NCBI GenBank assembly: GCA_965248265.1 | Contig: CBDFJF010000002.1 | Coordinates: 512,001 to 576,000, forward strand | Source: Candidatus Latescibacterota bacterium | Lineage (GTDB): Bacteria > Latescibacterota > UBA2968 > UBA8231 | Length of the DNA stretch: 64,000 nt | Reading direction: 5' to 3' | In this document: positions 1-64,000 of the stretch, piece after piece | Position numbering within the stretch: the first letter of the stretch is position 1 | How the letters are laid out: the number at the start of each line of letters is the position of its first letter | Notes under the pieces: generated by a model | Told to the model about the DNA's origin: nothing | Database searches by the model: none | What the model saw: the letters and a program-made list of their open reading frames with translations, nothing else | Program-made: the position numbers and the translations under genes

Positions 1-1245
1 ATCCAGGCCCGGACGGATTCGACGGCGCCATGGCAACCGCTGCAAGGGCAGCTCCAGGGCTTGCTGTTCGAGCCCGAGGATGCGGATCCGGAGCAGCACT
101 GGAAGCTGATCATCGCGGACCGCATGCGTCAACCGACTCCGGGGTCAACGCCATTCACCGGACCAGGACTCTACACCGCCCTCTACGTCTCCGCGGACGG
201 GTTGCACTGGACCTGGAAGGCGGACACAACCCTGTTGCGCAAGGGAAGTTCCGGCATTCGCCTCTTCGGCCCACCCGGTGAATTTCCCGAAGGGCTCGGC
301 GACGTCCTGCAGGTGCGATGGGATCCGGTCCTCCAGCGGTATATCGCTCACACCAAGCACACAATCGGACCGGACCCGCGCTTTCCGTTAGAGCTCCACA
401 ATCCTGACGGCCCCGTGGGCTCTTATGCGGCCCGGGTGGTGGGCTGGGCTGAAAGCGACGACCTGATCCACTGGAGCCCACCGAGGATCTACGCCTACCC
501 CGACGCCGTGGATGCCGGCTCGCCAGGGATGTACGGAATTTACGAGGCAGACGGTTTTGGCTACGAGGGCATGTGGCTTGGCTGCCTGTCGATGACGGCC
601 AATGTTCCGGATCCATCCTGCACGGCCAAGCCAAGACACGCCAGTGGTTACAAGCGCAACTGGATTCGTCTGGCCGGCAGCCGCGACGGACGCCACTGGT
701 ACTATTTGGGCGACCGTGAGGCATTCATTCCAAACGGAGCCGACGATGGGTGGGACGCGCACTATCTGAGGATGGCGCAGCGCGCCACCCTGGCCGGTCC
801 CGTGGTTGCCGGCGAGGAGGTCCGCTTCTACTACCACGGGCAGTACGGGGGTATACCCGGATGCCCCGGGTTGACCTTGCCCAAGGATCACTGGCAGTGC
901 GCCGTTGGTATCGGCACGGTGAGGCGGGACGGTTTCGCATCACTGGATGCCGGTGACGAAGCAGGGGAAGTCATCACCAGACCGTTGACCTTTTCGGGGT
1001 CCGGGACTTTGTGCATCAACCTGCAGACGGAGGATGGGGGAACGGTGCGCGCGGCGGTGCTGGAAGAGGATGGGACGCCGATACCGGGTCTGGAGTACGA
1101 CACCTGCACCGCCATGAGCGGAGACTCGGTGCGCCTTCCGGTAGGATGGGCCGGCGGGGATGAGCTGTCGGCGCTGAACGGGCGTTACCTGCGATTCGGT
1201 TTCCGCCTCGAACGCGCCAGCCTCTACTCCTTCTGGGTGGAGTGA
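1..1245 (+). CDS. Glycoside hydrolase-like (GH32/43-type five-bladed beta-propeller) protein, 5'-partial
   Basis: Frame is open from base 1; repeated S-x-D-G-x-x-W motifs (VSADGLHW, AESDDLIHW, GSRDGRHW) and C-terminal RRDGFASLDA...LRFGFRL...LYSFW tail typical of this family. Confidence 0.65.
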   Translation: MQARTDSTAPWQPLQGQLQGLLFEPEDADPEQHWKLIIADRMRQPTPGSTPFTGPGLYTALYVSADGLHWTWKADTTLLRKGSSGIRLFGPPGEFPEGLGDVLQVRWDPVLQRYIAHTKHTIGPDPRFPLELHNPDGPVGSYAARVVGWAESDDLIHWSPPRIYAYPDAVDAGSPGMYGIYEADGFGYEGMWLGCLSMTANVPDPSCTAKPRHASGYKRNWIRLAGSRDGRHWYYLGDREAFIPNGADDGWDAHYLRMAQRATLAGPVVAGEEVRFYYHGQYGGIPGCPGLTLPKDHWQCAVGIGTVRRDGFASLDAGDEAGEVITRPLTFSGSGTLCINLQTEDGGTVRAAVLEEDGTPIPGLEYDTCTAMSGDSVRLPVGWAGGDELSALNGRYLRFGFRLERASLYSFWVE

Positions 1246-1250
1246 TGTAG

Positions 1251-1744
1251 TTACTCCGACCATTCCTCTCGAATGGTGACGGGTTCGCCGCCATCGATGT
1301 CGGAATGATGGAGGATGACCCTCAGTTTTCCGGCTGCGTCGATGACGCGGATTTCGCTGGCGGTCTCGGAGACGCGGGTTTCCTCATGTACGGCCAGAAG
1401 CCGTCCATCGCCGCTGTAGATGCGTCCGTTCATCAGAGGTGAACCCGAGCACGACTCCCCTGTGGGCTCATACGCTTCGTGTTTGACCACGCGACCGTCG
1501 GCGTCCCGGAACACGCGAGACAATCCATCCGCAATTCTCTGTGCCAGGATGGGTCGTAGCAGCAATCCTGAGGAGTGTAGCACACCCGTACGAAGTGGCC
1601 GGTGGCATCGTACTCTTCCACGAATTCGCCTGCATCCGTCGCAGTGAATCTGTAGTGTGCGACGCCCACTGGGCTGGACTCATACAGGCCAACTCCAATG
1701 GGGGACTGCTTGCTCCAACGATAGTCCTCAAACCAACGGGTCAT
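1251..1744 (-). pseudogene. Frameshifted hypothetical gene (two overlapping ORFs, 1433-1744 and 1251-1583)
   Basis: GAGGA RBS before ATG at 1744 (MTRWFEDY...); protein-like sequence continues in another frame from ~1540 (DGLSRVFRDADGRVVKHE...). Confidence 0.45.
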
Positions 1745-1919
1745 GGGATCCTCTTCGCCAATCGTCGTGGATACCTGGAAAGACTCGGTTTTCTTCGCGG
1801 CAATATAGTCAACGGGGATCTGGTCGGCGATTCACCGCCGGCCGATATTCGCGGCGTGATAATGACCGCTCAGAGAATTCACCACTGACAGACAGCATTC
1901 AACTCTCAGGAGATTCACA

Positions 1920-2930
1920 GTGAAGATCACCAGCATCGAACGCTTCGTCACCGCCGTCCCCCACATTCCGTCGATAGAGAAGAGTCGGCCTGAACACTAT
2001 AGGGGAAACCCGATCACGATCATCCGCGTGCACACGGATGAAGGCATCACCGGCATCGGGGAAGGAGGCCGCGGCGATCTCATGGAGGATGTAGAGGAAA
2101 CGTGGGTGGGAACCGATCCGCTGACACAGAATCTGACGACGATGGGGGGCGCCATCGCCATGGCCTGCTTTGATATCGTCGGTAAGGCGCTGGGCGTCCC
2201 GGCTTACCGGTTGATGGGAACGAAGCACTTCGACAAGGTGCCCGTGGGCTGGTGGTCGCCGCCGCTGGAGCCAGCGGAGTTTGCCACCATGGCGGAGGAG
2301 GGCGCCCTGCTCGGGTACAAAACTCATAAACTGAAAGCGCGGCCCTGGAACATCGTCGAAACAGTGGAACTGATGACCAAGGCGGCCGGCCCTGACCTGG
2401 GGATCATCGTGGATCCCAATTTTTCCTTCGGCGACCTCGCCACTTCGTTGCGCCTTGCCCGTCAACTGGAACCTTACAACATCGAGGCTTTCGAGGATCC
2501 GTTCCGTTATTTACCCGGTTGGCACCAGTATCACCATTTTCGCCAGCATTCGATCATTCCTCTGGCGCCGCACCTGGGCGACCCGAAGCTGATGATGAGC
2601 GCGATCCGTGCCGATGCTGCTGACACCTTCAACGTGGGCGGCAACGTTGAGACCGTGCAGATCATGGCGGGCATGGCCGAGGCGGCGGGTATGCCGGTGT
2701 GGCTGCAGGTCGTCGGCCTCGGCCTGGGGGTTTCCGGAGCCTACGGCACTCACGTGCACGCCGTCATCCGCAACGCCACGATTCCCTCGGATTCCCTTCA
2801 CTTCACCCGGGAAGACGACCTGATCGGCGGGGCCCTTACTCCGAAGGACGGGTTCGTAGATGTACCTGACACGCCGGGTCTGGGTGTGGAGTTGGACATG
2901 GCGGCGGTGGAAAAGTACCGCGTGGGCTGA
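1920..2930 (+). CDS. Mandelate racemase/muconate lactonizing enzyme family (enolase superfamily)
   Basis: MKITSIE start, VHTDEGITGIGE, KLK motif, VDPN, FEDP, C-terminal PGLGVELD; RBS AGGAG. Confidence 0.9.
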   Translation: MKITSIERFVTAVPHIPSIEKSRPEHYRGNPITIIRVHTDEGITGIGEGGRGDLMEDVEETWVGTDPLTQNLTTMGGAIAMACFDIVGKALGVPAYRLMGTKHFDKVPVGWWSPPLEPAEFATMAEEGALLGYKTHKLKARPWNIVETVELMTKAAGPDLGIIVDPNFSFGDLATSLRLARQLEPYNIEAFEDPFRYLPGWHQYHHFRQHSIIPLAPHLGDPKLMMSAIRADAADTFNVGGNVETVQIMAGMAEAAGMPVWLQVVGLGLGVSGAYGTHVHAVIRNATIPSDSLHFTREDDLIGGALTPKDGFVDVPDTPGLGVELDMAAVEKYRVG

Positions 2931-2934
2931 AGTA

Positions 2935-4236
2935 ATGATCGATCATTACGAAGCCGTCATACCACGATCGACCATAAGCTTCAGCCCATCCTGTGGCAGC
3001 ATGTTGCCGTTGTCGGATGGGAGGATAATGCTGGCTTGGGGTGCCGGTAGCGCCAACGAAGTCGAACCCCTCAGAGCTAACTTTTCCAGCGATGGGGGAC
3101 GGACGTGGACGGATTCAGCGACGGTGAAGAAACGGGATGGGTCCAACATTGAGTGTGTGATCGGACCTTCCCTGGTGAGAATTTCGCCAAGCAAGATCGG
3201 GCTCGTGCATACCTCCGCCATGCGTCGCTCCGGCCGTCCACTCCACTACGATAGGGAGGTGACCTTTCATTATTCAGAGGATGAGGGCGAAACCTGGTCG
3301 GAGGGAATCGAGGTGGCTCCTTACCGGAACAGGATGGATCCGATTTTCGATCACTGCATTCGCCTGAACAGTGGCAGGCTGGTGGTCCCGTTCTATCAGG
3401 GTATGGGGCCTGTACCGATTGTGGATGATCCAGGAAACAGCCAGCTCTTCGGAGAAAAATTCAGCAACGTGTTCTCTTACAGTATGTGTTTCTCACTGGC
3501 TTATTACTCAGATGACGAGGGCGTGACGTGGCACCGAAGCCTCAATGAGGTGCACGCGACCATCGACCGGGGAATGGGTGGCAGCTATTCCATGGTGGAA
3601 CCGGTCATCGCCGAGCTGGGAGATGGCAGGTTGCTGATGCTCGGCAACACTGCGCTGGGAAGGGTTTTTCGCTCTTATTCAGAAGACGGGGGTGAAAGCT
3701 GGTTGGAGGCCGAGCCTACTGAACTGGTACTGCGGCGAAGCCCTCTGTGCCTGAAGCGCATTCCGGGCAGCGAAGATGTATTGGTCATCTGGAGCCAGAT
3801 TTCTCCCTGGGAAGCGATGCAGGGCATCTACCGTCACCGGCTCAGCTGCGCCGTCAGCTCAGATGGCGGCGTAACGTGGAAGCACCACAAGAACCTGGAG
3901 AGTCTGGACGATGTCGATTATCTCGAGCCGGTGCCGGTCCAGTACTATCCGCTAGGAGCCAATCGCCAACCGCTCGATCGGACGCGTTACCACCGAGCGC
4001 CCGGTCCGCTGCGGTTGGACCATCCCTACTGCTTGATTCACGAGGGCAACGCCATAATCATCTATGGCCGTGGTGCTCTGGGTGATCCCGACATCATCAA
4101 TGCTACCTACGGGATGGATTTCGAGGAAACGGCGGCGGAGGTTGGTTTCGAAATCAATCCCGACGATCCCCGCCGGGTACTCGGGCACAACAAGGTTCAT
4201 GTGATGCCGGTGGAATGGTTTTACGGGGGCCGATGA
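2935..4236 (+). CDS. Sialidase-like BNR/Asp-box repeat protein
   Basis: Five Asp-boxes (SSDGGRTW, SEDEGETW, SDDEGVTW, SEDGGESW, SSDGGVTW); start placed at ATG 4 nt after the upstream stop. Confidence 0.85.
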   Translation: MIDHYEAVIPRSTISFSPSCGSMLPLSDGRIMLAWGAGSANEVEPLRANFSSDGGRTWTDSATVKKRDGSNIECVIGPSLVRISPSKIGLVHTSAMRRSGRPLHYDREVTFHYSEDEGETWSEGIEVAPYRNRMDPIFDHCIRLNSGRLVVPFYQGMGPVPIVDDPGNSQLFGEKFSNVFSYSMCFSLAYYSDDEGVTWHRSLNEVHATIDRGMGGSYSMVEPVIAELGDGRLLMLGNTALGRVFRSYSEDGGESWLEAEPTELVLRRSPLCLKRIPGSEDVLVIWSQISPWEAMQGIYRHRLSCAVSSDGGVTWKHHKNLESLDDVDYLEPVPVQYYPLGANRQPLDRTRYHRAPGPLRLDHPYCLIHEGNAIIIYGRGALGDPDIINATYGMDFEETAAEVGFEINPDDPRRVLGHNKVHVMPVEWFYGGR

Positions 4237-4258
4237 GCTTTGGCGGGCCGTAGCTACC

Positions 4259-6646
4259 TCAGAAAGGCCGGCTGAAGCGAGCCAACAGGCGCCACCTTTC
4301 GCGGTCGTCGTCCAGTGGGCGTGCGATGTCGACGCGGAACTCCTGGTCTGACGTGCCCACGCCAAAGCCGAAGCTGCGCTTGAGTGCGGGTTCATCAGCG
4401 CCTTCGAACGGGTCGGATCGATCGCTGGCGAACCAGGCCGATCCGGCGTCAAAGAACATGCCGATCCCCAGGTCATCCACGGGCAGATCGGCGGACCAGT
4501 AGTGGTCGGCGTCAACCCAGTACTCGAAGTTGATGAGAACCATGCGGTCGCCGGTGAACTGCTTGAAGTCGTATCCCCGAATCGTTGAGAATCCACCCAG
4601 GTCGTACAGGTACTGTGACGGCAGGTTTCCCTTGGCGGTGCCGGTCCGCAATCGCATGTCGAGCCGGATGCCGCGATCGACGCGCTGATAGCGGCGCAGG
4701 TCGAAGAGATAGCGCTTAAATTCGTGGTCCCCTCGTAGCGCCCCTCCAGCTCGCTCGAAGAGGCCGTTCAGGAACCAGCCTTGCCGAGGGCCGTGCCCGT
4801 TTCGGGTGTCCAGCTGGACATCTAAGCGCGCACTGGAGATGACGCCTTCGCTGACATCCGGGTTCGGACGAAAGTTGTCGCGCGCGAAGCGGTTGCCGAT
4901 GACGCCCCAGCCGACGGCGTTGTCGAGCGACTCGAACTCATCGCGCGCGTAGCGTCCCGTAACCTGCAGTATGCCGCCGATGTTGTGGCCCGTGTAGGCG
5001 CTCCAGCCGTAACGCCGGTAATAGTCACGGTAATCTCGCTTGAACAGCACGGCATCGATCGAGTTCTCTTCCTGCGAAATCAGCCAGCCATCCTGCGAGT
5101 CGACCATGTTGTGAAGGTCCAGGCCGATCGTCATCAGGTGAGAGTCGGCTCTGGGCGGCCCGTAAAAGGAGTAGAGTTCGCCAGCGACCCGGTACTGCCA
5201 GTTTTGGTTGCCGAAGCCGAAACCGACGTCGCCGTAATGGGCCATACCGGACTTCTCGCGGTACTCCCGGGGCAACATCCACCCAGTGTACAGTCCTTCC
5301 ACGCGATCGTATCGCAACACCAGGCCCTCGGAATCAAGATCCCAGTAGTCAGGGATTTCCGCTGACCATTTGCGCTCCCACTCCAGGTAGCGGTCCGTGT
5401 GCCACGCCGGTTCGGGAGCAGGTGGTGGCTGCAGTAAAGCCACGTGTTTTCGGGCGGCATCGATAGCGGCCTCGGTGAGGGCGATCACCGTTTGGCCGTG
5501 AACGAACATGACGTCGCGGTCAGTCGCGCCGTCCGAGGAAAGGTGGAAGCTACTCGGATCGAGGTTTGCCAGGACCTGAGCGGCCTGTCGCCGTACGTAC
5601 TCATCATCGCTTTGCAGGGCGAATGTCAGGACAGGGAAGAAGGCCGGCGCCGTTAATTTGTGCAGTGAATGCGCTGCCTTGCGCCGCACGTATTCATCCT
5701 CGTGGCCGAGGGCCTGAACCAGGAGGTAAGTGGCGTCGCTGACGCCGCCGGCCGGGGCGGAGTCATCCAGTGCCGGGACGGCAGGAGGGGCGACGAAGAT
5801 TCCGGGCGCCGTGGCAGCGGGTGATTCGAATGACGCTGTGGGAGTGGAGTCCTCGACAGACACGGGGGGCATGAGTACGCCGATCGTCTTCAGGTGGGCG
5901 TCTCCGACAAGCCGTCCATGGTGGCCGTTGCCGGACAGGTCTGGCACTGACCCTTGTGCGTCCAATCCTTCGAATCGGTAATAGGCGATCAAGCCGGGTT
6001 GAGGATCCGCAACGGCACGGTTCATGTTGAGGCGGATCTCGTTTCCCGACAGGGCACGGTTCCAGATGCGGGCTTCATCGATCAAGCCGTGGAACTCGGA
6101 GCCATGGTTGGGCGCTCCCAGCCGCAACGGTCCGCTGGTATCGCGGATTCCCGAGGTGTCGAACGTGCGGATCGCCACCGGATTGCCATTGTGATAGATG
6201 GTCATGGAGTTGGCCGAGCTGTTGATCACCGCGGCCACGTGGTACCATTGGCCGGCGCCGATGACATCAGCGGGAGTATCCAGCGTCAGATGTCCTGTCT
6301 GGACATGACTGACCGGCGTCGAGGACAGATGTATGTAGCCGCGATTATTGTAAAACAGGCTGAACTCCCGGTTGCTGTGGTCGGTGGCCTGCGCGAGGTC
6401 TCCCTTCCAGAACAGGGTCTGCCACACCGCGTTCGGATCGTCGACACGGAACCAGGTGGTCAGGGTAAGGTCCTCGGCTGCATGGAGTGCAGGAGTGTCG
6501 GGGATTTCCATGTAATCGCCGTGACCGTCCAGGGATAGCACATGTCCCTGTAGAGCGGCAGTGGCCGTGGTCAGGGCGAGGACGAACAAGGCCGAACTCA
6601 GGGCGAAATGAACAGGGCGATTCCGGGAATTGATTGCGCGTCTCAT
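4259..6646 (-). CDS. Signal peptide + LamG-like jellyroll + HEAT repeats + Omp85/BamA-TamA-like beta-barrel protein
   Basis: LSLDGHGDY...WYHVAAV...FHGLIDEARIWNRALS (LamG); two D-EYVRR-AA HEAT-like repeats; LGGFSTIRGY motif, FFDAGSAW and terminal F typical of Omp85 barrels. Confidence 0.75.
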   Translation of the reverse strand: MRRAINSRNRPVHFALSSALFVLALTTATAALQGHVLSLDGHGDYMEIPDTPALHAAEDLTLTTWFRVDDPNAVWQTLFWKGDLAQATDHSNREFSLFYNNRGYIHLSSTPVSHVQTGHLTLDTPADVIGAGQWYHVAAVINSSANSMTIYHNGNPVAIRTFDTSGIRDTSGPLRLGAPNHGSEFHGLIDEARIWNRALSGNEIRLNMNRAVADPQPGLIAYYRFEGLDAQGSVPDLSGNGHHGRLVGDAHLKTIGVLMPPVSVEDSTPTASFESPAATAPGIFVAPPAVPALDDSAPAGGVSDATYLLVQALGHEDEYVRRKAAHSLHKLTAPAFFPVLTFALQSDDEYVRRQAAQVLANLDPSSFHLSSDGATDRDVMFVHGQTVIALTEAAIDAARKHVALLQPPPAPEPAWHTDRYLEWERKWSAEIPDYWDLDSEGLVLRYDRVEGLYTGWMLPREYREKSGMAHYGDVGFGFGNQNWQYRVAGELYSFYGPPRADSHLMTIGLDLHNMVDSQDGWLISQEENSIDAVLFKRDYRDYYRRYGWSAYTGHNIGGILQVTGRYARDEFESLDNAVGWGVIGNRFARDNFRPNPDVSEGVISSARLDVQLDTRNGHGPRQGWFLNGLFERAGGALRGDHEFKRYLFDLRRYQRVDRGIRLDMRLRTGTAKGNLPSQYLYDLGGFSTIRGYDFKQFTGDRMVLINFEYWVDADHYWSADLPVDDLGIGMFFDAGSAWFASDRSDPFEGADEPALKRSFGFGVGTSDQEFRVDIARPLDDDRERWRLLARFSRPF

Positions 6647-6889
6647 GAGGACGGCTCCTGGAGCGAGAGCTGCGGTGAGAGCTTGCCCGTCTAGGCGATC
6701 GGGGTGGGGCGTACCTCTCCGCTAACTCTGTCTATATAGGTAGCCAATATCAACAAAGATTTGGTCTGGAAGATTCCATTTTACCACGACAGGATCGACT
6801 TCACTTCGACATCTCGGCCGGGGACCATATTTTGTGTCAGCAAGACGTTCGAAAAGACGAATCGCCAGCACCGGTTGTGGAGAAATCGA

Positions 6890-7909
6890 ATGCGTGAAGA
6901 CAAATTGAAGATGGCATTTCTGGGATGCGGCGCGATCGCCCGCTTTCACCTGGATGGGCTCGTCGAACATGTGCCGCGAGTCGAAGTCGCAGTGACCATA
7001 GACACGGACGCGGAGCGCGCGCAGAGTTATGCCGGCGAGACCAGGGCGACAGCCTTCACCTCGTTGGACGAGGCGCTGGAGAAGGGGGATTTCGACGCCA
7101 TCACCATTCTGCTGCCGCATCATCTGCACGAGAGCGCCGCCCTGCAGTGCTTCGAAGCCGGTAAGCACGTGCTGCTGGAAAAACCGATGGCGCCGGGCCT
7201 GGACGCCTGTGAACGAATCCTGACTGCTGCGAAGCAGGCTGGCGTCGTCTTCATGGTCGCGGAGAACTCGCAGTACTGGCCGGAGATCGTCAAGGCCAAG
7301 GAGACCATTCAATCCGGGGCGATCGGGGACATCATAACGGCGACGGCAGCCTTCGTCATGGAGTTCGACGACTACTGGTTCAAGGACAAGAAGCCGTGGC
7401 GCTATGACCGGGATCAGACCGGCGGCGGCATAGTCATCGATGGCGGGGCGCACTGGATCCGGCCGCTGAGGATCTGGCTGGGGGAGATCGACGAGGTGGT
7501 CGCCGTGACCGCCCGTCCCATGGAGCGGATGGAGGGCGAGTCGCTGGCGCGGGCGCTGTTCAGGTTTCAGTCAGGACATGTCGCGGTTTTCGACGCCATG
7601 ATGCTGGACTCGGTGCTTGCCCCCGATGCCTGGTGGCGAATCAAGGGGACGAAGGGGGAGATCACGATCGGCGGCGGCTTCGGTGGCGGAATCCAGCTGT
7701 TCGATGAAGAGCATCGGGACGGGCTCTTGTTGATGGAACCGCAAGGCTACGCCCAATCCTTCGGACCGGAGCACGCGGATTTCGCGGCGGCCGTGCTGGA
7801 CGGAAAGGAACTGGAAGCCGGACCTGAGCAGTCGCTGGGTGAATTGCGAACCGCGCTGGCGATTTACCGGTCGGTGGAAAGTCGAAGCTGGGAGAAGGTG
7901 TGGGAGTAG
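6890..7909 (+). CDS. Gfo/Idh/MocA family oxidoreductase
   Basis: GCGAIA Rossmann motif, HVLLEKP, GGGIVIDGGAHWI. Confidence 0.92.
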   Translation: MREDKLKMAFLGCGAIARFHLDGLVEHVPRVEVAVTIDTDAERAQSYAGETRATAFTSLDEALEKGDFDAITILLPHHLHESAALQCFEAGKHVLLEKPMAPGLDACERILTAAKQAGVVFMVAENSQYWPEIVKAKETIQSGAIGDIITATAAFVMEFDDYWFKDKKPWRYDRDQTGGGIVIDGGAHWIRPLRIWLGEIDEVVAVTARPMERMEGESLARALFRFQSGHVAVFDAMMLDSVLAPDAWWRIKGTKGEITIGGGFGGGIQLFDEEHRDGLLLMEPQGYAQSFGPEHADFAAAVLDGKELEAGPEQSLGELRTALAIYRSVESRSWEKVWE

Positions 7910-7914
7910 GAGTA

Positions 7915-8709
7915 CTAGACGAGCACGATCTGAGAAAAGCGATCCGGCCTGTGCATCGGGTGCGGAGGGTGGTCAGACTGGTCGGTGGGCTGCCAGGTCC
8001 AGGTCGCGGTATGACGGGTGGCGCGCTGGTCGATGACCTGGTTGCGTGCCAGGGCGACACGCCAGGTGTCTCCGTTTCTTGACGGCAGCGGACCGTCAGC
8101 CAGTCGCTGCAGTCCTTCCCACGGCAGGGCCAGTTCCACCGTCCAGCCATCGTCGACATCCGTGCGTCGATTCAACGTCCCAGCCACCCGCACGCCGGTC
8201 TGCAGGCCGGGGAATCGCCAGTCCAGAAATCCCCAGCGCATGCCGCGCTCGTCGTGGGGTTCCGCGTCACCGCCAAAGACCATCGGGCGCTGGACAGCCA
8301 AATCGAATTCAGGCACATCATAGCGGCCGCCGCGACTGTAGGAGTCCTTCCATATGAAGAACAGCTCTGAAGTTTTCTTCATCGCATTGATGGACAGGTT
8401 GTAGTAGGCTCCCGTGCCGGTGATGGAAACCTCGACCGTGTTCTCCTGCCAGATGAGTCCGCTACGGTCTTCCCCCGTGCACCACACATCCGGTTCCACC
8501 AGCCAGAAGGCGATGTACAGGTTGGCATCGTCCCACAGCAGGGCTGCCTGCGTGTCGAACAATGTCACCCTGCTGCAGTCAGATTGTGAAAAGCGGTGGG
8601 TGCGCTTGGCCGAATGCCAAACCTCTTTGTCGAGGTTGCCGTCTACGACGATCGACCCTTCCGCAACACGATGACAGGTATACGAGGAGTTCCCCTGCGT
8701 ATCACCCAT
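7915..8709 (-). CDS. Carbohydrate-binding family 9-like protein (gene B)
   Basis: VDGNLDKEVW, LLWDDANLYIAF, GWTVELALPW, GDTWR; paralogous to 13012-13830. Confidence 0.8.
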   Translation of the reverse strand: MGDTQGNSSYTCHRVAEGSIVVDGNLDKEVWHSAKRTHRFSQSDCSRVTLFDTQAALLWDDANLYIAFWLVEPDVWCTGEDRSGLIWQENTVEVSITGTGAYYNLSINAMKKTSELFFIWKDSYSRGGRYDVPEFDLAVQRPMVFGGDAEPHDERGMRWGFLDWRFPGLQTGVRVAGTLNRRTDVDDGWTVELALPWEGLQRLADGPLPSRNGDTWRVALARNQVIDQRATRHTATWTWQPTDQSDHPPHPMHRPDRFSQIVLV

Positions 8710-8912
8710 CGTTCGCCCCTGCGGCACTCACGACCTGCTCAGAAAAATACAGGTAGGTAAAACACTCGGGGATGTGTGAATCGTAGACGCCATGGCTGTT
8801 CCATGCCCAGCCAGGACAGGTCTTGTCCCCGTCGCTGTAGTTGATCCATTGGAAGCGGGACACATCCATGCGCCAGGTGTCTCCGTCTTTGGCGGGCAGG
8901 GAGCGACCGTCG
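8683..8912. repeat. Diverged direct repeat, copy 1 (copy 2 at 12993-13219)
   Basis: Manual alignment: ~230 bp, roughly 85-90% identical, one 3-bp indel. Confidence 0.9.
8702..8912 (-). pseudogene. 3' stub of a CBM9-like gene A homologue
   Basis: DGRSLPAKDGDTWRMDVSRFQW...HGVYDSHIPECFTYLYFSEQVVSAAGANDG nearly matches the C-terminus of 13012-13830; homology stops abruptly at 8912. Confidence 0.85.
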
Positions 8913-8937
8913 CCTCCTCTGATGTGCTGCGAGTCAG

Positions 8938-9843
8938 TCACGACCACACCTCACGCAGCCGCGGCAACAGGATTTCCGTGTCCCGGTCGTGCACCTCTCC
9001 CTGCCAACGGTCGTTGACCTCCAGACTGCTCCGCTCGTAGGATGCCTGCAGCACCTGAGGCAGGTCGAGTTGATGGAACCGCGCCACGAGGTAGCCGTCC
9101 TCCTTCAAGTGGATTTCGCGGAAGCCCATGGGGAATCCGATGAGACAAGCGGTATCCACGATCAGGAAATCCCGGTACATCCGGATGCGATTCAGATGCC
9201 GGTGTCCGGTGAAAATGGCGACGATGCTCGGCTGACGAGCGACGGTCTCGATCAGCCGATTCGCCCCTTTGACGATTCCCCTGCCCGGGTCCTCTCCGGG
9301 GGCGACAAACCCCGGCAGCACCCACGAGTGCAGCACCAGAATGAGCGCGCAGTGGTCAGTTGACGCCTGCTCGGCCGACTGCGCGAGCGCTTCGTCCAGG
9401 GCATCGGTCCAGACCCCACTGGCCTCCTCCAGCGGGTTCTCCTGAAAGATGTTTACCAGCGCCAGCCGCAACCGAGGGCCCACGTCTACGACATCGAGGA
9501 GTTCGGGGATGTGGATGCGCTCGGCCAACGGTGCGAATGTGCCCTGCTCGGCGTCACAGTCGTGATTTCCCGGCACGTAATAGGCCGGCACTTCGAACTT
9601 TGCCACGGCCTGCGCCACATCCTCGACTGACTGCAGATATGTATCCCACGGGATCTCGAATGCCCCACCCCCGCACAACAGGTCACCTCCGTGAACGACG
9701 AAATCCGGGCGGATCGAATTGATCGCCGGCACCATCGCGTCCAGCACTCTGCGGCTGTGTGTGAGCATTTTCGGAGGGCCGAAGTCTTTTTCCGGATTCG
9801 GGTGGTAATGGCTGTCTGTCACGAATACGAAGCGGATCGTCAT
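8938..9843 (-). CDS. Calcineurin-like metallophosphoesterase
   Basis: DSH, GGD, PGNHD, H and GHRH motifs. Confidence 0.9.
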   Translation of the reverse strand: MTIRFVFVTDSHYHPNPEKDFGPPKMLTHSRRVLDAMVPAINSIRPDFVVHGGDLLCGGGAFEIPWDTYLQSVEDVAQAVAKFEVPAYYVPGNHDCDAEQGTFAPLAERIHIPELLDVVDVGPRLRLALVNIFQENPLEEASGVWTDALDEALAQSAEQASTDHCALILVLHSWVLPGFVAPGEDPGRGIVKGANRLIETVARQPSIVAIFTGHRHLNRIRMYRDFLIVDTACLIGFPMGFREIHLKEDGYLVARFHQLDLPQVLQASYERSSLEVNDRWQGEVHDRDTEILLPRLREVWS

Positions 9844-9850
9844 AGAATCC

Positions 9851-11857
9851 TCATTCCCCGTTTACCTTCCAACCCGGGTTCGAGATATCGAACTTGCGCG
9901 TTGGCGCATAGATCTTCTCGCCGGCAGGATAAGGGGTATCCTGCGTCACGATGTAGATGGCTCCCTCGTTCACGTAGACGATCTCATCCCGGGCGTCGCC
10001 GACCACGTCCTCGACGGTCCCCCCTGCCCATTCGAATGGCAACCCGTCGCATACCGGGCGCACGACCTTTCTGCCTTGCGCGTCGTAGAACCCGAAGGCC
10101 TGCATGGAAGTGGACAGGAACATCAGCTCCTCGCCATCCCCGGACCAGTTCACCGCCGGGCCTCCCTGGCTGATCGTGTCCGGCTCGCACCGCCACAGCG
10201 GATCTCCGTGACCGCTCACCAGATTCATGATCCCGTAGTTTTCCCAGCGATCGCCCATCCACATCTCCAATCCCGGCAGATCCGGCCGGAAATTCCCCGC
10301 ATAGATCCCCTGCACGTGGCCGAAGCGGTGATGCCTCAGCAGCGCCCCCGTGCGCGCATCCACGAGGAAAAACCCTGGATCGCTGCCAGCAATGCCGATC
10401 TCAGGACCGTTGCTTTCATCGCCGTCCAGCTCCCCGAACGCAGCGTGATCGACGTGACCGGCCCCACCGGAATCCTCAATGTACTCCGCCCCCTCCATCA
10501 ACCACAGAAGGTTTCCGTCCCCGTCGTAGAGCTGATACCCGGGCAGAATCTCATCGCGGCCATCCCCATCCACGTCGCAGAACCAGATGTACATACCGTA
10601 CCACGAGTCGTGCGCATCCTGACGCCAGCGCAGGTTCAACGTCTCATCGTAAGCCCATATAGAGTACCCCGTCCCCGCCTGGTCGCCGTCTCGTAGAATT
10701 AAGTCCTGGGCCTTCTCCGTCCTGCGAATTCGGCACGGCCAAAGGGCCCCCAGCTTGTGCAGATGCGGCTTGACGCTCTCTCCCCGGAAGCCGCGATACG
10801 GCCCAGCCTTTGGCAGTTCCGTCTCGGCTGTCACTTCTCCCGTCCGCCCACTCACCATGCGCAGCAGCTCTCCTTCGACCCCGATGAAGTCCTCCACACC
10901 GTCGGCGTCGAGATCGTGCACTACCATGTGCTCCAAACGCGAGGCCGCTGCGTACACCTGCTCCCACTGCTTTTCTCCCTCGAGGTCCAGGCAGACAATC
11001 TGAAGGCCCGCATCCGTCTTCTGCTGCAGCACGATCTCCTTCTTTCCCGCCCCGCGGAAATCTCCGAAACGCACCTCGCACGGCCAGTATTTGCCGATGT
11101 CGATCCGCTTCCACAGCACCGGTTTCGGGTATTTCTCCGATGCTTGTGCCACCTCCCGGTCATACGCGCTCTGACGGCTCACGTGTGCCGCCCGTGCAGG
11201 CTCAGAGGCTTTGACCCGTACCCCGTGCATGCGGCTGCGGGTGTTCGTGCGGATGCCGACCTTGCCCACTGCAAACTTCTCGTCATAGGCCACGAATACC
11301 TGCTGATCGTCTACATAGCACTCGAACCGACGCCCTTCGCACACGACTCGCAGGTGGTAGTACCGGCTGCGATCCACCCCATTGGGACAATCCGCCAGCA
11401 TCAGCCACGACTCATCTTCGCGGCGATACAGCACGAAGCGCTCATGTCCCTCCATGCCGAAGAGGTAATAGCGCCGCAGATCCTGGTAGCGCACCATCAA
11501 TCCTGTGAGGCCCACTATGGCGTGTGGTTCGTCCATGCTCGGCCTTGTAAACGCGTTCAATTGCCGAACGAACGCCTCCACGGTGTAATCCGCCCACAAG
11601 GGCTCCCCCGTCGTCAGGCAGCGGCCAGTCTTGTTGTGATGCTCCAGCACTTGCACTTCCCCGTCGCGAACCACCCGGTAGGAGCTCGGTTGTCGCGCTT
11701 GCTTGGGGCCCCATTCGAGAGGATTCTCCCAGTCTTTGAAAACCTTCTCCTCCAGGCGTTTATCCGGGTCATTGTAGTCCAGAATTTTGCCTGCCGGGCA
11801 TTCTGACAGATCGATCTGTGCCAGCACAATCTCCCTTGAATCGCTGTCTTCGACCAT
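9851..11857 (-). CDS. DUF1080-like beta-sandwich + FG-GAP/VCBS-like repeat protein (rhamnogalacturonan lyase-like propeller)
   Basis: WADYTVEA...G-MVRY...YHLRVVCEG N-terminal domain; DLDADGVED, DVDGDGRDEI, DVVGDARDEI Ca-binding repeats; RBS GAGGTG before ATG 11857. Confidence 0.6.
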   Translation of the reverse strand: MVEDSDSREIVLAQIDLSECPAGKILDYNDPDKRLEEKVFKDWENPLEWGPKQARQPSSYRVVRDGEVQVLEHHNKTGRCLTTGEPLWADYTVEAFVRQLNAFTRPSMDEPHAIVGLTGLMVRYQDLRRYYLFGMEGHERFVLYRREDESWLMLADCPNGVDRSRYYHLRVVCEGRRFECYVDDQQVFVAYDEKFAVGKVGIRTNTRSRMHGVRVKASEPARAAHVSRQSAYDREVAQASEKYPKPVLWKRIDIGKYWPCEVRFGDFRGAGKKEIVLQQKTDAGLQIVCLDLEGEKQWEQVYAAASRLEHMVVHDLDADGVEDFIGVEGELLRMVSGRTGEVTAETELPKAGPYRGFRGESVKPHLHKLGALWPCRIRRTEKAQDLILRDGDQAGTGYSIWAYDETLNLRWRQDAHDSWYGMYIWFCDVDGDGRDEILPGYQLYDGDGNLLWLMEGAEYIEDSGGAGHVDHAAFGELDGDESNGPEIGIAGSDPGFFLVDARTGALLRHHRFGHVQGIYAGNFRPDLPGLEMWMGDRWENYGIMNLVSGHGDPLWRCEPDTISQGGPAVNWSGDGEELMFLSTSMQAFGFYDAQGRKVVRPVCDGLPFEWAGGTVEDVVGDARDEIVYVNEGAIYIVTQDTPYPAGEKIYAPTRKFDISNPGWKVNGE

Positions 11858-12043
11858 CTCGCACCTCTTTCTCAGTAGATCCCACGAAACGATTGTTTCG
11901 ATTTTCACAACCAACCCGTTCCTGCTTTCTATCCGCCCACATTTCTCCGACGGTAGACAAAGGCGCTGTGCCGGTGTAATCTCAGACACAGATCGCAAGA
12001 CCGACGTTCGACCGGCTATTTTTTCTGGATTGGAGATTTATCC

Positions 12044-12874
12044 GTGGCCCAAAGCACCACAGAAACCCCTTCCGAACCCTACCAATACAGTACCTGCGCA
12101 GACTATCTGGACACACTGGACGACATCACAGATGCCCAGATTCAACGCTTCCACGAACAAGGCTATCTCGCAGTAAGACAGGCTGTCGATATCGATGCAA
12201 TAGCAGACGCGGCCCAGGCCATGTGGGACCTCATTGACGGCGCACGGCCGGATTTCAAAGGCGTCATGGTCGAAGACAACAAGCTGGAATCATACGCGAC
12301 CCTGCCCCAGGGAGAACGTCGGGACGCTGTGCGCAAGATACATCGTTTTGTCGAATATGATGACCGCCTGAAGGCCCTGTCCGCACACCCCGGCATCCTT
12401 TCCGTGTTGCAACGCCTGCTGGGAGAAGCTCCCGTCCTCTTCCAGGATATGGGCTTGATGAAACCCCCCCACGGTCGTCAAAAACCCTGGCATCAAGACT
12501 GCGCCTATTTCAACGTGCCGATCGACAGCACCATCGTCGGCGTCTGGATCGCCCTGGACGAAGCCACTCCCGAAAATGGGTGCCTCCACATCGTTCCCGG
12601 CTCCCACAAGGGAGGCCCACAGCTTCACTTCCAACTTCTCGACTGGCAAATATGCGACACCGAAGTTCCGGTTCGACGTTCCGCAATGGTCCCCTTGAAG
12701 CCCGGGGGTTGCCTGTTGTGGCACGGGTTGCTCCAGCATGGAAGTCCCACGAACCTATCCAACCAGCGTCGCCGAGCCCTCCAGTTTCACTACGAGCCCC
12801 AAAGCATCCAAAAAATCACAGACGAAGAACGCCTCGCCATCTATGGAGGGGAAGGCCGGGGTGTGGAGTGTTGA
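12044..12874 (+). CDS. Phytanoyl-CoA dioxygenase (PhyH) family Fe/2OG dioxygenase
   Basis: PWHQD, VWIALDEATPENGCL, PGSH, H-GSPTN...RRA. Confidence 0.92.
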   Translation: MAQSTTETPSEPYQYSTCADYLDTLDDITDAQIQRFHEQGYLAVRQAVDIDAIADAAQAMWDLIDGARPDFKGVMVEDNKLESYATLPQGERRDAVRKIHRFVEYDDRLKALSAHPGILSVLQRLLGEAPVLFQDMGLMKPPHGRQKPWHQDCAYFNVPIDSTIVGVWIALDEATPENGCLHIVPGSHKGGPQLHFQLLDWQICDTEVPVRRSAMVPLKPGGCLLWHGLLQHGSPTNLSNQRRRALQFHYEPQSIQKITDEERLAIYGGEGRGVEC

Positions 12875-12992
12875 AGTAGCCGGCGATCACCGCTTCATCA
12901 GCTCGAAACGCCGCTCCAGGTCTGCGCCTCTCCAATGGCTACTGGCTAAGGGCACAGGCAGCTTTCCATGCCGAGGCGGCTGGAGTGTTACC

Positions 12993-13219
12993 CGAAGGGC
13001 TGCCGTGCGTTTCACCCATCGTTCGCCCCTGCGGAACCCACGACCTGTTCGGAAAAGTGCATGTAGGTAAAGCAGTCCGGGATATGTGAATCGTAGACGC
13101 CGTGGCTGTTCCATGCCCAACCGGGACAGGTCTTGCGCCCACCATCGTCGATCCACTGAAAGCGAGACACATCCATGCGCCAGGTGTCTCCCTCCTTCGC
13201 GGGCAGGGAGCGACCGTCG
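12993..13219. repeat. Diverged direct repeat, copy 2 (3' end of gene A plus the first codons of a gene B stub, MGETHGSPS)
   Basis: Aligns to 8683-8912, including the overlapping stop/start junction. Confidence 0.9.
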
Positions 13220-13830
13220 GCCAGGTGCACGAGGGCCTGCCATGGAATGGCGATCTCGGCCGTCCACCCGATGTCGACATCGTCGTGCTTGTTGATGGTA
13301 CCGTCGACGTGGACGGCCGACTTGAGTCCGGGCAAGTCCCATTGGCGAAATGCCCAGCGGCGCCCCCTGGGATGGGCGTGCCAGTTCCAGTCGCCCCCCA
13401 AGGTGTCCACCAGGTCCGTTCCCAGCAGGTCGAATTCTGGGATCCGCGAGTAACCGGCTTCGATGTAGGCGTCCTGCCATATGTAGAATCGCTCCATGAC
13501 GGTACCAAAGGCGTTCATCTCGAATTCGTAATAGGCATCCTCGCCGGCGACGAAGATCTCGACATCGTTGTCCTCCCAGATGTTGGAGTCTCGCTTGGTG
13601 AGGGTCGCGCACACGTCGGGTTCTTCTAGCCAGAAACCGACGTAGATGTATTGGTCGTCCCACAGTACTGCCGCCCTGGTATCCAACAGGGCCGGACGTC
13701 CTGGGGTTTCCAGGTCCTCGAAGCGATCAGATTTGGGCACCATCTGCCAGGAGGGCTCGTCGAGGTGACCGTCTACCGTGATCGACGCCGCTGCGCGATA
13801 GCAGGTGTAATGTTTCGGATTTGTGGTCAT
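13012..13830 (-). CDS. Carbohydrate-binding family 9-like protein (gene A)
   Basis: ITVDGHLDEPSW, VLWDDQYIYVGF, DNDVEIF, YYEFEMNA, GWTAEIAIPW. Confidence 0.85.
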   Translation of the reverse strand: MTTNPKHYTCYRAAASITVDGHLDEPSWQMVPKSDRFEDLETPGRPALLDTRAAVLWDDQYIYVGFWLEEPDVCATLTKRDSNIWEDNDVEIFVAGEDAYYEFEMNAFGTVMERFYIWQDAYIEAGYSRIPEFDLLGTDLVDTLGGDWNWHAHPRGRRWAFRQWDLPGLKSAVHVDGTINKHDDVDIGWTAEIAIPWQALVHLADGRSLPAKEGDTWRMDVSRFQWIDDGGRKTCPGWAWNSHGVYDSHIPDCFTYMHFSEQVVGSAGANDG

Positions 13831-13849
13831 CGTAGAATCACCAGCCCTA

Positions 13850-14028
13850 GGAGCCCGTTGAAAAACCCTATTTTGGCCTGAAGCCGGTCCTTTCGTCCGA
13901 TCTCTGCGTTGTGCTCACTCGCCGCATCTCACTGATGCGGACGAACCTTCGGTTCGCAACGATCGCACGCCTTGTATCGACCAAAATTGCTCGGCCTCAG
14001 CTCCAAAGCGGGTTTATCAACGGGCTCC
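13850..14028. mobile_element. Non-autonomous MITE-like element, 179 bp
   Basis: 19-bp terminal inverted repeats GGAGCCCGTTGAAAAACCC / GGGTTTATCAACGGGCTCC (1 mismatch), imperfect IR extends inward, 3-bp CTA duplication at 13847-13849 and 14029-14031, no ORF. Confidence 0.75.
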
Positions 14029-14817
14029 CTAGCCGCGGGCTTTGTGTACCATATCGACGAGCGCCGCGCGTGTCTGTTCGCTGTCGACGACCTCATGCTC
14101 AAACGCAACCCGTACGCTCTTCACGCCTGCCTGGGTGGTCAAGCGTAGCTGGAATCCGAGCCGGTCGATGGCGGTCATCCTGGCTTCACTTACCTCCAGG
14201 CCAGTATCAGCCTGACCCAGCAGCTGGCAGGCATCGGCATGATCGGTGTTCATGTGCTCGAGGATAGACGACGCCTGGTCGGCCAGGGGATCGACCTGTG
14301 AGCGGTAGTAATCACTCGCCGTAACCCAGCCCATGGAGCCAAAGCCACCGACGAAATAGAGGTCTTCGATCGCCATACGATAGAAAGAGAAATCGTCGAA
14401 ATCGACCCAGTAAGTGGCGTTTTCATGGCGTCCCAGATAGCACGTACGGACCGCTTCCAACTCGGCACTCGGCACTTTCAGTGACTGGCCCATTAGAGTC
14501 ACCCGGCCCGCACCCAGGGGATCCCCCTCGGCGTCCGCCTCGGTAACCAGCAGGCTGCTGCGCGGCTCGCCGCTGAGATTCTGGGTGTGCATCGCCATGG
14601 TGCTGATCAAAAAGCACGGGCTGCCTTGCTCATCCAGGGCGTAGGGCATCATCGAACCGAAGGGCCACCCGGGATGTTTGCGCGAGATTGTCGACAGGCT
14701 GCCGAGGCTATTCAGGTGAAGGAGAGTGCGCGCCTGCTCGGCATAGGTAGGTTCGGGTGGCTCGTCCTCCACTTCCGCTCTGCGACCGCCATGCTGGTGG
14801 GGTGGCTCTTTGGCCAT
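14029..14817 (-). CDS. HugZ-like pyridoxamine 5'-phosphate oxidase-related protein with DUF2470 domain
   Basis: PFGS, LISTMAMHTQNL, RVTLMG, YFVGGFG, ILEHMNTDH. Confidence 0.85.
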   Translation of the reverse strand: MAKEPPHQHGGRRAEVEDEPPEPTYAEQARTLLHLNSLGSLSTISRKHPGWPFGSMMPYALDEQGSPCFLISTMAMHTQNLSGEPRSSLLVTEADAEGDPLGAGRVTLMGQSLKVPSAELEAVRTCYLGRHENATYWVDFDDFSFYRMAIEDLYFVGGFGSMGWVTASDYYRSQVDPLADQASSILEHMNTDHADACQLLGQADTGLEVSEARMTAIDRLGFQLRLTTQAGVKSVRVAFEHEVVDSEQTRAALVDMVHKARG

Positions 14818-15003
14818 GACGTCTCTCTATTTTCTCAGCAGCGATGGTTTTTTTTGTTCAACTAGGTACCTGGGCCAATAAAGTCGGCCTCTTTGAAGGT
14901 CTGCACCACGGCCACGAGGGTCCGTCCGGTCCTGCGCATCGGCGCCGGGCGTCTTATCTTCCCTATTTATGATGAACGTCTTCCCTATCTTCGCGAGACA
15001 GCC

Positions 15004-16011
15004 ATGACGGCAGCGCCCAGCACAAGAACGATCGGATGGTACCGCACGCCGATCGGCCGCGATGCGCTGCGGGAGTTGAACCAGCGCAGCGACTGGAAAG
15101 GACTGCTCCAGGTCGGAGGCCATGCGATGTTGATCGTGCTGACGGGAATGCTGGCCTGGCATGTCCAGGACCGTTTGTACCTACTGCTACCGACGCTGTT
15201 CGTCTACGGCATATTCTATGTCTTCATCCTCAACGGCACGCACGAACTGTCCCACAACTCCGTCTTCAAGACCAAGGCACTGAACCTGTTCTTCCTGCGC
15301 CTGTTTTCCTTCTTCGGTTTGCGCAACCATGTCCTTTTCTGGGAGAGCCACTCGGCGCATCACAAGTACACGTTGCATCAACCGGATGACCTCGAGGTTG
15401 TGCTGCCCAAAAAACTGACCCTGAAAGAGTTTCTGCGCATCACCTTCTTCGACCCCTGGACCTTGTACGAGTCGATACGAAAGCACCTTGCGCACAGTGT
15501 GGGGAAGGTGGAGGGGGAGTGGGAGAACCGTCTGTTTCCGCCTGAAGAGGTAGAGAAGAGGCGCCAGTTGCGAAACACCGCGCGCTTTCTGCTGATCGGC
15601 CATACCGTGCTCGTGGCCGCCTCGTTCTACTTTGGTCTCTGGCTGCTGCCCGTGCTCACCATACTGGGCGTGTTCTACGGCGGCGGTTTGCGCTTCCTCT
15701 GCAACCAGACCCAGCATGCCGGACTACAGGACGAGGTAACGGATTTCCGCCTGTGTACCCGCACGGTCATCCTCAGCCCTTTGCCGCGCTTTCTCTACTA
15801 CCACATGAACTATCACATTGAGCATCACATGTACGCCGCGGTGCCGTGTTACAACCTGGGAAAGCTGCACAGGCTGATTAAACACGATTTGCCTCACTGC
15901 CCGCGCGGGCTCTTCGAGGCCTACAGAGAAATCATCGCCACGGTGTTGAAGCAACGCGTGGAGCCCGACTACCAGTTCATTCCCGAGCTACCTTCCCAGG
16001 TAGCCGTTTAG
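15004..16011 (+). CDS. Fatty acid desaturase family protein
   Basis: His boxes HELSH, HSAHH, QH, YHIEHH; hydrophobic segments. Confidence 0.9.
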   Translation: MTAAPSTRTIGWYRTPIGRDALRELNQRSDWKGLLQVGGHAMLIVLTGMLAWHVQDRLYLLLPTLFVYGIFYVFILNGTHELSHNSVFKTKALNLFFLRLFSFFGLRNHVLFWESHSAHHKYTLHQPDDLEVVLPKKLTLKEFLRITFFDPWTLYESIRKHLAHSVGKVEGEWENRLFPPEEVEKRRQLRNTARFLLIGHTVLVAASFYFGLWLLPVLTILGVFYGGGLRFLCNQTQHAGLQDEVTDFRLCTRTVILSPLPRFLYYHMNYHIEHHMYAAVPCYNLGKLHRLIKHDLPHCPRGLFEAYREIIATVLKQRVEPDYQFIPELPSQVAV

Positions 16012-16082
16012 CGACACAGTTGCGGATTGAATGCGGACCTTGACCGGGGCACCCTGACGCAGACCACGATGACAGAGACGCC

Positions 16083-17189
16083 ATGGCGATAAAGAGAGCA
16101 CATTGGCACGCCGGGCGGATAGTTACACTGGAACATGAATCCCATCTGCTGCGGGACAATCCTCTTGGCGATCCACACGTGCGAAAGTTGAGTGCGTGGC
16201 TGCCTCCCCAGTACGACCAGGGTACATCCAACAACCGTGGGAAGCGATTCCCGGTGTTGTACAGTCTGGCCGCCTACACGGGGTCGGGCGCTGCCCAGAC
16301 GAACTGGCGCAACTTCGACGAGAGCCAGCCGGAACGGGCAGCCAGGCTGGTACACGAAAAGCGCATGCTGCCCGGTATCCTGGTGTTCCCCGATTGCTTC
16401 ACCGCGCTGGGGGGCAACCAGTACGTGAATTCCACTGCCATGGGCCGCTACGCCGATTACCTGACGCGCGAGCTGATCCCATTCGTGGATACCGAGTTTC
16501 GCACCCTGGCCGACCGGGATCACCGCGGTCTCTTCGGCAAGTCCTCGGGCGGGTACGGGGCAATCATTCACGGCATGAAGTATTCCCGCTACTGGGGTGC
16601 GGTAGCCAGCCATTCAGGGGACAGCTATTTCGATTTCACCTTCCGGCTTGATTGGCCAGGCACCCTGGACGAACTGGCCAGGCATCGTCGCCGGCAGCGC
16701 CTGCCCGGTGCGACCGATGTGTCTGCGCAGGAGCCGGATGTCGCCGAAGGTCTGGACGACGGCCGCGTGCGGCGGTTTCTACAGCACATGTGGAAGGAAG
16801 AGAATCCATCCGGGGACGAGGTCCACTGCCTGATGAACCTGGCGATGGCCGCCACCTACGATGCGGACGAAGAGGCGCCCAACGGTTTCCGTTTACCCTT
16901 CAACCTGGAGACTGGGGAGCTCATCGAGGCACGCTGGCGCCAGTGGCTGAAGCAGGATCCGATCAACCTGGTGGGCCGTTATCAGAAAGGTCTCAAGAGT
17001 TTACGGGGAATCTACATGGACTGCGGTTGGCGGGATCAGTACCACATCCACTATGGTTGTCGGATCTTGTCCAAGCGGATGGCGGCGACGGGTATCAAGC
17101 ACCGCTACGAAGAATTCGACGGCACCCACTCCGGCTGCCAGCACCGGATGGATGTCAGTTGGCCGTTTCTGTTGCAGGCGCTGCGCTAG
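16083..17189 (+). CDS. Enterochelin esterase-like alpha/beta hydrolase
   Basis: NPLGDP, WLPPQY, GKSSGGYGA nucleophile elbow, DCG, EFDGTH. Confidence 0.88.
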   Translation: MAIKRAHWHAGRIVTLEHESHLLRDNPLGDPHVRKLSAWLPPQYDQGTSNNRGKRFPVLYSLAAYTGSGAAQTNWRNFDESQPERAARLVHEKRMLPGILVFPDCFTALGGNQYVNSTAMGRYADYLTRELIPFVDTEFRTLADRDHRGLFGKSSGGYGAIIHGMKYSRYWGAVASHSGDSYFDFTFRLDWPGTLDELARHRRRQRLPGATDVSAQEPDVAEGLDDGRVRRFLQHMWKEENPSGDEVHCLMNLAMAATYDADEEAPNGFRLPFNLETGELIEARWRQWLKQDPINLVGRYQKGLKSLRGIYMDCGWRDQYHIHYGCRILSKRMAATGIKHRYEEFDGTHSGCQHRMDVSWPFLLQALR

Positions 17190-17368
17190 ACGCCCTCGCC
17201 GATCGCGGGCTCCGACTTGGTGCCCCATATGCCTTCGAACACGTCCAACCACCCTTCCGACTCTGACCCGAGGTCAATCTTGGGTGCAGGCTTCTCGAGG
17301 ATCTGGGCGGGAAGAACCGCTCCGGAAGTTTCCTGATCAAACTGCGTCGTCATTTTAGTCCGTCTCAT
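17186..17368 (-). CDS. Small acidic hypothetical protein (55-60 aa)
   Basis: Strong RBS TAGGAGGG before ATG; stop overlaps the convergent esterase stop. Confidence 0.5.
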   Translation of the reverse strand: MRRTKMTTQFDQETSGAVLPAQILEKPAPKIDLGSESEGWLDVFEGIWGTKSEPAIGEGV

Positions 17369-17499
17369 GTGACCCTCCTAAGGCAGGCCCGTGCTGAACA
17401 ACTGCCAGGACACTGAATGCTACCCGATTGGTGGGGATGTTCAGGCGAACCTCCCCGGCTCTACTGTAGATATCGGCCGCTTCAGGCAAAACTATACTA

Positions 17500-17513
17500 T
17501 TCTTTGCAAAGAA
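17500..17513. promoter_or_regulatory. Perfect 14-bp palindrome TTCTTTGCAAAGAA in an AT-rich divergent promoter region
   Basis: Self-complementary; lies between divergent starts at 17368 and 17662. Confidence 0.4.
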
Positions 17514-17661
17514 ATATTATTTATGGGTATTTAGTATCAAATTATGCCGTCAAATCACCGGATCGCCGGCGATAGTTCCTGGGGGCCAGCCGCGGGAAAA
17601 TCCCCCTGCGGTGTTACGGCAGGCTATATTGGACCGGATCGGCCAACCACTGGGAGCAATA

Positions 17662-18249
17662 ATGATGACTGGTCTAAGAGCAATCATCGCCTGCGCAGGT
17701 CTTGCGGTTGCCTTACACAGTTGCGGGGATGACGAACCCCTCAAGGTGACGAACCCTCTAAGCCCGCAGGAAAATGCACTCCTGGGCACCTGGGTTACTG
17801 AAGACGGCAATGAGAATACGATGTACGCAAACGGCAATCTGTCTAGGAAATTCGGACCATTCACATTTACCGGGACCTGGCGCCTGGAGGGCGACACACT
17901 GATCTGGGAGTTACCCGCAGGGACCTATGTCGCTTCGATCGACGGGACGACGCTGTCTTTCAGCACCAAGACTCCTGGAGCGTCTGATCTCGGCAACCAC
18001 ACTTTCACGACTGACTCGCGTGAACCTTCCTTGATCGGGACGACTTGGACCGATGAAGACGGGCGTGACCTCGTGTTCGATCCGGGCGGCAACTACTCCT
18101 GGGGAGCCGGTTTCGAAGAGGGATTCTGGGCACTCGAGGGTGAGGATCTGACTGTCAAGTTCGGCTTGTCTGGTCGCCATGAAGTTACAGGGGACACCTT
18201 GACGATCGTCGATGACGGCGAAACCATGGTGATGACGCGAAAGCGGTGA
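17662..18249 (+). CDS. Lipoprotein with tandem lipocalin-like (LLGTW) domains
   Basis: Signal peptide with LHSC lipobox; LLGTWVTEDG...TGTWRLEGDTL and LIGTTWTDEDG...GFWALEGEDL repeats. Confidence 0.7.
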   Translation: MMTGLRAIIACAGLAVALHSCGDDEPLKVTNPLSPQENALLGTWVTEDGNENTMYANGNLSRKFGPFTFTGTWRLEGDTLIWELPAGTYVASIDGTTLSFSTKTPGASDLGNHTFTTDSREPSLIGTTWTDEDGRDLVFDPGGNYSWGAGFEEGFWALEGEDLTVKFGLSGRHEVTGDTLTIVDDGETMVMTRKR

Positions 18250-18310
18250 AAATCACGACATCGTCGTGCATATGCAGTCGGTTTTGGTGGCGTAGTAGAA
18301 GACCCCGGCT

Positions 18311-18336
18311 GTTCTCGGGCGTCGCCAGGCTCAGTC
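18311..18336. repeat. 26-bp direct repeat, left copy (att-like; partner at 30792-30817)
   Basis: GTTCTCGGGCGTCGCCAGGCTCAGTC vs GTCCTCAGGCGTCGCCAGGCTCAGTC: 24/26 identical, last 19 bp exact. Confidence 0.6.
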
Positions 18337-18346
18337 CGCCGCGAGC

Positions 18347-19240
18347 CTAAACCCTGGCGACTGCAACGATTTCCCACGGGTCAAAAGCGAGCCTCCCAAG
18401 CCAATTAGGCCAGCGGTAGAAATGTCGATCCGCGTCCGCAGCTGGTTCCCGATCCAAAAGACGCTCATAGTAGTACGACGCGGCCTTTGATCCAACCCAT
18501 TGCATCCAACCTTGGGGTGTTTTGCGGTAACGGTTCATCGACCAACCATCGTAATGGAATCTTACAAGTTTTAGCTCTGCATCTGATAGGTATTTTTCCA
18601 AAGAGTCTTCGTCGAAACTGCGAAGATGCACAAACTTGTAAGGACAACCAGCCTCTTTTGTGTACGGAGATAGATCTTCTTTATAGGGAACCCGAATTAC
18701 CACCTTCGCATTTGGCTTCGCTGCTCGAACAATGCCTCGAAGAACCTCTTCCGGATTCAATACGTGCTCCAACACATCGCTCAATACCACCAAATCAAAG
18801 CAGTTGACAAACGGCAGGTTTTGGGCATTTGCTTGAACTAGCGAATGACCTTCTTCTACCAACGCAGAAAGATAAGGCAGGGCAATATCTACTCCGACTT
18901 TGTGGTGATGAGGGATCCGAGTAAAAAAGTTTCCTTCTCCGACTCCCAGATCTAGAACCGCACCTCTTATTGATTTGCCACAGTACTTAAGCATTTTATC
19001 ACACTGGGCTTTTTTGTAGCAATTCCCAATGATGCTTTCGGTCAGGTCGTCTTGTGCGATAGTTTGATAATTATCAGAATATTCCTGAAAAAGCGGTGAC
19101 TGCTGATCCTCTCTCGAAAGAAAAGAGAAAATTCCTTGGGTAGGCTGGTAATGTCGATTGCAGTCCGGACAACGACTAGCTCGAAGCATTGCACCACAGT
19201 CGACACAACAAAGCTGTATGCTTTGGAGAAAATCGGTCAT
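18347..19240 (-). CDS. Class I SAM-dependent methyltransferase with N-terminal Zn-ribbon
   Basis: CVDC...CPDC; VLDLGVGEG; FDLVVLSDVLEHV. Confidence 0.88.
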   Translation of the reverse strand: MTDFLQSIQLCCVDCGAMLRASRCPDCNRHYQPTQGIFSFLSREDQQSPLFQEYSDNYQTIAQDDLTESIIGNCYKKAQCDKMLKYCGKSIRGAVLDLGVGEGNFFTRIPHHHKVGVDIALPYLSALVEEGHSLVQANAQNLPFVNCFDLVVLSDVLEHVLNPEEVLRGIVRAAKPNAKVVIRVPYKEDLSPYTKEAGCPYKFVHLRSFDEDSLEKYLSDAELKLVRFHYDGWSMNRYRKTPQGWMQWVGSKAASYYYERLLDREPAADADRHFYRWPNWLGRLAFDPWEIVAVARV

Positions 19241-20430
19241 GGTTTGTCAATTGCGTACGTTACGAACGCGTCCACCGTGCCGTAAACATCCCTTTTATTA
19301 TCGACTTGAAGCGAATATCGCTTGTGATGCCATATCAAATGATTGCCGATTTCCGCCTCAGAAACCGAAAAGGAAAGTTTGTATTTTCCATCTCGGAGGG
19401 GAAGCGGTCCGGTGGTCATTTTCAGGCGAACCATCCCTTCCAGCACATCCCAGTGACAACCTTCCAGATTGGAATAATGCGAGAAGACCAAAGAATCGTC
19501 ACTATTGGAATGCAGGTGCAAGAGAAAAATTGGTCGCTCGACCGGGTCGACAAATCGCAAGGTCGCGTCGATCGTGAGTTTTTCGCCTGATTGCAGATTC
19601 TCAGCAAATTCGAAGTCAACAACGTCGACTCGTGCGTCGTATAGAAGTACTTCGCCAGGACGGTCGGTTTTGGTCAGGGCCTGTTGTTCGTAATTATTGG
19701 CGACTTCCGCAGAAATGCCATACTCCTGCATGATTCCCTTCTCGAGCCATAGAGCTTCTGCACAAACAAATTTGACGTTGTGCATCGCATGTGTCACCAG
19801 CACGATGGCTCCTCCTTGCTGGCGGAATTGAACGATTCTTCTCATGCATTTGATGGCGAAGGCCAAATCGCCGACGGCCAGGACTTCGTCAACCAACAAG
19901 ATGTCCACTGGCGCATGGATGGCGATGCCAAAACCGAGGCGGACGTACATGCCGCTGGAGTAGTACTTTACCGGTGAGTCGATGAAGTCACCTATCTCGG
20001 CGAATTCGATAATCTCCGCCGTCTTCGCGGTGATTTCTGCGGGAGTCATGCCCAACATCAGGCCGTTTATGGTAATGTTCTCCCGACCCGTAAGCAATGG
20101 ATGAAACCCGGCACCGATTTCGGTGAGCGCTCCCACGCGACCGCTAATCTCGATCTGACCTTGATCGGGCATCAACACTCCGTTGAGCAGATTCAACATC
20201 GTGGTTTTTCCGGAACCGTTGGTGCCGATGATAGCCAAGCTCTGTCCCTGTTTTACCTCAAAAGAGATGTCTTGGAGTGCCCAGAATTCGTCTTTGCGCA
20301 GGCGGGAAGAGGGCGATTTCAGACCGAGAAAGTCCCGGGTCATATCCACACTCGTATGGAGCATGCCTCGCCTCAGAGAGCGGCAGAATTTCTTGTACAC
20401 GTGCTCAACTCGGATCATAGGGTCGTCCAC
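19237..20430 (-). CDS. wzt: Polysaccharide ABC exporter ATP-binding protein with C-terminal Wzt_C domain
   Basis: FWALQDISF, Walker A GTNGSGKT, LTGREN, YSSGM signature, VDEVLAVGD; C-terminal beta-rich extension. Confidence 0.92.
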   Translation of the reverse strand: MDDPMIRVEHVYKKFCRSLRRGMLHTSVDMTRDFLGLKSPSSRLRKDEFWALQDISFEVKQGQSLAIIGTNGSGKTTMLNLLNGVLMPDQGQIEISGRVGALTEIGAGFHPLLTGRENITINGLMLGMTPAEITAKTAEIIEFAEIGDFIDSPVKYYSSGMYVRLGFGIAIHAPVDILLVDEVLAVGDLAFAIKCMRRIVQFRQQGGAIVLVTHAMHNVKFVCAEALWLEKGIMQEYGISAEVANNYEQQALTKTDRPGEVLLYDARVDVVDFEFAENLQSGEKLTIDATLRFVDPVERPIFLLHLHSNSDDSLVFSHYSNLEGCHWDVLEGMVRLKMTTGPLPLRDGKYKLSFSVSEAEIGNHLIWHHKRYSLQVDNKRDVYGTVDAFVTYAIDKP

Positions 20431-20445
20431 GGGGCACGTACCTTG

Positions 20446-21303
20446 TTAAATTCTTTCAAGGAGCCTTCGTTGGGTTACCCTAAAAAAACGAAATCCGAGA
20501 GCGAGTAAGGCGATTGCCAAAAGCGATGAGATCCAATAGCCCTCCGATATCGAGCCGATTCCCAGTAGAACGTTTCTTGAACTCTCTACGAAGTGCCCGA
20601 TGGGATTGATAAGGCTCGCTTTGCCAAGGAGGGTTTCCGGCGAAAGCGGGTAGAGAATCGGGCTGAGCAGCATAAGGGCAGGTAGTACAATCGGTAACAA
20701 ATACGTGACGTCCTGAAGCACGGCGCCCACCACTGAGAGGCAGAACCCGAGGGCTAAGGCAAAAATGTAGAGCGGAATCAACAATAATATCCCGGTTATT
20801 ATTCCGCCCAGTTCGACTTGCATGTCCCCTCGGGAAACATAATAGGCGGTTACGGCCACGATCACCGGCAAGCGGATAACGAATTCCAAAAGGCCCATCC
20901 AAGAAGCGGCGAGTACGAGGGACGTTTTGGGGAAGTTTACTTTGAGCATCGTTCTCCCTGCAGTCTTCAGGCATTCGGAAGCAATGCTCATACCGGTCGC
21001 GAAGATTCCCCACATTGATATGCCCACAATCGCAAACACCGGGTAGGGAATCCGCCTTTCGCTGAACGTGATGATTCCTGATTTGTTGAGCAGAACCAGG
21101 ATCCCCACCAAAAACAAGGGGGTCATGAGAGCCCAAAGGATCCCCAGGACCGATTGGCGGTATTTCGCAGAAGCATCCCGAATGAACAATCGCCAGGCGA
21201 GAATGAAAGAAGTATTCAACTTGGCCGATGTTGCACGCCATCGGACGTGAAGCCCCGGCTTTCCGCCCAAGCGGTTGCCCTCAGAGGAATAGACGATCTT
21301 CAT
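20446..21303 (-). CDS. wzm: Polysaccharide ABC exporter permease
   Basis: KYRQSVLGILWA, KVNFP, SPILYP, INPI; multiple TM segments; adjacent to wzt. Confidence 0.9.
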   Translation of the reverse strand: MKIVYSSEGNRLGGKPGLHVRWRATSAKLNTSFILAWRLFIRDASAKYRQSVLGILWALMTPLFLVGILVLLNKSGIITFSERRIPYPVFAIVGISMWGIFATGMSIASECLKTAGRTMLKVNFPKTSLVLAASWMGLLEFVIRLPVIVAVTAYYVSRGDMQVELGGIITGILLLIPLYIFALALGFCLSVVGAVLQDVTYLLPIVLPALMLLSPILYPLSPETLLGKASLINPIGHFVESSRNVLLGIGSISEGYWISSLLAIALLALGFRFFRVTQRRLLERI

Positions 21304-23033
21304 TACTTTTCTGCCTCAACGTTCTCCCCAAGGGGCTGTGCGACAAGCCATATCAACCGAGCCAATCGGTGAGGCGCCGGCAAACCGCCCCCCGTCAACG
21401 CAGGGAAGATGTGGTAGCGGTCGAGCGGACGGGGAAGGGCATCTCCCCAGTCCCAACTCTCCCAGGCCAGCGTATGAACCCTGCGCTGCGTCAGCACCTC
21501 GGTGAGCTCTTCAAAGCTGATTGAGCAGCCTTCCCAAACATCGAGCCGGTCCACCAGCACCTTCCGAATCGTGAGCGTACCGCGTTTGGGATTCCAGAGC
21601 AGGCTCGTTGTAGCATTCCCGCTCTGCTCGCAGTGCGCGAGTCCGACCAGCAAGATCGCCAGTTCCCGGGCAGACTCCAACGGCGTTCTCAGGTGTTCCA
21701 GCCGAAATCTGAAAGCGAAATACAACCATCGGTACTTCACCGGCCGAGCCAAGCGCAGCAAGGACCGCAATTCCCAAAGTAACCGTCGCGTGATCTGCCG
21801 TGCCGCTGGAGGCATCAGGCGCTGGTACATCCACCGAATGGCCGGAACCCTGGCAGTCGGACTCGCCCACTGCGACGGAGGAGTTCGAACGGCCGAACCC
21901 TTGTCAGCAATGACTTCCGAACCCTTGTCAGCGACGGCTTCGTTCATCCGGTCGAGCCAGCGGTCCACCTCCTTCGCCATAGCTCGAAACGAGTTCTGTG
22001 GGGCCAGTGCCACTTCCCGATAAGCCCTGTCGATAATCTCCTGTGCCCGCTCCGGATTCCGCAGCACGGCCACCACTTCTTCAATATTACTGTAATCCTC
22101 ATTCAGCGGAACATAGTGTCGCCACGCCGACAGTCGGCCCGAATAGTACCCAGGGTACAGGATCATCAATGTCCGAAGAGCGGCTGCTTCAAAGCATCTC
22201 GGCGAAATCACTGGCATCGTAATCGCCCCGTCCACACCCACCAAAAACCGCTCTGCCACATCTTCGAAGCTTGCATCCGGGTGCTTCATTTCAAAATATG
22301 TACAATTCCGTTCTATCTCCCCGGTGAAGTCACAAACACTGGCTCCACTCTCCGTCCCTAGTACTGCACGACAGTTGCTCAAGAACCGTATCCAATCCTG
22401 CCCATAGATTCGATCCTCCTCCTTCATCGAAATGTCAACTCTTAGCCCAAAGTCCAGCGAATGACGCTTGAATTCCTCCCCAATCTGCCACTTCGTCCGC
22501 GCCAGTCGCCCATACCACCCGGGCAATTTTCGCGCCCGATATCCAACATCGACAACGCGATCTGCCCAATCGGGCACCGGAACATCTGTGAGTTGTTCCG
22601 GAACATAGCCAGTCAACACCGTGATCTTTTGAGTAGCTGGCAGCAGGTTCACCGGATACACACGATCGACGTTGTCCTCCGCGACCAAAGTGAAGAGGAC
22701 CTCCACCCCCAAGAAATGTAAGACATCGATCGTGCGAAAAATGAAACGATACTCGTCCTGAACAAACGCTGCCTTCGATCCTCGAAATGACCGAATTCTT
22801 GTCCGCAGACTGGGCGCTAGTGACGCGTCATGAGATGCGAGAATCGAATAATGTATGATTAGACAATCGTAGTCCGATAAAATGAGACCATGGATATCAT
22901 CACGATTGACAGCCACAAGCTTAACATCGTGGCTTGAGTACATCTGAATCGCATGGAGGTGGTCCAGAATCGTGTCCGCATTGTTCTCATAATACTGATA
23001 TAATAGAACGACCTTGCGCAGGCTAGAATTCAT
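21303..23033 (-). CDS. Putative glycosyltransferase-like protein (CgeB/Glyco_trans_1_2-like central domain)
   Basis: FVQDEY, DVGYR, LGTESG, ISPRCFEAAALRT, HYVPL motifs; context in a glycan export cluster. Confidence 0.55.
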   Translation of the reverse strand: MNSSLRKVVLLYQYYENNADTILDHLHAIQMYSSHDVKLVAVNRDDIHGLILSDYDCLIIHYSILASHDASLAPSLRTRIRSFRGSKAAFVQDEYRFIFRTIDVLHFLGVEVLFTLVAEDNVDRVYPVNLLPATQKITVLTGYVPEQLTDVPVPDWADRVVDVGYRARKLPGWYGRLARTKWQIGEEFKRHSLDFGLRVDISMKEEDRIYGQDWIRFLSNCRAVLGTESGASVCDFTGEIERNCTYFEMKHPDASFEDVAERFLVGVDGAITMPVISPRCFEAAALRTLMILYPGYYSGRLSAWRHYVPLNEDYSNIEEVVAVLRNPERAQEIIDRAYREVALAPQNSFRAMAKEVDRWLDRMNEAVADKGSEVIADKGSAVRTPPSQWASPTARVPAIRWMYQRLMPPAARQITRRLLWELRSLLRLARPVKYRWLYFAFRFRLEHLRTPLESARELAILLVGLAHCEQSGNATTSLLWNPKRGTLTIRKVLVDRLDVWEGCSISFEELTEVLTQRRVHTLAWESWDWGDALPRPLDRYHIFPALTGGGLPAPHRLARLIWLVAQPLGENVEAEK

Positions 23034-23157
23034 GCTTTGCTAACTCGTGGTATGGACGCGCCAATATCAAAGAATCCATTCCTGGACAGCCGGGCTCTGC
23101 AACTGTCGACTGACCTACGATAAGGTTCACGATAGGACCAGAGTCAGAGGACAAGGC

Positions 23158-23922
23158 TCAGCGCTTTCGAAGTACCTTTCCGTGTAGTCGTGCATAAATG
23201 CGAAACGCATCCATGTTCAACTCGCTCGCAATTGGCATAATCTTCTTATGAAAATCACTAGGTCCGACGGCCTTGTCAGCGCCTTCCAAACACGGATACA
23301 CGACTCTGGTCAAGAAATCATAGCATCCACTATGAAAAGATTCCTCCACCACAAACAAATCCTCAATGACCGGTTGTAAGTCATGGAAATACGAATAGAA
23401 GTTGATATTCGCGGGTCTCATCGTTTCTAAACCTGCCCGTTCTCGCGCAACGTTCAACTCCTCAAATCCGTCTCGAAAACCTTCCACTATGATCAATCTA
23501 CCCTCTGGCACTAGCCAGGAGTGCATGTTGTGGAGAGCGACCTTTTGCTCCTCAAGGTCGACCAGATTAATTAGTACTCGAACACAAATAGCGGCATCAT
23601 ATCTCTTTGATACCGATTCCGGGTCGAGTACACTTGCTTGAAAAAAGCGATTGTTGGTCTCCCCGTATAGCTCTGTCGCTTGAGAAATCATGGGAGCAGA
23701 ATAATCAAATGCATCGACCTGCTGCACTCGTTCACGCAGTATGTCAGTTAAGTATCCGTTGCCGCAACCTACTTCCAGGGCCGTCAACTGGGGATGAAGG
23801 TGGCCAAGGATAAAATCCGTCTCCAGCTGCCGCTGATATACATCATCGATGTTGACCTTTTCATGATCGGTCACCGACTTCGGTCGGCTATCCCAATGGA
23901 TATCCGTGGCTGTTTTTCTCAT
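23158..23922 (-). CDS. Class I SAM-dependent methyltransferase
   Basis: ALEVGCGNG, AFDYS, YDAAICVRVLINL. Confidence 0.88.
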   Translation of the reverse strand: MRKTATDIHWDSRPKSVTDHEKVNIDDVYQRQLETDFILGHLHPQLTALEVGCGNGYLTDILRERVQQVDAFDYSAPMISQATELYGETNNRFFQASVLDPESVSKRYDAAICVRVLINLVDLEEQKVALHNMHSWLVPEGRLIIVEGFRDGFEELNVARERAGLETMRPANINFYSYFHDLQPVIEDLFVVEESFHSGCYDFLTRVVYPCLEGADKAVGPSDFHKKIMPIASELNMDAFRIYARLHGKVLRKR

Positions 23923-24587
23923 CGAGGCTGCCTCCGTTCGATGATCGTGTCGATTTCGGACAAAAGAGCGGGTAAAATATGCTTTGCGTAGTGCGCGTTG
24001 CCTTCGCGACTGAGGTGCAACAAGTCGGGGTCCGGCAGTAAGTACTCTCGGAGAGTCTCCCTGGTGAGGGGAGCAAACACCGATTCGATATCACATAACG
24101 TCACTGCTTCTTCCTGTGCGATACTTCTGACAATGTCGTTGTATGTTCGGTTTCTCGCTTCGAATGTTTGGCCGAACAAATCATCTTCGTCTCGCAATGT
24201 GCAATGATTCGTTGACAACACGATGCTTTCGGCTCGGAAATGGCGGGCGCGATGGATCATTTCTCGTAGGTTTTCGGCAAACGCGCCCTTCGATACGCGC
24301 GGGTACCCACGATCTGTTTCCCAACAATTGCAATCGTTCAGCCCGAACTGAATCGTGACCAATGTCGGTTGCGCATCTTGGACATCAGCTGGGAATCTCA
24401 ATAGTCCTTGGCGGCTCGTTTCCCCGGACACACTCCGGTTGCGGAAGGAGAAGGAGATTCCATTGCTTTCGTATCGCTCTACTACAGCGGCCTCTACGAG
24501 ACTGGACCACCTATGGGTGGGGTCGATATACTGTCCGTGGGTGATAGAATCACCCATAAAGACAACGGCTATGTTGGACTCGGACAT
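23919..24587 (-). CDS. SGNH/GDSL hydrolase (possible O-acetyl esterase/transferase)
   Basis: GDSIT, SGETS, QFGLND, DLLH blocks. Confidence 0.9.
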   Translation of the reverse strand: MSESNIAVVFMGDSITHGQYIDPTHRWSSLVEAAVVERYESNGISFSFRNRSVSGETSRQGLLRFPADVQDAQPTLVTIQFGLNDCNCWETDRGYPRVSKGAFAENLREMIHRARHFRAESIVLSTNHCTLRDEDDLFGQTFEARNRTYNDIVRSIAQEEAVTLCDIESVFAPLTRETLREYLLPDPDLLHLSREGNAHYAKHILPALLSEIDTIIERRQPR

Positions 24588-24770
24588 AGTGATGGAGTTA
24601 GAAGAATCGGCGTGTGATTGCGATGGAAGGGTAAATATGCGCTAGCGCTTAATATTGTAAAGAGAACCGTAGGAATTGAAGCGGACCGCCCCTTGTCATA
24701 TCGAAGCACAGGAACTCCGGACGAGTCCGTGACATGCCCCAGCTCGCGCTGTCTTGATTTAGACTGAGAT

Positions 24771-24813
24771 GATAAGCAGCCACTACGATAGGATGAAGCA
24801 GCCACTACGATAG
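24771..24813. repeat. Tandem duplication of a 21-22-bp unit (GAT(G)AAGCAGCCACTACGATAG x2) at the island border
   Basis: Directly visible in the sequence. Confidence 0.85.
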
Positions 24814-24814
24814 T

Positions 24815-24950
24815 TTATGTCGGTTGGGCCGTGGAGTCGAGAGAGGCGTGCGAGGCCGAGACGAACATCATCGAGAGGATGAGGACGAGCTCCTCGCGAC
24901 GCAGCGCCAGATTCCTCGATGCCAGCCCGACGAGGATGTCGCCGACACCA
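24815..24950 (-). pseudogene. Short membrane-protein gene remnant (resembles DUF6785-type 'LxxxELxxxxxMM' segment)
   Basis: High-GC, coding-like stretch ILVGLASRNLALRREELVLILSMMFVSASH with no start; family resemblance is from memory only. Confidence 0.3.
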
Positions 24951-24972
24951 GTAGAAAGTGAGGTTGGTACGA

Positions 24973-26319
24973 CTACCCGGGTCCAGCCAGCAGAATGCCG
25001 CCTCCGAATGTGACGAAAGTAACGATGAATATGACGAATGTGTATCCCATGATCCGCCGCATCGGCAGGCCGGCGATGGCGAGCAGAGGGATCGTCCAGA
25101 ACGGTTGGATCATGTTCGTCCACTGATCGCCGTAGGCCACGGCCATGACGATCCGGGATGGGTCGGTGCCCAGCATGCGGGCCGCTTCGATGAAGATGGG
25201 GCCCTGAACAGCCCATTGGCCGCCGCCCGAGGGAATGAAAAAATTGATGAGGCCGGCGGACAGAAAGGCCCAGAAACCCAGCGTCTGCGCGCTGGCGATG
25301 GCGGTGAACCAGCCGGCAATGACCTCGACCAGTCCCGTGGTGATCATCAACCCCATTATACCGGCGTAAAGCGGGTACTGCAGAATGATCTGGCCCACCG
25401 TCGTGCTCGCGCCAGCGACGAGCCTGACGTAGTGGACGGGCGAGCGCGCCAACAGCATCCCCAGACACAGGAAAGACCAGTTGACGATGTTCAGCGTCAG
25501 ATCGAGGCCCTTCGACGAGAACCAATACACTAGATAGCAGGCCAGTGCGATGCCGAGCGCCGCACTGAGGATACGGGCGTTGTCGATGCGCTCGGCCATC
25601 GTGGTTTCGGCTGATGTCGCGCTCGAGGGCTCTTCTGGATCGAATTCACGGGTGTCCGCATCGAGGGGGATGACCTCTTCATCCGCTGGCCTCATGAGAG
25701 CGCAGGCCATCGGCACCAGCACAAGGGTGACCAGTGCCGTGGCGATGTTCCACCCCGCGAAAATCGTCTCGCTGACTGGAATGACTCCCCCGACCTGTTC
25801 CTCCAGGGCGTGACCGGGCGTGGCGACGAAGAGTGCTGCCGAGCTGGAGTATCCCATGTGCCAGACGACGAATCCGGCGTAGGCGGACGCGACCAGCAGC
25901 GGATAGTGCAGTCGAAGGCCGCGAGCGGCAGATCGAATGGCTACCTGGCGGGCGATGATGGCCCCCGCGACAAGGCCGAGAGACCAGGCAAAAAGAGAGG
26001 CCACGCCGGCGACGAGTGCGACGAGGGCGTATGCCGTAGATGCTCGGCGGGGTAGGGCTCCAAGCCAGGCAAGTGCAGCGCGAATCGTGTCGGTGTGAGC
26101 CAGTGCGTGCGCGGTGACGAGAGTCAGCGCGATCTGTGCCATGAAGGTAAGGAGCCCCTTGAGTCCCTCACCCCATGCGACGAGAACTTCCGCCGGTCCA
26201 GCTTCAGTCAGCCCCAGCGCCATCAGCCCGGCGACGAACGTCAGGACGATGGCGAAGACGAACGGGTCGGGGTAGAAGCGTTCGACGAGGACGATGAAGG
26301 GCTTTGCGAGGGTGCGCAT
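24973..26319 (-). CDS. atoE: Short-chain fatty acid transporter (AtoE/TIGR00366 family)
   Basis: PDPFVFAIVLT, HYPLLVASAY, WHMGYSSS, FIPSGGGQWAVQGP, AYGDQWTNMIQPFW. Confidence 0.9.
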   Translation of the reverse strand: MRTLAKPFIVLVERFYPDPFVFAIVLTFVAGLMALGLTEAGPAEVLVAWGEGLKGLLTFMAQIALTLVTAHALAHTDTIRAALAWLGALPRRASTAYALVALVAGVASLFAWSLGLVAGAIIARQVAIRSAARGLRLHYPLLVASAYAGFVVWHMGYSSSAALFVATPGHALEEQVGGVIPVSETIFAGWNIATALVTLVLVPMACALMRPADEEVIPLDADTREFDPEEPSSATSAETTMAERIDNARILSAALGIALACYLVYWFSSKGLDLTLNIVNWSFLCLGMLLARSPVHYVRLVAGASTTVGQIILQYPLYAGIMGLMITTGLVEVIAGWFTAIASAQTLGFWAFLSAGLINFFIPSGGGQWAVQGPIFIEAARMLGTDPSRIVMAVAYGDQWTNMIQPFWTIPLLAIAGLPMRRIMGYTFVIFIVTFVTFGGGILLAGPG

Positions 26320-26418
26320 GACAGTCTTTGATTGTCGGCTCTCGTGCCACGTGGGCTACACCCACGTGCTAGTCAGCGTTGCTGCGTCACGGACCGAGTG
26401 TCGTTTGCTCCTCGAGCC

Positions 26419-27342
26419 TCAACCCCAGCTTTCCCGCTTGATCTGCGTCTTGTCCAGGCCGATTTCCTGCAGCATTGGGAGCATCGTCTCTACGAACTTC
26501 GGCGCCGGAGTCTCGCCCCTTTCCCCGGCCGCTTTGCGCTCGTGAGAGGAAATACCGGGTCCGCAGCAGAAGACGAAACGGTTGCTCGTGTCCTTGATCA
26601 AAGTCGACAGCAGATCGGGATCGATGCGCCCCCGACGGCTGCAAGGCAGACCGGCTGGATCCTCGCGCGTGATGCAGTTGACGATTTCGAACCTGTCGGG
26701 GTATCGCTGTCGCAGTTGCTCGAGGTCACGCGCGAATATGATGTCGGAAACGGTCTTGTTGCTGTAGACCAGGGTATGGCGCAGGCCGTCGTTGCAGTGG
26801 AGACTGTGCTTGATGAGGCCGAAATTGGGCACGATGCCGCTGCCAGCGCAGACATGGAGGATGGCGTCCGCGCGCTCGGCGATGTCGTCGGGGTAGGTGT
26901 AGGCTCCGGTAAAACCACTGATCTTCATGCGGCTGCCCGCCGGTATTTGGTAGGTGAGCAGCGGCGAGACCAGTGGCGGGTAGACGGTTTCGCCGGATAT
27001 GTATGGCTCTTCCTTGATGGTGATGGCCGCGTGCTCTTCATGCGGAGCCGAAGCCAGCGAGTAAGCCCGCGGCTTCTCGCGCTGACCCTTGGCGTCCTCG
27101 AGATAGCCGATTACCTGCTTGAGTGCGGGGAATTGCCGGGGGTCAATCGTCAGGAACTGACCGGCCGCGTACTCGAAGCGCTCGTCGGCAGCCAGAAACA
27201 GGGTGGCGGTGTCGGCGGTTTCCATGCGCACGCGCACAACGGTAACCTGCAATGCCTTCACGCGTCGTCTGGGCGCTGGCGGAGGCAATTCCGTCGGGCT
27301 GGGTGGTGCTGCTGCATCGAGACCTGCTTGATCTGGCGACAT
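26419..27342 (-). CDS. Ferredoxin-NADP+ reductase-like FAD/NAD(P)-binding oxidoreductase
   Basis: GQFLT, RAYSLAS, CAGSGIVP, FCCGP; no 2Fe-2S domain. Confidence 0.88.
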   Translation of the reverse strand: MSPDQAGLDAAAPPSPTELPPPAPRRRVKALQVTVVRVRMETADTATLFLAADERFEYAAGQFLTIDPRQFPALKQVIGYLEDAKGQREKPRAYSLASAPHEEHAAITIKEEPYISGETVYPPLVSPLLTYQIPAGSRMKISGFTGAYTYPDDIAERADAILHVCAGSGIVPNFGLIKHSLHCNDGLRHTLVYSNKTVSDIIFARDLEQLRQRYPDRFEIVNCITREDPAGLPCSRRGRIDPDLLSTLIKDTSNRFVFCCGPGISSHERKAAGERGETPAPKFVETMLPMLQEIGLDKTQIKRESWG

Positions 27343-27596
27343 ATCCGTAGCTTTTCGTGATCGAGCAGCGTTGGTAGTACGCAGGATTAGGCAAGAATAT
27401 CCTATACCGTGACGCGGAGCAACGCTATCAACAAGGGCTCCCGGGCTCAGTTGCGCAGAGCTACAGTCTCAGCGGGAGCCGTCTTTGGCCAATTGCATCA
27501 GTCTTGGCTCCTTCCTCCGAATCTCCGTACCCTATTGGTGTTGCTTGGCATTCGTACCTGGCGTTCGCTGCGCTGCTGTCTAATGGAGGAGAACTC

Positions 27597-28913
27597 ATGA
27601 GCAATGTCCCGATGACGCGATCTGACGAAGTTCTGGCCGTCCACAATACGAGATACTTTCACTCATCCACATTCGTTGAGCTGGAGGATGGCCGCGTCCT
27701 GCACGCGGCGAGTCGGACATTCACAACATCCGACGACGGCGGCCTGACCTGGTCCGCGGAATCACAGAGACGTGACATCGACGGCAACGAGGTCGGCGGT
27801 GGCGGCACGTCGTTGGTGAAGCTGTCCGGCAACGGCATTGGTCTGGCCGGTATGGATCAGGGCAAAGACGACCCCAGGGCCAAATCGGGTGTCGTGTTCT
27901 GGCGCTCAGAGGATGCCGGCGAGACCTGGGAGCCGCCGGTAAGGGTCACGCCGCATGGCATTGCAACGCACATATACCAGGATGTCTTGCTGCGGACTTC
28001 GTCAGGACGCCTCATCATGCCCGTGTACCTGTCAATGGGCCAGGGGATGGGACCGGGTGATGTGAAGCCACCCGGCAACGGCAAGCTGGTCCACAACCAA
28101 TGGGTCTCGACGAGCGCCCACTTCTTCGACCCCCACTTCAGCGCCGTTCGCGTGTTCTACTCGGACGACGACGGCCGGTCATGGCAACCCAACAAGGACG
28201 GCGAGCTGATGATTTTGTTGGATTGGTCCACGACTTTCAGCTACGCCAACGAACCCACCGCGACCGAGGTGTCGCCGGGCACCCTCCTGCTCGTGGCCCG
28301 GACGGGTTTGGGGCGCCACTTCCTGGCCTGGTCCTATGACGACGGCGAGACCTGGACGAGGCTGCAACCTAGCCCCCTGGCAGCGAGCACGACCCCGGCC
28401 CAGATACGCCAGATCCCCTCGACCGGTCACCTGCTCATGGTGTGGAACCAGGAAAACGAACAGGAGATCAAACGGGGCTACAACCGGACTCGACTGTCAT
28501 CGGCAGTCAGTCGGAACGGTGGAAGCGTCTGGGAGTTCTTCCAGAACATCGAGTCGATGCACGAGGCCACCCGCGTGGAGCCCGGCCCCATCCGCCCCGT
28601 TCATCCCGAAGAGTATCACGTCGAGCCCGGCGTGCCGGCGCCCGAGCGCGATCCCGAGCACATCGACCTGTACGACTTCCACGGCCGCTGGTCCTACCCA
28701 TCGGTGTTCGTCATGAAGGACCGCGTCCTCGTCGCGTATACTTACTCCTTCTATGAAGAGCATCCCACGAAAGCCCAGCTCGTGAACAGCAGAGAGAAAA
28801 ACGGCGCGCCCAACCAGAAGCTCAAAGTGCTGCCGTTGACCTGGTTTTACGGCGGCAAGGAGCCGGCGGACAACCCCTTCCTGCCCCGGGCACAGGAGCC
28901 TGCCAGTCCGTAG
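27597..28913 (+). CDS. Sialidase-like BNR/Asp-box repeat protein (paralog of 2935-4236)
   Basis: SDDGGLTW, SEDAGETW, SDDDGRSW, SYDDGETW; shared C-terminal K-VLP-xWFYGG; RBS GGAGG. Confidence 0.85.
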   Translation: MSNVPMTRSDEVLAVHNTRYFHSSTFVELEDGRVLHAASRTFTTSDDGGLTWSAESQRRDIDGNEVGGGGTSLVKLSGNGIGLAGMDQGKDDPRAKSGVVFWRSEDAGETWEPPVRVTPHGIATHIYQDVLLRTSSGRLIMPVYLSMGQGMGPGDVKPPGNGKLVHNQWVSTSAHFFDPHFSAVRVFYSDDDGRSWQPNKDGELMILLDWSTTFSYANEPTATEVSPGTLLLVARTGLGRHFLAWSYDDGETWTRLQPSPLAASTTPAQIRQIPSTGHLLMVWNQENEQEIKRGYNRTRLSSAVSRNGGSVWEFFQNIESMHEATRVEPGPIRPVHPEEYHVEPGVPAPERDPEHIDLYDFHGRWSYPSVFVMKDRVLVAYTYSFYEEHPTKAQLVNSREKNGAPNQKLKVLPLTWFYGGKEPADNPFLPRAQEPASP

Positions 28914-28934
28914 CAGGATACGCAGTCCGTGAGG

Positions 28935-29182
28935 TCAACGAACGTCGAAGTCCAATTGTCCGAGGCCAAGCAGTGCTGCCATCTCCTCCTCGTCGAGGGG
29001 AGGGAAAACGCGAGTAGGTCCCACCGGTACACGATCTGCAGGTAGATCCCGGGCATGATGTTGTAGGTGGAGCCGAAGGCGGCGTCGGCTCCCATCACCA
29101 TCGCCGGCAGCGCCATCTCGTCGGGACCGGAAATAAGGTCGGCCTCGCGCCCAAGCCAGTACTGCACGATTCGCCTGCACAT
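28935..29182 (-). pseudogene. Remnant of a DHDPS/N-acetylneuraminate lyase family gene
   Basis: ISGPDEMALPAMVMGADAAFGSTYNIMP (NanA-type GSTYN motif), then a frameshifted C-terminus VGPTRVFPPLDEEE; N-terminal two-thirds missing. Confidence 0.7.
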
Positions 29183-29302
29183 CTACCAGGCTGAGATCTA
29201 CGCCTACGAGGTCCGCCCGGCGACCGAATATAATCACACTGTAGCCGCAAGCGAGGCCATATCATCATGCGAGAGATGCCGGACGAACGATCACGTGAAT
29301 CC

Positions 29303-30501
29303 TTGGATTGCTGTGACACCATGGTCGCCCTGGGCGACTGCAGCGCCAGTGGCAGCACCCTGCTCGCCAAGAACAGCGATAGACCCGTGCACGAGGCCCA
29401 GCCTCTGGAACAGCACGCGCGTGCCCATCACGGTCCGGGAGCTGACGCCGGATGCCAGTTTATCCGTGTCCCGCAGGCCGAGACAACCTGGCGCCACGTG
29501 GGTTCGCGGCCACACTGGTGCCGCGGCTATGAGCAGGGGTTCAACGAGCACCAGGTCGCCATCGGCAATGAGTACCTGCCGGCGGTTCTGGACACGTCAA
29601 CCGAACCGAAGCTCATCGGCCATGAGCTGGTGCGTCTCGGGCTGGAGCGTGGGGAGCGGATCCGCGCGAGGCCTTTGTGATTGAAACAGTCGGTCACGAC
29701 TGGGCGGTGAAGGAGGCATCGGAGACGACGTCGATCAGCAATATCGGCAGCATTCGCGACGACTGGACTTCGACTTCAAAAGCTGGCGACGGCGAAGTTT
29801 TCGATTGGGCTGCGGCGTTCACAGACGGGGCTCCGAACCCGAAGGCGGTTCGACGTCAGTGCCGGACGGACGCGTTGCTGCGGGCCCGCCGAGGCGACAT
29901 CGACGCACGAACGGCAATCTCCGTTCTGTCCGATCACTGGCAAGACGACGACGTCAACTCCGATTTCAATCCCTTTCCCGGTGAGCGCAGAAGCGTCTGC
30001 ATGCATCCAATCGACGACAATCTGCAGAGCACGACGGCGAGCCTGGTAGCCGATCTGTGTACCGACGGCTCGCGCTTGCCCGTCTATTGGTGCGGGCTCT
30101 ACTCACCCTGCATGGCGCTGCATTTCCCGGTGTTCCTCGAAGGAGAGCTGCCCGCGCAGCTGGCGATCGGCCGTGCGGAGCGTACCGATGACAGCCCGTG
30201 GTGGATGTTTCATGATTTGACGGCGTCCGGTCTCGCCGAGGGGCATGAGCGCGTGGCGCAGATCAGGGACGGATGGAGCCCATTGCAAGAAGAGCTCTTA
30301 GAAACGGCCTATGAGTTGGCACACGAGGGTGCGGAGCTCATTCGGCAGGGCAGGGACGATGAGGCGAACCACGTGCTGACTGAGTACATGGCGCGCGCGG
30401 TCGATCCCATGCTGATGCAAGCGGGCGAGTTGCTGACGGGCGGGTCGCTCGTCGCGCGATCGACAACGGATCCAACGCTTTGGGGGCAGGTGTCGAGTTG
30501 A
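29303..30501 (+). pseudogene. Peptidase C69/secernin-family Ntn hydrolase with internal deletion and frameshift near 29670
   Basis: CDTMVAL, AKNSDRP, G-EQGFNEHQVAIGNE, LVRLGLER in one frame; continues as IETVGHDW...ISN...VCMH...TTASLVA in another; the intervening conserved segment is missing. Confidence 0.75.
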
Positions 30502-30726
30502 ACTCGGGACTCTGTGAGAGCGAGGATGGGTGTTTCGTGGGCTCGGCACAGCCTGGGGAGAGTGAATCCGGTGTTTCAGCTGCGGGTAGGTCCTCTACTA
30601 CTGGCGGTTGCCGGGCCCTCGCCCAGCCATCCGAAGCCCGTAGCACCCGCCGGCCTCGTGCGTCCCGTTCAGTGTTTCCGGGCTGGAGTACCCTCCCAGT
30701 CTCTCGGAGCTGGCGATACCGGAGAG
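30499..30726 (+). ncRNA. Candidate structured RNA: ~173-nt rod-like hairpin plus downstream hairpins
   Basis: Nested complementary blocks from TGAAC/GTTCA to GGTAG/CTACT; wobble pairs work as G-U on the + strand only; identity unknown. Confidence 0.35.
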
Positions 30727-30791
30727 ATCAAAGAGCGGCGCTCGGCGACAGTCAACAGATAGAGCAACCAGAAACCGATTCTGAGGGGGTC

Positions 30792-30817
30792 GTCCTCAGG
30801 CGTCGCCAGGCTCAGTC
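30792..30817. repeat. 26-bp direct repeat, right copy, overlapping the stop codon of the PEP/pyruvate-binding gene
   Basis: Partner at 18311-18336. Confidence 0.6.
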
Positions 30818-31671
30818 AAGGTCGTGATCAGCCGACACTGCAACAGGTAGAGATCGTTGCCCTGGTAGGCGCTTTCCATGTCGACGGGCCACCCCATCTG
30901 TTCCTCCAGAACGATCGCCAGCCGTGCCATTTCAACGAGTTGCTCCTCCGACAATGTCGGCTGAGTGCGCATGAACCGGGGCACCGCTACCTCCGCGGTG
31001 CCATCGGGTGTCATCACTGTCATCCGGTCTTTCTCCGAGATGTTCGACTCGGTCACTGACAGGCCCTGCTTGTCGATGACGAAGGTGTCGGGACTGACGG
31101 TGCCTCCGACTATGCTCTCACCCAAGCCCCAGCTGGCGTTGACGACGACCTCGTCCCGGTTGTGGGTCACCGGGTTGGCGCTGAAAATGACCGCGGAAGA
31201 GTCGGCGCGTACCAGCTGCTGCACCAGGACGGCCATTTCGCATGGGACTTCATCCAGGCCATAGCGCTCCCGGTATTCGGCGACGCGCTCGGAGCGGGTG
31301 GATTGCCAGCAGCGCAGGATGGCGTCGGCCACGGCGGCGTCGCCGACCAGGTTGAGGAAGGTCTCATACTGGCCGGCGAAGGAGGCGAAGCGTCCGTCTT
31401 CGTCAATGGCCGAAGAGCGCACGGCGACACTGGGCTCGTCGACATCGGCGCGCCGGCCCATTTCACTATAGGCTTCCACGAGCTGGTTCCGCAGATCCGA
31501 CGGGAAGGCGTCATCATCGTCGCCATCTGACCATTGTTGGAAAGCCGCCGTGGTGAGGCAGAAGCCGGGCGGTACGCGATGCGCCCCGGCAAGCCGGCTG
31601 AGGTTAGCGACCTTGCCACCAACGGATGGGACGTCCTGACCTTCCGGTTCATCCAACCAGACGATGTTCAT
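30796..31671 (-). CDS. Stand-alone PEP/pyruvate-binding (ATP-grasp) domain of PEP synthase/pyruvate phosphate dikinase type
   Basis: VGGKVANL, VPPGF, VAVRSSA-DED, SFAGQYETFLN, WGLGESIVGG, LLQCR; no phosphohistidine domain; ATG overlaps the upstream TGA. Confidence 0.88.
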   Translation of the reverse strand: MNIVWLDEPEGQDVPSVGGKVANLSRLAGAHRVPPGFCLTTAAFQQWSDGDDDDAFPSDLRNQLVEAYSEMGRRADVDEPSVAVRSSAIDEDGRFASFAGQYETFLNLVGDAAVADAILRCWQSTRSERVAEYRERYGLDEVPCEMAVLVQQLVRADSSAVIFSANPVTHNRDEVVVNASWGLGESIVGGTVSPDTFVIDKQGLSVTESNISEKDRMTVMTPDGTAEVAVPRFMRTQPTLSEEQLVEMARLAIVLEEQMGWPVDMESAYQGNDLYLLQCRLITTLTEPGDA

Positions 31672-32648
31672 CGCATTACTATCGATCTTTTTTGTTCCAC
31701 GGACTTGTAGGCGGCCTCGGACACCCTGGCCACCTGGAAGGCGAATTCGGGTGGTTGGTAGCCCTTGCCATTGGTGCGAATCCATTTGAAGAAGGCGGCA
31801 TCGGGGGTGTTCTCCCGGATCCGCGCCGGAACCGCCATGGGCTCGTCATTGACGAGGGTTGATTTGAGCTGCCATTGATGCTGGTGGAAGACGATGCATC
31901 CTTTGGTGCCGTGGATGGCGACGCGCTCGTCGTGGCGGCTGGCATTGCCGAAGGTGTTGAGGGTGCCGGAGGCGCCGTCCTTGAAGCGGACGTTGATGAC
32001 GGCGTTGATGTCCACCTTCATGCCATCGTTGTCCATGAAGGCAGAAACCTCGGCCACCTCCAATCCAGTCATCCAGAGCGTTGATGCGACCAGGTGGCTG
32101 CCCGAGTCCATGAACATGCCACCGCCGGCCAGTTCGGGATCCAGCCGCCATCCACCGGTTTTGGTCCAGTTCTGGGTGATGTAGGAAACGACCCCGCGAA
32201 GCGGTCCGATGGCGCCTTTGCTGATCAGCTCGCGGGCGTACACATAGTGCGGATAGTAGTTGCGCTGATAGCTAACCTGCAGGAAGCGTTTCTGCTTGGC
32301 CGCGAGCTTGATCAGCGCCCGGGTGTGCCTGGAGGAAATCGTCAACGGCTTTTCTACGAGCGTATGCAGGCCTTGCCTCAACGCCCGGCCGGCCTGCTCG
32401 TAATGCTGGGAATGCGGTGTGCTGATGAAGACGGCATCCAGCTGCTCCTTGTCCAACATGTGCTTGTAGTCGACGTAGCAATTTACCTCCTGGCCATAGC
32501 GATCCATCAGGGCCTCGGATTGTGCCTCATCCGTATCTGTCACGCTGACCAGATTCACCCCATCGTCCTTCTGAATTCGCGGGACGTGAGCCCCTCGCAT
32601 GTTGCCACCGCATCCGATCAATCCCAAGCGGATTTTTTTCCTGGCCAT
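31668..32648 (-). CDS. Gfo/Idh/MocA family oxidoreductase
   Basis: GLIGCGG, STPHSQH, LVEKP, GGGMFMDSGSH. Confidence 0.92.
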   Translation of the reverse strand: MARKKIRLGLIGCGGNMRGAHVPRIQKDDGVNLVSVTDTDEAQSEALMDRYGQEVNCYVDYKHMLDKEQLDAVFISTPHSQHYEQAGRALRQGLHTLVEKPLTISSRHTRALIKLAAKQKRFLQVSYQRNYYPHYVYARELISKGAIGPLRGVVSYITQNWTKTGGWRLDPELAGGGMFMDSGSHLVASTLWMTGLEVAEVSAFMDNDGMKVDINAVINVRFKDGASGTLNTFGNASRHDERVAIHGTKGCIVFHQHQWQLKSTLVNDEPMAVPARIRENTPDAAFFKWIRTNGKGYQPPEFAFQVARVSEAAYKSVEQKRSIVMR

Positions 32649-32731
32649 TCTCTGTCTCCTTGTTTGGTCGGTGGGGGATAATACGAAAATGTGGCCGTAC
32701 TGCCTTGCCCAGATTGTGGCAATGAAATAAG

Positions 32732-32754
32732 TTAAAGTTGAAGTTAAACTTTAA
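32732..32754. promoter_or_regulatory. Probable autoregulatory operator of the TA operon (TTAAAGTT-N7-AACTTTAA)
   Basis: Perfect 8-bp inverted repeat 18 bp upstream of the antitoxin start. Confidence 0.6.
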
Positions 32755-32772
32755 GCTAATGGAAGGTGGGCT

Positions 32773-33006
32773 ATGAAGACGGTATCGATGCTGGAATTGC
32801 GAAAAAATGCCCAGGCGATCGTCGAGAGAGTCGAGCGTGGCCAGCCGTTCCTACTGACCTACCGCGGCCGGCCAGTGGCCCGGATTGAACCAGTGAAGAC
32901 TTCAGCACAAAAGGACGACCCGTTCTACTCCCTCGGTGAGCTGGCAGATCGCAAGGGCAAGAGCCTGACCAATCGCGAGATAGACGAGACTCTGTATGGC
33001 GGGTGA
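32773..33006 (+). CDS. vapB: Phd/YefM-family antitoxin
   Basis: MKTVSMLELRKN...LTYRGRPVARIEP; overlaps the PIN toxin gene. Confidence 0.88.
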   Translation: MKTVSMLELRKNAQAIVERVERGQPFLLTYRGRPVARIEPVKTSAQKDDPFYSLGELADRKGKSLTNREIDETLYGG

Positions 33007-33406
33007 GATATTCGTCGACACCAGTGGGTTTTACGCCTGTTTGGTACAGAAAGACAACCGCCACCGTAAGGCCGTCAACGTGCTGCGCTCGTCGAAGGGG
33101 CGAAGGCGGTTCGTAACCACGGACTACGTGCTCGACGAAACCATCACCCTGTTGAAAATGGGCGGGCTCGGTCATCTCATCGAAGAGTTTACCCGTATCG
33201 CCTTGAGATCCCAGGCCTGTCGTGTCGAGTGGATGGATCCGGAGCGGTTTAATGCCGTTCGTGGATATCTCGTCCAGCATCACGACCATAAGTATTCGTT
33301 CACGGACTGTTTCAGTTTTTACGTCATGAAGCAGGGCAATCTGCGTGATGCGCTCACCAAGGACGAACATTTCAAGGAAGCCGGGTACCAACCACTTTTG
33401 ATCTGA
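32996..33406 (+). CDS. vapC: PIN-domain ribonuclease toxin
   Basis: IFVDTS, VLDET, SFTDCFSF, LTKDEHF acidic PIN motif. Confidence 0.92.
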   Translation: MAGEIFVDTSGFYACLVQKDNRHRKAVNVLRSSKGRRRFVTTDYVLDETITLLKMGGLGHLIEEFTRIALRSQACRVEWMDPERFNAVRGYLVQHHDHKYSFTDCFSFYVMKQGNLRDALTKDEHFKEAGYQPLLI

Positions 33407-33438
33407 CACCAAGTCAAGCGAACCAGACAGCGAGAGCA

Positions 33439-34851
33439 ATGAGTGTGAGACCAGACCAACTTCCATGGAGCGAGATAGGGCTGCGTTGCGATCCGCGGGA
33501 CGTGGAGCCCCTGCTGGAAGCGGTCTCCGTCGACGAGGCGATTCAGCGGCTGAAACAATTCGCCGGGTGGGTGTCTGAAATGGGGACCGCACGCGGGGTT
33601 CACGTGGTGATGACCCCGGTGCTGGCACGCTTTCTTGGCCAGGCTGGCGAGAACCGGCTACAGCAACTGGACGGATTGATGGATCAAACCAGAAGCGGCC
33701 AGTTTGATCCGGACGACGCTGTCCAGCGGGATCTGGAGTACGGCCGTTTTCATATTGAGTACCGCCGGTACACAGCCAACCGCCCAGCCGACGAGAATCC
33801 CTACGAGTTGTTCACTGACCTTGACCGGTTTCCGCTCGGGGTGGAACGGGAGTGGGAACCGGATGATGATGATTTGCTGTCGGTACAGCGGGCTGCTCAC
33901 GAAGCGGTCGGTTTCGCTCGATTCTTGCGCGAGTTCAAGTCAGGCACATCCAGACCCGTCATCGTCATCGGCAATGACAAGGGGCAACTTCTCGGTGGTG
34001 GCTACGGCCGGCTGTGGGTGGTGGAGCCGCTGGAGGAGTACCTGGAGGGTGACGTTGAGATCCGCTACGATCGGGTTACCTCACACGGGACTATGAGACT
34101 CAACGTACCGTCCCCTTTTCCGAAGGACTTCATTAAACGGCTGTGCGAGGAGATGCCCCACCTCGTCATCGTCGATGGCGCCGGCCCTTCCAGGCTGGAA
34201 GGCGTTGTGAGGTTTTCCCGCGTGCCGAGGGGGTACGCCAACTGGTTCGCCGTATACAATGAAATACGAAGCGGCGATGACCCTGGTGCGGCCGACGACG
34301 AGCTGTTTCCCGCAGAACATCTGGCCGAGCTGCGAAAGTGGCATGAGTACAGTATCGTTCGCGACGAGATCTCCCGGTGGACGAGCCCCGGTCCAGGCTA
34401 TACATCGACTCTGTGGGCTCCCGAGCACGAGGACTCGGCGTTGATGGGGGAGGTCGTGGTGCCGTGGAGATCGCCGATGCCGGAGGGTGGACCGCAGATC
34501 GTCTACGCGAACCCGATCATCTACCGCAGCAATGTTGATTCGAGCGGAAGAGCGGTCAGGCCGGCCGGTGACGAGCTGCCCGAGTGCTTCGGGCGCACCA
34601 GTCCGTACTACCTGGACTCCGTTGACAAGCGGCTCAGGGTCCAGTCATTCGTCGACGGCAGCCCTCGTATGGCCACCTGGGGTGAGACCAATGACAATCC
34701 CGAAGGGCCGGCAGGCTGCCTCAATCCGGTGCACACGGTCTTCGGATTCGGACCACACGGTTTCGAGAGAAGGGCGGTGGGCCCGAGTCTGTCGCGGTGT
34801 GTAGACGTTCTTCAGGGACTCATCAAAGCTGAAATCGACCGCCTGATGTAG
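33439..34851 (+). CDS. Hypothetical protein (470 aa)
   Basis: Long ORF with natural composition; no family recognised. Confidence 0.7.
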   Translation: MSVRPDQLPWSEIGLRCDPRDVEPLLEAVSVDEAIQRLKQFAGWVSEMGTARGVHVVMTPVLARFLGQAGENRLQQLDGLMDQTRSGQFDPDDAVQRDLEYGRFHIEYRRYTANRPADENPYELFTDLDRFPLGVEREWEPDDDDLLSVQRAAHEAVGFARFLREFKSGTSRPVIVIGNDKGQLLGGGYGRLWVVEPLEEYLEGDVEIRYDRVTSHGTMRLNVPSPFPKDFIKRLCEEMPHLVIVDGAGPSRLEGVVRFSRVPRGYANWFAVYNEIRSGDDPGAADDELFPAEHLAELRKWHEYSIVRDEISRWTSPGPGYTSTLWAPEHEDSALMGEVVVPWRSPMPEGGPQIVYANPIIYRSNVDSSGRAVRPAGDELPECFGRTSPYYLDSVDKRLRVQSFVDGSPRMATWGETNDNPEGPAGCLNPVHTVFGFGPHGFERRAVGPSLSRCVDVLQGLIKAEIDRLM

Positions 34852-34852
34852 C

Positions 34853-34877
34853 GTGGCGCGCCATGCAGGCGTGCCAC
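34853..34877. terminator. Hairpin between convergent genes
   Basis: GTGGCGCGCC-ATGCA-GGCGTGCCAC; no U-tract. Confidence 0.4.
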
Positions 34878-36302
34878 TCACGACACTGGCGGCCGCTTGT
34901 CCGGCCATGGACGGACGCTCTCGAAGGCGGCAGAGGCCGCGAGCACGACCTCCTCTCCTCGTTTTCCTCCCACGATATGCAGGCCGATCGGCATGCCGCC
35001 ACTGGAAAACCCGGCGGGAATGGAGGCGGCCGCATGGCCGCTGATGTTGATCGGCATGGTGAAGGCGCCGTTCCAGTACTGCTCGGGGTAGGCGGATTTG
35101 CCCGACATGCGCTCACCCGGGAATTCGCCGTAGGGGAATGCCGGGAAGCAGGCGGTCGGGGACAAGAGCAGATCGAACTCCTCGAACAGATCGGCCATGC
35201 GGGCTTTCTGCAGTGCGACCTGGCCCAGCGCTTCGGCGTACTCCGCGGTTGTGCGCGGTCCGCGTTCCAGCATGAAGCGGGCGAAGCCGGTCAACTGATC
35301 CCCGTGGGTTTCCAAGTACATACCCAGACTGGCGTGACTGTCGGCATCCAGAATAGGCCCATAGGTGTCGTAGGGCGGGGCTATCTCCAGGTCCACCTCT
35401 GAGACATGACACGATAGTTCTTCGAATACCCGTGCCGCTTTCGAGGTCACATCCAGCACCTCAGCGTCCACCTCGGCGAAGCCGAAGTCCGGGCTCCAGG
35501 CGATGCGCAGGCCGGCGATGTCTGTGTTTGCGGCGGCGACGAAGTCGGGTGGCTGCTGGCGCAACGAGTTGACGTCTCTGCGGTCGAAGCCGGCCAGTGT
35601 TTGGAGCAAGAGGGCGGCGTCACCGACTGTGCGGGTCAGCGGGCCGTTCTGGCTGAACAGGTTCATTGACGGAGGGTCGTCCGCTCCGGTGTAGTGGGAC
35701 ACTCGTCCAAGCATCGGCTTGATGCCGTAAATGCCGCAGAAGTTGGAGGGTATGCGGATGGAGCCGCCGCCATCGCTGCCGGTGGCGGCCGAACACAATC
35801 CCGCCGCAACCGCGGCCGCCGCTCCACCTGATGAACCACCCGGAGTGCATTCGGTGTTGCGCCCCTTCTCGCCGACCGTGTTCTCGCAGGTGCCGACCAT
35901 GCCGAATTCGGAGAGGTTGGTCTTACCCAGGATGACGGCCCCGGCGCTTCGCAGCCGTTCGACCACGGCGGCATCCGCCATGGCGATGCGATCCTTGAAC
36001 ACGATTGATCCCGCGGTAGCGGCGACCCCATTCATCATCTGCGTCTCCTTGATGGAGACGGGCAGGCCATGAAGCGCGCCCAATGGTCCTCCACCCATCA
36101 CGGCGTCTTCTGCTGACCTGGCCATCTGCAGGGCTTCGTCACGGGTCACCCTCAGATAGGCGTGCAGCCGAGGGTTCAGCTCGTCGATGCGGTCCAGGTA
36201 GAGCTGGGTGAGTTCGACCGGGGAAATCTGTTTGTCTGCGATCAGTCTCAGGTGCTCCGCCGCCGGCGCAAAAGCCAGTTCCGCATCCATAGTCACACTC
36301 AT
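34878..36302 (-). CDS. Amidase signature family protein
   Basis: LHGLPVSIK, GKTN, TPGGSSGG, GSDGGGSIRIP, GIKP; start may be 36290. Confidence 0.92.
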   Translation of the reverse strand: MSVTMDAELAFAPAAEHLRLIADKQISPVELTQLYLDRIDELNPRLHAYLRVTRDEALQMARSAEDAVMGGGPLGALHGLPVSIKETQMMNGVAATAGSIVFKDRIAMADAAVVERLRSAGAVILGKTNLSEFGMVGTCENTVGEKGRNTECTPGGSSGGAAAAVAAGLCSAATGSDGGGSIRIPSNFCGIYGIKPMLGRVSHYTGADDPPSMNLFSQNGPLTRTVGDAALLLQTLAGFDRRDVNSLRQQPPDFVAAANTDIAGLRIAWSPDFGFAEVDAEVLDVTSKAARVFEELSCHVSEVDLEIAPPYDTYGPILDADSHASLGMYLETHGDQLTGFARFMLERGPRTTAEYAEALGQVALQKARMADLFEEFDLLLSPTACFPAFPYGEFPGERMSGKSAYPEQYWNGAFTMPINISGHAAASIPAGFSSGGMPIGLHIVGGKRGEEVVLAASAAFESVRPWPDKRPPVS

Positions 36303-36487
36303 TGTCTCCGCATTCTATCCATGGCTACTTCCGACCTCGCTCGGCCGCGTCACTCCACGTCAGTCAACTTCGCAGTCAATCCCGCGAATTCCATCAATGA
36401 TCAGCCATCCCGCAAGAAAAGTCCACCGAATCTAAAGCGCTGTTTGTAATTGATTTAAGATCCGTAATCCAAAAAATATTCCAACCA

Positions 36488-36528
36488 CGTGACCCGGGTC
36501 ACGACACTGTATAGTATTACATTATACA
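36488..36528. promoter_or_regulatory. CRP/FNR-like palindrome CGTGA-CCCGGG-TCACG plus adjacent TGTATA...TATACA inverted repeat
   Basis: Perfect 16-bp palindrome at 36488-36503, ~100 bp upstream of the CARDB gene, in an AT-rich region. Confidence 0.45.
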
Positions 36529-36603
36529 TTGAGACATCATATAGAAAGAGATGATATCTACGTCATCGCGGGTTCCACTCACAACACGCAGGAGGGTAGC
36601 ACC

Positions 36604-38700
36604 ATGAAGAGCATGATAACAGACCGCTTGGCCGGACGCCTTGGCATGATAGCAGCTTCATTGCTGCTGGTCATGACCGGCATGAGCGTAACCGACGCCC
36701 AGGATGACATCCTGTCTGACCTGGAGATTGTCGGGGCGTCGTTCAACAGTCCCGTCGATCCGGGTGGGTCGGTGACGGTTGAGGTGACCGTACGCAACTC
36801 GGGCAACAGCATGGCTCCGGGCAGCGAGACCTCGGAGAGCAGTTACATGATCGACTTCGTCCTGTCCACGGACACCCATGTGCCCGCAGATTGGGCCGTG
36901 TTCAGCGCCAGCTTCGAAGAAGACGTGCTGCTGGCCGGCGGACGCATCAGCAACACGGAGGACGTGTTTCCCGGGGGGGACGATGTGATTTACTCCGAGA
37001 CCGGCGTCCTACCGGTGGACACACCGGTGGGTGAGTATCAGCTGTGCCTCGTCATCGATCCGGGCAACGGCGTTCAGGAGGTGGATGAGACCAACAACGT
37101 CTTCTGCCAGTCCTTGATCGTCGCCCTACCACAGCCGGATCTGGAGATCGGCGGCGCCTCCTTCAACAACCAGGTCGCACCTGGCGGCCAGGTCGATGTG
37201 GAGGTTACCGCACGCAATATCGGCACTTTCATGGCCATGGGCACGGAGACCTCACAGACCGGCTTCATGATCGACTTCGTGTTGTCCACGGACACCCATG
37301 TGCCACCCGATTTCGCCATCTACGACCCCGCCTTCTCGGAAGACGTGCTGTTGTTGGGCGGTCGCATCAGCAACACCGATGACCTGGACGCCGGCGCCGA
37401 GCAAGCCTACCAGATGCCGGGTTGGGTGCCGTCCGATACGCCCCCAGGTGATTACCAGCTGTGCCTGGTCATCGATCCGGGAGACGGCGTGGAAGAGGGC
37501 GATGAAACGAATAACGTCTATTGCCAGTCGTTGACGGTGCTCGACCTGCATCCGGATCTGGTGATTGCCGGAGCATCCTTCAGCAACCTCGTCGAACCGG
37601 GTGGCCAGCTTGACGTCGAGGTGACGGCGCGCAACGCCGGCACCGCCATGGCACCGGGAACGGAGACCTCACAGACCGGCTTCATGATCGACTTCGTGTT
37701 GTCCACGGACACCCATGTGCCACCCGATTTCGCCATCTACGACCCCGCCTTCTCGGAAGACGTGCTGTTGTTGGGCGGTCGCATCAGCAACACCGATGAC
37801 CTGGACGCCGGCGCCGAGCAAGCCTACCAGATGCCGGGTTGGGTGCCGTCCGATACGCCCCCAGGTGACTATCAGCTGTGCCTGGTCATCGATCCGGGAG
37901 ACGGCGTGGATGAAGGAGACGAAACGAACAATGTTTACTGTCAGTCCCTGACCGTGGCTGAGCTGCAGCCGGACCTGGAGATCGCCCAGGCGTTTTTCAA
38001 CAGTACGGTCGAAGCCGGTGGTCTGGTGGAGGTCGAGGTGACGGCGCTCAACGCCGGTACGGCCATGGCGCTGGGTACGGAGACCTCGCAGACCGGTTAC
38101 ATGATCGACGTGGTGTTGTCGACGGACAGCCATGTTCCTGCCGGGTTCTCGGAATTCAGTGATGTCTTCGTCGAAGATGTGCTGCTGGCAGCAGGTCGTA
38201 TCAGCAATACCAATGATCTGGCAGCTGGGGGTGCACAAGGGTACACTGAATCCAGCTGGCTGCCGTCTGACACGCCTCCCGGTGACTACCAGTTGTGCAT
38301 GGTCATCGATCCGGGTGACGGCGTGGCGGAAAGTGACGAGACCGACAACACCTACTGTCAGTCGCTGACGGTGATCGAGGCTCCCTTCAACGACGTGCCC
38401 ACGGATGTTAGTGAAGTGCAGGGAGCGGGTGTGCCGAATTCCTTCGATTTAGCACAGAATTATCCGAATCCCTTCAACCCGTCGACGAACATCCGCTTCA
38501 GTCTGCCACACGAAGCACAGGTAGTCGTGCGTGTTTACGACTGCCTGGGTGCGGTGCAGGAGACCCTGGTCAATGAGGTGCTGCAGGCCGGTAGCTACAA
38601 TGTCGATTACCATGCCGCCGGCCTGGCAAGCGGCATGTACTTCTATCGTATCGAGGCGCCCGGGTTCACGAGCACGAGGAAGTTCACGTTGATGAAATAA
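36604..38700 (+). CDS. Secreted protein with four CARDB-like repeats and a T9SS-type C-terminal sorting domain
   Basis: Signal peptide; 4 x ~139-aa repeats (PDL-I...V-VEVT-RN-G...GDYQLCLVIDPG-GV-E-DETNN); QNYPNPFNPST...SGMYFYRI; RBS GGAGG. Confidence 0.85.
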   Translation: MKSMITDRLAGRLGMIAASLLLVMTGMSVTDAQDDILSDLEIVGASFNSPVDPGGSVTVEVTVRNSGNSMAPGSETSESSYMIDFVLSTDTHVPADWAVFSASFEEDVLLAGGRISNTEDVFPGGDDVIYSETGVLPVDTPVGEYQLCLVIDPGNGVQEVDETNNVFCQSLIVALPQPDLEIGGASFNNQVAPGGQVDVEVTARNIGTFMAMGTETSQTGFMIDFVLSTDTHVPPDFAIYDPAFSEDVLLLGGRISNTDDLDAGAEQAYQMPGWVPSDTPPGDYQLCLVIDPGDGVEEGDETNNVYCQSLTVLDLHPDLVIAGASFSNLVEPGGQLDVEVTARNAGTAMAPGTETSQTGFMIDFVLSTDTHVPPDFAIYDPAFSEDVLLLGGRISNTDDLDAGAEQAYQMPGWVPSDTPPGDYQLCLVIDPGDGVDEGDETNNVYCQSLTVAELQPDLEIAQAFFNSTVEAGGLVEVEVTALNAGTAMALGTETSQTGYMIDVVLSTDSHVPAGFSEFSDVFVEDVLLAAGRISNTNDLAAGGAQGYTESSWLPSDTPPGDYQLCMVIDPGDGVAESDETDNTYCQSLTVIEAPFNDVPTDVSEVQGAGVPNSFDLAQNYPNPFNPSTNIRFSLPHEAQVVVRVYDCLGAVQETLVNEVLQAGSYNVDYHAAGLASGMYFYRIEAPGFTSTRKFTLMK
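37243..37910 (+). repeat. Near-identical internal repeat pair (37243-37493 vs 37660-37910, 417-bp period)
   Basis: 209 bp exact, then two mismatches, then identical again. Confidence 0.9.
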
Positions 38701-38723
38701 AAGGGGTGGGAGACTGAGTAGTC

Positions 38724-38759
38724 CCCGACGGTGGCCGTTGTGCGCCGTCGGGACGGCGC
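38724..38759. terminator. Overlapping GC-rich hairpins between convergent genes
   Basis: CCCGACGGTG/CGCCGTCGGG and GCGCCGT-CGGG-ACGGCGC. Confidence 0.4.
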
Positions 38760-38761
38760 TC

Positions 38762-40651
38762 TCATTGCGGATAGCCGAGTTTCGCAAACTCCGCAGTGAT
38801 CTCATCAAGAATGCCGGCATCATCGATGGTGGCCGGAACCCGGTACTCGACTCCGTCGGCGATCTTCTTCATGGTGCCTCTCAGAATCTTTCCTGAGCGC
38901 GTTTTCGGCAGCCGCGCGACCACGGCGGCGGCCTTGAACGAAGCCACCGGTCCGATCTGTTCGCGGATCAATTGTACCAACTCGGCGACGATATCGGCGC
39001 TCGGGCGAACGATGCCGGCGTTGAGGACAACGGCCCCGATCGGCACCTCACCCTTGAGGTCGTCCACCACTCCCAGCACCGCGCACTCGGCCACATCGGG
39101 ATGGGCGGCGAGCACCTCCTCCAACGCTCCCGTGGAAAGACGATGGCCCGCGACGTTAATGATATCGTCGGTCCGGCTCATGATCCACAGATAACCGTCT
39201 TCGTCCCGGTAGCCGGCGTCAGCCGTCGAATAATATCCGGGAAAGGTGTCCAGGTAGGAGCTGCGGAAGCCGTCGTCATTCTGCCACAGCGTCGGCAGGC
39301 AGCCCGGGGGCAAGGGAAGCTGAACGGCCACGCTGCCGATATCTCCGTCGGTCACTTCCACTGCATTTTCGTCCAGCACTCGGACATCGAAACCGGGTAC
39401 GGGAACGCCGGCCGATCCCGGTTTGACCGTCAACAGCTCGATGCCGATGGGGTTGGCGCAGATGGGCCAGCCGGTCTCCGTTTGCCACCAGTGGTCGACG
39501 ACGGGCACGCCCAGCTTCTCCTGCGCCCATTGCAGTGTGTCCGGATCGCAGCGCTCGCCGGCCAGAAAGAGGGTGCGGAATCGATTCAGCTGGTACTTGT
39601 CGATGAATTCGCCATCGGGGTCGTCTCTTTTGATGGCCCGGAAGGCTGTCGGTGCGGTGAACATCACCTTCACATTGTGCTCGGAGATTACACGCCAGAA
39701 CGCTCCGGGGTCGGGAGTTCCCACCGGTTTGCCTTCGTATAGGACTGTCGTGCAACCGTGAAAGAGCGGGCCGTACACGATATAGGAGTGTCCGACGACC
39801 CAACCGACATCTGACGCCGCCCAGTAGACATCTCCGGGATTGACATCGTAAATGGCCTGCATGCTCCACTCGAGTGCGACGAGATGGCCACCGTTGTCGC
39901 GGACGACCCCCTTGGGTACGCCGGTAGTGCCGGAGGTGTAGAGGATGTACAGCGGATCGGTTGCGGCGACGGGGACACATTCAACCGGCTGGGCCGCAGC
40001 CATCAGGGTTACCCAATCGACATCACGGCCTGCCGCCATCGAGGCCTCGAGCATGGGTCGCTGTAAGACCACACAGGTGTCTGGTTTGTGCGCCGCGAGT
40101 TCGATGGCGCGATCCAGGAGCGGCTTGTAAGGAATGACCCGGGCCGTCTCAATTCCACAAGAGGCGGAGACGATGACCCTCGGTCTGGCATCATCGATGC
40201 GGGTTGCCAGCTCGTTTGCCGCGAAGCCGCCGAAGACGACGGAGTGGATGGCTCCGATGCGCGCGCAGGCCAGCATGGCGATGACGGTCTCGGGGACCAT
40301 GGGCATGTAAACGATCACGCGGTCGCCTTTGACGACACCGAGAGCAGTGAGGGCGCCGGCGAACAGGGAGACCTGGTCCAGCAGGTCGCGGTAGGTGAGT
40401 GTTCTAACCGTGCCCGTGACCGGACTGTCGTAGATGAGAGCTGGTTGGGCTCCTCGCCCACCTTCGACATGGCGATCGACGGCGTTGTAACAGGTGTTGA
40501 GTTCACCGCCGACAAACCAGCGGGTGAAGGGTGGTCTGGAGTCATCGAGCACCCTGTCCCATGGTTTGTACCAGGACACGCTCTGTGCGGCCTGCTCCCA
40601 AAAGCCCTCGGGGTCTGCACGCCATGCGGCGTAGGTCTGCCGGTAGTTCAT
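38762..40651 (-). CDS. prpE: Propionate/acetate--CoA ligase
   Basis: NTCYNAVDRHV, YTSGTTGVPKGVVRDNGGH, ASDVGWVVGHSY, DHWWQTETG, LPKTRSGKILR. Confidence 0.9.
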   Translation of the reverse strand: MNYRQTYAAWRADPEGFWEQAAQSVSWYKPWDRVLDDSRPPFTRWFVGGELNTCYNAVDRHVEGGRGAQPALIYDSPVTGTVRTLTYRDLLDQVSLFAGALTALGVVKGDRVIVYMPMVPETVIAMLACARIGAIHSVVFGGFAANELATRIDDARPRVIVSASCGIETARVIPYKPLLDRAIELAAHKPDTCVVLQRPMLEASMAAGRDVDWVTLMAAAQPVECVPVAATDPLYILYTSGTTGVPKGVVRDNGGHLVALEWSMQAIYDVNPGDVYWAASDVGWVVGHSYIVYGPLFHGCTTVLYEGKPVGTPDPGAFWRVISEHNVKVMFTAPTAFRAIKRDDPDGEFIDKYQLNRFRTLFLAGERCDPDTLQWAQEKLGVPVVDHWWQTETGWPICANPIGIELLTVKPGSAGVPVPGFDVRVLDENAVEVTDGDIGSVAVQLPLPPGCLPTLWQNDDGFRSSYLDTFPGYYSTADAGYRDEDGYLWIMSRTDDIINVAGHRLSTGALEEVLAAHPDVAECAVLGVVDDLKGEVPIGAVVLNAGIVRPSADIVAELVQLIREQIGPVASFKAAAVVARLPKTRSGKILRGTMKKIADGVEYRVPATIDDAGILDEITAEFAKLGYPQ

Positions 40652-40748
40652 CTGCCAGATACTACGAGAAACAGAATAGCTACGGAAGGTGACGCCTGCT
40701 CGAACCGCTCGTTGCCAGTCTTGCTCGTAGTTGCGTACGCTATCTCCC

Positions 40749-43115
40749 ATGCGCACCTGGGTATGTATTTTCATCTGCCTTGTGTTGGTCGCAGCGGTCC
40801 ATTCAGTACAAGGCCCATCGAATGACGCCACCATCAGCGGCTTCGTGTACGACGCTGACAGTGGCGAGGTTCTGATAGGCTGCAACGTCTATCTCGAGGA
40901 CATCCAGCTGGGAACGACAACGAACCTGCACGGTTTCTACACCCTGCCGCGGGTTCCTCCCGGCGAGCACACGCTCAAATGCAGCCACGTCAGTTACGAG
41001 GCTACGTCGGAGGTTGTCACACCTTCAGCGCACCAGGCTCTGAGGATGGATCTGCATCTCACACAACGCGCAGTGGAGGCGGCAGGTGTGGTCGTGGTCG
41101 CGGCCGGCGACCAAGGACTGCAGCAGAAATCGATTTCCAAACTGGAGATTTCAGCCGCCCGGATCGATCAGATCCCCCAGGTCGTGGAGGCGGATCTGCT
41201 GCGGTCCCTGCAGACCCTTCCCGGGATCGTGCCGGTTTCCGATTACTCGTCGGCACCCTACATCCGCGGTGGAACACCTGATCAGAATCTCTACCTCGTC
41301 GACGGCACGGACGTCTACAATCCAGAGCACGCCTTCGGCCTGTTCTCCATTTTCAACACCGACGCACTCAAAAAAGCGGAGGTGTTCAAGGGCGGATTCG
41401 GTGCTCAGTACGGCGGACGGCTCTCGTCCGTTCTCAACATCACCCACCTCGACGGCAACAAGAAGGCCTTTGAGGGATCGGCCGCCATCAGTCTTCTGTC
41501 CGCCAGGACGACACTGCAGGTGCCACTGCGTGACCGCGGTTCACTCTCGGCTTCGCTGCGCCGGACCTACTTCGACCAGACCGTTGCCCGCGCCATGGAC
41601 GATATCCCGCCGTACTACTTCTGGGACGGCAATTTCAAGGCCTTCATCGACATCGATAAGACCAACAAACTTACGATCAGTGCTTTCGGCGGCCGCGATT
41701 TCCTCGACTTCACGCTGAACAGCGATGCAGTAGAAGAAGTGGGTCTGCAGTACGGTTGGGGCAACCGCACCGGCAGCGTGCGGTGGACCAGGGTCTGGAC
41801 GCCCAAGCTGTTCGGCAATCTGTGGATAACCGGTAGTCGCTTCGACTCAAAGCTGGATCTCAACCAGGTGATCGGCTTTCGCGAGACCAATGAAGTGTCA
41901 GACGTGACGTTCAAGGGGGATCTCGAATACACTCATTCCCCCGAGCTCAGCAGCCGGTTCGGTTTCGAACAGAAGTACCTGCGGGTCGCGTATGAGCAGC
42001 GGTTCCCCGACGCGAGGACGGACATCACCAAGGATCCGACGCACTACACCGGCTACGGGACGGTGCTGCTGACGTCGGGAGTACGCTGGGAGGCCGAACT
42101 CGGTGCGCGCTACCACTTCTTCGACTCGGACAAGAATTTCAGCGCCCTGGCGCCGCGGGCAGCGCTCACGTATCGACTGACTCCGGGCAGCAACATCAAA
42201 GCAGCCACAGGGATATATCATCAGTACCTGAATCGAATCCCCAGGGTCTTCATCGCCGACATCTGGACGACGGCGAACGCATTTCAACGCGGCTCGAAAG
42301 CCCGTCACTTCGTACTCGCTTACCATCAGGAAGTGGGCGATCGCTTCGAGTTCGAAGTGGAGGGGTATCACAAAGACTACGACCACATCCACGTCTTCAA
42401 TGAGGCGTTCCTGGCCGCGGTCACGACCGATATCCACGAACAGGGCGTTCCCGTGTTCACGGAAACGGTCGGCCTGTTCCATGAAGGAACCGGTGACACC
42501 AGGGGGGTTGAGGCTCTTATAACAAAAAGGCGCGGCCTGCTCTCGGGTTGGCTCGGTTACACGCTGACGCAAACGGAGTATGCCTTCCCGACACTCAATG
42601 ACGGCACGGGATTCGCACCACGGCATGATCGGACTTCGGTGGTGAATGCGGTTGCGCGGGTCGATTGCAATCAGATCACTGCGCTCGCCAGTCGATCTGG
42701 AGAAGCAACGGAGGGCAACGGCAAATGGTTTCTCGATCTGAACTTCGTCTACACATCCGGACAGCCGATAACCCAGCCGGAGTCGGGCTACGTGGCGCGG
42801 ACAGTCCCTGACGCGGATGGAGCGACGAATCTCTTCACCGGTAGCGTGCGGGACTTCGTCGTTCTGCCAGGACAGATAAATCAGTTCAGGTTACCGCCCT
42901 ACGTGCGCCTGGACGTGAGTTTGAAGTACAAGACGCGCCGCCAGGGCATGGACTGGACGGCGTACGTTCAGGTGTTCAACATCGGCAACCGTCGCAATAT
43001 CTGGTTCGTGCAGTACGACGATGACAGCAGGGGCGGCTTCGACGTCGTACAGGACGTGGACACCGTGCCGATGTTTCCCATCCTGCCGACCCTGGGGGTG
43101 CACGTTGCGTTCTGA
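40749..43115 (+). CDS. TonB-dependent receptor with carboxypeptidase-regulatory-like N-terminal domain
   Basis: ISGFVYDADSGEVLIG, RGGTPDQNLYLVDG, YGGRLSSVLNI, RLPPYVRLD, terminal F. Confidence 0.92.
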   Translation: MRTWVCIFICLVLVAAVHSVQGPSNDATISGFVYDADSGEVLIGCNVYLEDIQLGTTTNLHGFYTLPRVPPGEHTLKCSHVSYEATSEVVTPSAHQALRMDLHLTQRAVEAAGVVVVAAGDQGLQQKSISKLEISAARIDQIPQVVEADLLRSLQTLPGIVPVSDYSSAPYIRGGTPDQNLYLVDGTDVYNPEHAFGLFSIFNTDALKKAEVFKGGFGAQYGGRLSSVLNITHLDGNKKAFEGSAAISLLSARTTLQVPLRDRGSLSASLRRTYFDQTVARAMDDIPPYYFWDGNFKAFIDIDKTNKLTISAFGGRDFLDFTLNSDAVEEVGLQYGWGNRTGSVRWTRVWTPKLFGNLWITGSRFDSKLDLNQVIGFRETNEVSDVTFKGDLEYTHSPELSSRFGFEQKYLRVAYEQRFPDARTDITKDPTHYTGYGTVLLTSGVRWEAELGARYHFFDSDKNFSALAPRAALTYRLTPGSNIKAATGIYHQYLNRIPRVFIADIWTTANAFQRGSKARHFVLAYHQEVGDRFEFEVEGYHKDYDHIHVFNEAFLAAVTTDIHEQGVPVFTETVGLFHEGTGDTRGVEALITKRRGLLSGWLGYTLTQTEYAFPTLNDGTGFAPRHDRTSVVNAVARVDCNQITALASRSGEATEGNGKWFLDLNFVYTSGQPITQPESGYVARTVPDADGATNLFTGSVRDFVVLPGQINQFRLPPYVRLDVSLKYKTRRQGMDWTAYVQVFNIGNRRNIWFVQYDDDSRGGFDVVQDVDTVPMFPILPTLGVHVAF

Positions 43116-44052
43116 TCATATAAAACCGCCGACTGCGATCGCTGTCGTCGTCTTGTTGCTGTGTACGCTGGGTTTGATATCCTGTGGCGAGCCCAGCATC
43201 GTGGCCTCGAAGGGTGACTCGCAGCCAAAGCTGGCCATTCAGGGCTACCTCCTTCCACAACAGCCCGTGAGTGTCCTCATAACGAAGACATTCCCGCTCG
43301 ATCCCGCCGCTTCGATCAACAAGTTCGATCTGCTGATTGAGGACGCGTCCGTCGTGTTGGAGGATTTGACTCAGGGTGCAAGCTATCCATTGAGCTACAA
43401 CCATGAGACGATCGTGTACGAATACGCCGGTGATCAGGATCTGACCATCGTCCACGGTAGCTCCTACCGGCTGCAAGTGGAAGCGACTGTGGGGGGTGAG
43501 TCGCTGCGGGCGAGCACGACGACGACCGTGCCGCAGGCCGGTTTTGCCGTGGTCGAAGAGCAATCCAGACTGGGTCAGCTGCGTTACCGGGAACGTGAGG
43601 GCACTGGTGATGAGTTGAAGCATTTCGAGATTGCCTTCAGTCGTTCCCCAGGGATCGACTTCTACGTGCTTTCGATCAAGGCGTTGGATGCGTCTACATC
43701 GAGTTACATTTACGACAATCCATTTACGAAAAACGACAGTGCAGACGTACGGTTCTTCTTTCGTGAGTTGGTGTCCGCGTACGAATGGGGGCAGAGTCTG
43801 CCGACCGACCCCGACCGAGAACCGGTGGTCTCGATCCAGTCGATACGGTGGAGAGCGCTGCAGTTCTACGGCCGTTACCGGGCGATCATCTATGCCGCCG
43901 ACGAGAACTTCAAGGATTTCTTCCTGACCCATTCGACGACGCAGGAGCTGGACGGGAACTTCCACGCGCCCACCTTCCACATGGAGGGGGATGGCGTGGG
44001 GGTGTTTGGATCCGCCATCGCCGATACGGTTTTCTTCGAGGTGCTGCAATGA
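43105..44052 (+). CDS. DUF4249-like lipoprotein (partner of the TBDR)
   Basis: Lipobox LISC, PKLAIQGYL, C-terminal GVGVFGS; start (TTG) uncertain. Confidence 0.7.
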   Translation: MRSDHIKPPTAIAVVVLLLCTLGLISCGEPSIVASKGDSQPKLAIQGYLLPQQPVSVLITKTFPLDPAASINKFDLLIEDASVVLEDLTQGASYPLSYNHETIVYEYAGDQDLTIVHGSSYRLQVEATVGGESLRASTTTTVPQAGFAVVEEQSRLGQLRYREREGTGDELKHFEIAFSRSPGIDFYVLSIKALDASTSSYIYDNPFTKNDSADVRFFFRELVSAYEWGQSLPTDPDREPVVSIQSIRWRALQFYGRYRAIIYAADENFKDFFLTHSTTQELDGNFHAPTFHMEGDGVGVFGSAIADTVFFEVLQ

Positions 44053-44158
44053 TACCCAGACGGAATCATGGCCATGATCGGTATGACGGGGTTGCTGGCT
44101 GCGCTCATCAAGTTATGACCCGACGGGTCGCCGCCCGCCGATCTGTGCAGGGGCAACG

Positions 44159-46117
44159 GTGACCAGCCACTTTCTGCGCCCAATTCCCGTGCTGGTTATG
44201 GCGGTTGCGACAAGCGTGGCGCCGCTGAGGGCAGCCGACCTTCCCGACGACATCTTTCCCGACGACATCTGGCCCGAATCATGGTTCCAACCACCCGAGC
44301 CTGCCTCTGAAGCAGGAATAGCTCGCTTTTTCGAGTCGCCAATGCTGGCGGCTAAAGCGGCGGCCGGTACTCTGCCGCCTCTGGTGCAACGCTTACCCCA
44401 CGATCCCTTCGTCATTGAGCCGGCAGACGAAATCGGCAGGCATGGCGGCACCCTGCGTTGTTTTGGCAAGGACGACTCCGTCGTGCGCAGCCTGGAACCG
44501 CCACTGATCATGGATCCGCAGGTGAGCGGCATCCTGCCAAATCTGGCTGAGAGCTGGCGCTACAGCGAAGGAGGCAGAGTCCTGACGCTACGGTTGCGGT
44601 CGGGCCTGAAATGGTCTGATGGCCACTCATTCACCTCAGCTGCCTTCCTGTTCTGGTTTCAACATATCCTGTCCAACGAAGAGCTGAACCCGGCCATGAG
44701 TCCGCGTTGGATCGGAGCAAGCGTAACCGCACCTGCGTCTGAGACCGTGCGTTTCGAGTTTGCCGAGCCGCATCCCTACTTCATCAACAAACTGGCACAT
44801 CACGGCAACAGCTTTTACACACCAGGGCATTTCTTGCAAGACTACCATCCCGCTTTCGTCGACTCTCAGGAGTTGGATGCCAGTGCCGAGCGCGAGGGGT
44901 TTATCGGCTGGACCGCCTACTTCAACGCGGTGCGCCGGGAGGGCATGGCGGACCCTGCCGGCACGCCGACCATGAACGCGCATGTTCTGGTGAAGAAGTC
45001 GCCGATCATGCACGTGTACGAGAGAAATCCCTATTACCCGAAGATCGATCCTGCCGGGAACCAACTGCCTTACGTGGACAGCATTCGAGTGATGCTGGTC
45101 AAGAACAAGGAAGTGATAACGGCGCGCACATCCACGGGACAGATGCACTTTTCGGCGAACGGCCTGGCTACCCAGGACATCCCGCTGTTCAAGCTGGGCG
45201 AGCAGGCGAACGATTTTCGCACATTGATCTGGAAGCGGTTGCATGGCGTCGACGTGGTCATCCAGCCCAACCTGACGTCACCCGATCTCGAATTGCGAGC
45301 CATCTTCCAGGATTTCCGCTTCCGCCAGGCTCTGTCCATCGCGATCAATCGCGACGAGATCAATTCGGTTGTCTATTTCGGCAAGGCGACGCCGCGCCAG
45401 CTCCACGTCATCCCGTCGAGCGTGTTCTACAAGGAGGCGTACGCCCGTGCCTACATCGACTACGACCCGGTCACGGCACATCGGCTGCTGGATGACATGG
45501 GTCTGTTCGACAATGACGGGGACGGTATCAGAGAGAAGCCCTCGGGTGAGCCTCTCAGCCTGACACTGGAATGGCTCGACATCGAGACCCCCAAGGGCAT
45601 TACCATGGAGCTGGTTACCGAGTACTGGCGTGATGTCGGCATTCAGCTCAATACCAAACAGGTGACGAGCGGTCTCCAGGGCACGCGGGCACGCGGCAAC
45701 ATGATGGAGATGACGCTGTGGCACGCGGATCGCACCAGCGACATCCTGTTTCCCTCTGAGCCATTGTGGTTTGTGCCGATGAACAAGGGGTTGATGGAGT
45801 GCCACTGGGGGTTGTGGTCGGACTGGTACCTCAGCGACGGGGCGAGGGGCGAGGAGCCACCGCCGGATGTCATGCAGTTGATCGACTGGTGGACGGAGAT
45901 GTCTACGGCGCCGGACGCGCAACGCCGGGTATGGTTGGGCAAGCAGATCCTGCGTTCCCAGGCGGAAAACCTGTGGTCGATCGGTACGCTGGGATTGGCC
46001 CCGCAACCCGTGGTCGTGCACAACAGCCTGCGCAATGTGCCGAAGCAGGGCTACTGGGGCTGGGACAATCGCTGGAGCCTGCCGTACCATCCCGAGACCT
46101 GGTACCTGAGGAAATAG
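44159..46117 (+). CDS. ABC transporter substrate-binding protein, family 5
   Basis: ESPML...LPPLVQRLP, PNLAESW, GLKWSDG, GNQLPYVD, FRQALSIAINRDEI. Confidence 0.92.
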   Translation: MTSHFLRPIPVLVMAVATSVAPLRAADLPDDIFPDDIWPESWFQPPEPASEAGIARFFESPMLAAKAAAGTLPPLVQRLPHDPFVIEPADEIGRHGGTLRCFGKDDSVVRSLEPPLIMDPQVSGILPNLAESWRYSEGGRVLTLRLRSGLKWSDGHSFTSAAFLFWFQHILSNEELNPAMSPRWIGASVTAPASETVRFEFAEPHPYFINKLAHHGNSFYTPGHFLQDYHPAFVDSQELDASAEREGFIGWTAYFNAVRREGMADPAGTPTMNAHVLVKKSPIMHVYERNPYYPKIDPAGNQLPYVDSIRVMLVKNKEVITARTSTGQMHFSANGLATQDIPLFKLGEQANDFRTLIWKRLHGVDVVIQPNLTSPDLELRAIFQDFRFRQALSIAINRDEINSVVYFGKATPRQLHVIPSSVFYKEAYARAYIDYDPVTAHRLLDDMGLFDNDGDGIREKPSGEPLSLTLEWLDIETPKGITMELVTEYWRDVGIQLNTKQVTSGLQGTRARGNMMEMTLWHADRTSDILFPSEPLWFVPMNKGLMECHWGLWSDWYLSDGARGEEPPPDVMQLIDWWTEMSTAPDAQRRVWLGKQILRSQAENLWSIGTLGLAPQPVVVHNSLRNVPKQGYWGWDNRWSLPYHPETWYLRK

Positions 46118-46120
46118 GCC

Positions 46121-47104
46121 GTGGCTTCTTACATCACCCGGCGTCTGCTGGGAATGATACCGACGCTGTTCCTCATCTCCGTGATCAGCTTCGTGCTGAT
46201 ACAGCTGCCACCCGGAGACATCATCGAGTCCACCATCCAGGATTTGCAGCAGCAGGGCCAGCACGTCTCCATCGAGCGTATCGCGGCGATCAGAGCCATG
46301 TACCATCTGGATGATCCGATGCCCATTCAGTACGTCCGCTGGATCAGCGGCTTCATGCGCGGAGACATGGGCTACTCCCTCGTTTACCAGCAGCCGGTGA
46401 ACCAACTGATCAGCGAGCGTTTGCTGCTCACGGTGTTGGTGGCCCTGGGCAGCGTGCTGTTCACCTGGTCACTGGCGTTGCCGATCGGCATCTATTCTGC
46501 GGTAAGACAGTATTCGCTGCTCGATTACACGATGACGGTGTTTGCTCTGCTCGGTATGGCCACGCCAGGGTTCATGCTGGCCCTGCTCATCATGTACGGT
46601 GCCCATAGTTGGTTCGGGATCAGCGTCGGCGGGTTGTTCTCGCCTGAGTTCATCGACGTGCCGTGGACGCTGGCACGGGTCGCGGATCTGCTCAAACATA
46701 TATGGGCCCCCATGGTTGTACTGGGTGTGTCCGGTACGGCCGGCATGATCCGCATCATGCGCGCCAACCTTCTGGATGAACTCAAGAAGCCATACGTGGT
46801 CACAGCCAGGGCCAAGGGTTTGCGGCCGGCCAGGCTGATCATCAAATACCCACTGCGGCTCGCCATCAACCCGTTCATCTCGACCATTGGCTGGATGCTG
46901 CCGGCCCTGTTCTCGGGCTCGGCCATCGTCGCCGTGGTCATGGACCTGCCCACCACCGGACCTTTGCTGCTGGAGGCGCTGATGAGTCAGGACATGTACC
47001 TGGCCGGCAGCTTCATTCTCATCCTCAGTACCTTGACCGTCATCGGCACGCTGATCTCCGATCTGCTGCTGGCGGTCGTGGATCCGCGCATCCGTCATGA
47101 GTGA
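46121..47104 (+). CDS. DppB/OppB-like ABC permease
   Basis: YITRRLL, LPPGD, EAA-like LDELKKPYVVTARAKGL, DPRIR. Confidence 0.92.
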   Translation: MASYITRRLLGMIPTLFLISVISFVLIQLPPGDIIESTIQDLQQQGQHVSIERIAAIRAMYHLDDPMPIQYVRWISGFMRGDMGYSLVYQQPVNQLISERLLLTVLVALGSVLFTWSLALPIGIYSAVRQYSLLDYTMTVFALLGMATPGFMLALLIMYGAHSWFGISVGGLFSPEFIDVPWTLARVADLLKHIWAPMVVLGVSGTAGMIRIMRANLLDELKKPYVVTARAKGLRPARLIIKYPLRLAINPFISTIGWMLPALFSGSAIVAVVMDLPTTGPLLLEALMSQDMYLAGSFILILSTLTVIGTLISDLLLAVVDPRIRHE

Positions 47105-48197
47105 ATCGCGCAAGCCTGATCTGGAGACGGCGTCGCAGTGGCAGCTGATGTGGGTGCGTTTCAGGCGTCATCGGCTGGCCATGATTTCAGCTACGGTGTT
47201 GTTCTTCCTATACCTGCTCGCCGCCTTTTGTGAGATTGCAGCGCCCTACGGGCCCAGCCAGCGCAACCCCCGCACCATCCACTGCCCGCCGCAGTCTCTG
47301 CGTTTCATCGACGATGATGGAAAAGTCCACCTGCGCCCGTTCGTATACGGCTACAAGCTCTCCGTGGATCCAGAAACCTGGCGACGTGAGTACACCCCTG
47401 ACCCGCAGGCGCGTTTCCCGGTGCGGTTCCTGACTGACGGCGCGCCCTACGAATTCTGGGGTCTGATCCCGGGGCGCCTGCGACTGTTTGGCACGCCAGA
47501 CGGCGGCTACATCCACCTCTTCGGCACGGACAAGCTGGGACGGGATCTGTTCAGCCGGATTCTGTACGGAGGAAGGGTCTCGCTGACCCTCGGACTGCTG
47601 GGTGTGCTGCTGACGTTCGTCTTCGGTATCATCCTGGGAGGGGTGGCGGGCTACCTGGGTGGATGGGTCGACAACCTGACCCAGCGATTGATCGAGGTTA
47701 TTCAATGCATGCCCCAGCTGCCGTTGTGGATGGCCCTGAGCGCGGCGCTACCTGCGGGATGGTCGGGCATCAAGGTCTACTTCGGCATCACTGTCATTCT
47801 CTCCTTCCTGGGGTGGACGGGGTTGGCGCGGGTGGTGCGGGGCAAGTTTCTGTCGCTGCGTGAGGAAGAATTCGTGGTCGCAGCCAGGCTGCTTGGCGCC
47901 GGGCGCCGGCGTGTCATCTTCCGCCACATGCTGCCTTCGTTTCTCAGCCACATCATCACCTCGGCCACCCTGGCCGTCCCCGGGATGATCCTCGGTGAAA
48001 CCGCGCTCAGTTTTCTGGGGATCGGGTTGAGGCCTCCGGTAGTAAGCTGGGGAGTGTTGCTGCAACAGGCGCAAAACTACCAGGCCGTGGTGATGACGCC
48101 ATGGCTGTTGCTGCCCGGCGTATTCGTTATACTGGCCGTGCTGGCTTTCAATCTCATCGGTGACGGGTTGCGGGATGCAGCTGATCCCTACAACTGA
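47097..48197 (+). CDS. DppC/OppC-like ABC permease
   Basis: GTDKLGRDLFSR, LREEEFVVAARLLGA, ETALSFLG, GDGLRDAADP. Confidence 0.92.
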   Translation: MSESRKPDLETASQWQLMWVRFRRHRLAMISATVLFFLYLLAAFCEIAAPYGPSQRNPRTIHCPPQSLRFIDDDGKVHLRPFVYGYKLSVDPETWRREYTPDPQARFPVRFLTDGAPYEFWGLIPGRLRLFGTPDGGYIHLFGTDKLGRDLFSRILYGGRVSLTLGLLGVLLTFVFGIILGGVAGYLGGWVDNLTQRLIEVIQCMPQLPLWMALSAALPAGWSGIKVYFGITVILSFLGWTGLARVVRGKFLSLREEEFVVAARLLGAGRRRVIFRHMLPSFLSHIITSATLAVPGMILGETALSFLGIGLRPPVVSWGVLLQQAQNYQAVVMTPWLLLPGVFVILAVLAFNLIGDGLRDAADPYN

Positions 48198-48397
48198 GGT
48201 TGATGCTCGTTGCAGCGAACTCACGGGTCCAGGTAGGGCTCCCCAGTCAGGTACGTGATCGGCCTCACTAGGTCCTGGCGAGAATGGCTACATATTTTTG
48301 TCCCATGGAGGATGATGCACCGCCCACCGGGCGGAATATCTGGAGATAGCGGACAAGCACTCAGAGCACCGGGTTGCGATGACGAAGGAGTTTCACC

Positions 48398-49249
48398 ATG
48401 GAGAATCACGTGAGGAAAATCGCAACGATCGCGCTGGCCACCGCGATGCTGGCTGGCGGAGCGTTCGCCGGCGACAACCGGAATGCTACGTTCACGATTA
48501 CCAGTTCGACGACTCTGGCTGGAGTCGGGGCCAGCGAAATCGTAGAGATCAGCATCGGTACAGACAACTGGGTCAACGTGCAGCAGGCAGACGTCACGGT
48601 CCAGGTATCGCCACCGGCTCATTTTGATGTTACGGTCGCCGGCGTCGTCCTCGGCGAGAATTTGCCGGATGCCAGTGTCTTTCCGCCTGGAAACTGGCGC
48701 GCCCTGGGTGGCCTACTGGTGGAGGGAACGAACAACCAGATCAGGGTCGGCTTCGCGCTGCTGGATCCTGATCCAGAGGCTGAAGGGCATACTGGCGCAG
48801 CCGACTTCAGGATCCTCCTGCGCACATCCAATACTCTTACCACTGACACAGAAGCAAGCGTCGTCGTCACCCAGGTCTCCCTGGGGCCCGGTGCGTTCGG
48901 GCGTGATATCGTCACGGTGAATGAAACCATCTTCATCAATCCGGCCACTCCCACTGCGGTGAGCGAGTTGCCCGGGGCCGTGCCGAATTCGTTCGAGCTC
49001 GAGCAGAACTATCCCAATCCGTTCAACCCGTCGACGAACATACGCTTCAGCGTACCGCATGAATCACCCGTACTGGTTCGAGTTTACGATGCACTTGGAA
49101 AGGTACAGGAGACCCTGGTCGATGAGGTCCTGCAGGCGGGGCGCTATACCGTCGATTTCCACGCCGCCGGCCTGGCGAGTGGGATGTATTTTTATCACAT
49201 CGAGGCGCCCGGGTTCACGAGTACGCGGAAGTCGCTACTGCTCAAGTGA
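48398..49249 (+). CDS. Secreted protein with a single beta-rich (cohesin-like) domain and T9SS-type C-terminal domain
   Basis: Signal peptide ending AFA; QNYPNPFNPSTNIRF C-terminal domain 73/89 identical to that of 36604-38700; RBS AAGGAG. Confidence 0.8.
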   Translation: MENHVRKIATIALATAMLAGGAFAGDNRNATFTITSSTTLAGVGASEIVEISIGTDNWVNVQQADVTVQVSPPAHFDVTVAGVVLGENLPDASVFPPGNWRALGGLLVEGTNNQIRVGFALLDPDPEAEGHTGAADFRILLRTSNTLTTDTEASVVVTQVSLGPGAFGRDIVTVNETIFINPATPTAVSELPGAVPNSFELEQNYPNPFNPSTNIRFSVPHESPVLVRVYDALGKVQETLVDEVLQAGRYTVDFHAAGLASGMYFYHIEAPGFTSTRKSLLLK

Positions 49250-49293
49250 GGAGACCGATAGCCTGATCGGCGCGTCCCATCGCATTCTATAAC

Positions 49294-49329
49294 AAAAAGA
49301 GCCGGACGCGCACTTGGCGTGTCCGGCTC
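49294..49329 (-). terminator. Intrinsic terminator
   Basis: 13-bp stem GAGCCGGACACGC/GCGCGTCCGGCTC (one mismatch) followed by UUUUUGUU on the minus strand. Confidence 0.8.
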
Positions 49330-49361
49330 CCCTCTATTGCTAGAGGCCATTTACGGCGGTC

Positions 49362-49397
49362 TCAGGCGCCGCACCTCTCTATATTCGGCATCATCAT
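49362..49397 (-). CDS. 11-codon small ORF MMMPNIERCGA ending in UGA (possible CxxU)
   Basis: AGGAGG directly upstream of ATG ATG ATG. Confidence 0.4.
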   Translation of the reverse strand: MMMPNIERCGA

Positions 49398-49531
49398 TTT
49401 CCTCCTGTTCTTGCCCCTTGGCGAAACGCGTTTTCGCCGGGCCTTGGGTGGAGGTGGTCGTGCGTCATCCGCACACACTGGTCTGCAGCCAGCTTCACTA
49501 TAGGTTTATCGGACCAACCATGGCTTCCTTT

Positions 49532-49560
49532 AGTATGTCGTTTTTCGGCGCGGCCGACAA
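49532..49560 (-). promoter_or_regulatory. Sigma70-like promoter TTGTCG-N17-CATACT
   Basis: -35 at 49560-49555 and -10 at 49537-49532, with an exact 17-bp spacer. Confidence 0.55.
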
Positions 49561-49636
49561 GAGCTTGAAGCGCACCCTGAGGAGATGAATGATAACCGGT
49601 AAACCGCGAGTACTCCTGACGTGAGAGGACAGACTC

Positions 49637-52600
49637 TTAGGCGGACACGGCTGGCCAATCCGACCGCTCGATCAACTCGTTGAATCCGCGGATTTCCTTG
49701 TCGATGACAGCTTGCAGGCGTCGGGCGACCTCGTCGACGTCGGTGGTGAGTTCCTCGAACAGCTCAACGGTCTGTTTCGTCGGTGCGTCGTCGGCGGCTG
49801 CGACCACGCTGATGAGTCCCCCCACCCTCGTGCACACACGCACTGGCAGCCTCAAGGCATCGATTGGACCCCGTTGCCCCGCCTGCACGAGCTCAGCCTC
49901 GATGGCTTCCAGCTCGCTGTTCAAAGCGGCGGCCGCTTCGACGATTGCCCGCCCTTCAGACGAGTCGCCTTCCCGAGCACGGTTGGACCATTCCGACACC
50001 TGCCGCTGCAGGCGACGCAGGCGATTCACCAGGTTGTTAGCCTCCGAGAGTTTGTCGCGGATGCGAACCCACAAGGCGAATTGGGCCTCGAAGTCCGCGG
50101 GTGTGGCCCTAACCCGCGGATCGTGTCTGATTTCGAACGGCTGCGTCAGTACCATGTTACCGACTTCCAACTTGACTTCATAGAGACCCGGGACAGCGAG
50201 GGGGCCATTGGCATGGCGCCGTTCGGCAAGCAAGGCCTCAGGCTTGGGCTTCAACGGGCTGTCCTCGGTGATCCGCTCGGCGCTGGGGTAGCGCATGTCC
50301 CAGACGAACCGGTTCAAGCCGGCCGCTGCGGGAACGAAGCGATCGTCTGCAGCATCCGCATCGTCAGCATCATCGTCACCCGACGCATCATCGTCGCCCG
50401 ACTCGGTGCGGCTCGAAAACGTTTTGATGGTGTCGCCGGCAGCGTCCATGAAGCTGAGCGAAATCGATTCGTCGACATCCTCACTGAGGCGGTAGTAGAT
50501 GACGGCTCCATGCGGCGGATTTTCGCCAGCATCCAGAAAGGATCGGGTCCATTCGCCGTCTTCGGTGGTGTGGTCACGGTAGGCGGCGTGTGCACCGAGT
50601 GCCACCATGTAGCCGATGTCGCCTTCCTTATTGGGCCGAATGGCTCCTACTGCCCAGTTGAGCCAGCGGCGGTACGCGGGCGCCGGCGCGAACAAGTGGG
50701 CAGCCGCAGTGAAGGCTGGATCCCGGCAGAGCTGGCGCAGGGGTGTGAGGTCGTCGAGGATCCAGAACGAGCGGCCATGGGTGGCGGCTACCAGGTCGGC
50801 GTCCTTGACGGTGAGGTCGTAGACGGGAACAACAGGCAGGTTGGTTTGCAGCTTCTGCCAGCTTTGGCCGCTGTTGAGGGAGACGCATACTCCCGTTTCC
50901 GTGCCGACATACAACAGTCCAGCGCACTCCGGGTCTTCACGCACCACGCGGGTGATTTCTCCCTCCGGAAAATCACCGCTGATATCGGTCCAGCTCTTGC
51001 CCCGATCCGTCGTCTTGAGCAGGTAGGGGTGGTAGTCGTCCAGTTTGTAGCGGGTGGCCGCCACATAAGCTGTGTCCGCGTCGTGTCTGGATGGCTCCAC
51101 GCACCCGATCCGGGCTGATTCGGGTAGACTCTCCGGCGTTACTTCAGTCCAACTGCCACCTGCGTTCCCGGACACATGGATCAAGCCGTCGTCTGTGCCT
51201 GCCCACAGCAGTCCCTTTTCGACCGGCGACTCGGCGAATGCGAATACGGTCCCGTAGGTTTCGGCCCCGCTTTGATCGATGGTGATGTCGCCGCCGGAGG
51301 CCAGTAGGGTCGCAGGGTCATTTCTGGACAGATCCGGAGAGATCGCCTCCCAGCTGGCGCCCTCGTTCGTCGTGCGAAAGACAACGTTGCCGGCCACGTA
51401 GAGGGTGTTGGGATCGTGTGGTGAAAAGCAGATCGGAAAGGTCCAGGAAAAGCGGTACTTGAGATCCTTCGGGTCCCAGCCGAAGTACTCCTCCGGCCAC
51501 ACGGAAACCAGACGAAGCTGTCTGGTGTGGTCATCATAGCGCTGCAGGACCCCAGCGCCGCCAGGTGAGCTACCGGTGGATCCGATGTAGACGATGTTGG
51601 CGTCATCGGGATGCACGGCGACATCGCCGCTCTCACCCGTGCCCGGTGTTTTGCAGTGGGTCCACAGAATGACGCCGTACTCGGTGGCGCTGGGCACGCT
51701 GACGCTGGAATTGTCCTGTTGGGTGGCGTAGACGCGGTAGGGAAACTGGTTGTCGGTGTCGAGCCGGTAGAACTGGGCGGTAGGCTGGTTGAATATCGTC
51801 GACCAGGAAGTGCCGCCGTTCCAGGAGACGCAAGCGCCACCGTCGTTGCCCTGGACCATACGGGCGGGATTGCGCGGGTCCAACCACAGGTCGTGGTTGT
51901 CGCCGTGCGGCGTCGTCACTTCCACGAAGGAGGAGCCGCCATCCGTGGACTTCCACATCTGCAGATTCAGTATGTAGACGGTGTCGCGATCCTGCGGGTC
52001 GGCAAACACGTGGCAGTAGTAGAACGGCCGATGGATGAGGTCCCGACTGCCGCAGACCAGTTCCCAAGTATCGCCACCGTCATCCGAGCGGTACAGGCCG
52101 GCGTCCTCGGCTTCGATGATGGCCCAGATCCTGTCGGGATCGGCCGGAGAGACGGCGACGCCGATTTTTCCTTTTAACCCCTTGGGCAACCCTGGGTTAT
52201 CGGTGAGCTCGGACCAGGAGTCACCGCCGTCGACGGAGCGCAGCAGACCGCTGTCGGGACCACCACTCGATAGGGTCCAGAAGGTGCGATAGGCCTGCCA
52301 TACACTGGCGAAGAGCCGGCGAGGGTTGTTGGGATCCATCGACAGATCGATGGCGCCCGCCCGGTCGCTGCGAAAAAGGATATTCTCCCAGTCTCGCCCA
52401 CCGTCACGGGAGCGAAACACACCGCGCTCATTGTTAGGACCAAAGGCGTGGCCGAGAGCCGCTACGTACACCAGGTCAGCGTTACTCGGATGCACTCGAA
52501 TCTTGCTGATATGCCGGGTCTCGGCGAGGCCGGCGTGGATCCATGACGCGCCCCCATCCTCGGAACGATATACACCGTCACCGTAGGAAACGTTGCCCCG

Positions 52601-52876
52601 AATCGTCGACTCACCGGTGCCGGCATACATGACATTGGGGTCGGCTTCGGACACGGCCAACGCACCGATGGCGGCGCTGTTGAAGTAGCCGTCTGAGATG
52701 TTCTCCCAGTAGCTGCCGGCGTCCGTCGTCTTCCACACGCCGCCGGCACAGGCGCCGAAATAGAAAACGGCCTGGTCGCGCGGATGACCGGCCACCGCTA
52801 CCACGCGGCCCCCGCGGGGTGGGCCGATGCAGCGCCACCGGAGTGCCTGTAGATCTGTTTGCGCAATTTGCGTCAA
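49637..52876 (-). CDS. VPS10/sortilin-BNR repeat glycosyl hydrolase-like protein
   Basis: WRCIGPPRGGRV, many S-DGG-SW Asp-boxes, HGDNH, ATHGRSFWILDD, GLNRFVWD; TTG start with RBS GAGGAG. Confidence 0.9.
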   Translation of the reverse strand: MTQIAQTDLQALRWRCIGPPRGGRVVAVAGHPRDQAVFYFGACAGGVWKTTDAGSYWENISDGYFNSAAIGALAVSEADPNVMYAGTGESTIRGNVSYGDGVYRSEDGGASWIHAGLAETRHISKIRVHPSNADLVYVAALGHAFGPNNERGVFRSRDGGRDWENILFRSDRAGAIDLSMDPNNPRRLFASVWQAYRTFWTLSSGGPDSGLLRSVDGGDSWSELTDNPGLPKGLKGKIGVAVSPADPDRIWAIIEAEDAGLYRSDDGGDTWELVCGSRDLIHRPFYYCHVFADPQDRDTVYILNLQMWKSTDGGSSFVEVTTPHGDNHDLWLDPRNPARMVQGNDGGACVSWNGGTSWSTIFNQPTAQFYRLDTDNQFPYRVYATQQDNSSVSVPSATEYGVILWTHCKTPGTGESGDVAVHPDDANIVYIGSTGSSPGGAGVLQRYDDHTRQLRLVSVWPEEYFGWDPKDLKYRFSWTFPICFSPHDPNTLYVAGNVVFRTTNEGASWEAISPDLSRNDPATLLASGGDITIDQSGAETYGTVFAFAESPVEKGLLWAGTDDGLIHVSGNAGGSWTEVTPESLPESARIGCVEPSRHDADTAYVAATRYKLDDYHPYLLKTTDRGKSWTDISGDFPEGEITRVVREDPECAGLLYVGTETGVCVSLNSGQSWQKLQTNLPVVPVYDLTVKDADLVAATHGRSFWILDDLTPLRQLCRDPAFTAAAHLFAPAPAYRRWLNWAVGAIRPNKEGDIGYMVALGAHAAYRDHTTEDGEWTRSFLDAGENPPHGAVIYYRLSEDVDESISLSFMDAAGDTIKTFSSRTESGDDDASGDDDADDADAADDRFVPAAAGLNRFVWDMRYPSAERITEDSPLKPKPEALLAERRHANGPLAVPGLYEVKLEVGNMVLTQPFEIRHDPRVRATPADFEAQFALWVRIRDKLSEANNLVNRLRRLQRQVSEWSNRAREGDSSEGRAIVEAAAALNSELEAIEAELVQAGQRGPIDALRLPVRVCTRVGGLISVVAAADDAPTKQTVELFEELTTDVDEVARRLQAVIDKEIRGFNELIERSDWPAVSA

Positions 52877-52897
52877 CTGAACTCTCCTCGTTGTGTG

Positions 52898-53556
52898 CTA
52901 TCCCGTCAGAATTTCGACCTTCTGACAATTGAATGAGTGTACGGCAGCTCTCCGTCGACCATCTGATAGTCGGTGTAGGCCATCCAGAATGACTTGCCGT
53001 CCTCAGCGATCCATTTCGGGATGATCTGAGGTTGGTAGGCGCGCGCCGCGGTATCCCCTTCCGGCGCCCAGGGATCCTCCTCATATACCTGCGCCCAGGG
53101 TCCCCACGGATGTGCCGCCGTCCAGAAGCCGAGATAGCTCGGTTTTCCGAACCACCTGCCCTCGCTGTCGCATCCCATACCCCAGTTCGCCATCATGTAG
53201 ACCCCGAGGGGGGCGTTGTAGACGACACTGGGATGCCAGGCGTAAGGGTGATGAAAGCCTTCGTTCACCCAACCGGATGGAAAGGTGTGGATGATTCCTC
53301 TGGCGTCAATGTCGGGACTCCAATTGGCCGACCCATCGTCGTTTCGGGAGACAAAGTAGGTATAAGCTGAGCGCGAAAGGATCCGATTCCGGGGTATCTC
53401 CAACTGCCTCAGGCCAGCCCCTGCCGTCCGTGAGCAGGACATATTGCTTATCGTTGGCTGCCCATGTGGTGTGCCAGTTGTCCCCGTGACCGGATCGGTG
53501 GGTGGTTCCACCGAGTATCCGAATGCCTGCGATTCCCGTCATCGACTTTCAGCCAT
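52898..53556 (-). pseudogene. Multiply disrupted gene (DUF4185-like beta-propeller)
   Basis: GDNWHTTWAANDKQY, SVVYNAPLGVYMM, AAHPWGPW, YQPQIIPKWI, SFNCQKVEI lie in different frames; central part deleted; RBS GGAGG at the original start. Confidence 0.7.
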
Positions 53557-53628
53557 GACCCTTCCTCCATAACATTGTGCCACTACTGTGCAACTACCGC
53601 CACAACATAACAGAAAGAGGATAGGCAG

Positions 53629-54654
53629 ATGGGCCACTATGTCTACATACCGACCGGCGGGAGCGAAAGCACCATACAAATCCATCAACTGGATCCGATC
53701 TCCGGCACGCTGACTCGGAAGGACGAGCTGGCACTTCCGTACCCCGGCAGAGCCCTGTGCACCGATCCCGGCAGCAACTATCTCTACGTGGCACTGTACG
53801 ACGAATCAAACACGGCTGTCGTGTCCTGCAAGATCGATCAAGGCACCGGCAGCTTGTCGCCAATCGGAGAGGTTGATCTCGAAGGCCACAAGTCCTGCTA
53901 CATGTCGACGGACCGCAGTGGTCGGTTTCTGATGTCGGCCTACTACAGCGACGGTCTGGTCACGGTGCATCCCATCGGCGACGATGGGGCCGCCTATGGT
54001 CCTCCGGCGGATCGACATGAGACCGAGCAATATGCTCACTGGGTGGCCACCGATCGCTCAAACCGCTACGCCTTTGTCCCGCACGTGCAGTCGGCGAATG
54101 CCATTTACCAGTTCACCTTCGATGAGGCTACTGGCAAGCTGACACCGAATGCGGAGCGCACCATCGAAGCGGGACTCGGCCAGGGACCCCGTCACCTGGC
54201 CTACCATCCACAGCTGGATGTCGTGTACGCCGACAACGAACAGGAGTGCAGCGTCACCGTGTACCATCTCGACTCCTCAACCGGCACCCTGAAAGCTGTC
54301 CAGACGGTTTCGACGTTACCGGACGATGGATTCGACGGTGAGAAGTCCAACGCACAGCTCCACATTCACCCGGATGGAAGGGCGGTGTACGCCTCGAACC
54401 GCGGACCGGACAGCATCGCCATGTTCTCGATCGACCCCGGCAGTGGGGCGATCACTTCACTGGGACAGCAGCCTGCTCAGAAAATTCCGCGCTCATTCGG
54501 TATCGACCCTGACGGAGACTTTCTGATATCCGGGGCGGATCAATCCGACATTCTGACGTTGTTCAGGATAGACGCCCGCGGCGCCCTCGAGCTGGTCGAG
54601 GAGTACGACATCGGCGGGCCGTGTGCGTGGGTGGGTATTGCCAAGGTGGGATAA
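53629..54654 (+). CDS. pgl: 6-phosphogluconolactonase-like seven-bladed lactonase
   Basis: GPRHLAYHP, IHPDGRAVYASNRG-DSIAMF, PRSFGIDPDG. Confidence 0.85.
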   Translation: MGHYVYIPTGGSESTIQIHQLDPISGTLTRKDELALPYPGRALCTDPGSNYLYVALYDESNTAVVSCKIDQGTGSLSPIGEVDLEGHKSCYMSTDRSGRFLMSAYYSDGLVTVHPIGDDGAAYGPPADRHETEQYAHWVATDRSNRYAFVPHVQSANAIYQFTFDEATGKLTPNAERTIEAGLGQGPRHLAYHPQLDVVYADNEQECSVTVYHLDSSTGTLKAVQTVSTLPDDGFDGEKSNAQLHIHPDGRAVYASNRGPDSIAMFSIDPGSGAITSLGQQPAQKIPRSFGIDPDGDFLISGADQSDILTLFRIDARGALELVEEYDIGGPCAWVGIAKVG

Positions 54655-54675
54655 CGCAAAGGAAAATGACACACG

Positions 54676-55512
54676 ATGACGGTTGAACCGAATCCGCTGA
54701 ATATCTTTGCATCCAACCTCTTCGGCGGGCGAACCGCGCTGGTGACCGGGGGAGGTCGTGGCATCGGCAAGCACGTGGCGCTGGCATTCGCAGGCCTGGG
54801 CGCAAACGTCGTCATCGCCAGCAGGAATCAGAAGAATCTGGATCGGACAGCGGAAGAGATCAACGAAAACGGCGCCGATTGTCTGGCCATGCCCGTCAAT
54901 ATTCGCGAAACCACGGAAGTCGATTCACTGATGGAGAAAGCGCTCGAGCGGTTCGGCGCCATCGATTTTCTCATCAATAACGCGGGCGGTCAGTTTCCAG
55001 CTTCTCCCACCAAGATCAGCGATCGTGGCTGGCGCGCCGTCATCGATCTCAACCTCAACGGCACCTGGAACATGTGCAGCCGGGTGGGTCCCCACATGGC
55101 TGAAAACCACTTCGGTTGTATCGTCAACACCATCCACATTTACGCCTTGGAACGCGGGGGGGCACCGTTTGCGCATTCCGGTGCGGCGCGGGCGGGAGTC
55201 GTGAACATGACCAAGTCTCTGGCGTACTACTACGCGCGCCACGGCGTCACCGTCAACGCCCTGGCCCCGGGCTTCGTCTCCACCAGCGGATTGCGCGAGT
55301 TGGAGTTTGACCAACTACAGCACGATGATTATGAAAGCCTCGCCCTGCAGGATATCCCCGCTCACCGTCTGGCTGAACCCGATGAAATCGCCGCCATCTC
55401 CGTGTTCCTGTGCTCCCCGGCGGCTCGCTATATCAATGGCTCGACTCTCGTGGCCGACGGCGCCCTGTCGCTGAGCAACTGGACGCCCTGGGTAGACCCG
55501 GAGACGCCGTAG
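54676..55512 (+). CDS. Short-chain dehydrogenase/reductase (2,4-dienoyl-CoA reductase/AtuB-like)
   Basis: TGGGRGIG, NNAGGQF, AHSGAARAGV. Confidence 0.88.
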   Translation: MTVEPNPLNIFASNLFGGRTALVTGGGRGIGKHVALAFAGLGANVVIASRNQKNLDRTAEEINENGADCLAMPVNIRETTEVDSLMEKALERFGAIDFLINNAGGQFPASPTKISDRGWRAVIDLNLNGTWNMCSRVGPHMAENHFGCIVNTIHIYALERGGAPFAHSGAARAGVVNMTKSLAYYYARHGVTVNALAPGFVSTSGLRELEFDQLQHDDYESLALQDIPAHRLAEPDEIAAISVFLCSPAARYINGSTLVADGALSLSNWTPWVDPETP

Positions 55513-55539
55513 TCGGTTGAAATCCTTGCGGCTGCTCGA

Positions 55540-56274
55540 TCACGCCGATCGGGAGGCGAGGCGCAGGAAGGATTCGAACGTGGCCTGCTCCTCGAGGTCC
55601 AGGGCCACGTCCAGACTCGCTGGACCGCTGCGAACCATCTGTTTGAAGCGGGACGTGCTGTCTGCGTCCGTCTGCTCGGCGATGCGTTGGGCAATGGAGA
55701 TCGCCCGCTCCAGCACGTCGTCCGGCTCGAAGACCCAGTTGACGAGGCCGTGGTCCAACATGTGATCGGCACCGAAACGCTCACCGAGTGCCAGCATCTG
55801 CATGGTCCGTTTGTGCCCGATAGTGCTCGGCAACAGATAGGTCAGTCCGCCGGTAGGGAACTGGCCCAGCTGCAGCTCGGGTAGGAAGGCGACCAGGTCG
55901 CTGCCGGCAACGGCCAGATCGCAGTTGAGCAGCCACTCGAAGCCGCCACCGACGGCGTAACCGCGAGCTGCCGCGATCACGATCCGGTTATTGAACATGA
56001 TTCGACGTGAAACTTTTTGGATTGATGCGATATGGGCCTGTGCGCTCGAAGAATCCTCGGACACGTCACTGAACTCCTTGAGGTCCTCGCCAGCGCAAAA
56101 GGCGCGTCCTACGCCCGTTAGGACGAGCGTCGCTGCTTCATCGCAGGCCTCAGCTTCGTCGAGCGCCGCATGCAGGTCTTCCAGCAACACACTGCTGATG
56201 GCATTGAGCCGTTCGGGTCGATTGAACGAAACGATCCCTACCTGGCTGTGCAATTCAAAGGTCGCAAAGCTCAT
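55540..56274 (-). CDS. Enoyl-CoA hydratase/isomerase
   Basis: NRPERLNA, AFCAGEDL, GYAVGGGFE, LPE; ATG overlaps the upstream TGA. Confidence 0.9.
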   Translation of the reverse strand: MSFATFELHSQVGIVSFNRPERLNAISSVLLEDLHAALDEAEACDEAATLVLTGVGRAFCAGEDLKEFSDVSEDSSSAQAHIASIQKVSRRIMFNNRIVIAAARGYAVGGGFEWLLNCDLAVAGSDLVAFLPELQLGQFPTGGLTYLLPSTIGHKRTMQMLALGERFGADHMLDHGLVNWVFEPDDVLERAISIAQRIAEQTDADSTSRFKQMVRSGPASLDVALDLEEQATFESFLRLASRSA

Positions 56275-57599
56275 CGGTCCGTCCTTTCGATCCACGATGT
56301 CTTGCCATCAGTCCGTGATAGCGACAAGTCAGGTACCATGGCGATGACGGCGCCGGCACCGATGCGCTCCCGGATCCGTTCCTGGAGAATGGTGGCAGCG
56401 CGACCGAACTCATCGCCGGGAAGGCCGGAAGCCGCTTCCACCGTCATCTCGATGTAATCATACGGTCCCGGACCGCGCAGGTTTATGCGAAAGTGCCCGG
56501 ATGTCACATCCGCGGAAGAGGTCAGCACTTCGGATATTGCGGCAGGGAAGACATTAACCCCGCGCACGTTGAACATGTCATCGGTCCGTCCGACGATGCG
56601 AAAGCGCCATGATGTGCGACCGCATCGGCACGGATCAGTATCTCTGATCGTGACGATGTCACCGGTGCGATACCGCACCAATGGCTGTGCCTGCCGGTAC
56701 AGGTTCGTCAGCACCAGCTCTCCACGGTTGCCCGTTTCGATCGGCAGTGTCGTGCCCTGTTCGGGGTCCAACAATTCAACGAAGACGACATCTCCGGCGT
56801 GGAAGTGCAGGTCGTTGGTGAACGGACACTGGCCGGCGAACTGGCTGAGCACCTCGCTCAGGCCGTAGTTGGCGTTGCGCACTTCGAAACCCCACGTCTG
56901 TGCGAGTTTCTGGCGGAAGTTGTCGTTGTCGAGGCCTGCCTCGCCACCGAAGAGTGCGAGCCGCAGGCCGAGTTCCCTGGGATCGCGCCCGCCGGATTCG
57001 GACAGGACCTTTTCCATCAACGCGGGATAAGAGGGCGTGCACGAGATTGCTGTGATGCCGAGTTCGTCGATGGTTTGCAGCAGGCGACGCGTGTTACCGA
57101 CGCCAAAGGGCACGACCATGGCACCCGTGGCCTCCAGGGAGAGATGGTCGGTCAGACCGCCGGTCCAGAGGCAGTAGTTGAGGCAGTGGATGACGCGATC
57201 GGTCGAGCGCAGGCCCGCGGCGAACATCGCCCTGCCACCAACCCGTGCCGTCACACGCGCATCCTGCTCGGTCCAGGCAATGTTGATTGCTCCGCCGGTG
57301 GTACCGGACGTCCGATGCAGGCGTGCCACCTGCTTCTCGTCGCAGGCCAGGTGGTCGCCGAAGGGAGGACGCCGTTGGATGCTGTCGCGCAACTCGTCTT
57401 TGTCGGTCAGCGGTAATTCGGCGAGGCGGTCCAGCGGCAGGGGACGCGATGCTGCGTCTCCAAATTTGTCTATGTAGAACACTGAACGGCCGCGGAGGTA
57501 ATCCCATTGCGCCGGCCAGGTCTGTTGATACAACGTCACCGTTTCCTGCGCAGACATCGCCTCGACCGCAGGCTCGAGCATTGCGGTGAAGTCGCTCAT
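56271..57599 (-). CDS. Phenylacetate--CoA ligase (PaaK-like) family protein
   Basis: LPLTDKDELR, TSGTTG, YGLSE, PLVRYRTGD, GRTDDM, RGVNVFP. Confidence 0.88.
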   Translation of the reverse strand: MSDFTAMLEPAVEAMSAQETVTLYQQTWPAQWDYLRGRSVFYIDKFGDAASRPLPLDRLAELPLTDKDELRDSIQRRPPFGDHLACDEKQVARLHRTSGTTGGAINIAWTEQDARVTARVGGRAMFAAGLRSTDRVIHCLNYCLWTGGLTDHLSLEATGAMVVPFGVGNTRRLLQTIDELGITAISCTPSYPALMEKVLSESGGRDPRELGLRLALFGGEAGLDNDNFRQKLAQTWGFEVRNANYGLSEVLSQFAGQCPFTNDLHFHAGDVVFVELLDPEQGTTLPIETGNRGELVLTNLYRQAQPLVRYRTGDIVTIRDTDPCRCGRTSWRFRIVGRTDDMFNVRGVNVFPAAISEVLTSSADVTSGHFRINLRGPGPYDYIEMTVEAASGLPGDEFGRAATILQERIRERIGAGAVIAMVPDLSLSRTDGKTSWIERTDR

Positions 57600-57618
57600 G
57601 CACAGCGCCTTCGTGAGC

Positions 57619-58035
57619 TCACGGCGCACGTCGCTTGCCGGCGTCCGCCTCAATGGTGGCACGGTCGACGATGGCACGAGCGTGCCGGCCCTTGGCGACC
57701 GCCCCAGCGTCGTCCTCGCAGCTGACTTCGAACCAGTAGAGCGACTTTTCCCTCTCAAGGTAGATGGCGTGGGTCGTAAACGCCGAACCGACCGGGGTCG
57801 GCTTGAAATGGGTGACTTCAAACTTGACCCCCACGGTCATCTGCCCCTCTTCGAGAAGCGGCAACATCGCCTGGGCGCAGGTGCGCTCCATGAATGAGAT
57901 CATCATCGGCGATGACAGGACCTCCGGGTAGGACTCACCTGCATCCCGGCCAATGGCATGGGCCGTCATGTCCTCTGACACGACCGTGCGCACAGTGATT
58001 GTGCCTGTTGGTTCCTGTTCGCTCAAGCCGCCCAT
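57619..58035 (-). CDS. Hotdog-fold thioesterase (FlK-like)
   Basis: VLSSPMMISFME, TVGV-FEVTH-KPTPVG, G-HARAIV; start may be 58053. Confidence 0.85.
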   Translation of the reverse strand: MGGLSEQEPTGTITVRTVVSEDMTAHAIGRDAGESYPEVLSSPMMISFMERTCAQAMLPLLEEGQMTVGVKFEVTHFKPTPVGSAFTTHAIYLEREKSLYWFEVSCEDDAGAVAKGRHARAIVDRATIEADAGKRRAP

Positions 58036-58455
58036 AGTGAGGATAAAGGGCATTATCGTGAGTCCGTCAAGCGCGTTTGAGGTGTTTCGAGGGCGTTTGG
58101 GGCTGTGCCTGTACGTTGATCGTCGTGCGGTGAACGATGGGCGGCGCGCGTGACGGCCTGCCCGCTCGGCCACCACCATCACGCACACCGACGCAGACCC
58201 AGACCTCACCTACGGCGTGACTCCACTAACGAGTCGCGCAACCCTGACATCAATCTTGACTCGGCTCCTCGTGCCACCAGCAATGCACACGGATGTGAAG
58301 AGCCCTTCACGCATGGCAGCCGCCTCTCGAAGTCACGATTGCCTTCGCCAACGACAATAGCGACCATATTTGCGACAGGCGGAGTCAGCCTGCCGGCGGG
58401 ACAACTCCTGTCCCGGGTTCATCGAACTCACTCATCAGATGGCGAGGGCAAAACG

Positions 58456-61092
58456 ATGAAATGGACATGGACAGTGGTAACGTTGTTGATGGCGGGGCTG
58501 TCGTGGGCCCAGGATTCAGCGCTTTCACCGACCGCACACAGAACGGTTCCGACGGAACGTCCGAGCGAGAATATCGCCCTCGGAGCCAGCTACACGATGG
58601 AGCCCGGACCGGGTTACGAGCACTGCACGGACCCCGGTGACGTCGAGCAGCTGACGGATGGGGTCTACACGGAGGGTTATTTCTGGACGCAGAAGTCGAC
58701 GGTAGGCTGGGTCCGGGCAAAACCTGTGATCCTGACGCTGGATCTGGGCACGGTGAAGCCGATACGAGGGGTGTCGTTCCATACGGCTGGGGGGTTTGCG
58801 CATGTGGGATGGCCGGAGGCCATCTACATCTTCACGGCGGGTGAAGACGGGGTATTCCATGAGATCGGGGAGCTGGTGGGGTTGAGCGCGGCACAGCACG
58901 GACCGCTCGCACCGAAGCAGGCGACTGATGCCATGTGGGACCAGGACGGCACGAGCTTCAACAACGCCGAGATCCAAGACCACTACGATCGGCACCGCGA
59001 TCGCTACCCCGGTGAGATGACCCCCGAGCTGCGTGGGCAGGTCCGCCGTGATCTCTACGAACATCGCGACACCCATTACAGGTCCTATCGCTACTGGACA
59101 GACCGGTTGCAGACGCATGGCCGCTATGTCTGCCTGGTTGTATGGCCCGTGGGAAAGTACTCGTTCGTGGACGAGATCGAGGTCTACGCAGGAGAGCCCG
59201 CTTGGGTAAATGAGGCACTCCCAGGCCCGGGCTTCACAGACGTGAGTGCCCATGCGGACCTGATCGCCATCCGGGAGGGTATTCGGAGACGCCTGGTACA
59301 GGACATCGCGGCCCTGCGGCAGGCAGCCGCGGAGGACGGGGTCCCTGCCCAGACGCGGCGAGATGTGGTTGATGAATTGGCCGCCGTGGAAGCGGAGTTG
59401 GAACAGGCCTCGAGGGCGTACGGTGACGATTTCCGGGCCGTACTGCCGCTGAATTCATGGCACGAACGGGTTTTGCGTACGCAGGCATGGCTATGGCGCG
59501 CCAGGGGGTTGGAGCCGCTCACATTCTGGCAGTCATATTTGTGGGACCCCCTACCTCTCATCGGCGCACCCAGTACCGAGGCGGAGCTGGCGGTCGAGGT
59601 GCACCTGATGCGGAACGAACACCGCGCGGCGGCCTTCAATGTGAGCAACAGCAGCGACGAGCCAATGCAGGTGGCCTTCCGCTTGAGCGGGCTCCCCGGG
59701 GGCGACAATCCGGACTACGTGACCGTTCACGAGGTAGCCTGGACGGACACCTATTTCGGAGTGCCGGTGGCGGCGGCTCTCCCAGAGGTCGGTCCCGAAA
59801 ACGATCTGTACACAGTCTCCGTACCCGCGGGCATAACGCGGCAGGTGTGGCTGACCTTTAATCCGATGGACATCGACCCGGGTACCTACGAGGGTGCGGT
59901 GGTCGTGGAATCAACGCCGGGCGGCGAGGGGTTTCCCTTGCGCATGCACCTGTATCCGCTCGATTTCCCGGAGAAGCAGACGTTGCATTACGGCGGATGG
60001 GACTACACGGACCTGATCGGTCATTTCTCCCACGTAACAGAGCAAAACGTGTCGGCGTTCATCGAGCATCTGCGCGAACGCCTCGTCGACTCGCCGTGGG
60101 CCCACCCGGTGGCGTTGCCGCGCGGCACGCACGATGAGACGGGAGCGATGACGGCGCCACCCGCCACCGGCCACTTCGATGCCTGGATCGAACGGTGGCC
60201 GGATGCAGCCCAGTACATGGTGTTTGCAGAGGGGACCGAGAATTTCGAGTCATGGCCCAAGGGTACACCGGAATTCAATACCGCGGTGAAGGCGTGGGTG
60301 ACCTTCTGGGCCGGGCACATCAGGTCTAAGGGAATATCACCGGAGCAGTTCGCGCTGATGCTGGCGGATACACCTGCCAACCCAGAAGCGGACGCGCGCA
60401 TCCTGGCCTGGGCGAAGCCGATCCGCGAGGCCGGGACGGGTATCCGCGTCTGGGAGAATGTGATCCACGGTAGTATGGACGACGCGAACCAGGACATGAT
60501 CAACGCCTGCCATGTGTTGAGTCCCCACTATGGATCCTTTCTGAAACAGGGCGAGGCGTATCGCAACTACTTTCAGAAGAAACGCGATCAGGGGATCGCC
60601 CTCGAGTACTGGAATGCGTGGATGGGTCGGACCAAGGATCCGTACATGGGCCGGCTTATGCCGTGGACGTGCTGGCGTTACGGGGCGGAGGCCTTCCACG
60701 TGTGGTCGTTCGGCGACACGGGCGGCGCTTCATCGTGGAACGAATATGTGACTGCAAGGTTGCCTTACACCCCCATCTTCCTCGACGAGGTCTCGGTGAC
60801 GGCGGGCAAACACCTCGAGGCGACGAGGGAAGGGATCCAGGACTACGAGTACTTCGTCATGCTGGACCGGGCGATCCAGGAAGCCTCTGCTCAGGGGATC
60901 ACAGGTCCGGAATTGGAGCGCGCCCGTCGGTTGCTGGAGACTCTACCGACCCGTGTCTGCGACGCAGGGGGGCATGGGGACGACATCGAAGACGACGACT
61001 TTGACTGGCTGAACGAGAACGTGGACCGGACAATGGCGGACGAGGCGCGGATTCAGGTGCTGGCGGCGTTGACGGAGCTGGCGGAGTACTGA
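58456..61092 (+). CDS. Large secreted protein: discoidin-like N-terminal domain + GH123/DUF4091-like C-terminal region
   Basis: Signal peptide; ENIALGASY, QLTDG, LTLDLG, FVDEIEVY; LEATREGIQDYEY motif near the C-terminus. Confidence 0.65.
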   Translation: MKWTWTVVTLLMAGLSWAQDSALSPTAHRTVPTERPSENIALGASYTMEPGPGYEHCTDPGDVEQLTDGVYTEGYFWTQKSTVGWVRAKPVILTLDLGTVKPIRGVSFHTAGGFAHVGWPEAIYIFTAGEDGVFHEIGELVGLSAAQHGPLAPKQATDAMWDQDGTSFNNAEIQDHYDRHRDRYPGEMTPELRGQVRRDLYEHRDTHYRSYRYWTDRLQTHGRYVCLVVWPVGKYSFVDEIEVYAGEPAWVNEALPGPGFTDVSAHADLIAIREGIRRRLVQDIAALRQAAAEDGVPAQTRRDVVDELAAVEAELEQASRAYGDDFRAVLPLNSWHERVLRTQAWLWRARGLEPLTFWQSYLWDPLPLIGAPSTEAELAVEVHLMRNEHRAAAFNVSNSSDEPMQVAFRLSGLPGGDNPDYVTVHEVAWTDTYFGVPVAAALPEVGPENDLYTVSVPAGITRQVWLTFNPMDIDPGTYEGAVVVESTPGGEGFPLRMHLYPLDFPEKQTLHYGGWDYTDLIGHFSHVTEQNVSAFIEHLRERLVDSPWAHPVALPRGTHDETGAMTAPPATGHFDAWIERWPDAAQYMVFAEGTENFESWPKGTPEFNTAVKAWVTFWAGHIRSKGISPEQFALMLADTPANPEADARILAWAKPIREAGTGIRVWENVIHGSMDDANQDMINACHVLSPHYGSFLKQGEAYRNYFQKKRDQGIALEYWNAWMGRTKDPYMGRLMPWTCWRYGAEAFHVWSFGDTGGASSWNEYVTARLPYTPIFLDEVSVTAGKHLEATREGIQDYEYFVMLDRAIQEASAQGITGPELERARRLLETLPTRVCDAGGHGDDIEDDDFDWLNENVDRTMADEARIQVLAALTELAEY

Positions 61093-61152
61093 GGTCGAGC
61101 CCGCGGCGACTGCCAGACCAACGCGGGGTGGAGCTTGTAGCGCAATGGTGCT

Positions 61153-61260
61153 ATGATCGAATACGAGTCTTGTATTCAGGATGAGTACGATATGAAGGAG
61201 TTTGCGGTGCGCGATCCGGACGGCCACGTCATCGCCTTTGGCCAACACCACGAAGCATGA
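61153..61260 (+). pseudogene. 3' stub of a VOC/glyoxalase-bleomycin resistance family gene
   Basis: MIEYESCIQDEYDMKEFAVRDPDGHVIAFGQ is the canonical VOC C-terminal motif; its TGA overlaps the sulfatase ATG. Confidence 0.7.
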
Positions 61261-62693
61261 CCACTCGATCCGACAGTTCGACGCCAAACTTCCTCATCAT
61301 CATGTCGGACCAGCATACTCCGGAAACGATCGGGGGCATGGCGCATCCGGCCGTGCAGACACCGGCCCTGGATCAACTCGTGGCGGCCGGGGTTTCTTTC
61401 CGCAACACGTACTGCTGCTACCCGATGTGCACGCCGTCGCGTGCCAGCTTCATGACCGGTCGTCTAACGCCGGAGCACGGGGTGTGGGAGCTCGGCACGC
61501 CGTTGAGCTCGGACCTGCCGACATGGGCGCACGTGCTTCGCCGGGCAGGCTACACCACATCGATCAGCGGCCGTATGCACTTCGTCGGGCACGATCAGAT
61601 GCACGGCTTCGAGCGACGGGTGCACGACGACTTCAAAGAGATGCCGACTCCGTACTGCTACGCTGACTGGGACCAACCGCTGCGGGATGAGCACCACATG
61701 CTTGGCGCGGTCAAGAGCGCGGCCCCGACGGCCGAGCCGACGAAGGCGGAGAGTTTTGACAAGGCCGTCACCGAGGCTGCGATGCAGGAGTTGTCATTCC
61801 TCGCCGGGCAGAGCGATCGCCCGTGGGGGCTCATGGTCGGCCTCTATCTGCCGCACTTTCGGTACGCGATCAGCCAGGAGTACTACGACAGATATGATGG
61901 GGTAGACATTCCCCTGCCCCGTACTCCACCTGATGGTCGCAGCTACGAGGACTCGGTGCCGGCACAGCTGGAGGGCAGCAGACGATGGCTGGGGTTGACC
62001 AGTGATGGCGTATCTGAAGAGGAGGTTCGGACCGCGCGCCGGTGTTACTACGGCATGATCACCTGCATGGACGAGCAGATCGGCAGACTGGTGTCTCAAC
62101 TCGATCGACTGGGGGTCGCTGACAACACCTGGGTGGTCTATTTGTCCGATCACGGCGACAACATGGGGGAGCACGGCTTCTGGTCGAAGCTGAACTTCTA
62201 CGAGGACAGCGTTCGCGTTCCCATGATCGTCGTGCCTCCGGCCTGCGCAAACGCAGGTGCCCAGTGCCCAGCCCCCGTATCGACAGTCGATTGGATGACG
62301 ACATTCCTCGATCTCACCGGGCAGGATCGGGGATTCGAAGAGCTGTCCGGGCGTTCCCTGGTGCCGTTGCTCGAGGATCCATCCGAGCAATGGCCTGAGC
62401 GGGTTATCCTTTCAGACTACGCCTGTGAGGGCACGCGCGTGCCGATGAGGATGATTCGCCGAGGCCGATGGAAGGCCTGGTTTGCGCCTGACCTGCCTCC
62501 ACTCCTGTTCGACCTGGAGGAGGATCCGCATGAGTGGAATGATCTCAGCGAAGAGGCCTCCTGCCAAGACATCCTCAAAGATCTCCACCACCTTGCCCGC
62601 GAGAACGGATGGGATGCCGAAGCGTTGCTAGAGGACATTCTATTGCACAAGCGTCGATTGAAATACATTGAGCAGGCGGAATCCGGTACGTAG
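61257..62693 (+). CDS. Formylglycine-dependent sulfatase (choline-sulfatase-like)
   Basis: PNFLIIMSDQH, CTPSRAS, GRMH, SDHGD, LLFDLEEDPHE. Confidence 0.93.
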   Translation: MTTRSDSSTPNFLIIMSDQHTPETIGGMAHPAVQTPALDQLVAAGVSFRNTYCCYPMCTPSRASFMTGRLTPEHGVWELGTPLSSDLPTWAHVLRRAGYTTSISGRMHFVGHDQMHGFERRVHDDFKEMPTPYCYADWDQPLRDEHHMLGAVKSAAPTAEPTKAESFDKAVTEAAMQELSFLAGQSDRPWGLMVGLYLPHFRYAISQEYYDRYDGVDIPLPRTPPDGRSYEDSVPAQLEGSRRWLGLTSDGVSEEEVRTARRCYYGMITCMDEQIGRLVSQLDRLGVADNTWVVYLSDHGDNMGEHGFWSKLNFYEDSVRVPMIVVPPACANAGAQCPAPVSTVDWMTTFLDLTGQDRGFEELSGRSLVPLLEDPSEQWPERVILSDYACEGTRVPMRMIRRGRWKAWFAPDLPPLLFDLEEDPHEWNDLSEEASCQDILKDLHHLARENGWDAEALLEDILLHKRRLKYIEQAESGT

Positions 62694-62863
62694 ACTAGTC
62701 AGCAGGCACCATGATCAAGGTCACGCCATTCGAATCGTTCCGTCAGCGGCCCGATGTGCCTGCCGAGCTGAAAGAAGACAGCCGGGCGAAACGACGACTG
62801 AGCGGAACGACATCACTAACCGATTGGATGACTCCGCTCCTCACGATCCCTTGGTAAGGCGCG

Positions 62864-62956
62864 ATGAAAACCCTGTTCATCATGGGTAGCCGCAATCCGA
62901 ACGGCCAGACTGCGAGGGCTGCGGCTCCTGTGGGCAGCGCGAATAGTGTGGTATGA
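62864..62956 (+). pseudogene. 5' stub of a flavodoxin-like (NAD(P)H-dependent FMN reductase) gene
   Basis: MKTLFIMGSRNPNGQTARAA resembles the FMN phosphate-binding loop start; truncated after ~20 codons. Confidence 0.55.
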
Positions 62957-63729
62957 GTCATCCCCTTACACCACAACGGATTCTCGATCTCGAAGGCGCC
63001 TACGAGATCCGTGACACCGGCGGGTATGCGACGAGGGACGGCAGACAGACCCGGTGGAAAACCCTGCTGAGGGCGGCCAACCTGGACCAGCTGACCCCCG
63101 AGTCGCAGGAGGCTCTCATCGACTACGGCGTGCGCACGGTCATCGACCTGAGAAAACCGAGCGAGTTGGAGCGCCGACCCGATGTCTTCGCCGGTTCGGC
63201 GAAGGTGAACTACCGCCATCACGACATGGTCGGCGAAGACCTCCACCTCGAGATCAAGGACGCGGTGTCCACACATGGATTGGGTCCTTACATCGGACGC
63301 TGGCTGCATGAGACGACCCTCAAGATCCTCGATCGGCGACACGCCGAGGTATGCGCCACCCTGACGACGCTGGCCCAGCCGGGAGGACTGCCCGCGATCG
63401 TCCACTGCTCTGCCGGCAAAGGTCGAACGGGGTTGATCATAGCGATGGTCCTCGATCTCGCCGGTGTGCCCGCCGAGACGATCGCCGAGGATTACGCGTT
63501 GACCGCTGCGGTCAGGTGGCGCCGCCGCACCGGGAAGGATCCTTCCCCGGGTGAGACCGAGGAAGGCAGGACCTGGGAGGAGTACCTGCAGATCAGCAGC
63601 CCACCGAGCGCGATGCTCAAGACGCTGGATCTGATCGAGCACCGGTACGGTGGCGTCGAAGCGTATGTTGAGGACGGCGGCGTGACAGATGAACAGATCC
63701 GGCAGATCCGGAACACCGTAGTGGCCTGA
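62953..63729 (+). CDS. Tyrosine-protein phosphatase (Y_phosphatase3 family)
   Basis: RDTGGY, VIDLR, P-loop HCSAGKGRTG, IAEDYALT, YGGVEAY. Confidence 0.9.
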   Translation: MSHPLTPQRILDLEGAYEIRDTGGYATRDGRQTRWKTLLRAANLDQLTPESQEALIDYGVRTVIDLRKPSELERRPDVFAGSAKVNYRHHDMVGEDLHLEIKDAVSTHGLGPYIGRWLHETTLKILDRRHAEVCATLTTLAQPGGLPAIVHCSAGKGRTGLIIAMVLDLAGVPAETIAEDYALTAAVRWRRRTGKDPSPGETEEGRTWEEYLQISSPPSAMLKTLDLIEHRYGGVEAYVEDGGVTDEQIRQIRNTVVA

Positions 63730-63895
63730 TCAGTCTAGGGCCGCCGAAGAGGACTAAAGCCGGGGCCGGAATCCACCCTCGCCCGCCCCCGCAAGGCCAA
63801 AGTACCCATCCCGTCCATCACAAAAGCTCAGATCCGCCAGCGGCCGCACCCACTCGGCGCGGCGCGACGCCAGGTGCGCGAGGCCGTCGACGGGA

Positions 63896-64000
63896 CTAAT
63901 ACAACACGTTCTGCCCATACCCCAAGAACAGGCGCACGAAGATCTCCGTCGTGTCATAGCTCTCGAGGAAGCGGAACTCGTCGGCGTACTCCAGTCGGTC
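63896..64000 (-). CDS. 3' end of a gene that starts beyond the window
   Basis: Open frame DRLEYADEFRFLESYDTTEIFVRLFLGYGQNVLY* with GC3-rich codons. Confidence 0.5.
   Translation of the reverse strand, partial: DRLEYADEFRFLESYDTTEIFVRLFLGYGQNVLY

What the first reader, a model, noticed from the sequence alone, without database searches (positions are those of the whole stretch)
49287..49560. Stand-alone small transcript encoding an 11-aa peptide ending Cys-x-x-UGA with a SECIS-like hairpin
Seen on the minus strand: promoter TTGTCG-N17-CATACT; a structured leader with an anti-SD (CCUCC, 49454-49450) able to pair with the RBS across a GGCGAAA/UUUCGCC hairpin; AGGAGG; ORF MMMPNIERCGA-UGA, with the UGA in the loop of a hairpin (UGCGGCG-CCUGAGAC-CGCCGUA); a hairpin CCUCUA-GCAA-UAGAGG whose G-first loop starts 21 nt after the UGA; then an intrinsic terminator. 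No gene follows on this strand. Established: CxxU is the commonest selenoprotein redox motif, and bacterial SECIS hairpins sit just 3' of the UGA with a G early in the apical loop. Inference: either a regulated micropeptide/sRNA, or a selenium-responsive unit in which Sec read-through (36 aa, MMMPNIERCGAUDRRKWPL..., stop at 49287) drives the ribosome into the terminator. AGAGG in the ORF can alternatively pair with CCUCU, so the RNA may switch structure. I know no described family that matches.
Basis: partly seen in the sequence, partly recalled or inferred. Interest (0 to 1): 0.72.

Follow-up and report, generated by a model that had tools for sequence, protein, structure and literature searches.

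The report
Orphan small RNA with mini-ORF
This is a real, strongly conserved small RNA gene of a few marine Latescibacterota that carries a masked ribosome-binding site and a ten-codon reading frame, and its UGA is most likely an ordinary stop codon, not selenocysteine.

Summary
The unit is a stand-alone gene of about 233 nt on the minus strand. Sequence conservation begins at the -35 hexamer and ends about 10 nt past the terminator T-run. Its two orthologues (89% and 81% identity) have unrelated neighbours, whereas homologues of the neighbouring gene are only 68-71% identical. Short contigs in three RNA libraries from three studies lie wholly inside the unit.

The family is tiny. It was found in 3 of 168 Latescibacterota species genomes and in nothing else among 185,579 species. 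No Rfam family matches it.

Selenocysteine is possible in principle, because selA, selB, selD and tRNA-Sec are all present. The other tests go against it:
- The Cys of CxxU is His in one orthologue.
- The read-through frame is not kept.
- The downstream hairpin differs from this genome's two real SECIS elements: 15-nt spacer and GCAA loop, against 11-nt spacer and GGUC loop.

Best reading: a lineage-specific regulatory sRNA. Its Shine-Dalgarno (SD) sequence is sequestered, and its mini-ORF sits next to a two-state fold. Function unknown.

The parts
49532..49560 (-). Putative sigma-70-like promoter: -35 TTGTCG (49560-49555), 17-nt spacer, -10 CATACT (49537-49532)
   Evidence: Read. Alignment with the G021 copy shows that conservation starts at the -35 hexamer and the upstream sequence is unalignable. 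A DNA contig from a relative in run X5 matches up to 49561 and then continues as unlike sequence (tables 7 and 8). The consensus scan did not call it, and only 8 of 12 consensus positions match.
49291..49527 (-). Inferred transcript, about 233 nt (start near 49525, end in the T-run 49298-49291)
   Evidence: The start is inferred from the -10 position. RNA-library contigs cover 49321-49525. Covariance model R1 matches 49291-49530 at 289 bits. The ends and the strand are not shown by contigs; they are inferred from the promoter and terminator.
49460..49492 (-). Two 5'-domain hairpins: CUGG-CUGCAGA-CCAG (49492-49478) and GUGCG-GAUGA-CGCAC (49474-49460)
   Evidence: Present in the MFE folds of W and G021. 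The sequence is nearly identical in G021, so there is no covariation test.
49401..49454 (-). Anti-SD CCUCC (49454-49450) paired to the GGAGG of AGGAGG (49406-49401), across hairpin GGCGAAA-ACGCG-UUUCGCC (49438-49420)
   Evidence: The probability that the SD is unpaired is 0.00-0.01 in W and G021. CCUCC and GGAGG are invariant in the sequences that include them.
49362..49397 (-). Mini-ORF MMMPNIERCGA plus UGA. The AUGs best spaced from the SD give 9-10 codons.
   Evidence: An ORF ending at the same UGA is present in 3 of 3 orthologues: MTMMGYLKRHGA in G021 and MPRHKERCGA in G011. Only 1.4-2.8% of linker shuffles give an in-frame AUG at SD spacing. Translation has not been tested.
49352..49373 (-). 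Hairpin 1: UGCGGCG-CCUGAGAC-CGCCGUA, with the stop UGA (49364-49362) in its loop
   Evidence: The loop is invariant except for its last base. The G-U pair becomes A-U in G021 and G-C in G011.
49331..49346 (-). Hairpin 2: CCUCUA-GCAA-UAGAGG (GNRA loop). Its 5' arm can instead pair with AGAGG at 49378-49374.
   Evidence: Invariant in 3 of 3 sequences. Fold energies for hairpin 2 versus the alternative are W -91.0/-90.6, G021 -89.2/-86.3 and G011 -52.9/-54.0 kcal/mol. RNAalifold chose the alternative pairing.
49291..49329 (-). Intrinsic terminator: GAGCCGGAC...GUCCGGCUC (49329-49299) followed by UUUUUGUU (49298-49291)
   Evidence: The stem folds at -24 kcal/mol. It is kept in all 3 sequences through one-sided changes. 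The simple scan did not call it.

Best explanation
The unit is an independently transcribed small RNA gene of about 233 nt, confined to a few marine Latescibacterota.

Shown: it has its own conserved promoter-like element and an intrinsic terminator, it is single-copy, its neighbours differ between genomes, it is far better conserved than the neighbouring coding gene, and it occurs in RNA libraries.

Inferred mechanism: the RNA is a regulatory sRNA in which a mini-ORF acts in cis as a gate.
1. By default the strong SD (AGGAGG) is locked by the upstream CCUCC.
2. When that helix opens (trigger unknown: a ligand or protein acting on the 5' domain, or temperature), ribosomes translate a 9-12-codon frame through hairpin 1.
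3. They terminate at an ordinary UGA in the loop of hairpin 1.
4. This occupies the AGAGG codons, so the downstream segment folds as the GCAA-capped hairpin 2 instead of the near-isoenergetic AGAGG:CCUCU pairing.
5. The RNA therefore has two folds, set by whether it is being translated.

The peptide itself is probably not the product, because its N-terminal residues are not conserved and its C-terminus is dictated by the hairpin. The UGA is not decoded as selenocysteine.
For: Boundaries and independence
- Conservation begins at the -35 hexamer and ends about 10 nt after the T-run.
- Flanking genes differ in all 3 genomes.
- A relative's DNA contig diverges just upstream of 49561.
- The unit is single-copy by BLAST in its own genome.

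Constraint
- The unit is 89% (G021) and 81% (G011, 3' half only) identical. Homologues of the neighbouring 1079-aa gene in 4 of 4 genomes tested are 68-71% identical.

RNA
- Five short contigs (79-173 nt) from 3 RNA libraries of 3 studies lie wholly within 49321-49525, with 1-3 differences each.

Structure
- Fold z-score is -2.85.
- The SD is fully paired in W and G021, and the two 3' folds differ by 0.4 to 2.9 kcal/mol.

ORF
- An AUG 6-7 nt after GGAGG, in frame with the same UGA, is present in 3 of 3 sequences despite an indel and many substitutions in the linker. Only 1.4-2.8% of shuffled linkers do this.

Not Sec
- See the first rival explanation.
Against: - Only three orthologues are known, and one is cut by a contig end. 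Among them, 0 of 49 RNAalifold pairs show a change on both sides, so the structure rests on thermodynamics and one-sided changes.
- The consensus scan called no promoter and no terminator.
- Contigs cannot show the strand, the ends or the level of an RNA.
- Translation of the ORF is untested. W and G021 share their AUG cluster by descent, so the ORF evidence amounts to about two independent observations.
- No convincing antisense target was found in the genome: the best off-target word is 16 nt at E 0.38.
- The patchy distribution (3 of 168 genomes, 1 of 3 in genus g9) could reflect horizontal transfer and not constraint.
- The trigger and the output of the proposed switch are unknown.
Confidence: 0.5

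Rival explanations
1. Purely non-coding structured sRNA. The AGGAGG:CCUCC pairing is just a helix, the AUGs and the UGA are incidental, and the RNA acts through its fold or through base-pairing or protein binding, without ever being translated.
For: - The most conserved parts are the hairpins and their loops, not the codons. The peptide's C-terminus coincides with hairpin 1, and the peptide's N-terminal part is the least conserved stretch of the RNA.
- The SD is predicted to be paired essentially all the time.
- The only candidate structural analogue (L038, found by the covariance model alone) has no AUG, GUG or UUG at SD spacing, only AUC.
Against: - In 3 of 3 orthologues a consensus AGGAGG/AAGGAGG is followed at 6-7 nt by an AUG in frame with the loop UGA, and this holds across an indel.
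- The start codons are predicted to be mostly unpaired.
Confidence: 0.3
2. Micropeptide gene. The 9-12-residue peptide (...ERCGA) is the functional product, and the RNA structure only regulates its synthesis.
For: - Strong SD, conserved ORF length (10 codons from the best-spaced AUG in each sequence) and a conserved C-terminal R-[C/H]-G-A.
- The unit has its own promoter and terminator.
Against: - The N-terminal residues differ completely between orthologues: PNIE, GYLK and PRHKE. The only Cys becomes His in G021.
- The conserved C-terminal codons are the 5' arm of an RNA hairpin, and one change there (G-U to A-U) is a pairing-preserving change.
- No processing, export or modification genes are shared among the three loci.
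Confidence: 0.1
3. Selenium-responsive unit. The UGA is decoded as Sec (CxxU micropeptide), or Sec-dependent read-through drives ribosomes into the terminator.
For: - The genome has selA (560.9 bits), selB (332.8 bits), selD (352.2 bits, itself with one in-frame TGA) and tRNA-Sec, and a TGA-containing fdhA.
- The UGA is kept in 3 of 3 orthologues, and a hairpin with a G-first loop follows it.
Against: - The Cys of CxxU is His in G021.
- The read-through frame is the same only for 11 codons and then shifts in G011 because of a 1-nt indel. Its stop codon lies beyond the terminator T-run.
- This genome's two real SECIS elements (fdhA, selD) both have UGA, an 11-nt spacer, a 6-7-bp stem and a GGUC(U) loop. 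The unit has a 15-nt spacer and a GCAA tetraloop.
- The UGA sits in an invariant hairpin loop, so its conservation is explained by the RNA structure.
- The candidate analogue L038 has UAG at the equivalent loop position. This is weak evidence, because the homology of L038 is unproven.
Confidence: 0.03
4. Orphan cis-regulatory leader (ribosome-dependent attenuator). Read-through of the terminator controls antisense transcription into the convergent downstream gene, or the unit is a remnant of a leader that lost its gene.
For: - The layout (mini-ORF, alternative hairpins, terminator) is that of classical leader-peptide attenuators.
- In W and G011 a convergent gene ends within about 40 nt of the terminator.
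Against: - The two alternative folds both leave the terminator stem intact, so no anti-terminator is evident.
- The convergent genes are unrelated: a T9SS-tail protein in W and an apparent membrane permease, by its translation, in G011. G021 has no clear convergent gene.
- A dead remnant would not stay 81-89% identical while homologues of the neighbouring gene are about 70% identical.
Confidence: 0.05

Closest known systems
Dual-function (coding) sRNAs such as SgrS/SgrT, RNAIII/delta-haemolysin, SR1/SR1P, Spot 42/SpfP (recalled, not from a call)
   Same: Both are stand-alone genes with their own promoter and an intrinsic terminator. Both are structured RNAs of about 200-500 nt that also carry a short ORF with an SD.
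   Different: The ORF here is only 9-12 codons and its peptide is not conserved, so translation would act in cis and would not make a product. No base-pairing target is known. There is no sequence or Rfam relationship.
Leader-peptide attenuators and ribosome-sensing leaders (trpL, pheL, ermCL, cat-86 leader; recalled)
   Same: Both have a mini-ORF of about 10 codons, alternative hairpins that overlap ORF codons, and an intrinsic terminator directly downstream.
   Different: No gene follows on the same strand in W or G011. The alternative folds do not disrupt the terminator. The unit keeps its own promoter and moves between genomic contexts.
Bacterial SECIS elements (this genome's fdhA and selD; E. 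coli fdhF recalled)
   Same: A UGA followed by a short hairpin whose apical loop begins with G, in an organism with complete Sec machinery.
   Different: The spacer is 15 nt, not 11, and the loop is GCAA, not GGUC(U). The UGA itself lies in the loop of another hairpin. The CxxU motif and the read-through frame are not conserved.
malK-I RNA motif (Rfam RF03069; Weinberg et al. 2017, PMC5737381, passages seen)
   Same: It is the only Rfam match at E up to 1. The order of elements is similar (AGGAGGA, then a hairpin resembling GGUGCGGC...GAGAC...GCCGUAA, then two more hairpins).
   Different: The score is 22.9 bits against a gathering score of 60.3, with E 0.46 for a 5-kb search. Nothing was found at genome scale. 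There were 0 matches in 151 Latescibacterota genomes. malK-I lies in 5' UTRs of malK genes, whereas no gene follows here. The supplement of that paper, which may give its taxonomic range, could not be seen.

Membership tests
Selenoprotein gene / bacterial SECIS | Sec-decoding machinery (selA, selB, selC, selD) in the genome | tested here: met
   selA scores 560.9 bits, selB 332.8 bits and selD 352.2 bits, all over their curated cut-offs. ARAGORN finds tRNA-SeC(tca) at C1:3016780-3016878.
Selenoprotein gene / bacterial SECIS | SECIS hairpin at the spacing and with the apical loop used by the organism's own selenoprotein genes | tested here: not met
   fdhA and selD have UGA, an 11-nt spacer, a 6-7-bp stem and a GGUC(U) loop. 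The unit has UGA, a 15-nt spacer, a 6-bp stem and a GCAA loop. There are only 2 reference elements.
Selenoprotein gene / bacterial SECIS | Redox motif (CxxU) and the sequence downstream of the UGA conserved as protein in homologues, or Cys replacing Sec | tested here: not met
   The endings are RCGA-UGA (W, G011) and RHGA-UGA (G021). The read-through frames agree for 11 codons and then diverge in G011. No homologue has Cys at the UGA.
malK-I RNA (RF03069) | Score at or above the Rfam gathering threshold | tested here: not met
   22.9 bits against 60.3. No match at E up to 10 in the whole genome. 0 of 151 genomes in the phylum match.
malK-I RNA (RF03069) | Location in the 5' UTR of a malK-type transporter ATPase gene | tested here: not met
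   No gene follows on the strand. A convergent gene ends at 49249. The definition is taken from PMC5737381 passages.
Stand-alone bacterial sRNA gene | Own promoter and intrinsic terminator, with conservation limited to the unit and independent of its neighbours | tested here: met
   (the X5 contig diverges at 49561). The promoter is inferred, not mapped, and the simple scan is negative.
Stand-alone bacterial sRNA gene | Presence as RNA | tested here: inconclusive
   Contigs of 79-173 nt from 3 RNA libraries of 3 studies lie within 49321-49525. Contigs cannot show the strand, the ends or the level, and RNA libraries can hold DNA.
Dual-function sRNA | The ORF is translated | not testable with these tools
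   There is only indirect support: the SD and AUG spacing and the frame are kept in 3 of 3 sequences.
Leader-peptide transcription attenuator | A regulated gene downstream on the same strand, and an anti-terminator fold | tested here: not met
   W and G011 have convergent downstream genes. Both alternative folds keep the terminator.
Cold-shock protein gene / cspA mRNA relic | Detectable similarity to csp genes in an unbiased reciprocal search | tested here: not met
   An nhmmer profile of 20 csp genes was run against the genome. Of 336 hits at E up to 100, none fell on the unit. Local alignment to the 6 csp genes of the same genome gave z from -0.40 to 0.87.
6S RNA (RF00013) | Match to the 6S model; rod-like fold with a central bubble | tested here: not met
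   RF00013 gives no match at E up to 1 anywhere in the genome, the unit included. The predicted fold is multi-hairpin. The unit is present in only 3 of 76 genomes of the family.

The most novel reading that the evidence does not exclude
The RNA is an abundant trans-acting sensor of what happens at a stop codon. The invariant UGA, presented in a hairpin loop, is a decision point: RF2 termination on one side, Sec insertion or near-cognate read-through on the other. The ribosome's fate there selects between two near-isoenergetic folds of the 3' domain. The sRNA would thereby report selenium, RF2 or translation status to its targets.
Probability: 0.05. Interest if true: 0.8.

Novelty: new member of a known kind. 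Interest (0 to 1): 0.38.

Why it matters
Latescibacterota have no cultured model organism. My searches of the held literature found no described regulatory RNA for the phylum. This unit would be a first candidate: a small, strongly constrained RNA that turns up in seawater and marine RNA libraries.

Its design is unusual for a gene that regulates nothing in cis. It combines a masked SD, a ten-codon frame that ends in a hairpin loop, and a two-state fold. That makes it a compact test case for translation-gated sRNA switches. It can be tested with reporters in a heterologous host.

The work also settles the more eye-catching reading. Although the organism has a complete selenocysteine system, the CxxU/SECIS resemblance is coincidental.

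Tried and rejected
**csp relic.** Both covariance models gave weak full-length hits (17-30 bits) in genus g14. These turned out to be cspA coding genes (Rfam cspA hit; translations).
- A resemblance remained after removing the terminators: z 4.5 and 3.7, and the unit's RGAAPETAVNGL-stop against the csp KKGPAAESVVAL-stop.
- Those sequences had been picked by the search itself, so the z-scores are inflated. The unbiased tests were negative.
- Rejected.

**Paralogue L038 (G000:C2:2041756-2041972, minus strand).** R1 scores it 25.4 bits. It has the same order of elements, and 7 pairs change on both sides in an alignment fitted to the model.
- Control hits of the same models (L053, L060) reach similar z-scores with terminators included, and L038 falls to z 2.68 without its terminator.
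- nhmmer finds only its terminator, at E 74.
- It has no homologue in 75 other genomes of the family.
- Left as unproven and not used as support.

**malK-I.** Chance-level.

**6S RNA.** No match.

**Wider homologue hunts.**
- Genome contigs pattern scan: only the two known MAGs.
- Metagenome contigs pattern scan: 4 AT-rich unrelated contigs, none matching R1.
- Phylum pattern scan: 5 matches in 4 of 168 genomes. Three are the known W, G021 and L038 sites. Two lie in sequence that looks coding. The reversed control pattern gave 2 hits.
- R2 on the family (76 genomes) and the phylum (151 genomes): no new member. The best new hit, L053, is the 3' end of a CDS plus its terminator.
- G027's 25-nt BLAST hit lies in sequence that reads as coding.

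**Antisense target search by blastn-short.** Nothing above chance.

**Longer ORFs in the unit (34 and 38 aa).** A 1-nt indel in G021 breaks them.

**Sequencing runs.**
- In the three RNA libraries no contig covered 49100-49315 or 49532-49728, while DNA run X5 covers 29 of the 30 bins.
- The X16 and X18 contigs both stop at 49504/49503 without loose ends, where the DNA contig goes on. That is at most a weak hint of an RNA end or of an assembly break.

**Other limits.** The supplement of PMC5737381 was not available.
Full report
**What is there.**
- -35 TTGTCG (49560-49555), a 17-nt spacer, and -10 CATACT (49537-49532).
- CCUCC (49454-49450), which can pair with the GGAGG of AGGAGG (49406-49401) across the hairpin GGCGAAA-ACGCG-UUUCGCC (49438-49420).
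- The ORF from ATG 49397 to TGA 49364-49362 (MMMPNIERCGA).
- Hairpin 1, UGCGGCG-CCUGAGAC-CGCCGUA (49373-49352), with the UGA in its loop.
- Hairpin 2, CCUCUA-GCAA-UAGAGG (49346-49331).
- A terminator stem (49329-49299, -24 kcal/mol) followed by UUUUUGUU.

The 256-nt stretch folds better than its shuffles (z -2.85; 2 of 200 shuffles fold as well). A simple consensus scan called neither the promoter nor the terminator. The promoter matches only 8 of 12 consensus positions, and the terminator stem has an internal mismatch.

On this strand the upstream gene encodes a 1079-aa Sortilin/BNR-repeat protein ending at 49637. Downstream lies a convergent gene for a protein with a T9SS sorting tail, ending at 49249. 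Nothing on this strand could therefore be regulated in cis.

**It is a discrete, conserved gene.** The window is G000:C2:512001-576000 of a 7.3-Mb genome, and the unit is single-copy by BLAST. BLAST of 61 related genomes found two orthologues:
- G021: 89% identity over 267 nt.
- G011: 81% identity over the 3' 132 nt, because a contig end cuts off the rest.

A pattern scan of 185,579 species genomes recovered exactly these two. Both are labelled Candidatus Latescibacterota MAGs.

In the alignment, identity starts at the -35 hexamer and stops about 10 nt after the T-run. The flanks cannot be aligned. The neighbours differ in every genome:
- G021: a divergent gene whose product looks like an aldehyde dehydrogenase.
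- G011: a convergent gene whose product looks like a membrane permease (these functions are judged by eye from the translations, with no family search).

Homologues of the neighbouring 1079-aa gene in G021, G011, G008 and G028 are only 68-71% identical at the DNA level, and in G021 they lie on other contigs. The unit is thus far better conserved than an ordinary coding gene between these genera.

A 3198-nt DNA contig from a relative, in a seawater-metagenome run (X5), matches 49106-49561 and then continues as unlike sequence. This places the upstream edge of the unit at the -35 hexamer. Of this contig's 17 listed differences, 14 lie in 49147-49290 and 3 in the 270-nt unit. Nine of its 26 differences are not listed, so these counts are only indicative.

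**RNA evidence.** Three runs recorded as metatranscriptomic, from three studies and labelled seawater or marine metagenome, each hold short contigs that lie wholly inside the unit:

| Run | Region covered | Contig length |
|---|---|---|
| X16 | 49332-49504 | 173 nt |
| X18 | 49340-49503 | 164 nt |
| X19 | 49321-49435 | 115 nt |
| X19 | 49406-49525 | 123 nt |
| X19 | 49406-49476 | 79 nt |

Each has 1-3 differences from the window. One contig reaches 49525, close to the start I infer from the -10 element. Contigs cannot show the strand, the ends or the level, so this shows presence in RNA libraries and nothing more.

**How wide is the family?** Very narrow.
- Covariance model R1, built from the three sequences, found only those three as strong hits among 76 genomes of the family.
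- A descriptor pattern (CCUCC, gap, GGAGG, gap, the 5' side of hairpin 1) run over 168 genomes of the phylum found only the G000 and G021 copies (G011 lacks the 5' part), one further site in G000, and two matches in sequence that looks coding. The reversed control pattern gave two hits.
- A broader model, R2, found no new member in 76 family genomes and 151 phylum genomes.
- A scan of the metagenome collection returned four unrelated AT-rich contigs.

Presence varies within one genus: 1 of 3 genomes in g9, and the complete single-contig genome G008 lacks it. No Rfam family reaches its threshold in the window. At E up to 1 the only hit is malK-I at 22.9 bits against a gathering score of 60.3. 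That hit disappears at genome scale, and no malK-I match at E up to 1 turned up in 151 genomes of the phylum.

**Two false leads worth recording.**

*csp genes.* The weak full-length hits of both models in genus g14 are cold-shock protein genes. The resemblance is suggestive to the eye, with matching blocks and a similar C-terminal peptide in another frame. It even survives removal of the terminators (z 4.5). But those sequences had been selected by the search, so the z-scores are inflated. A csp DNA profile searched against the whole genome gives 336 hits at E up to 100 and none on the unit. Local alignment to the genome's six csp genes gives z from -0.40 to 0.87. I reject a csp origin.

*L038.* A second site in G000 (L038) has the same order of elements and apparently compensatory stems in a model-fitted alignment. 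Against this:
- Control hits of the same models score similarly when terminators are included.
- nhmmer sees only its terminator.
- It has no homologue in the 75 other genomes of the family.

I leave it as an unproven analogue.

**Selenocysteine.** The organism can decode Sec.
- selA, selB and selD score over their curated cut-offs, and selD itself has an in-frame TGA.
- ARAGORN finds tRNA-SeC.
- fdhA carries one in-frame TGA.

The other tests go against Sec.
1. The ORF ends RCGA-UGA in W and G011 but RHGA-UGA in G021, so CxxU is not conserved.
2. Beyond the UGA the three sequences share a frame for 11 codons. A 1-nt indel then shifts G011, and the next stop lies beyond the terminator T-run.
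3. The two genuine SECIS elements of this genome are alike: UGA, an 11-nt spacer, a 6-7-bp stem and a GGUC(U) apical loop. The unit has a 15-nt spacer and a GCAA tetraloop.
4. The UGA is part of an invariant hairpin loop, which by itself explains why it is conserved.

I put Sec decoding at about 3%.

**Is the mini-ORF real?** In all three orthologues a consensus SD is followed at 6-7 nt by an AUG in frame with the same UGA. From the best-spaced AUG the peptides are MMPNIERCGA, MMGYLKRHGA and MPRHKERCGA. The linker between SD and hairpin 1 is the most variable part of the RNA and contains an indel. Shuffling each linker gives such an arrangement in 1.4-2.8% of trials. W and G021 share their AUG cluster by descent, so this amounts to about two independent observations. 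The N-terminal residues are not conserved, and the C-terminal codons are the 5' arm of hairpin 1, so the peptide is unlikely to be the product. I rate translation of the frame at roughly even odds.

**Mechanism (inferred).** The SD is predicted to be paired to CCUCC essentially all the time (unpaired probability 0.00-0.01 in W and G021), while the AUGs are mostly free. Downstream, two folds are nearly isoenergetic:

| Sequence | Hairpin 1 + hairpin 2 (kcal/mol) | AGAGG:CCUCU enclosing hairpin 1 (kcal/mol) |
|---|---|---|
| W | -91.0 | -90.6 |
| G021 | -89.2 | -86.3 |
| G011 | -52.9 | -54.0 |

RNAalifold prefers the second fold. Both folds keep the terminator, so this is not a transcription attenuator.

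The simplest reading is a regulatory sRNA whose 3' domain has two states. A ribosome admitted when the SD helix opens would cover AGAGG and hairpin 1 and stop at the loop UGA, which forces the hairpin-2 state. Without translation the alternative pairing can form.

What opens the SD helix, and what each state does, are unknown. I found no antisense target above chance, and the three loci share no neighbouring genes.

**Comparison and novelty.**
- It works most like dual-function sRNAs and leader-peptide switches (recalled classes), but it is a member of no described family.
- It fails the tests for SECIS, malK-I, csp and 6S (see the membership table).
- Full-text searches found nothing on small RNAs of Latescibacterota: one search returned 0 papers and one search returned 1 irrelevant paper.
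- Of Weinberg et al. 2017 (PMC5737381) I saw passages only. Its supplement was closed.

I class the unit as a new member of a known kind: a lineage-specific sRNA gene with a mini-ORF.

**Verdict.**
- Observation: confirmed.
- Stand-alone conserved sRNA gene: about 85% likely.
- Translation-gated two-state mechanism: about 50%, conditional on very few sequences.
- Sec: about 3%.
- Interest: moderate, 0.38.

Noticed in passing
L038 1501-1717 minus (G000:C2:2041756-2041972): This intergenic unit of about 215 nt has the same order of elements: CCUCC, hairpin, GGAGG, a GAGGUGC-flanked hairpin with UAG in its loop, and a terminator. R1 scores it 25.4 bits. It is divergent from a gene whose product looks like a sugar-phosphate isomerase. 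It has no homologue in the 75 other genomes of the family.
   Followed up: partly
window 49498-49521 minus: A second tiny frame, AUG GUU GGU CCG AUA AAC CUA UAG (MVGPINL), sits right at the inferred 5' end and is preceded by AAGGAA. It is identical in G021. Probably incidental.
   Followed up: no
G000:C2:2983600-2985600 (L072) and G000:C2:1010876-1011799 (L015), outside the window: fdhA and selD each carry one in-frame TGA followed by a canonical SECIS (11-nt spacer, 6-7-bp stem, GGUC loop). The organism is a genuine selenoprotein user.
   Followed up: yes
L024-L036 and others (genus g14 csp genes): Covariance models of the unit repeatedly hit one orthologous cold-shock gene plus its terminator at 17-30 bits. 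The csp C-terminus KKGPAAESVVAL-stop resembles the unit's off-frame RGAAPETAVNGL-stop. Reciprocal profile searches were negative.
   Followed up: yes
L018 1770-2810 (G021:C5): About 1 kb downstream of the G021 copy has no convincing ORF on either strand. It might hold further non-coding features.
   Followed up: no
whole genome G000: The Rfam 6S RNA model (RF00013) finds nothing at E up to 1 in this genome, which is 92% complete. The 6S RNA of this lineage may be too divergent for the model.
   Followed up: no
L042 615-645, L043, L044 3692-3722, L045: Four metagenome contigs share CTGAGA, 9 nt and then CCTCTAGCAATAGAGG. The two I read (L042, L044) are AT-rich and nearly identical around the match. 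The shared hairpin looks like a terminator after a small gene, and it is unrelated to the unit by the covariance model.
   Followed up: partly
window 46121-49249 plus and 49637-52876 minus: Neighbouring genes: two Opp/Dpp-type ABC permeases, a 283-aa protein with a T9SS C-terminal sorting domain, and a 1079-aa Sortilin-Vps10/BNR-repeat protein. The latter has two or three homologues per genome in genus g9 (3 matches in G008, 2 in G021).
   Followed up: partly
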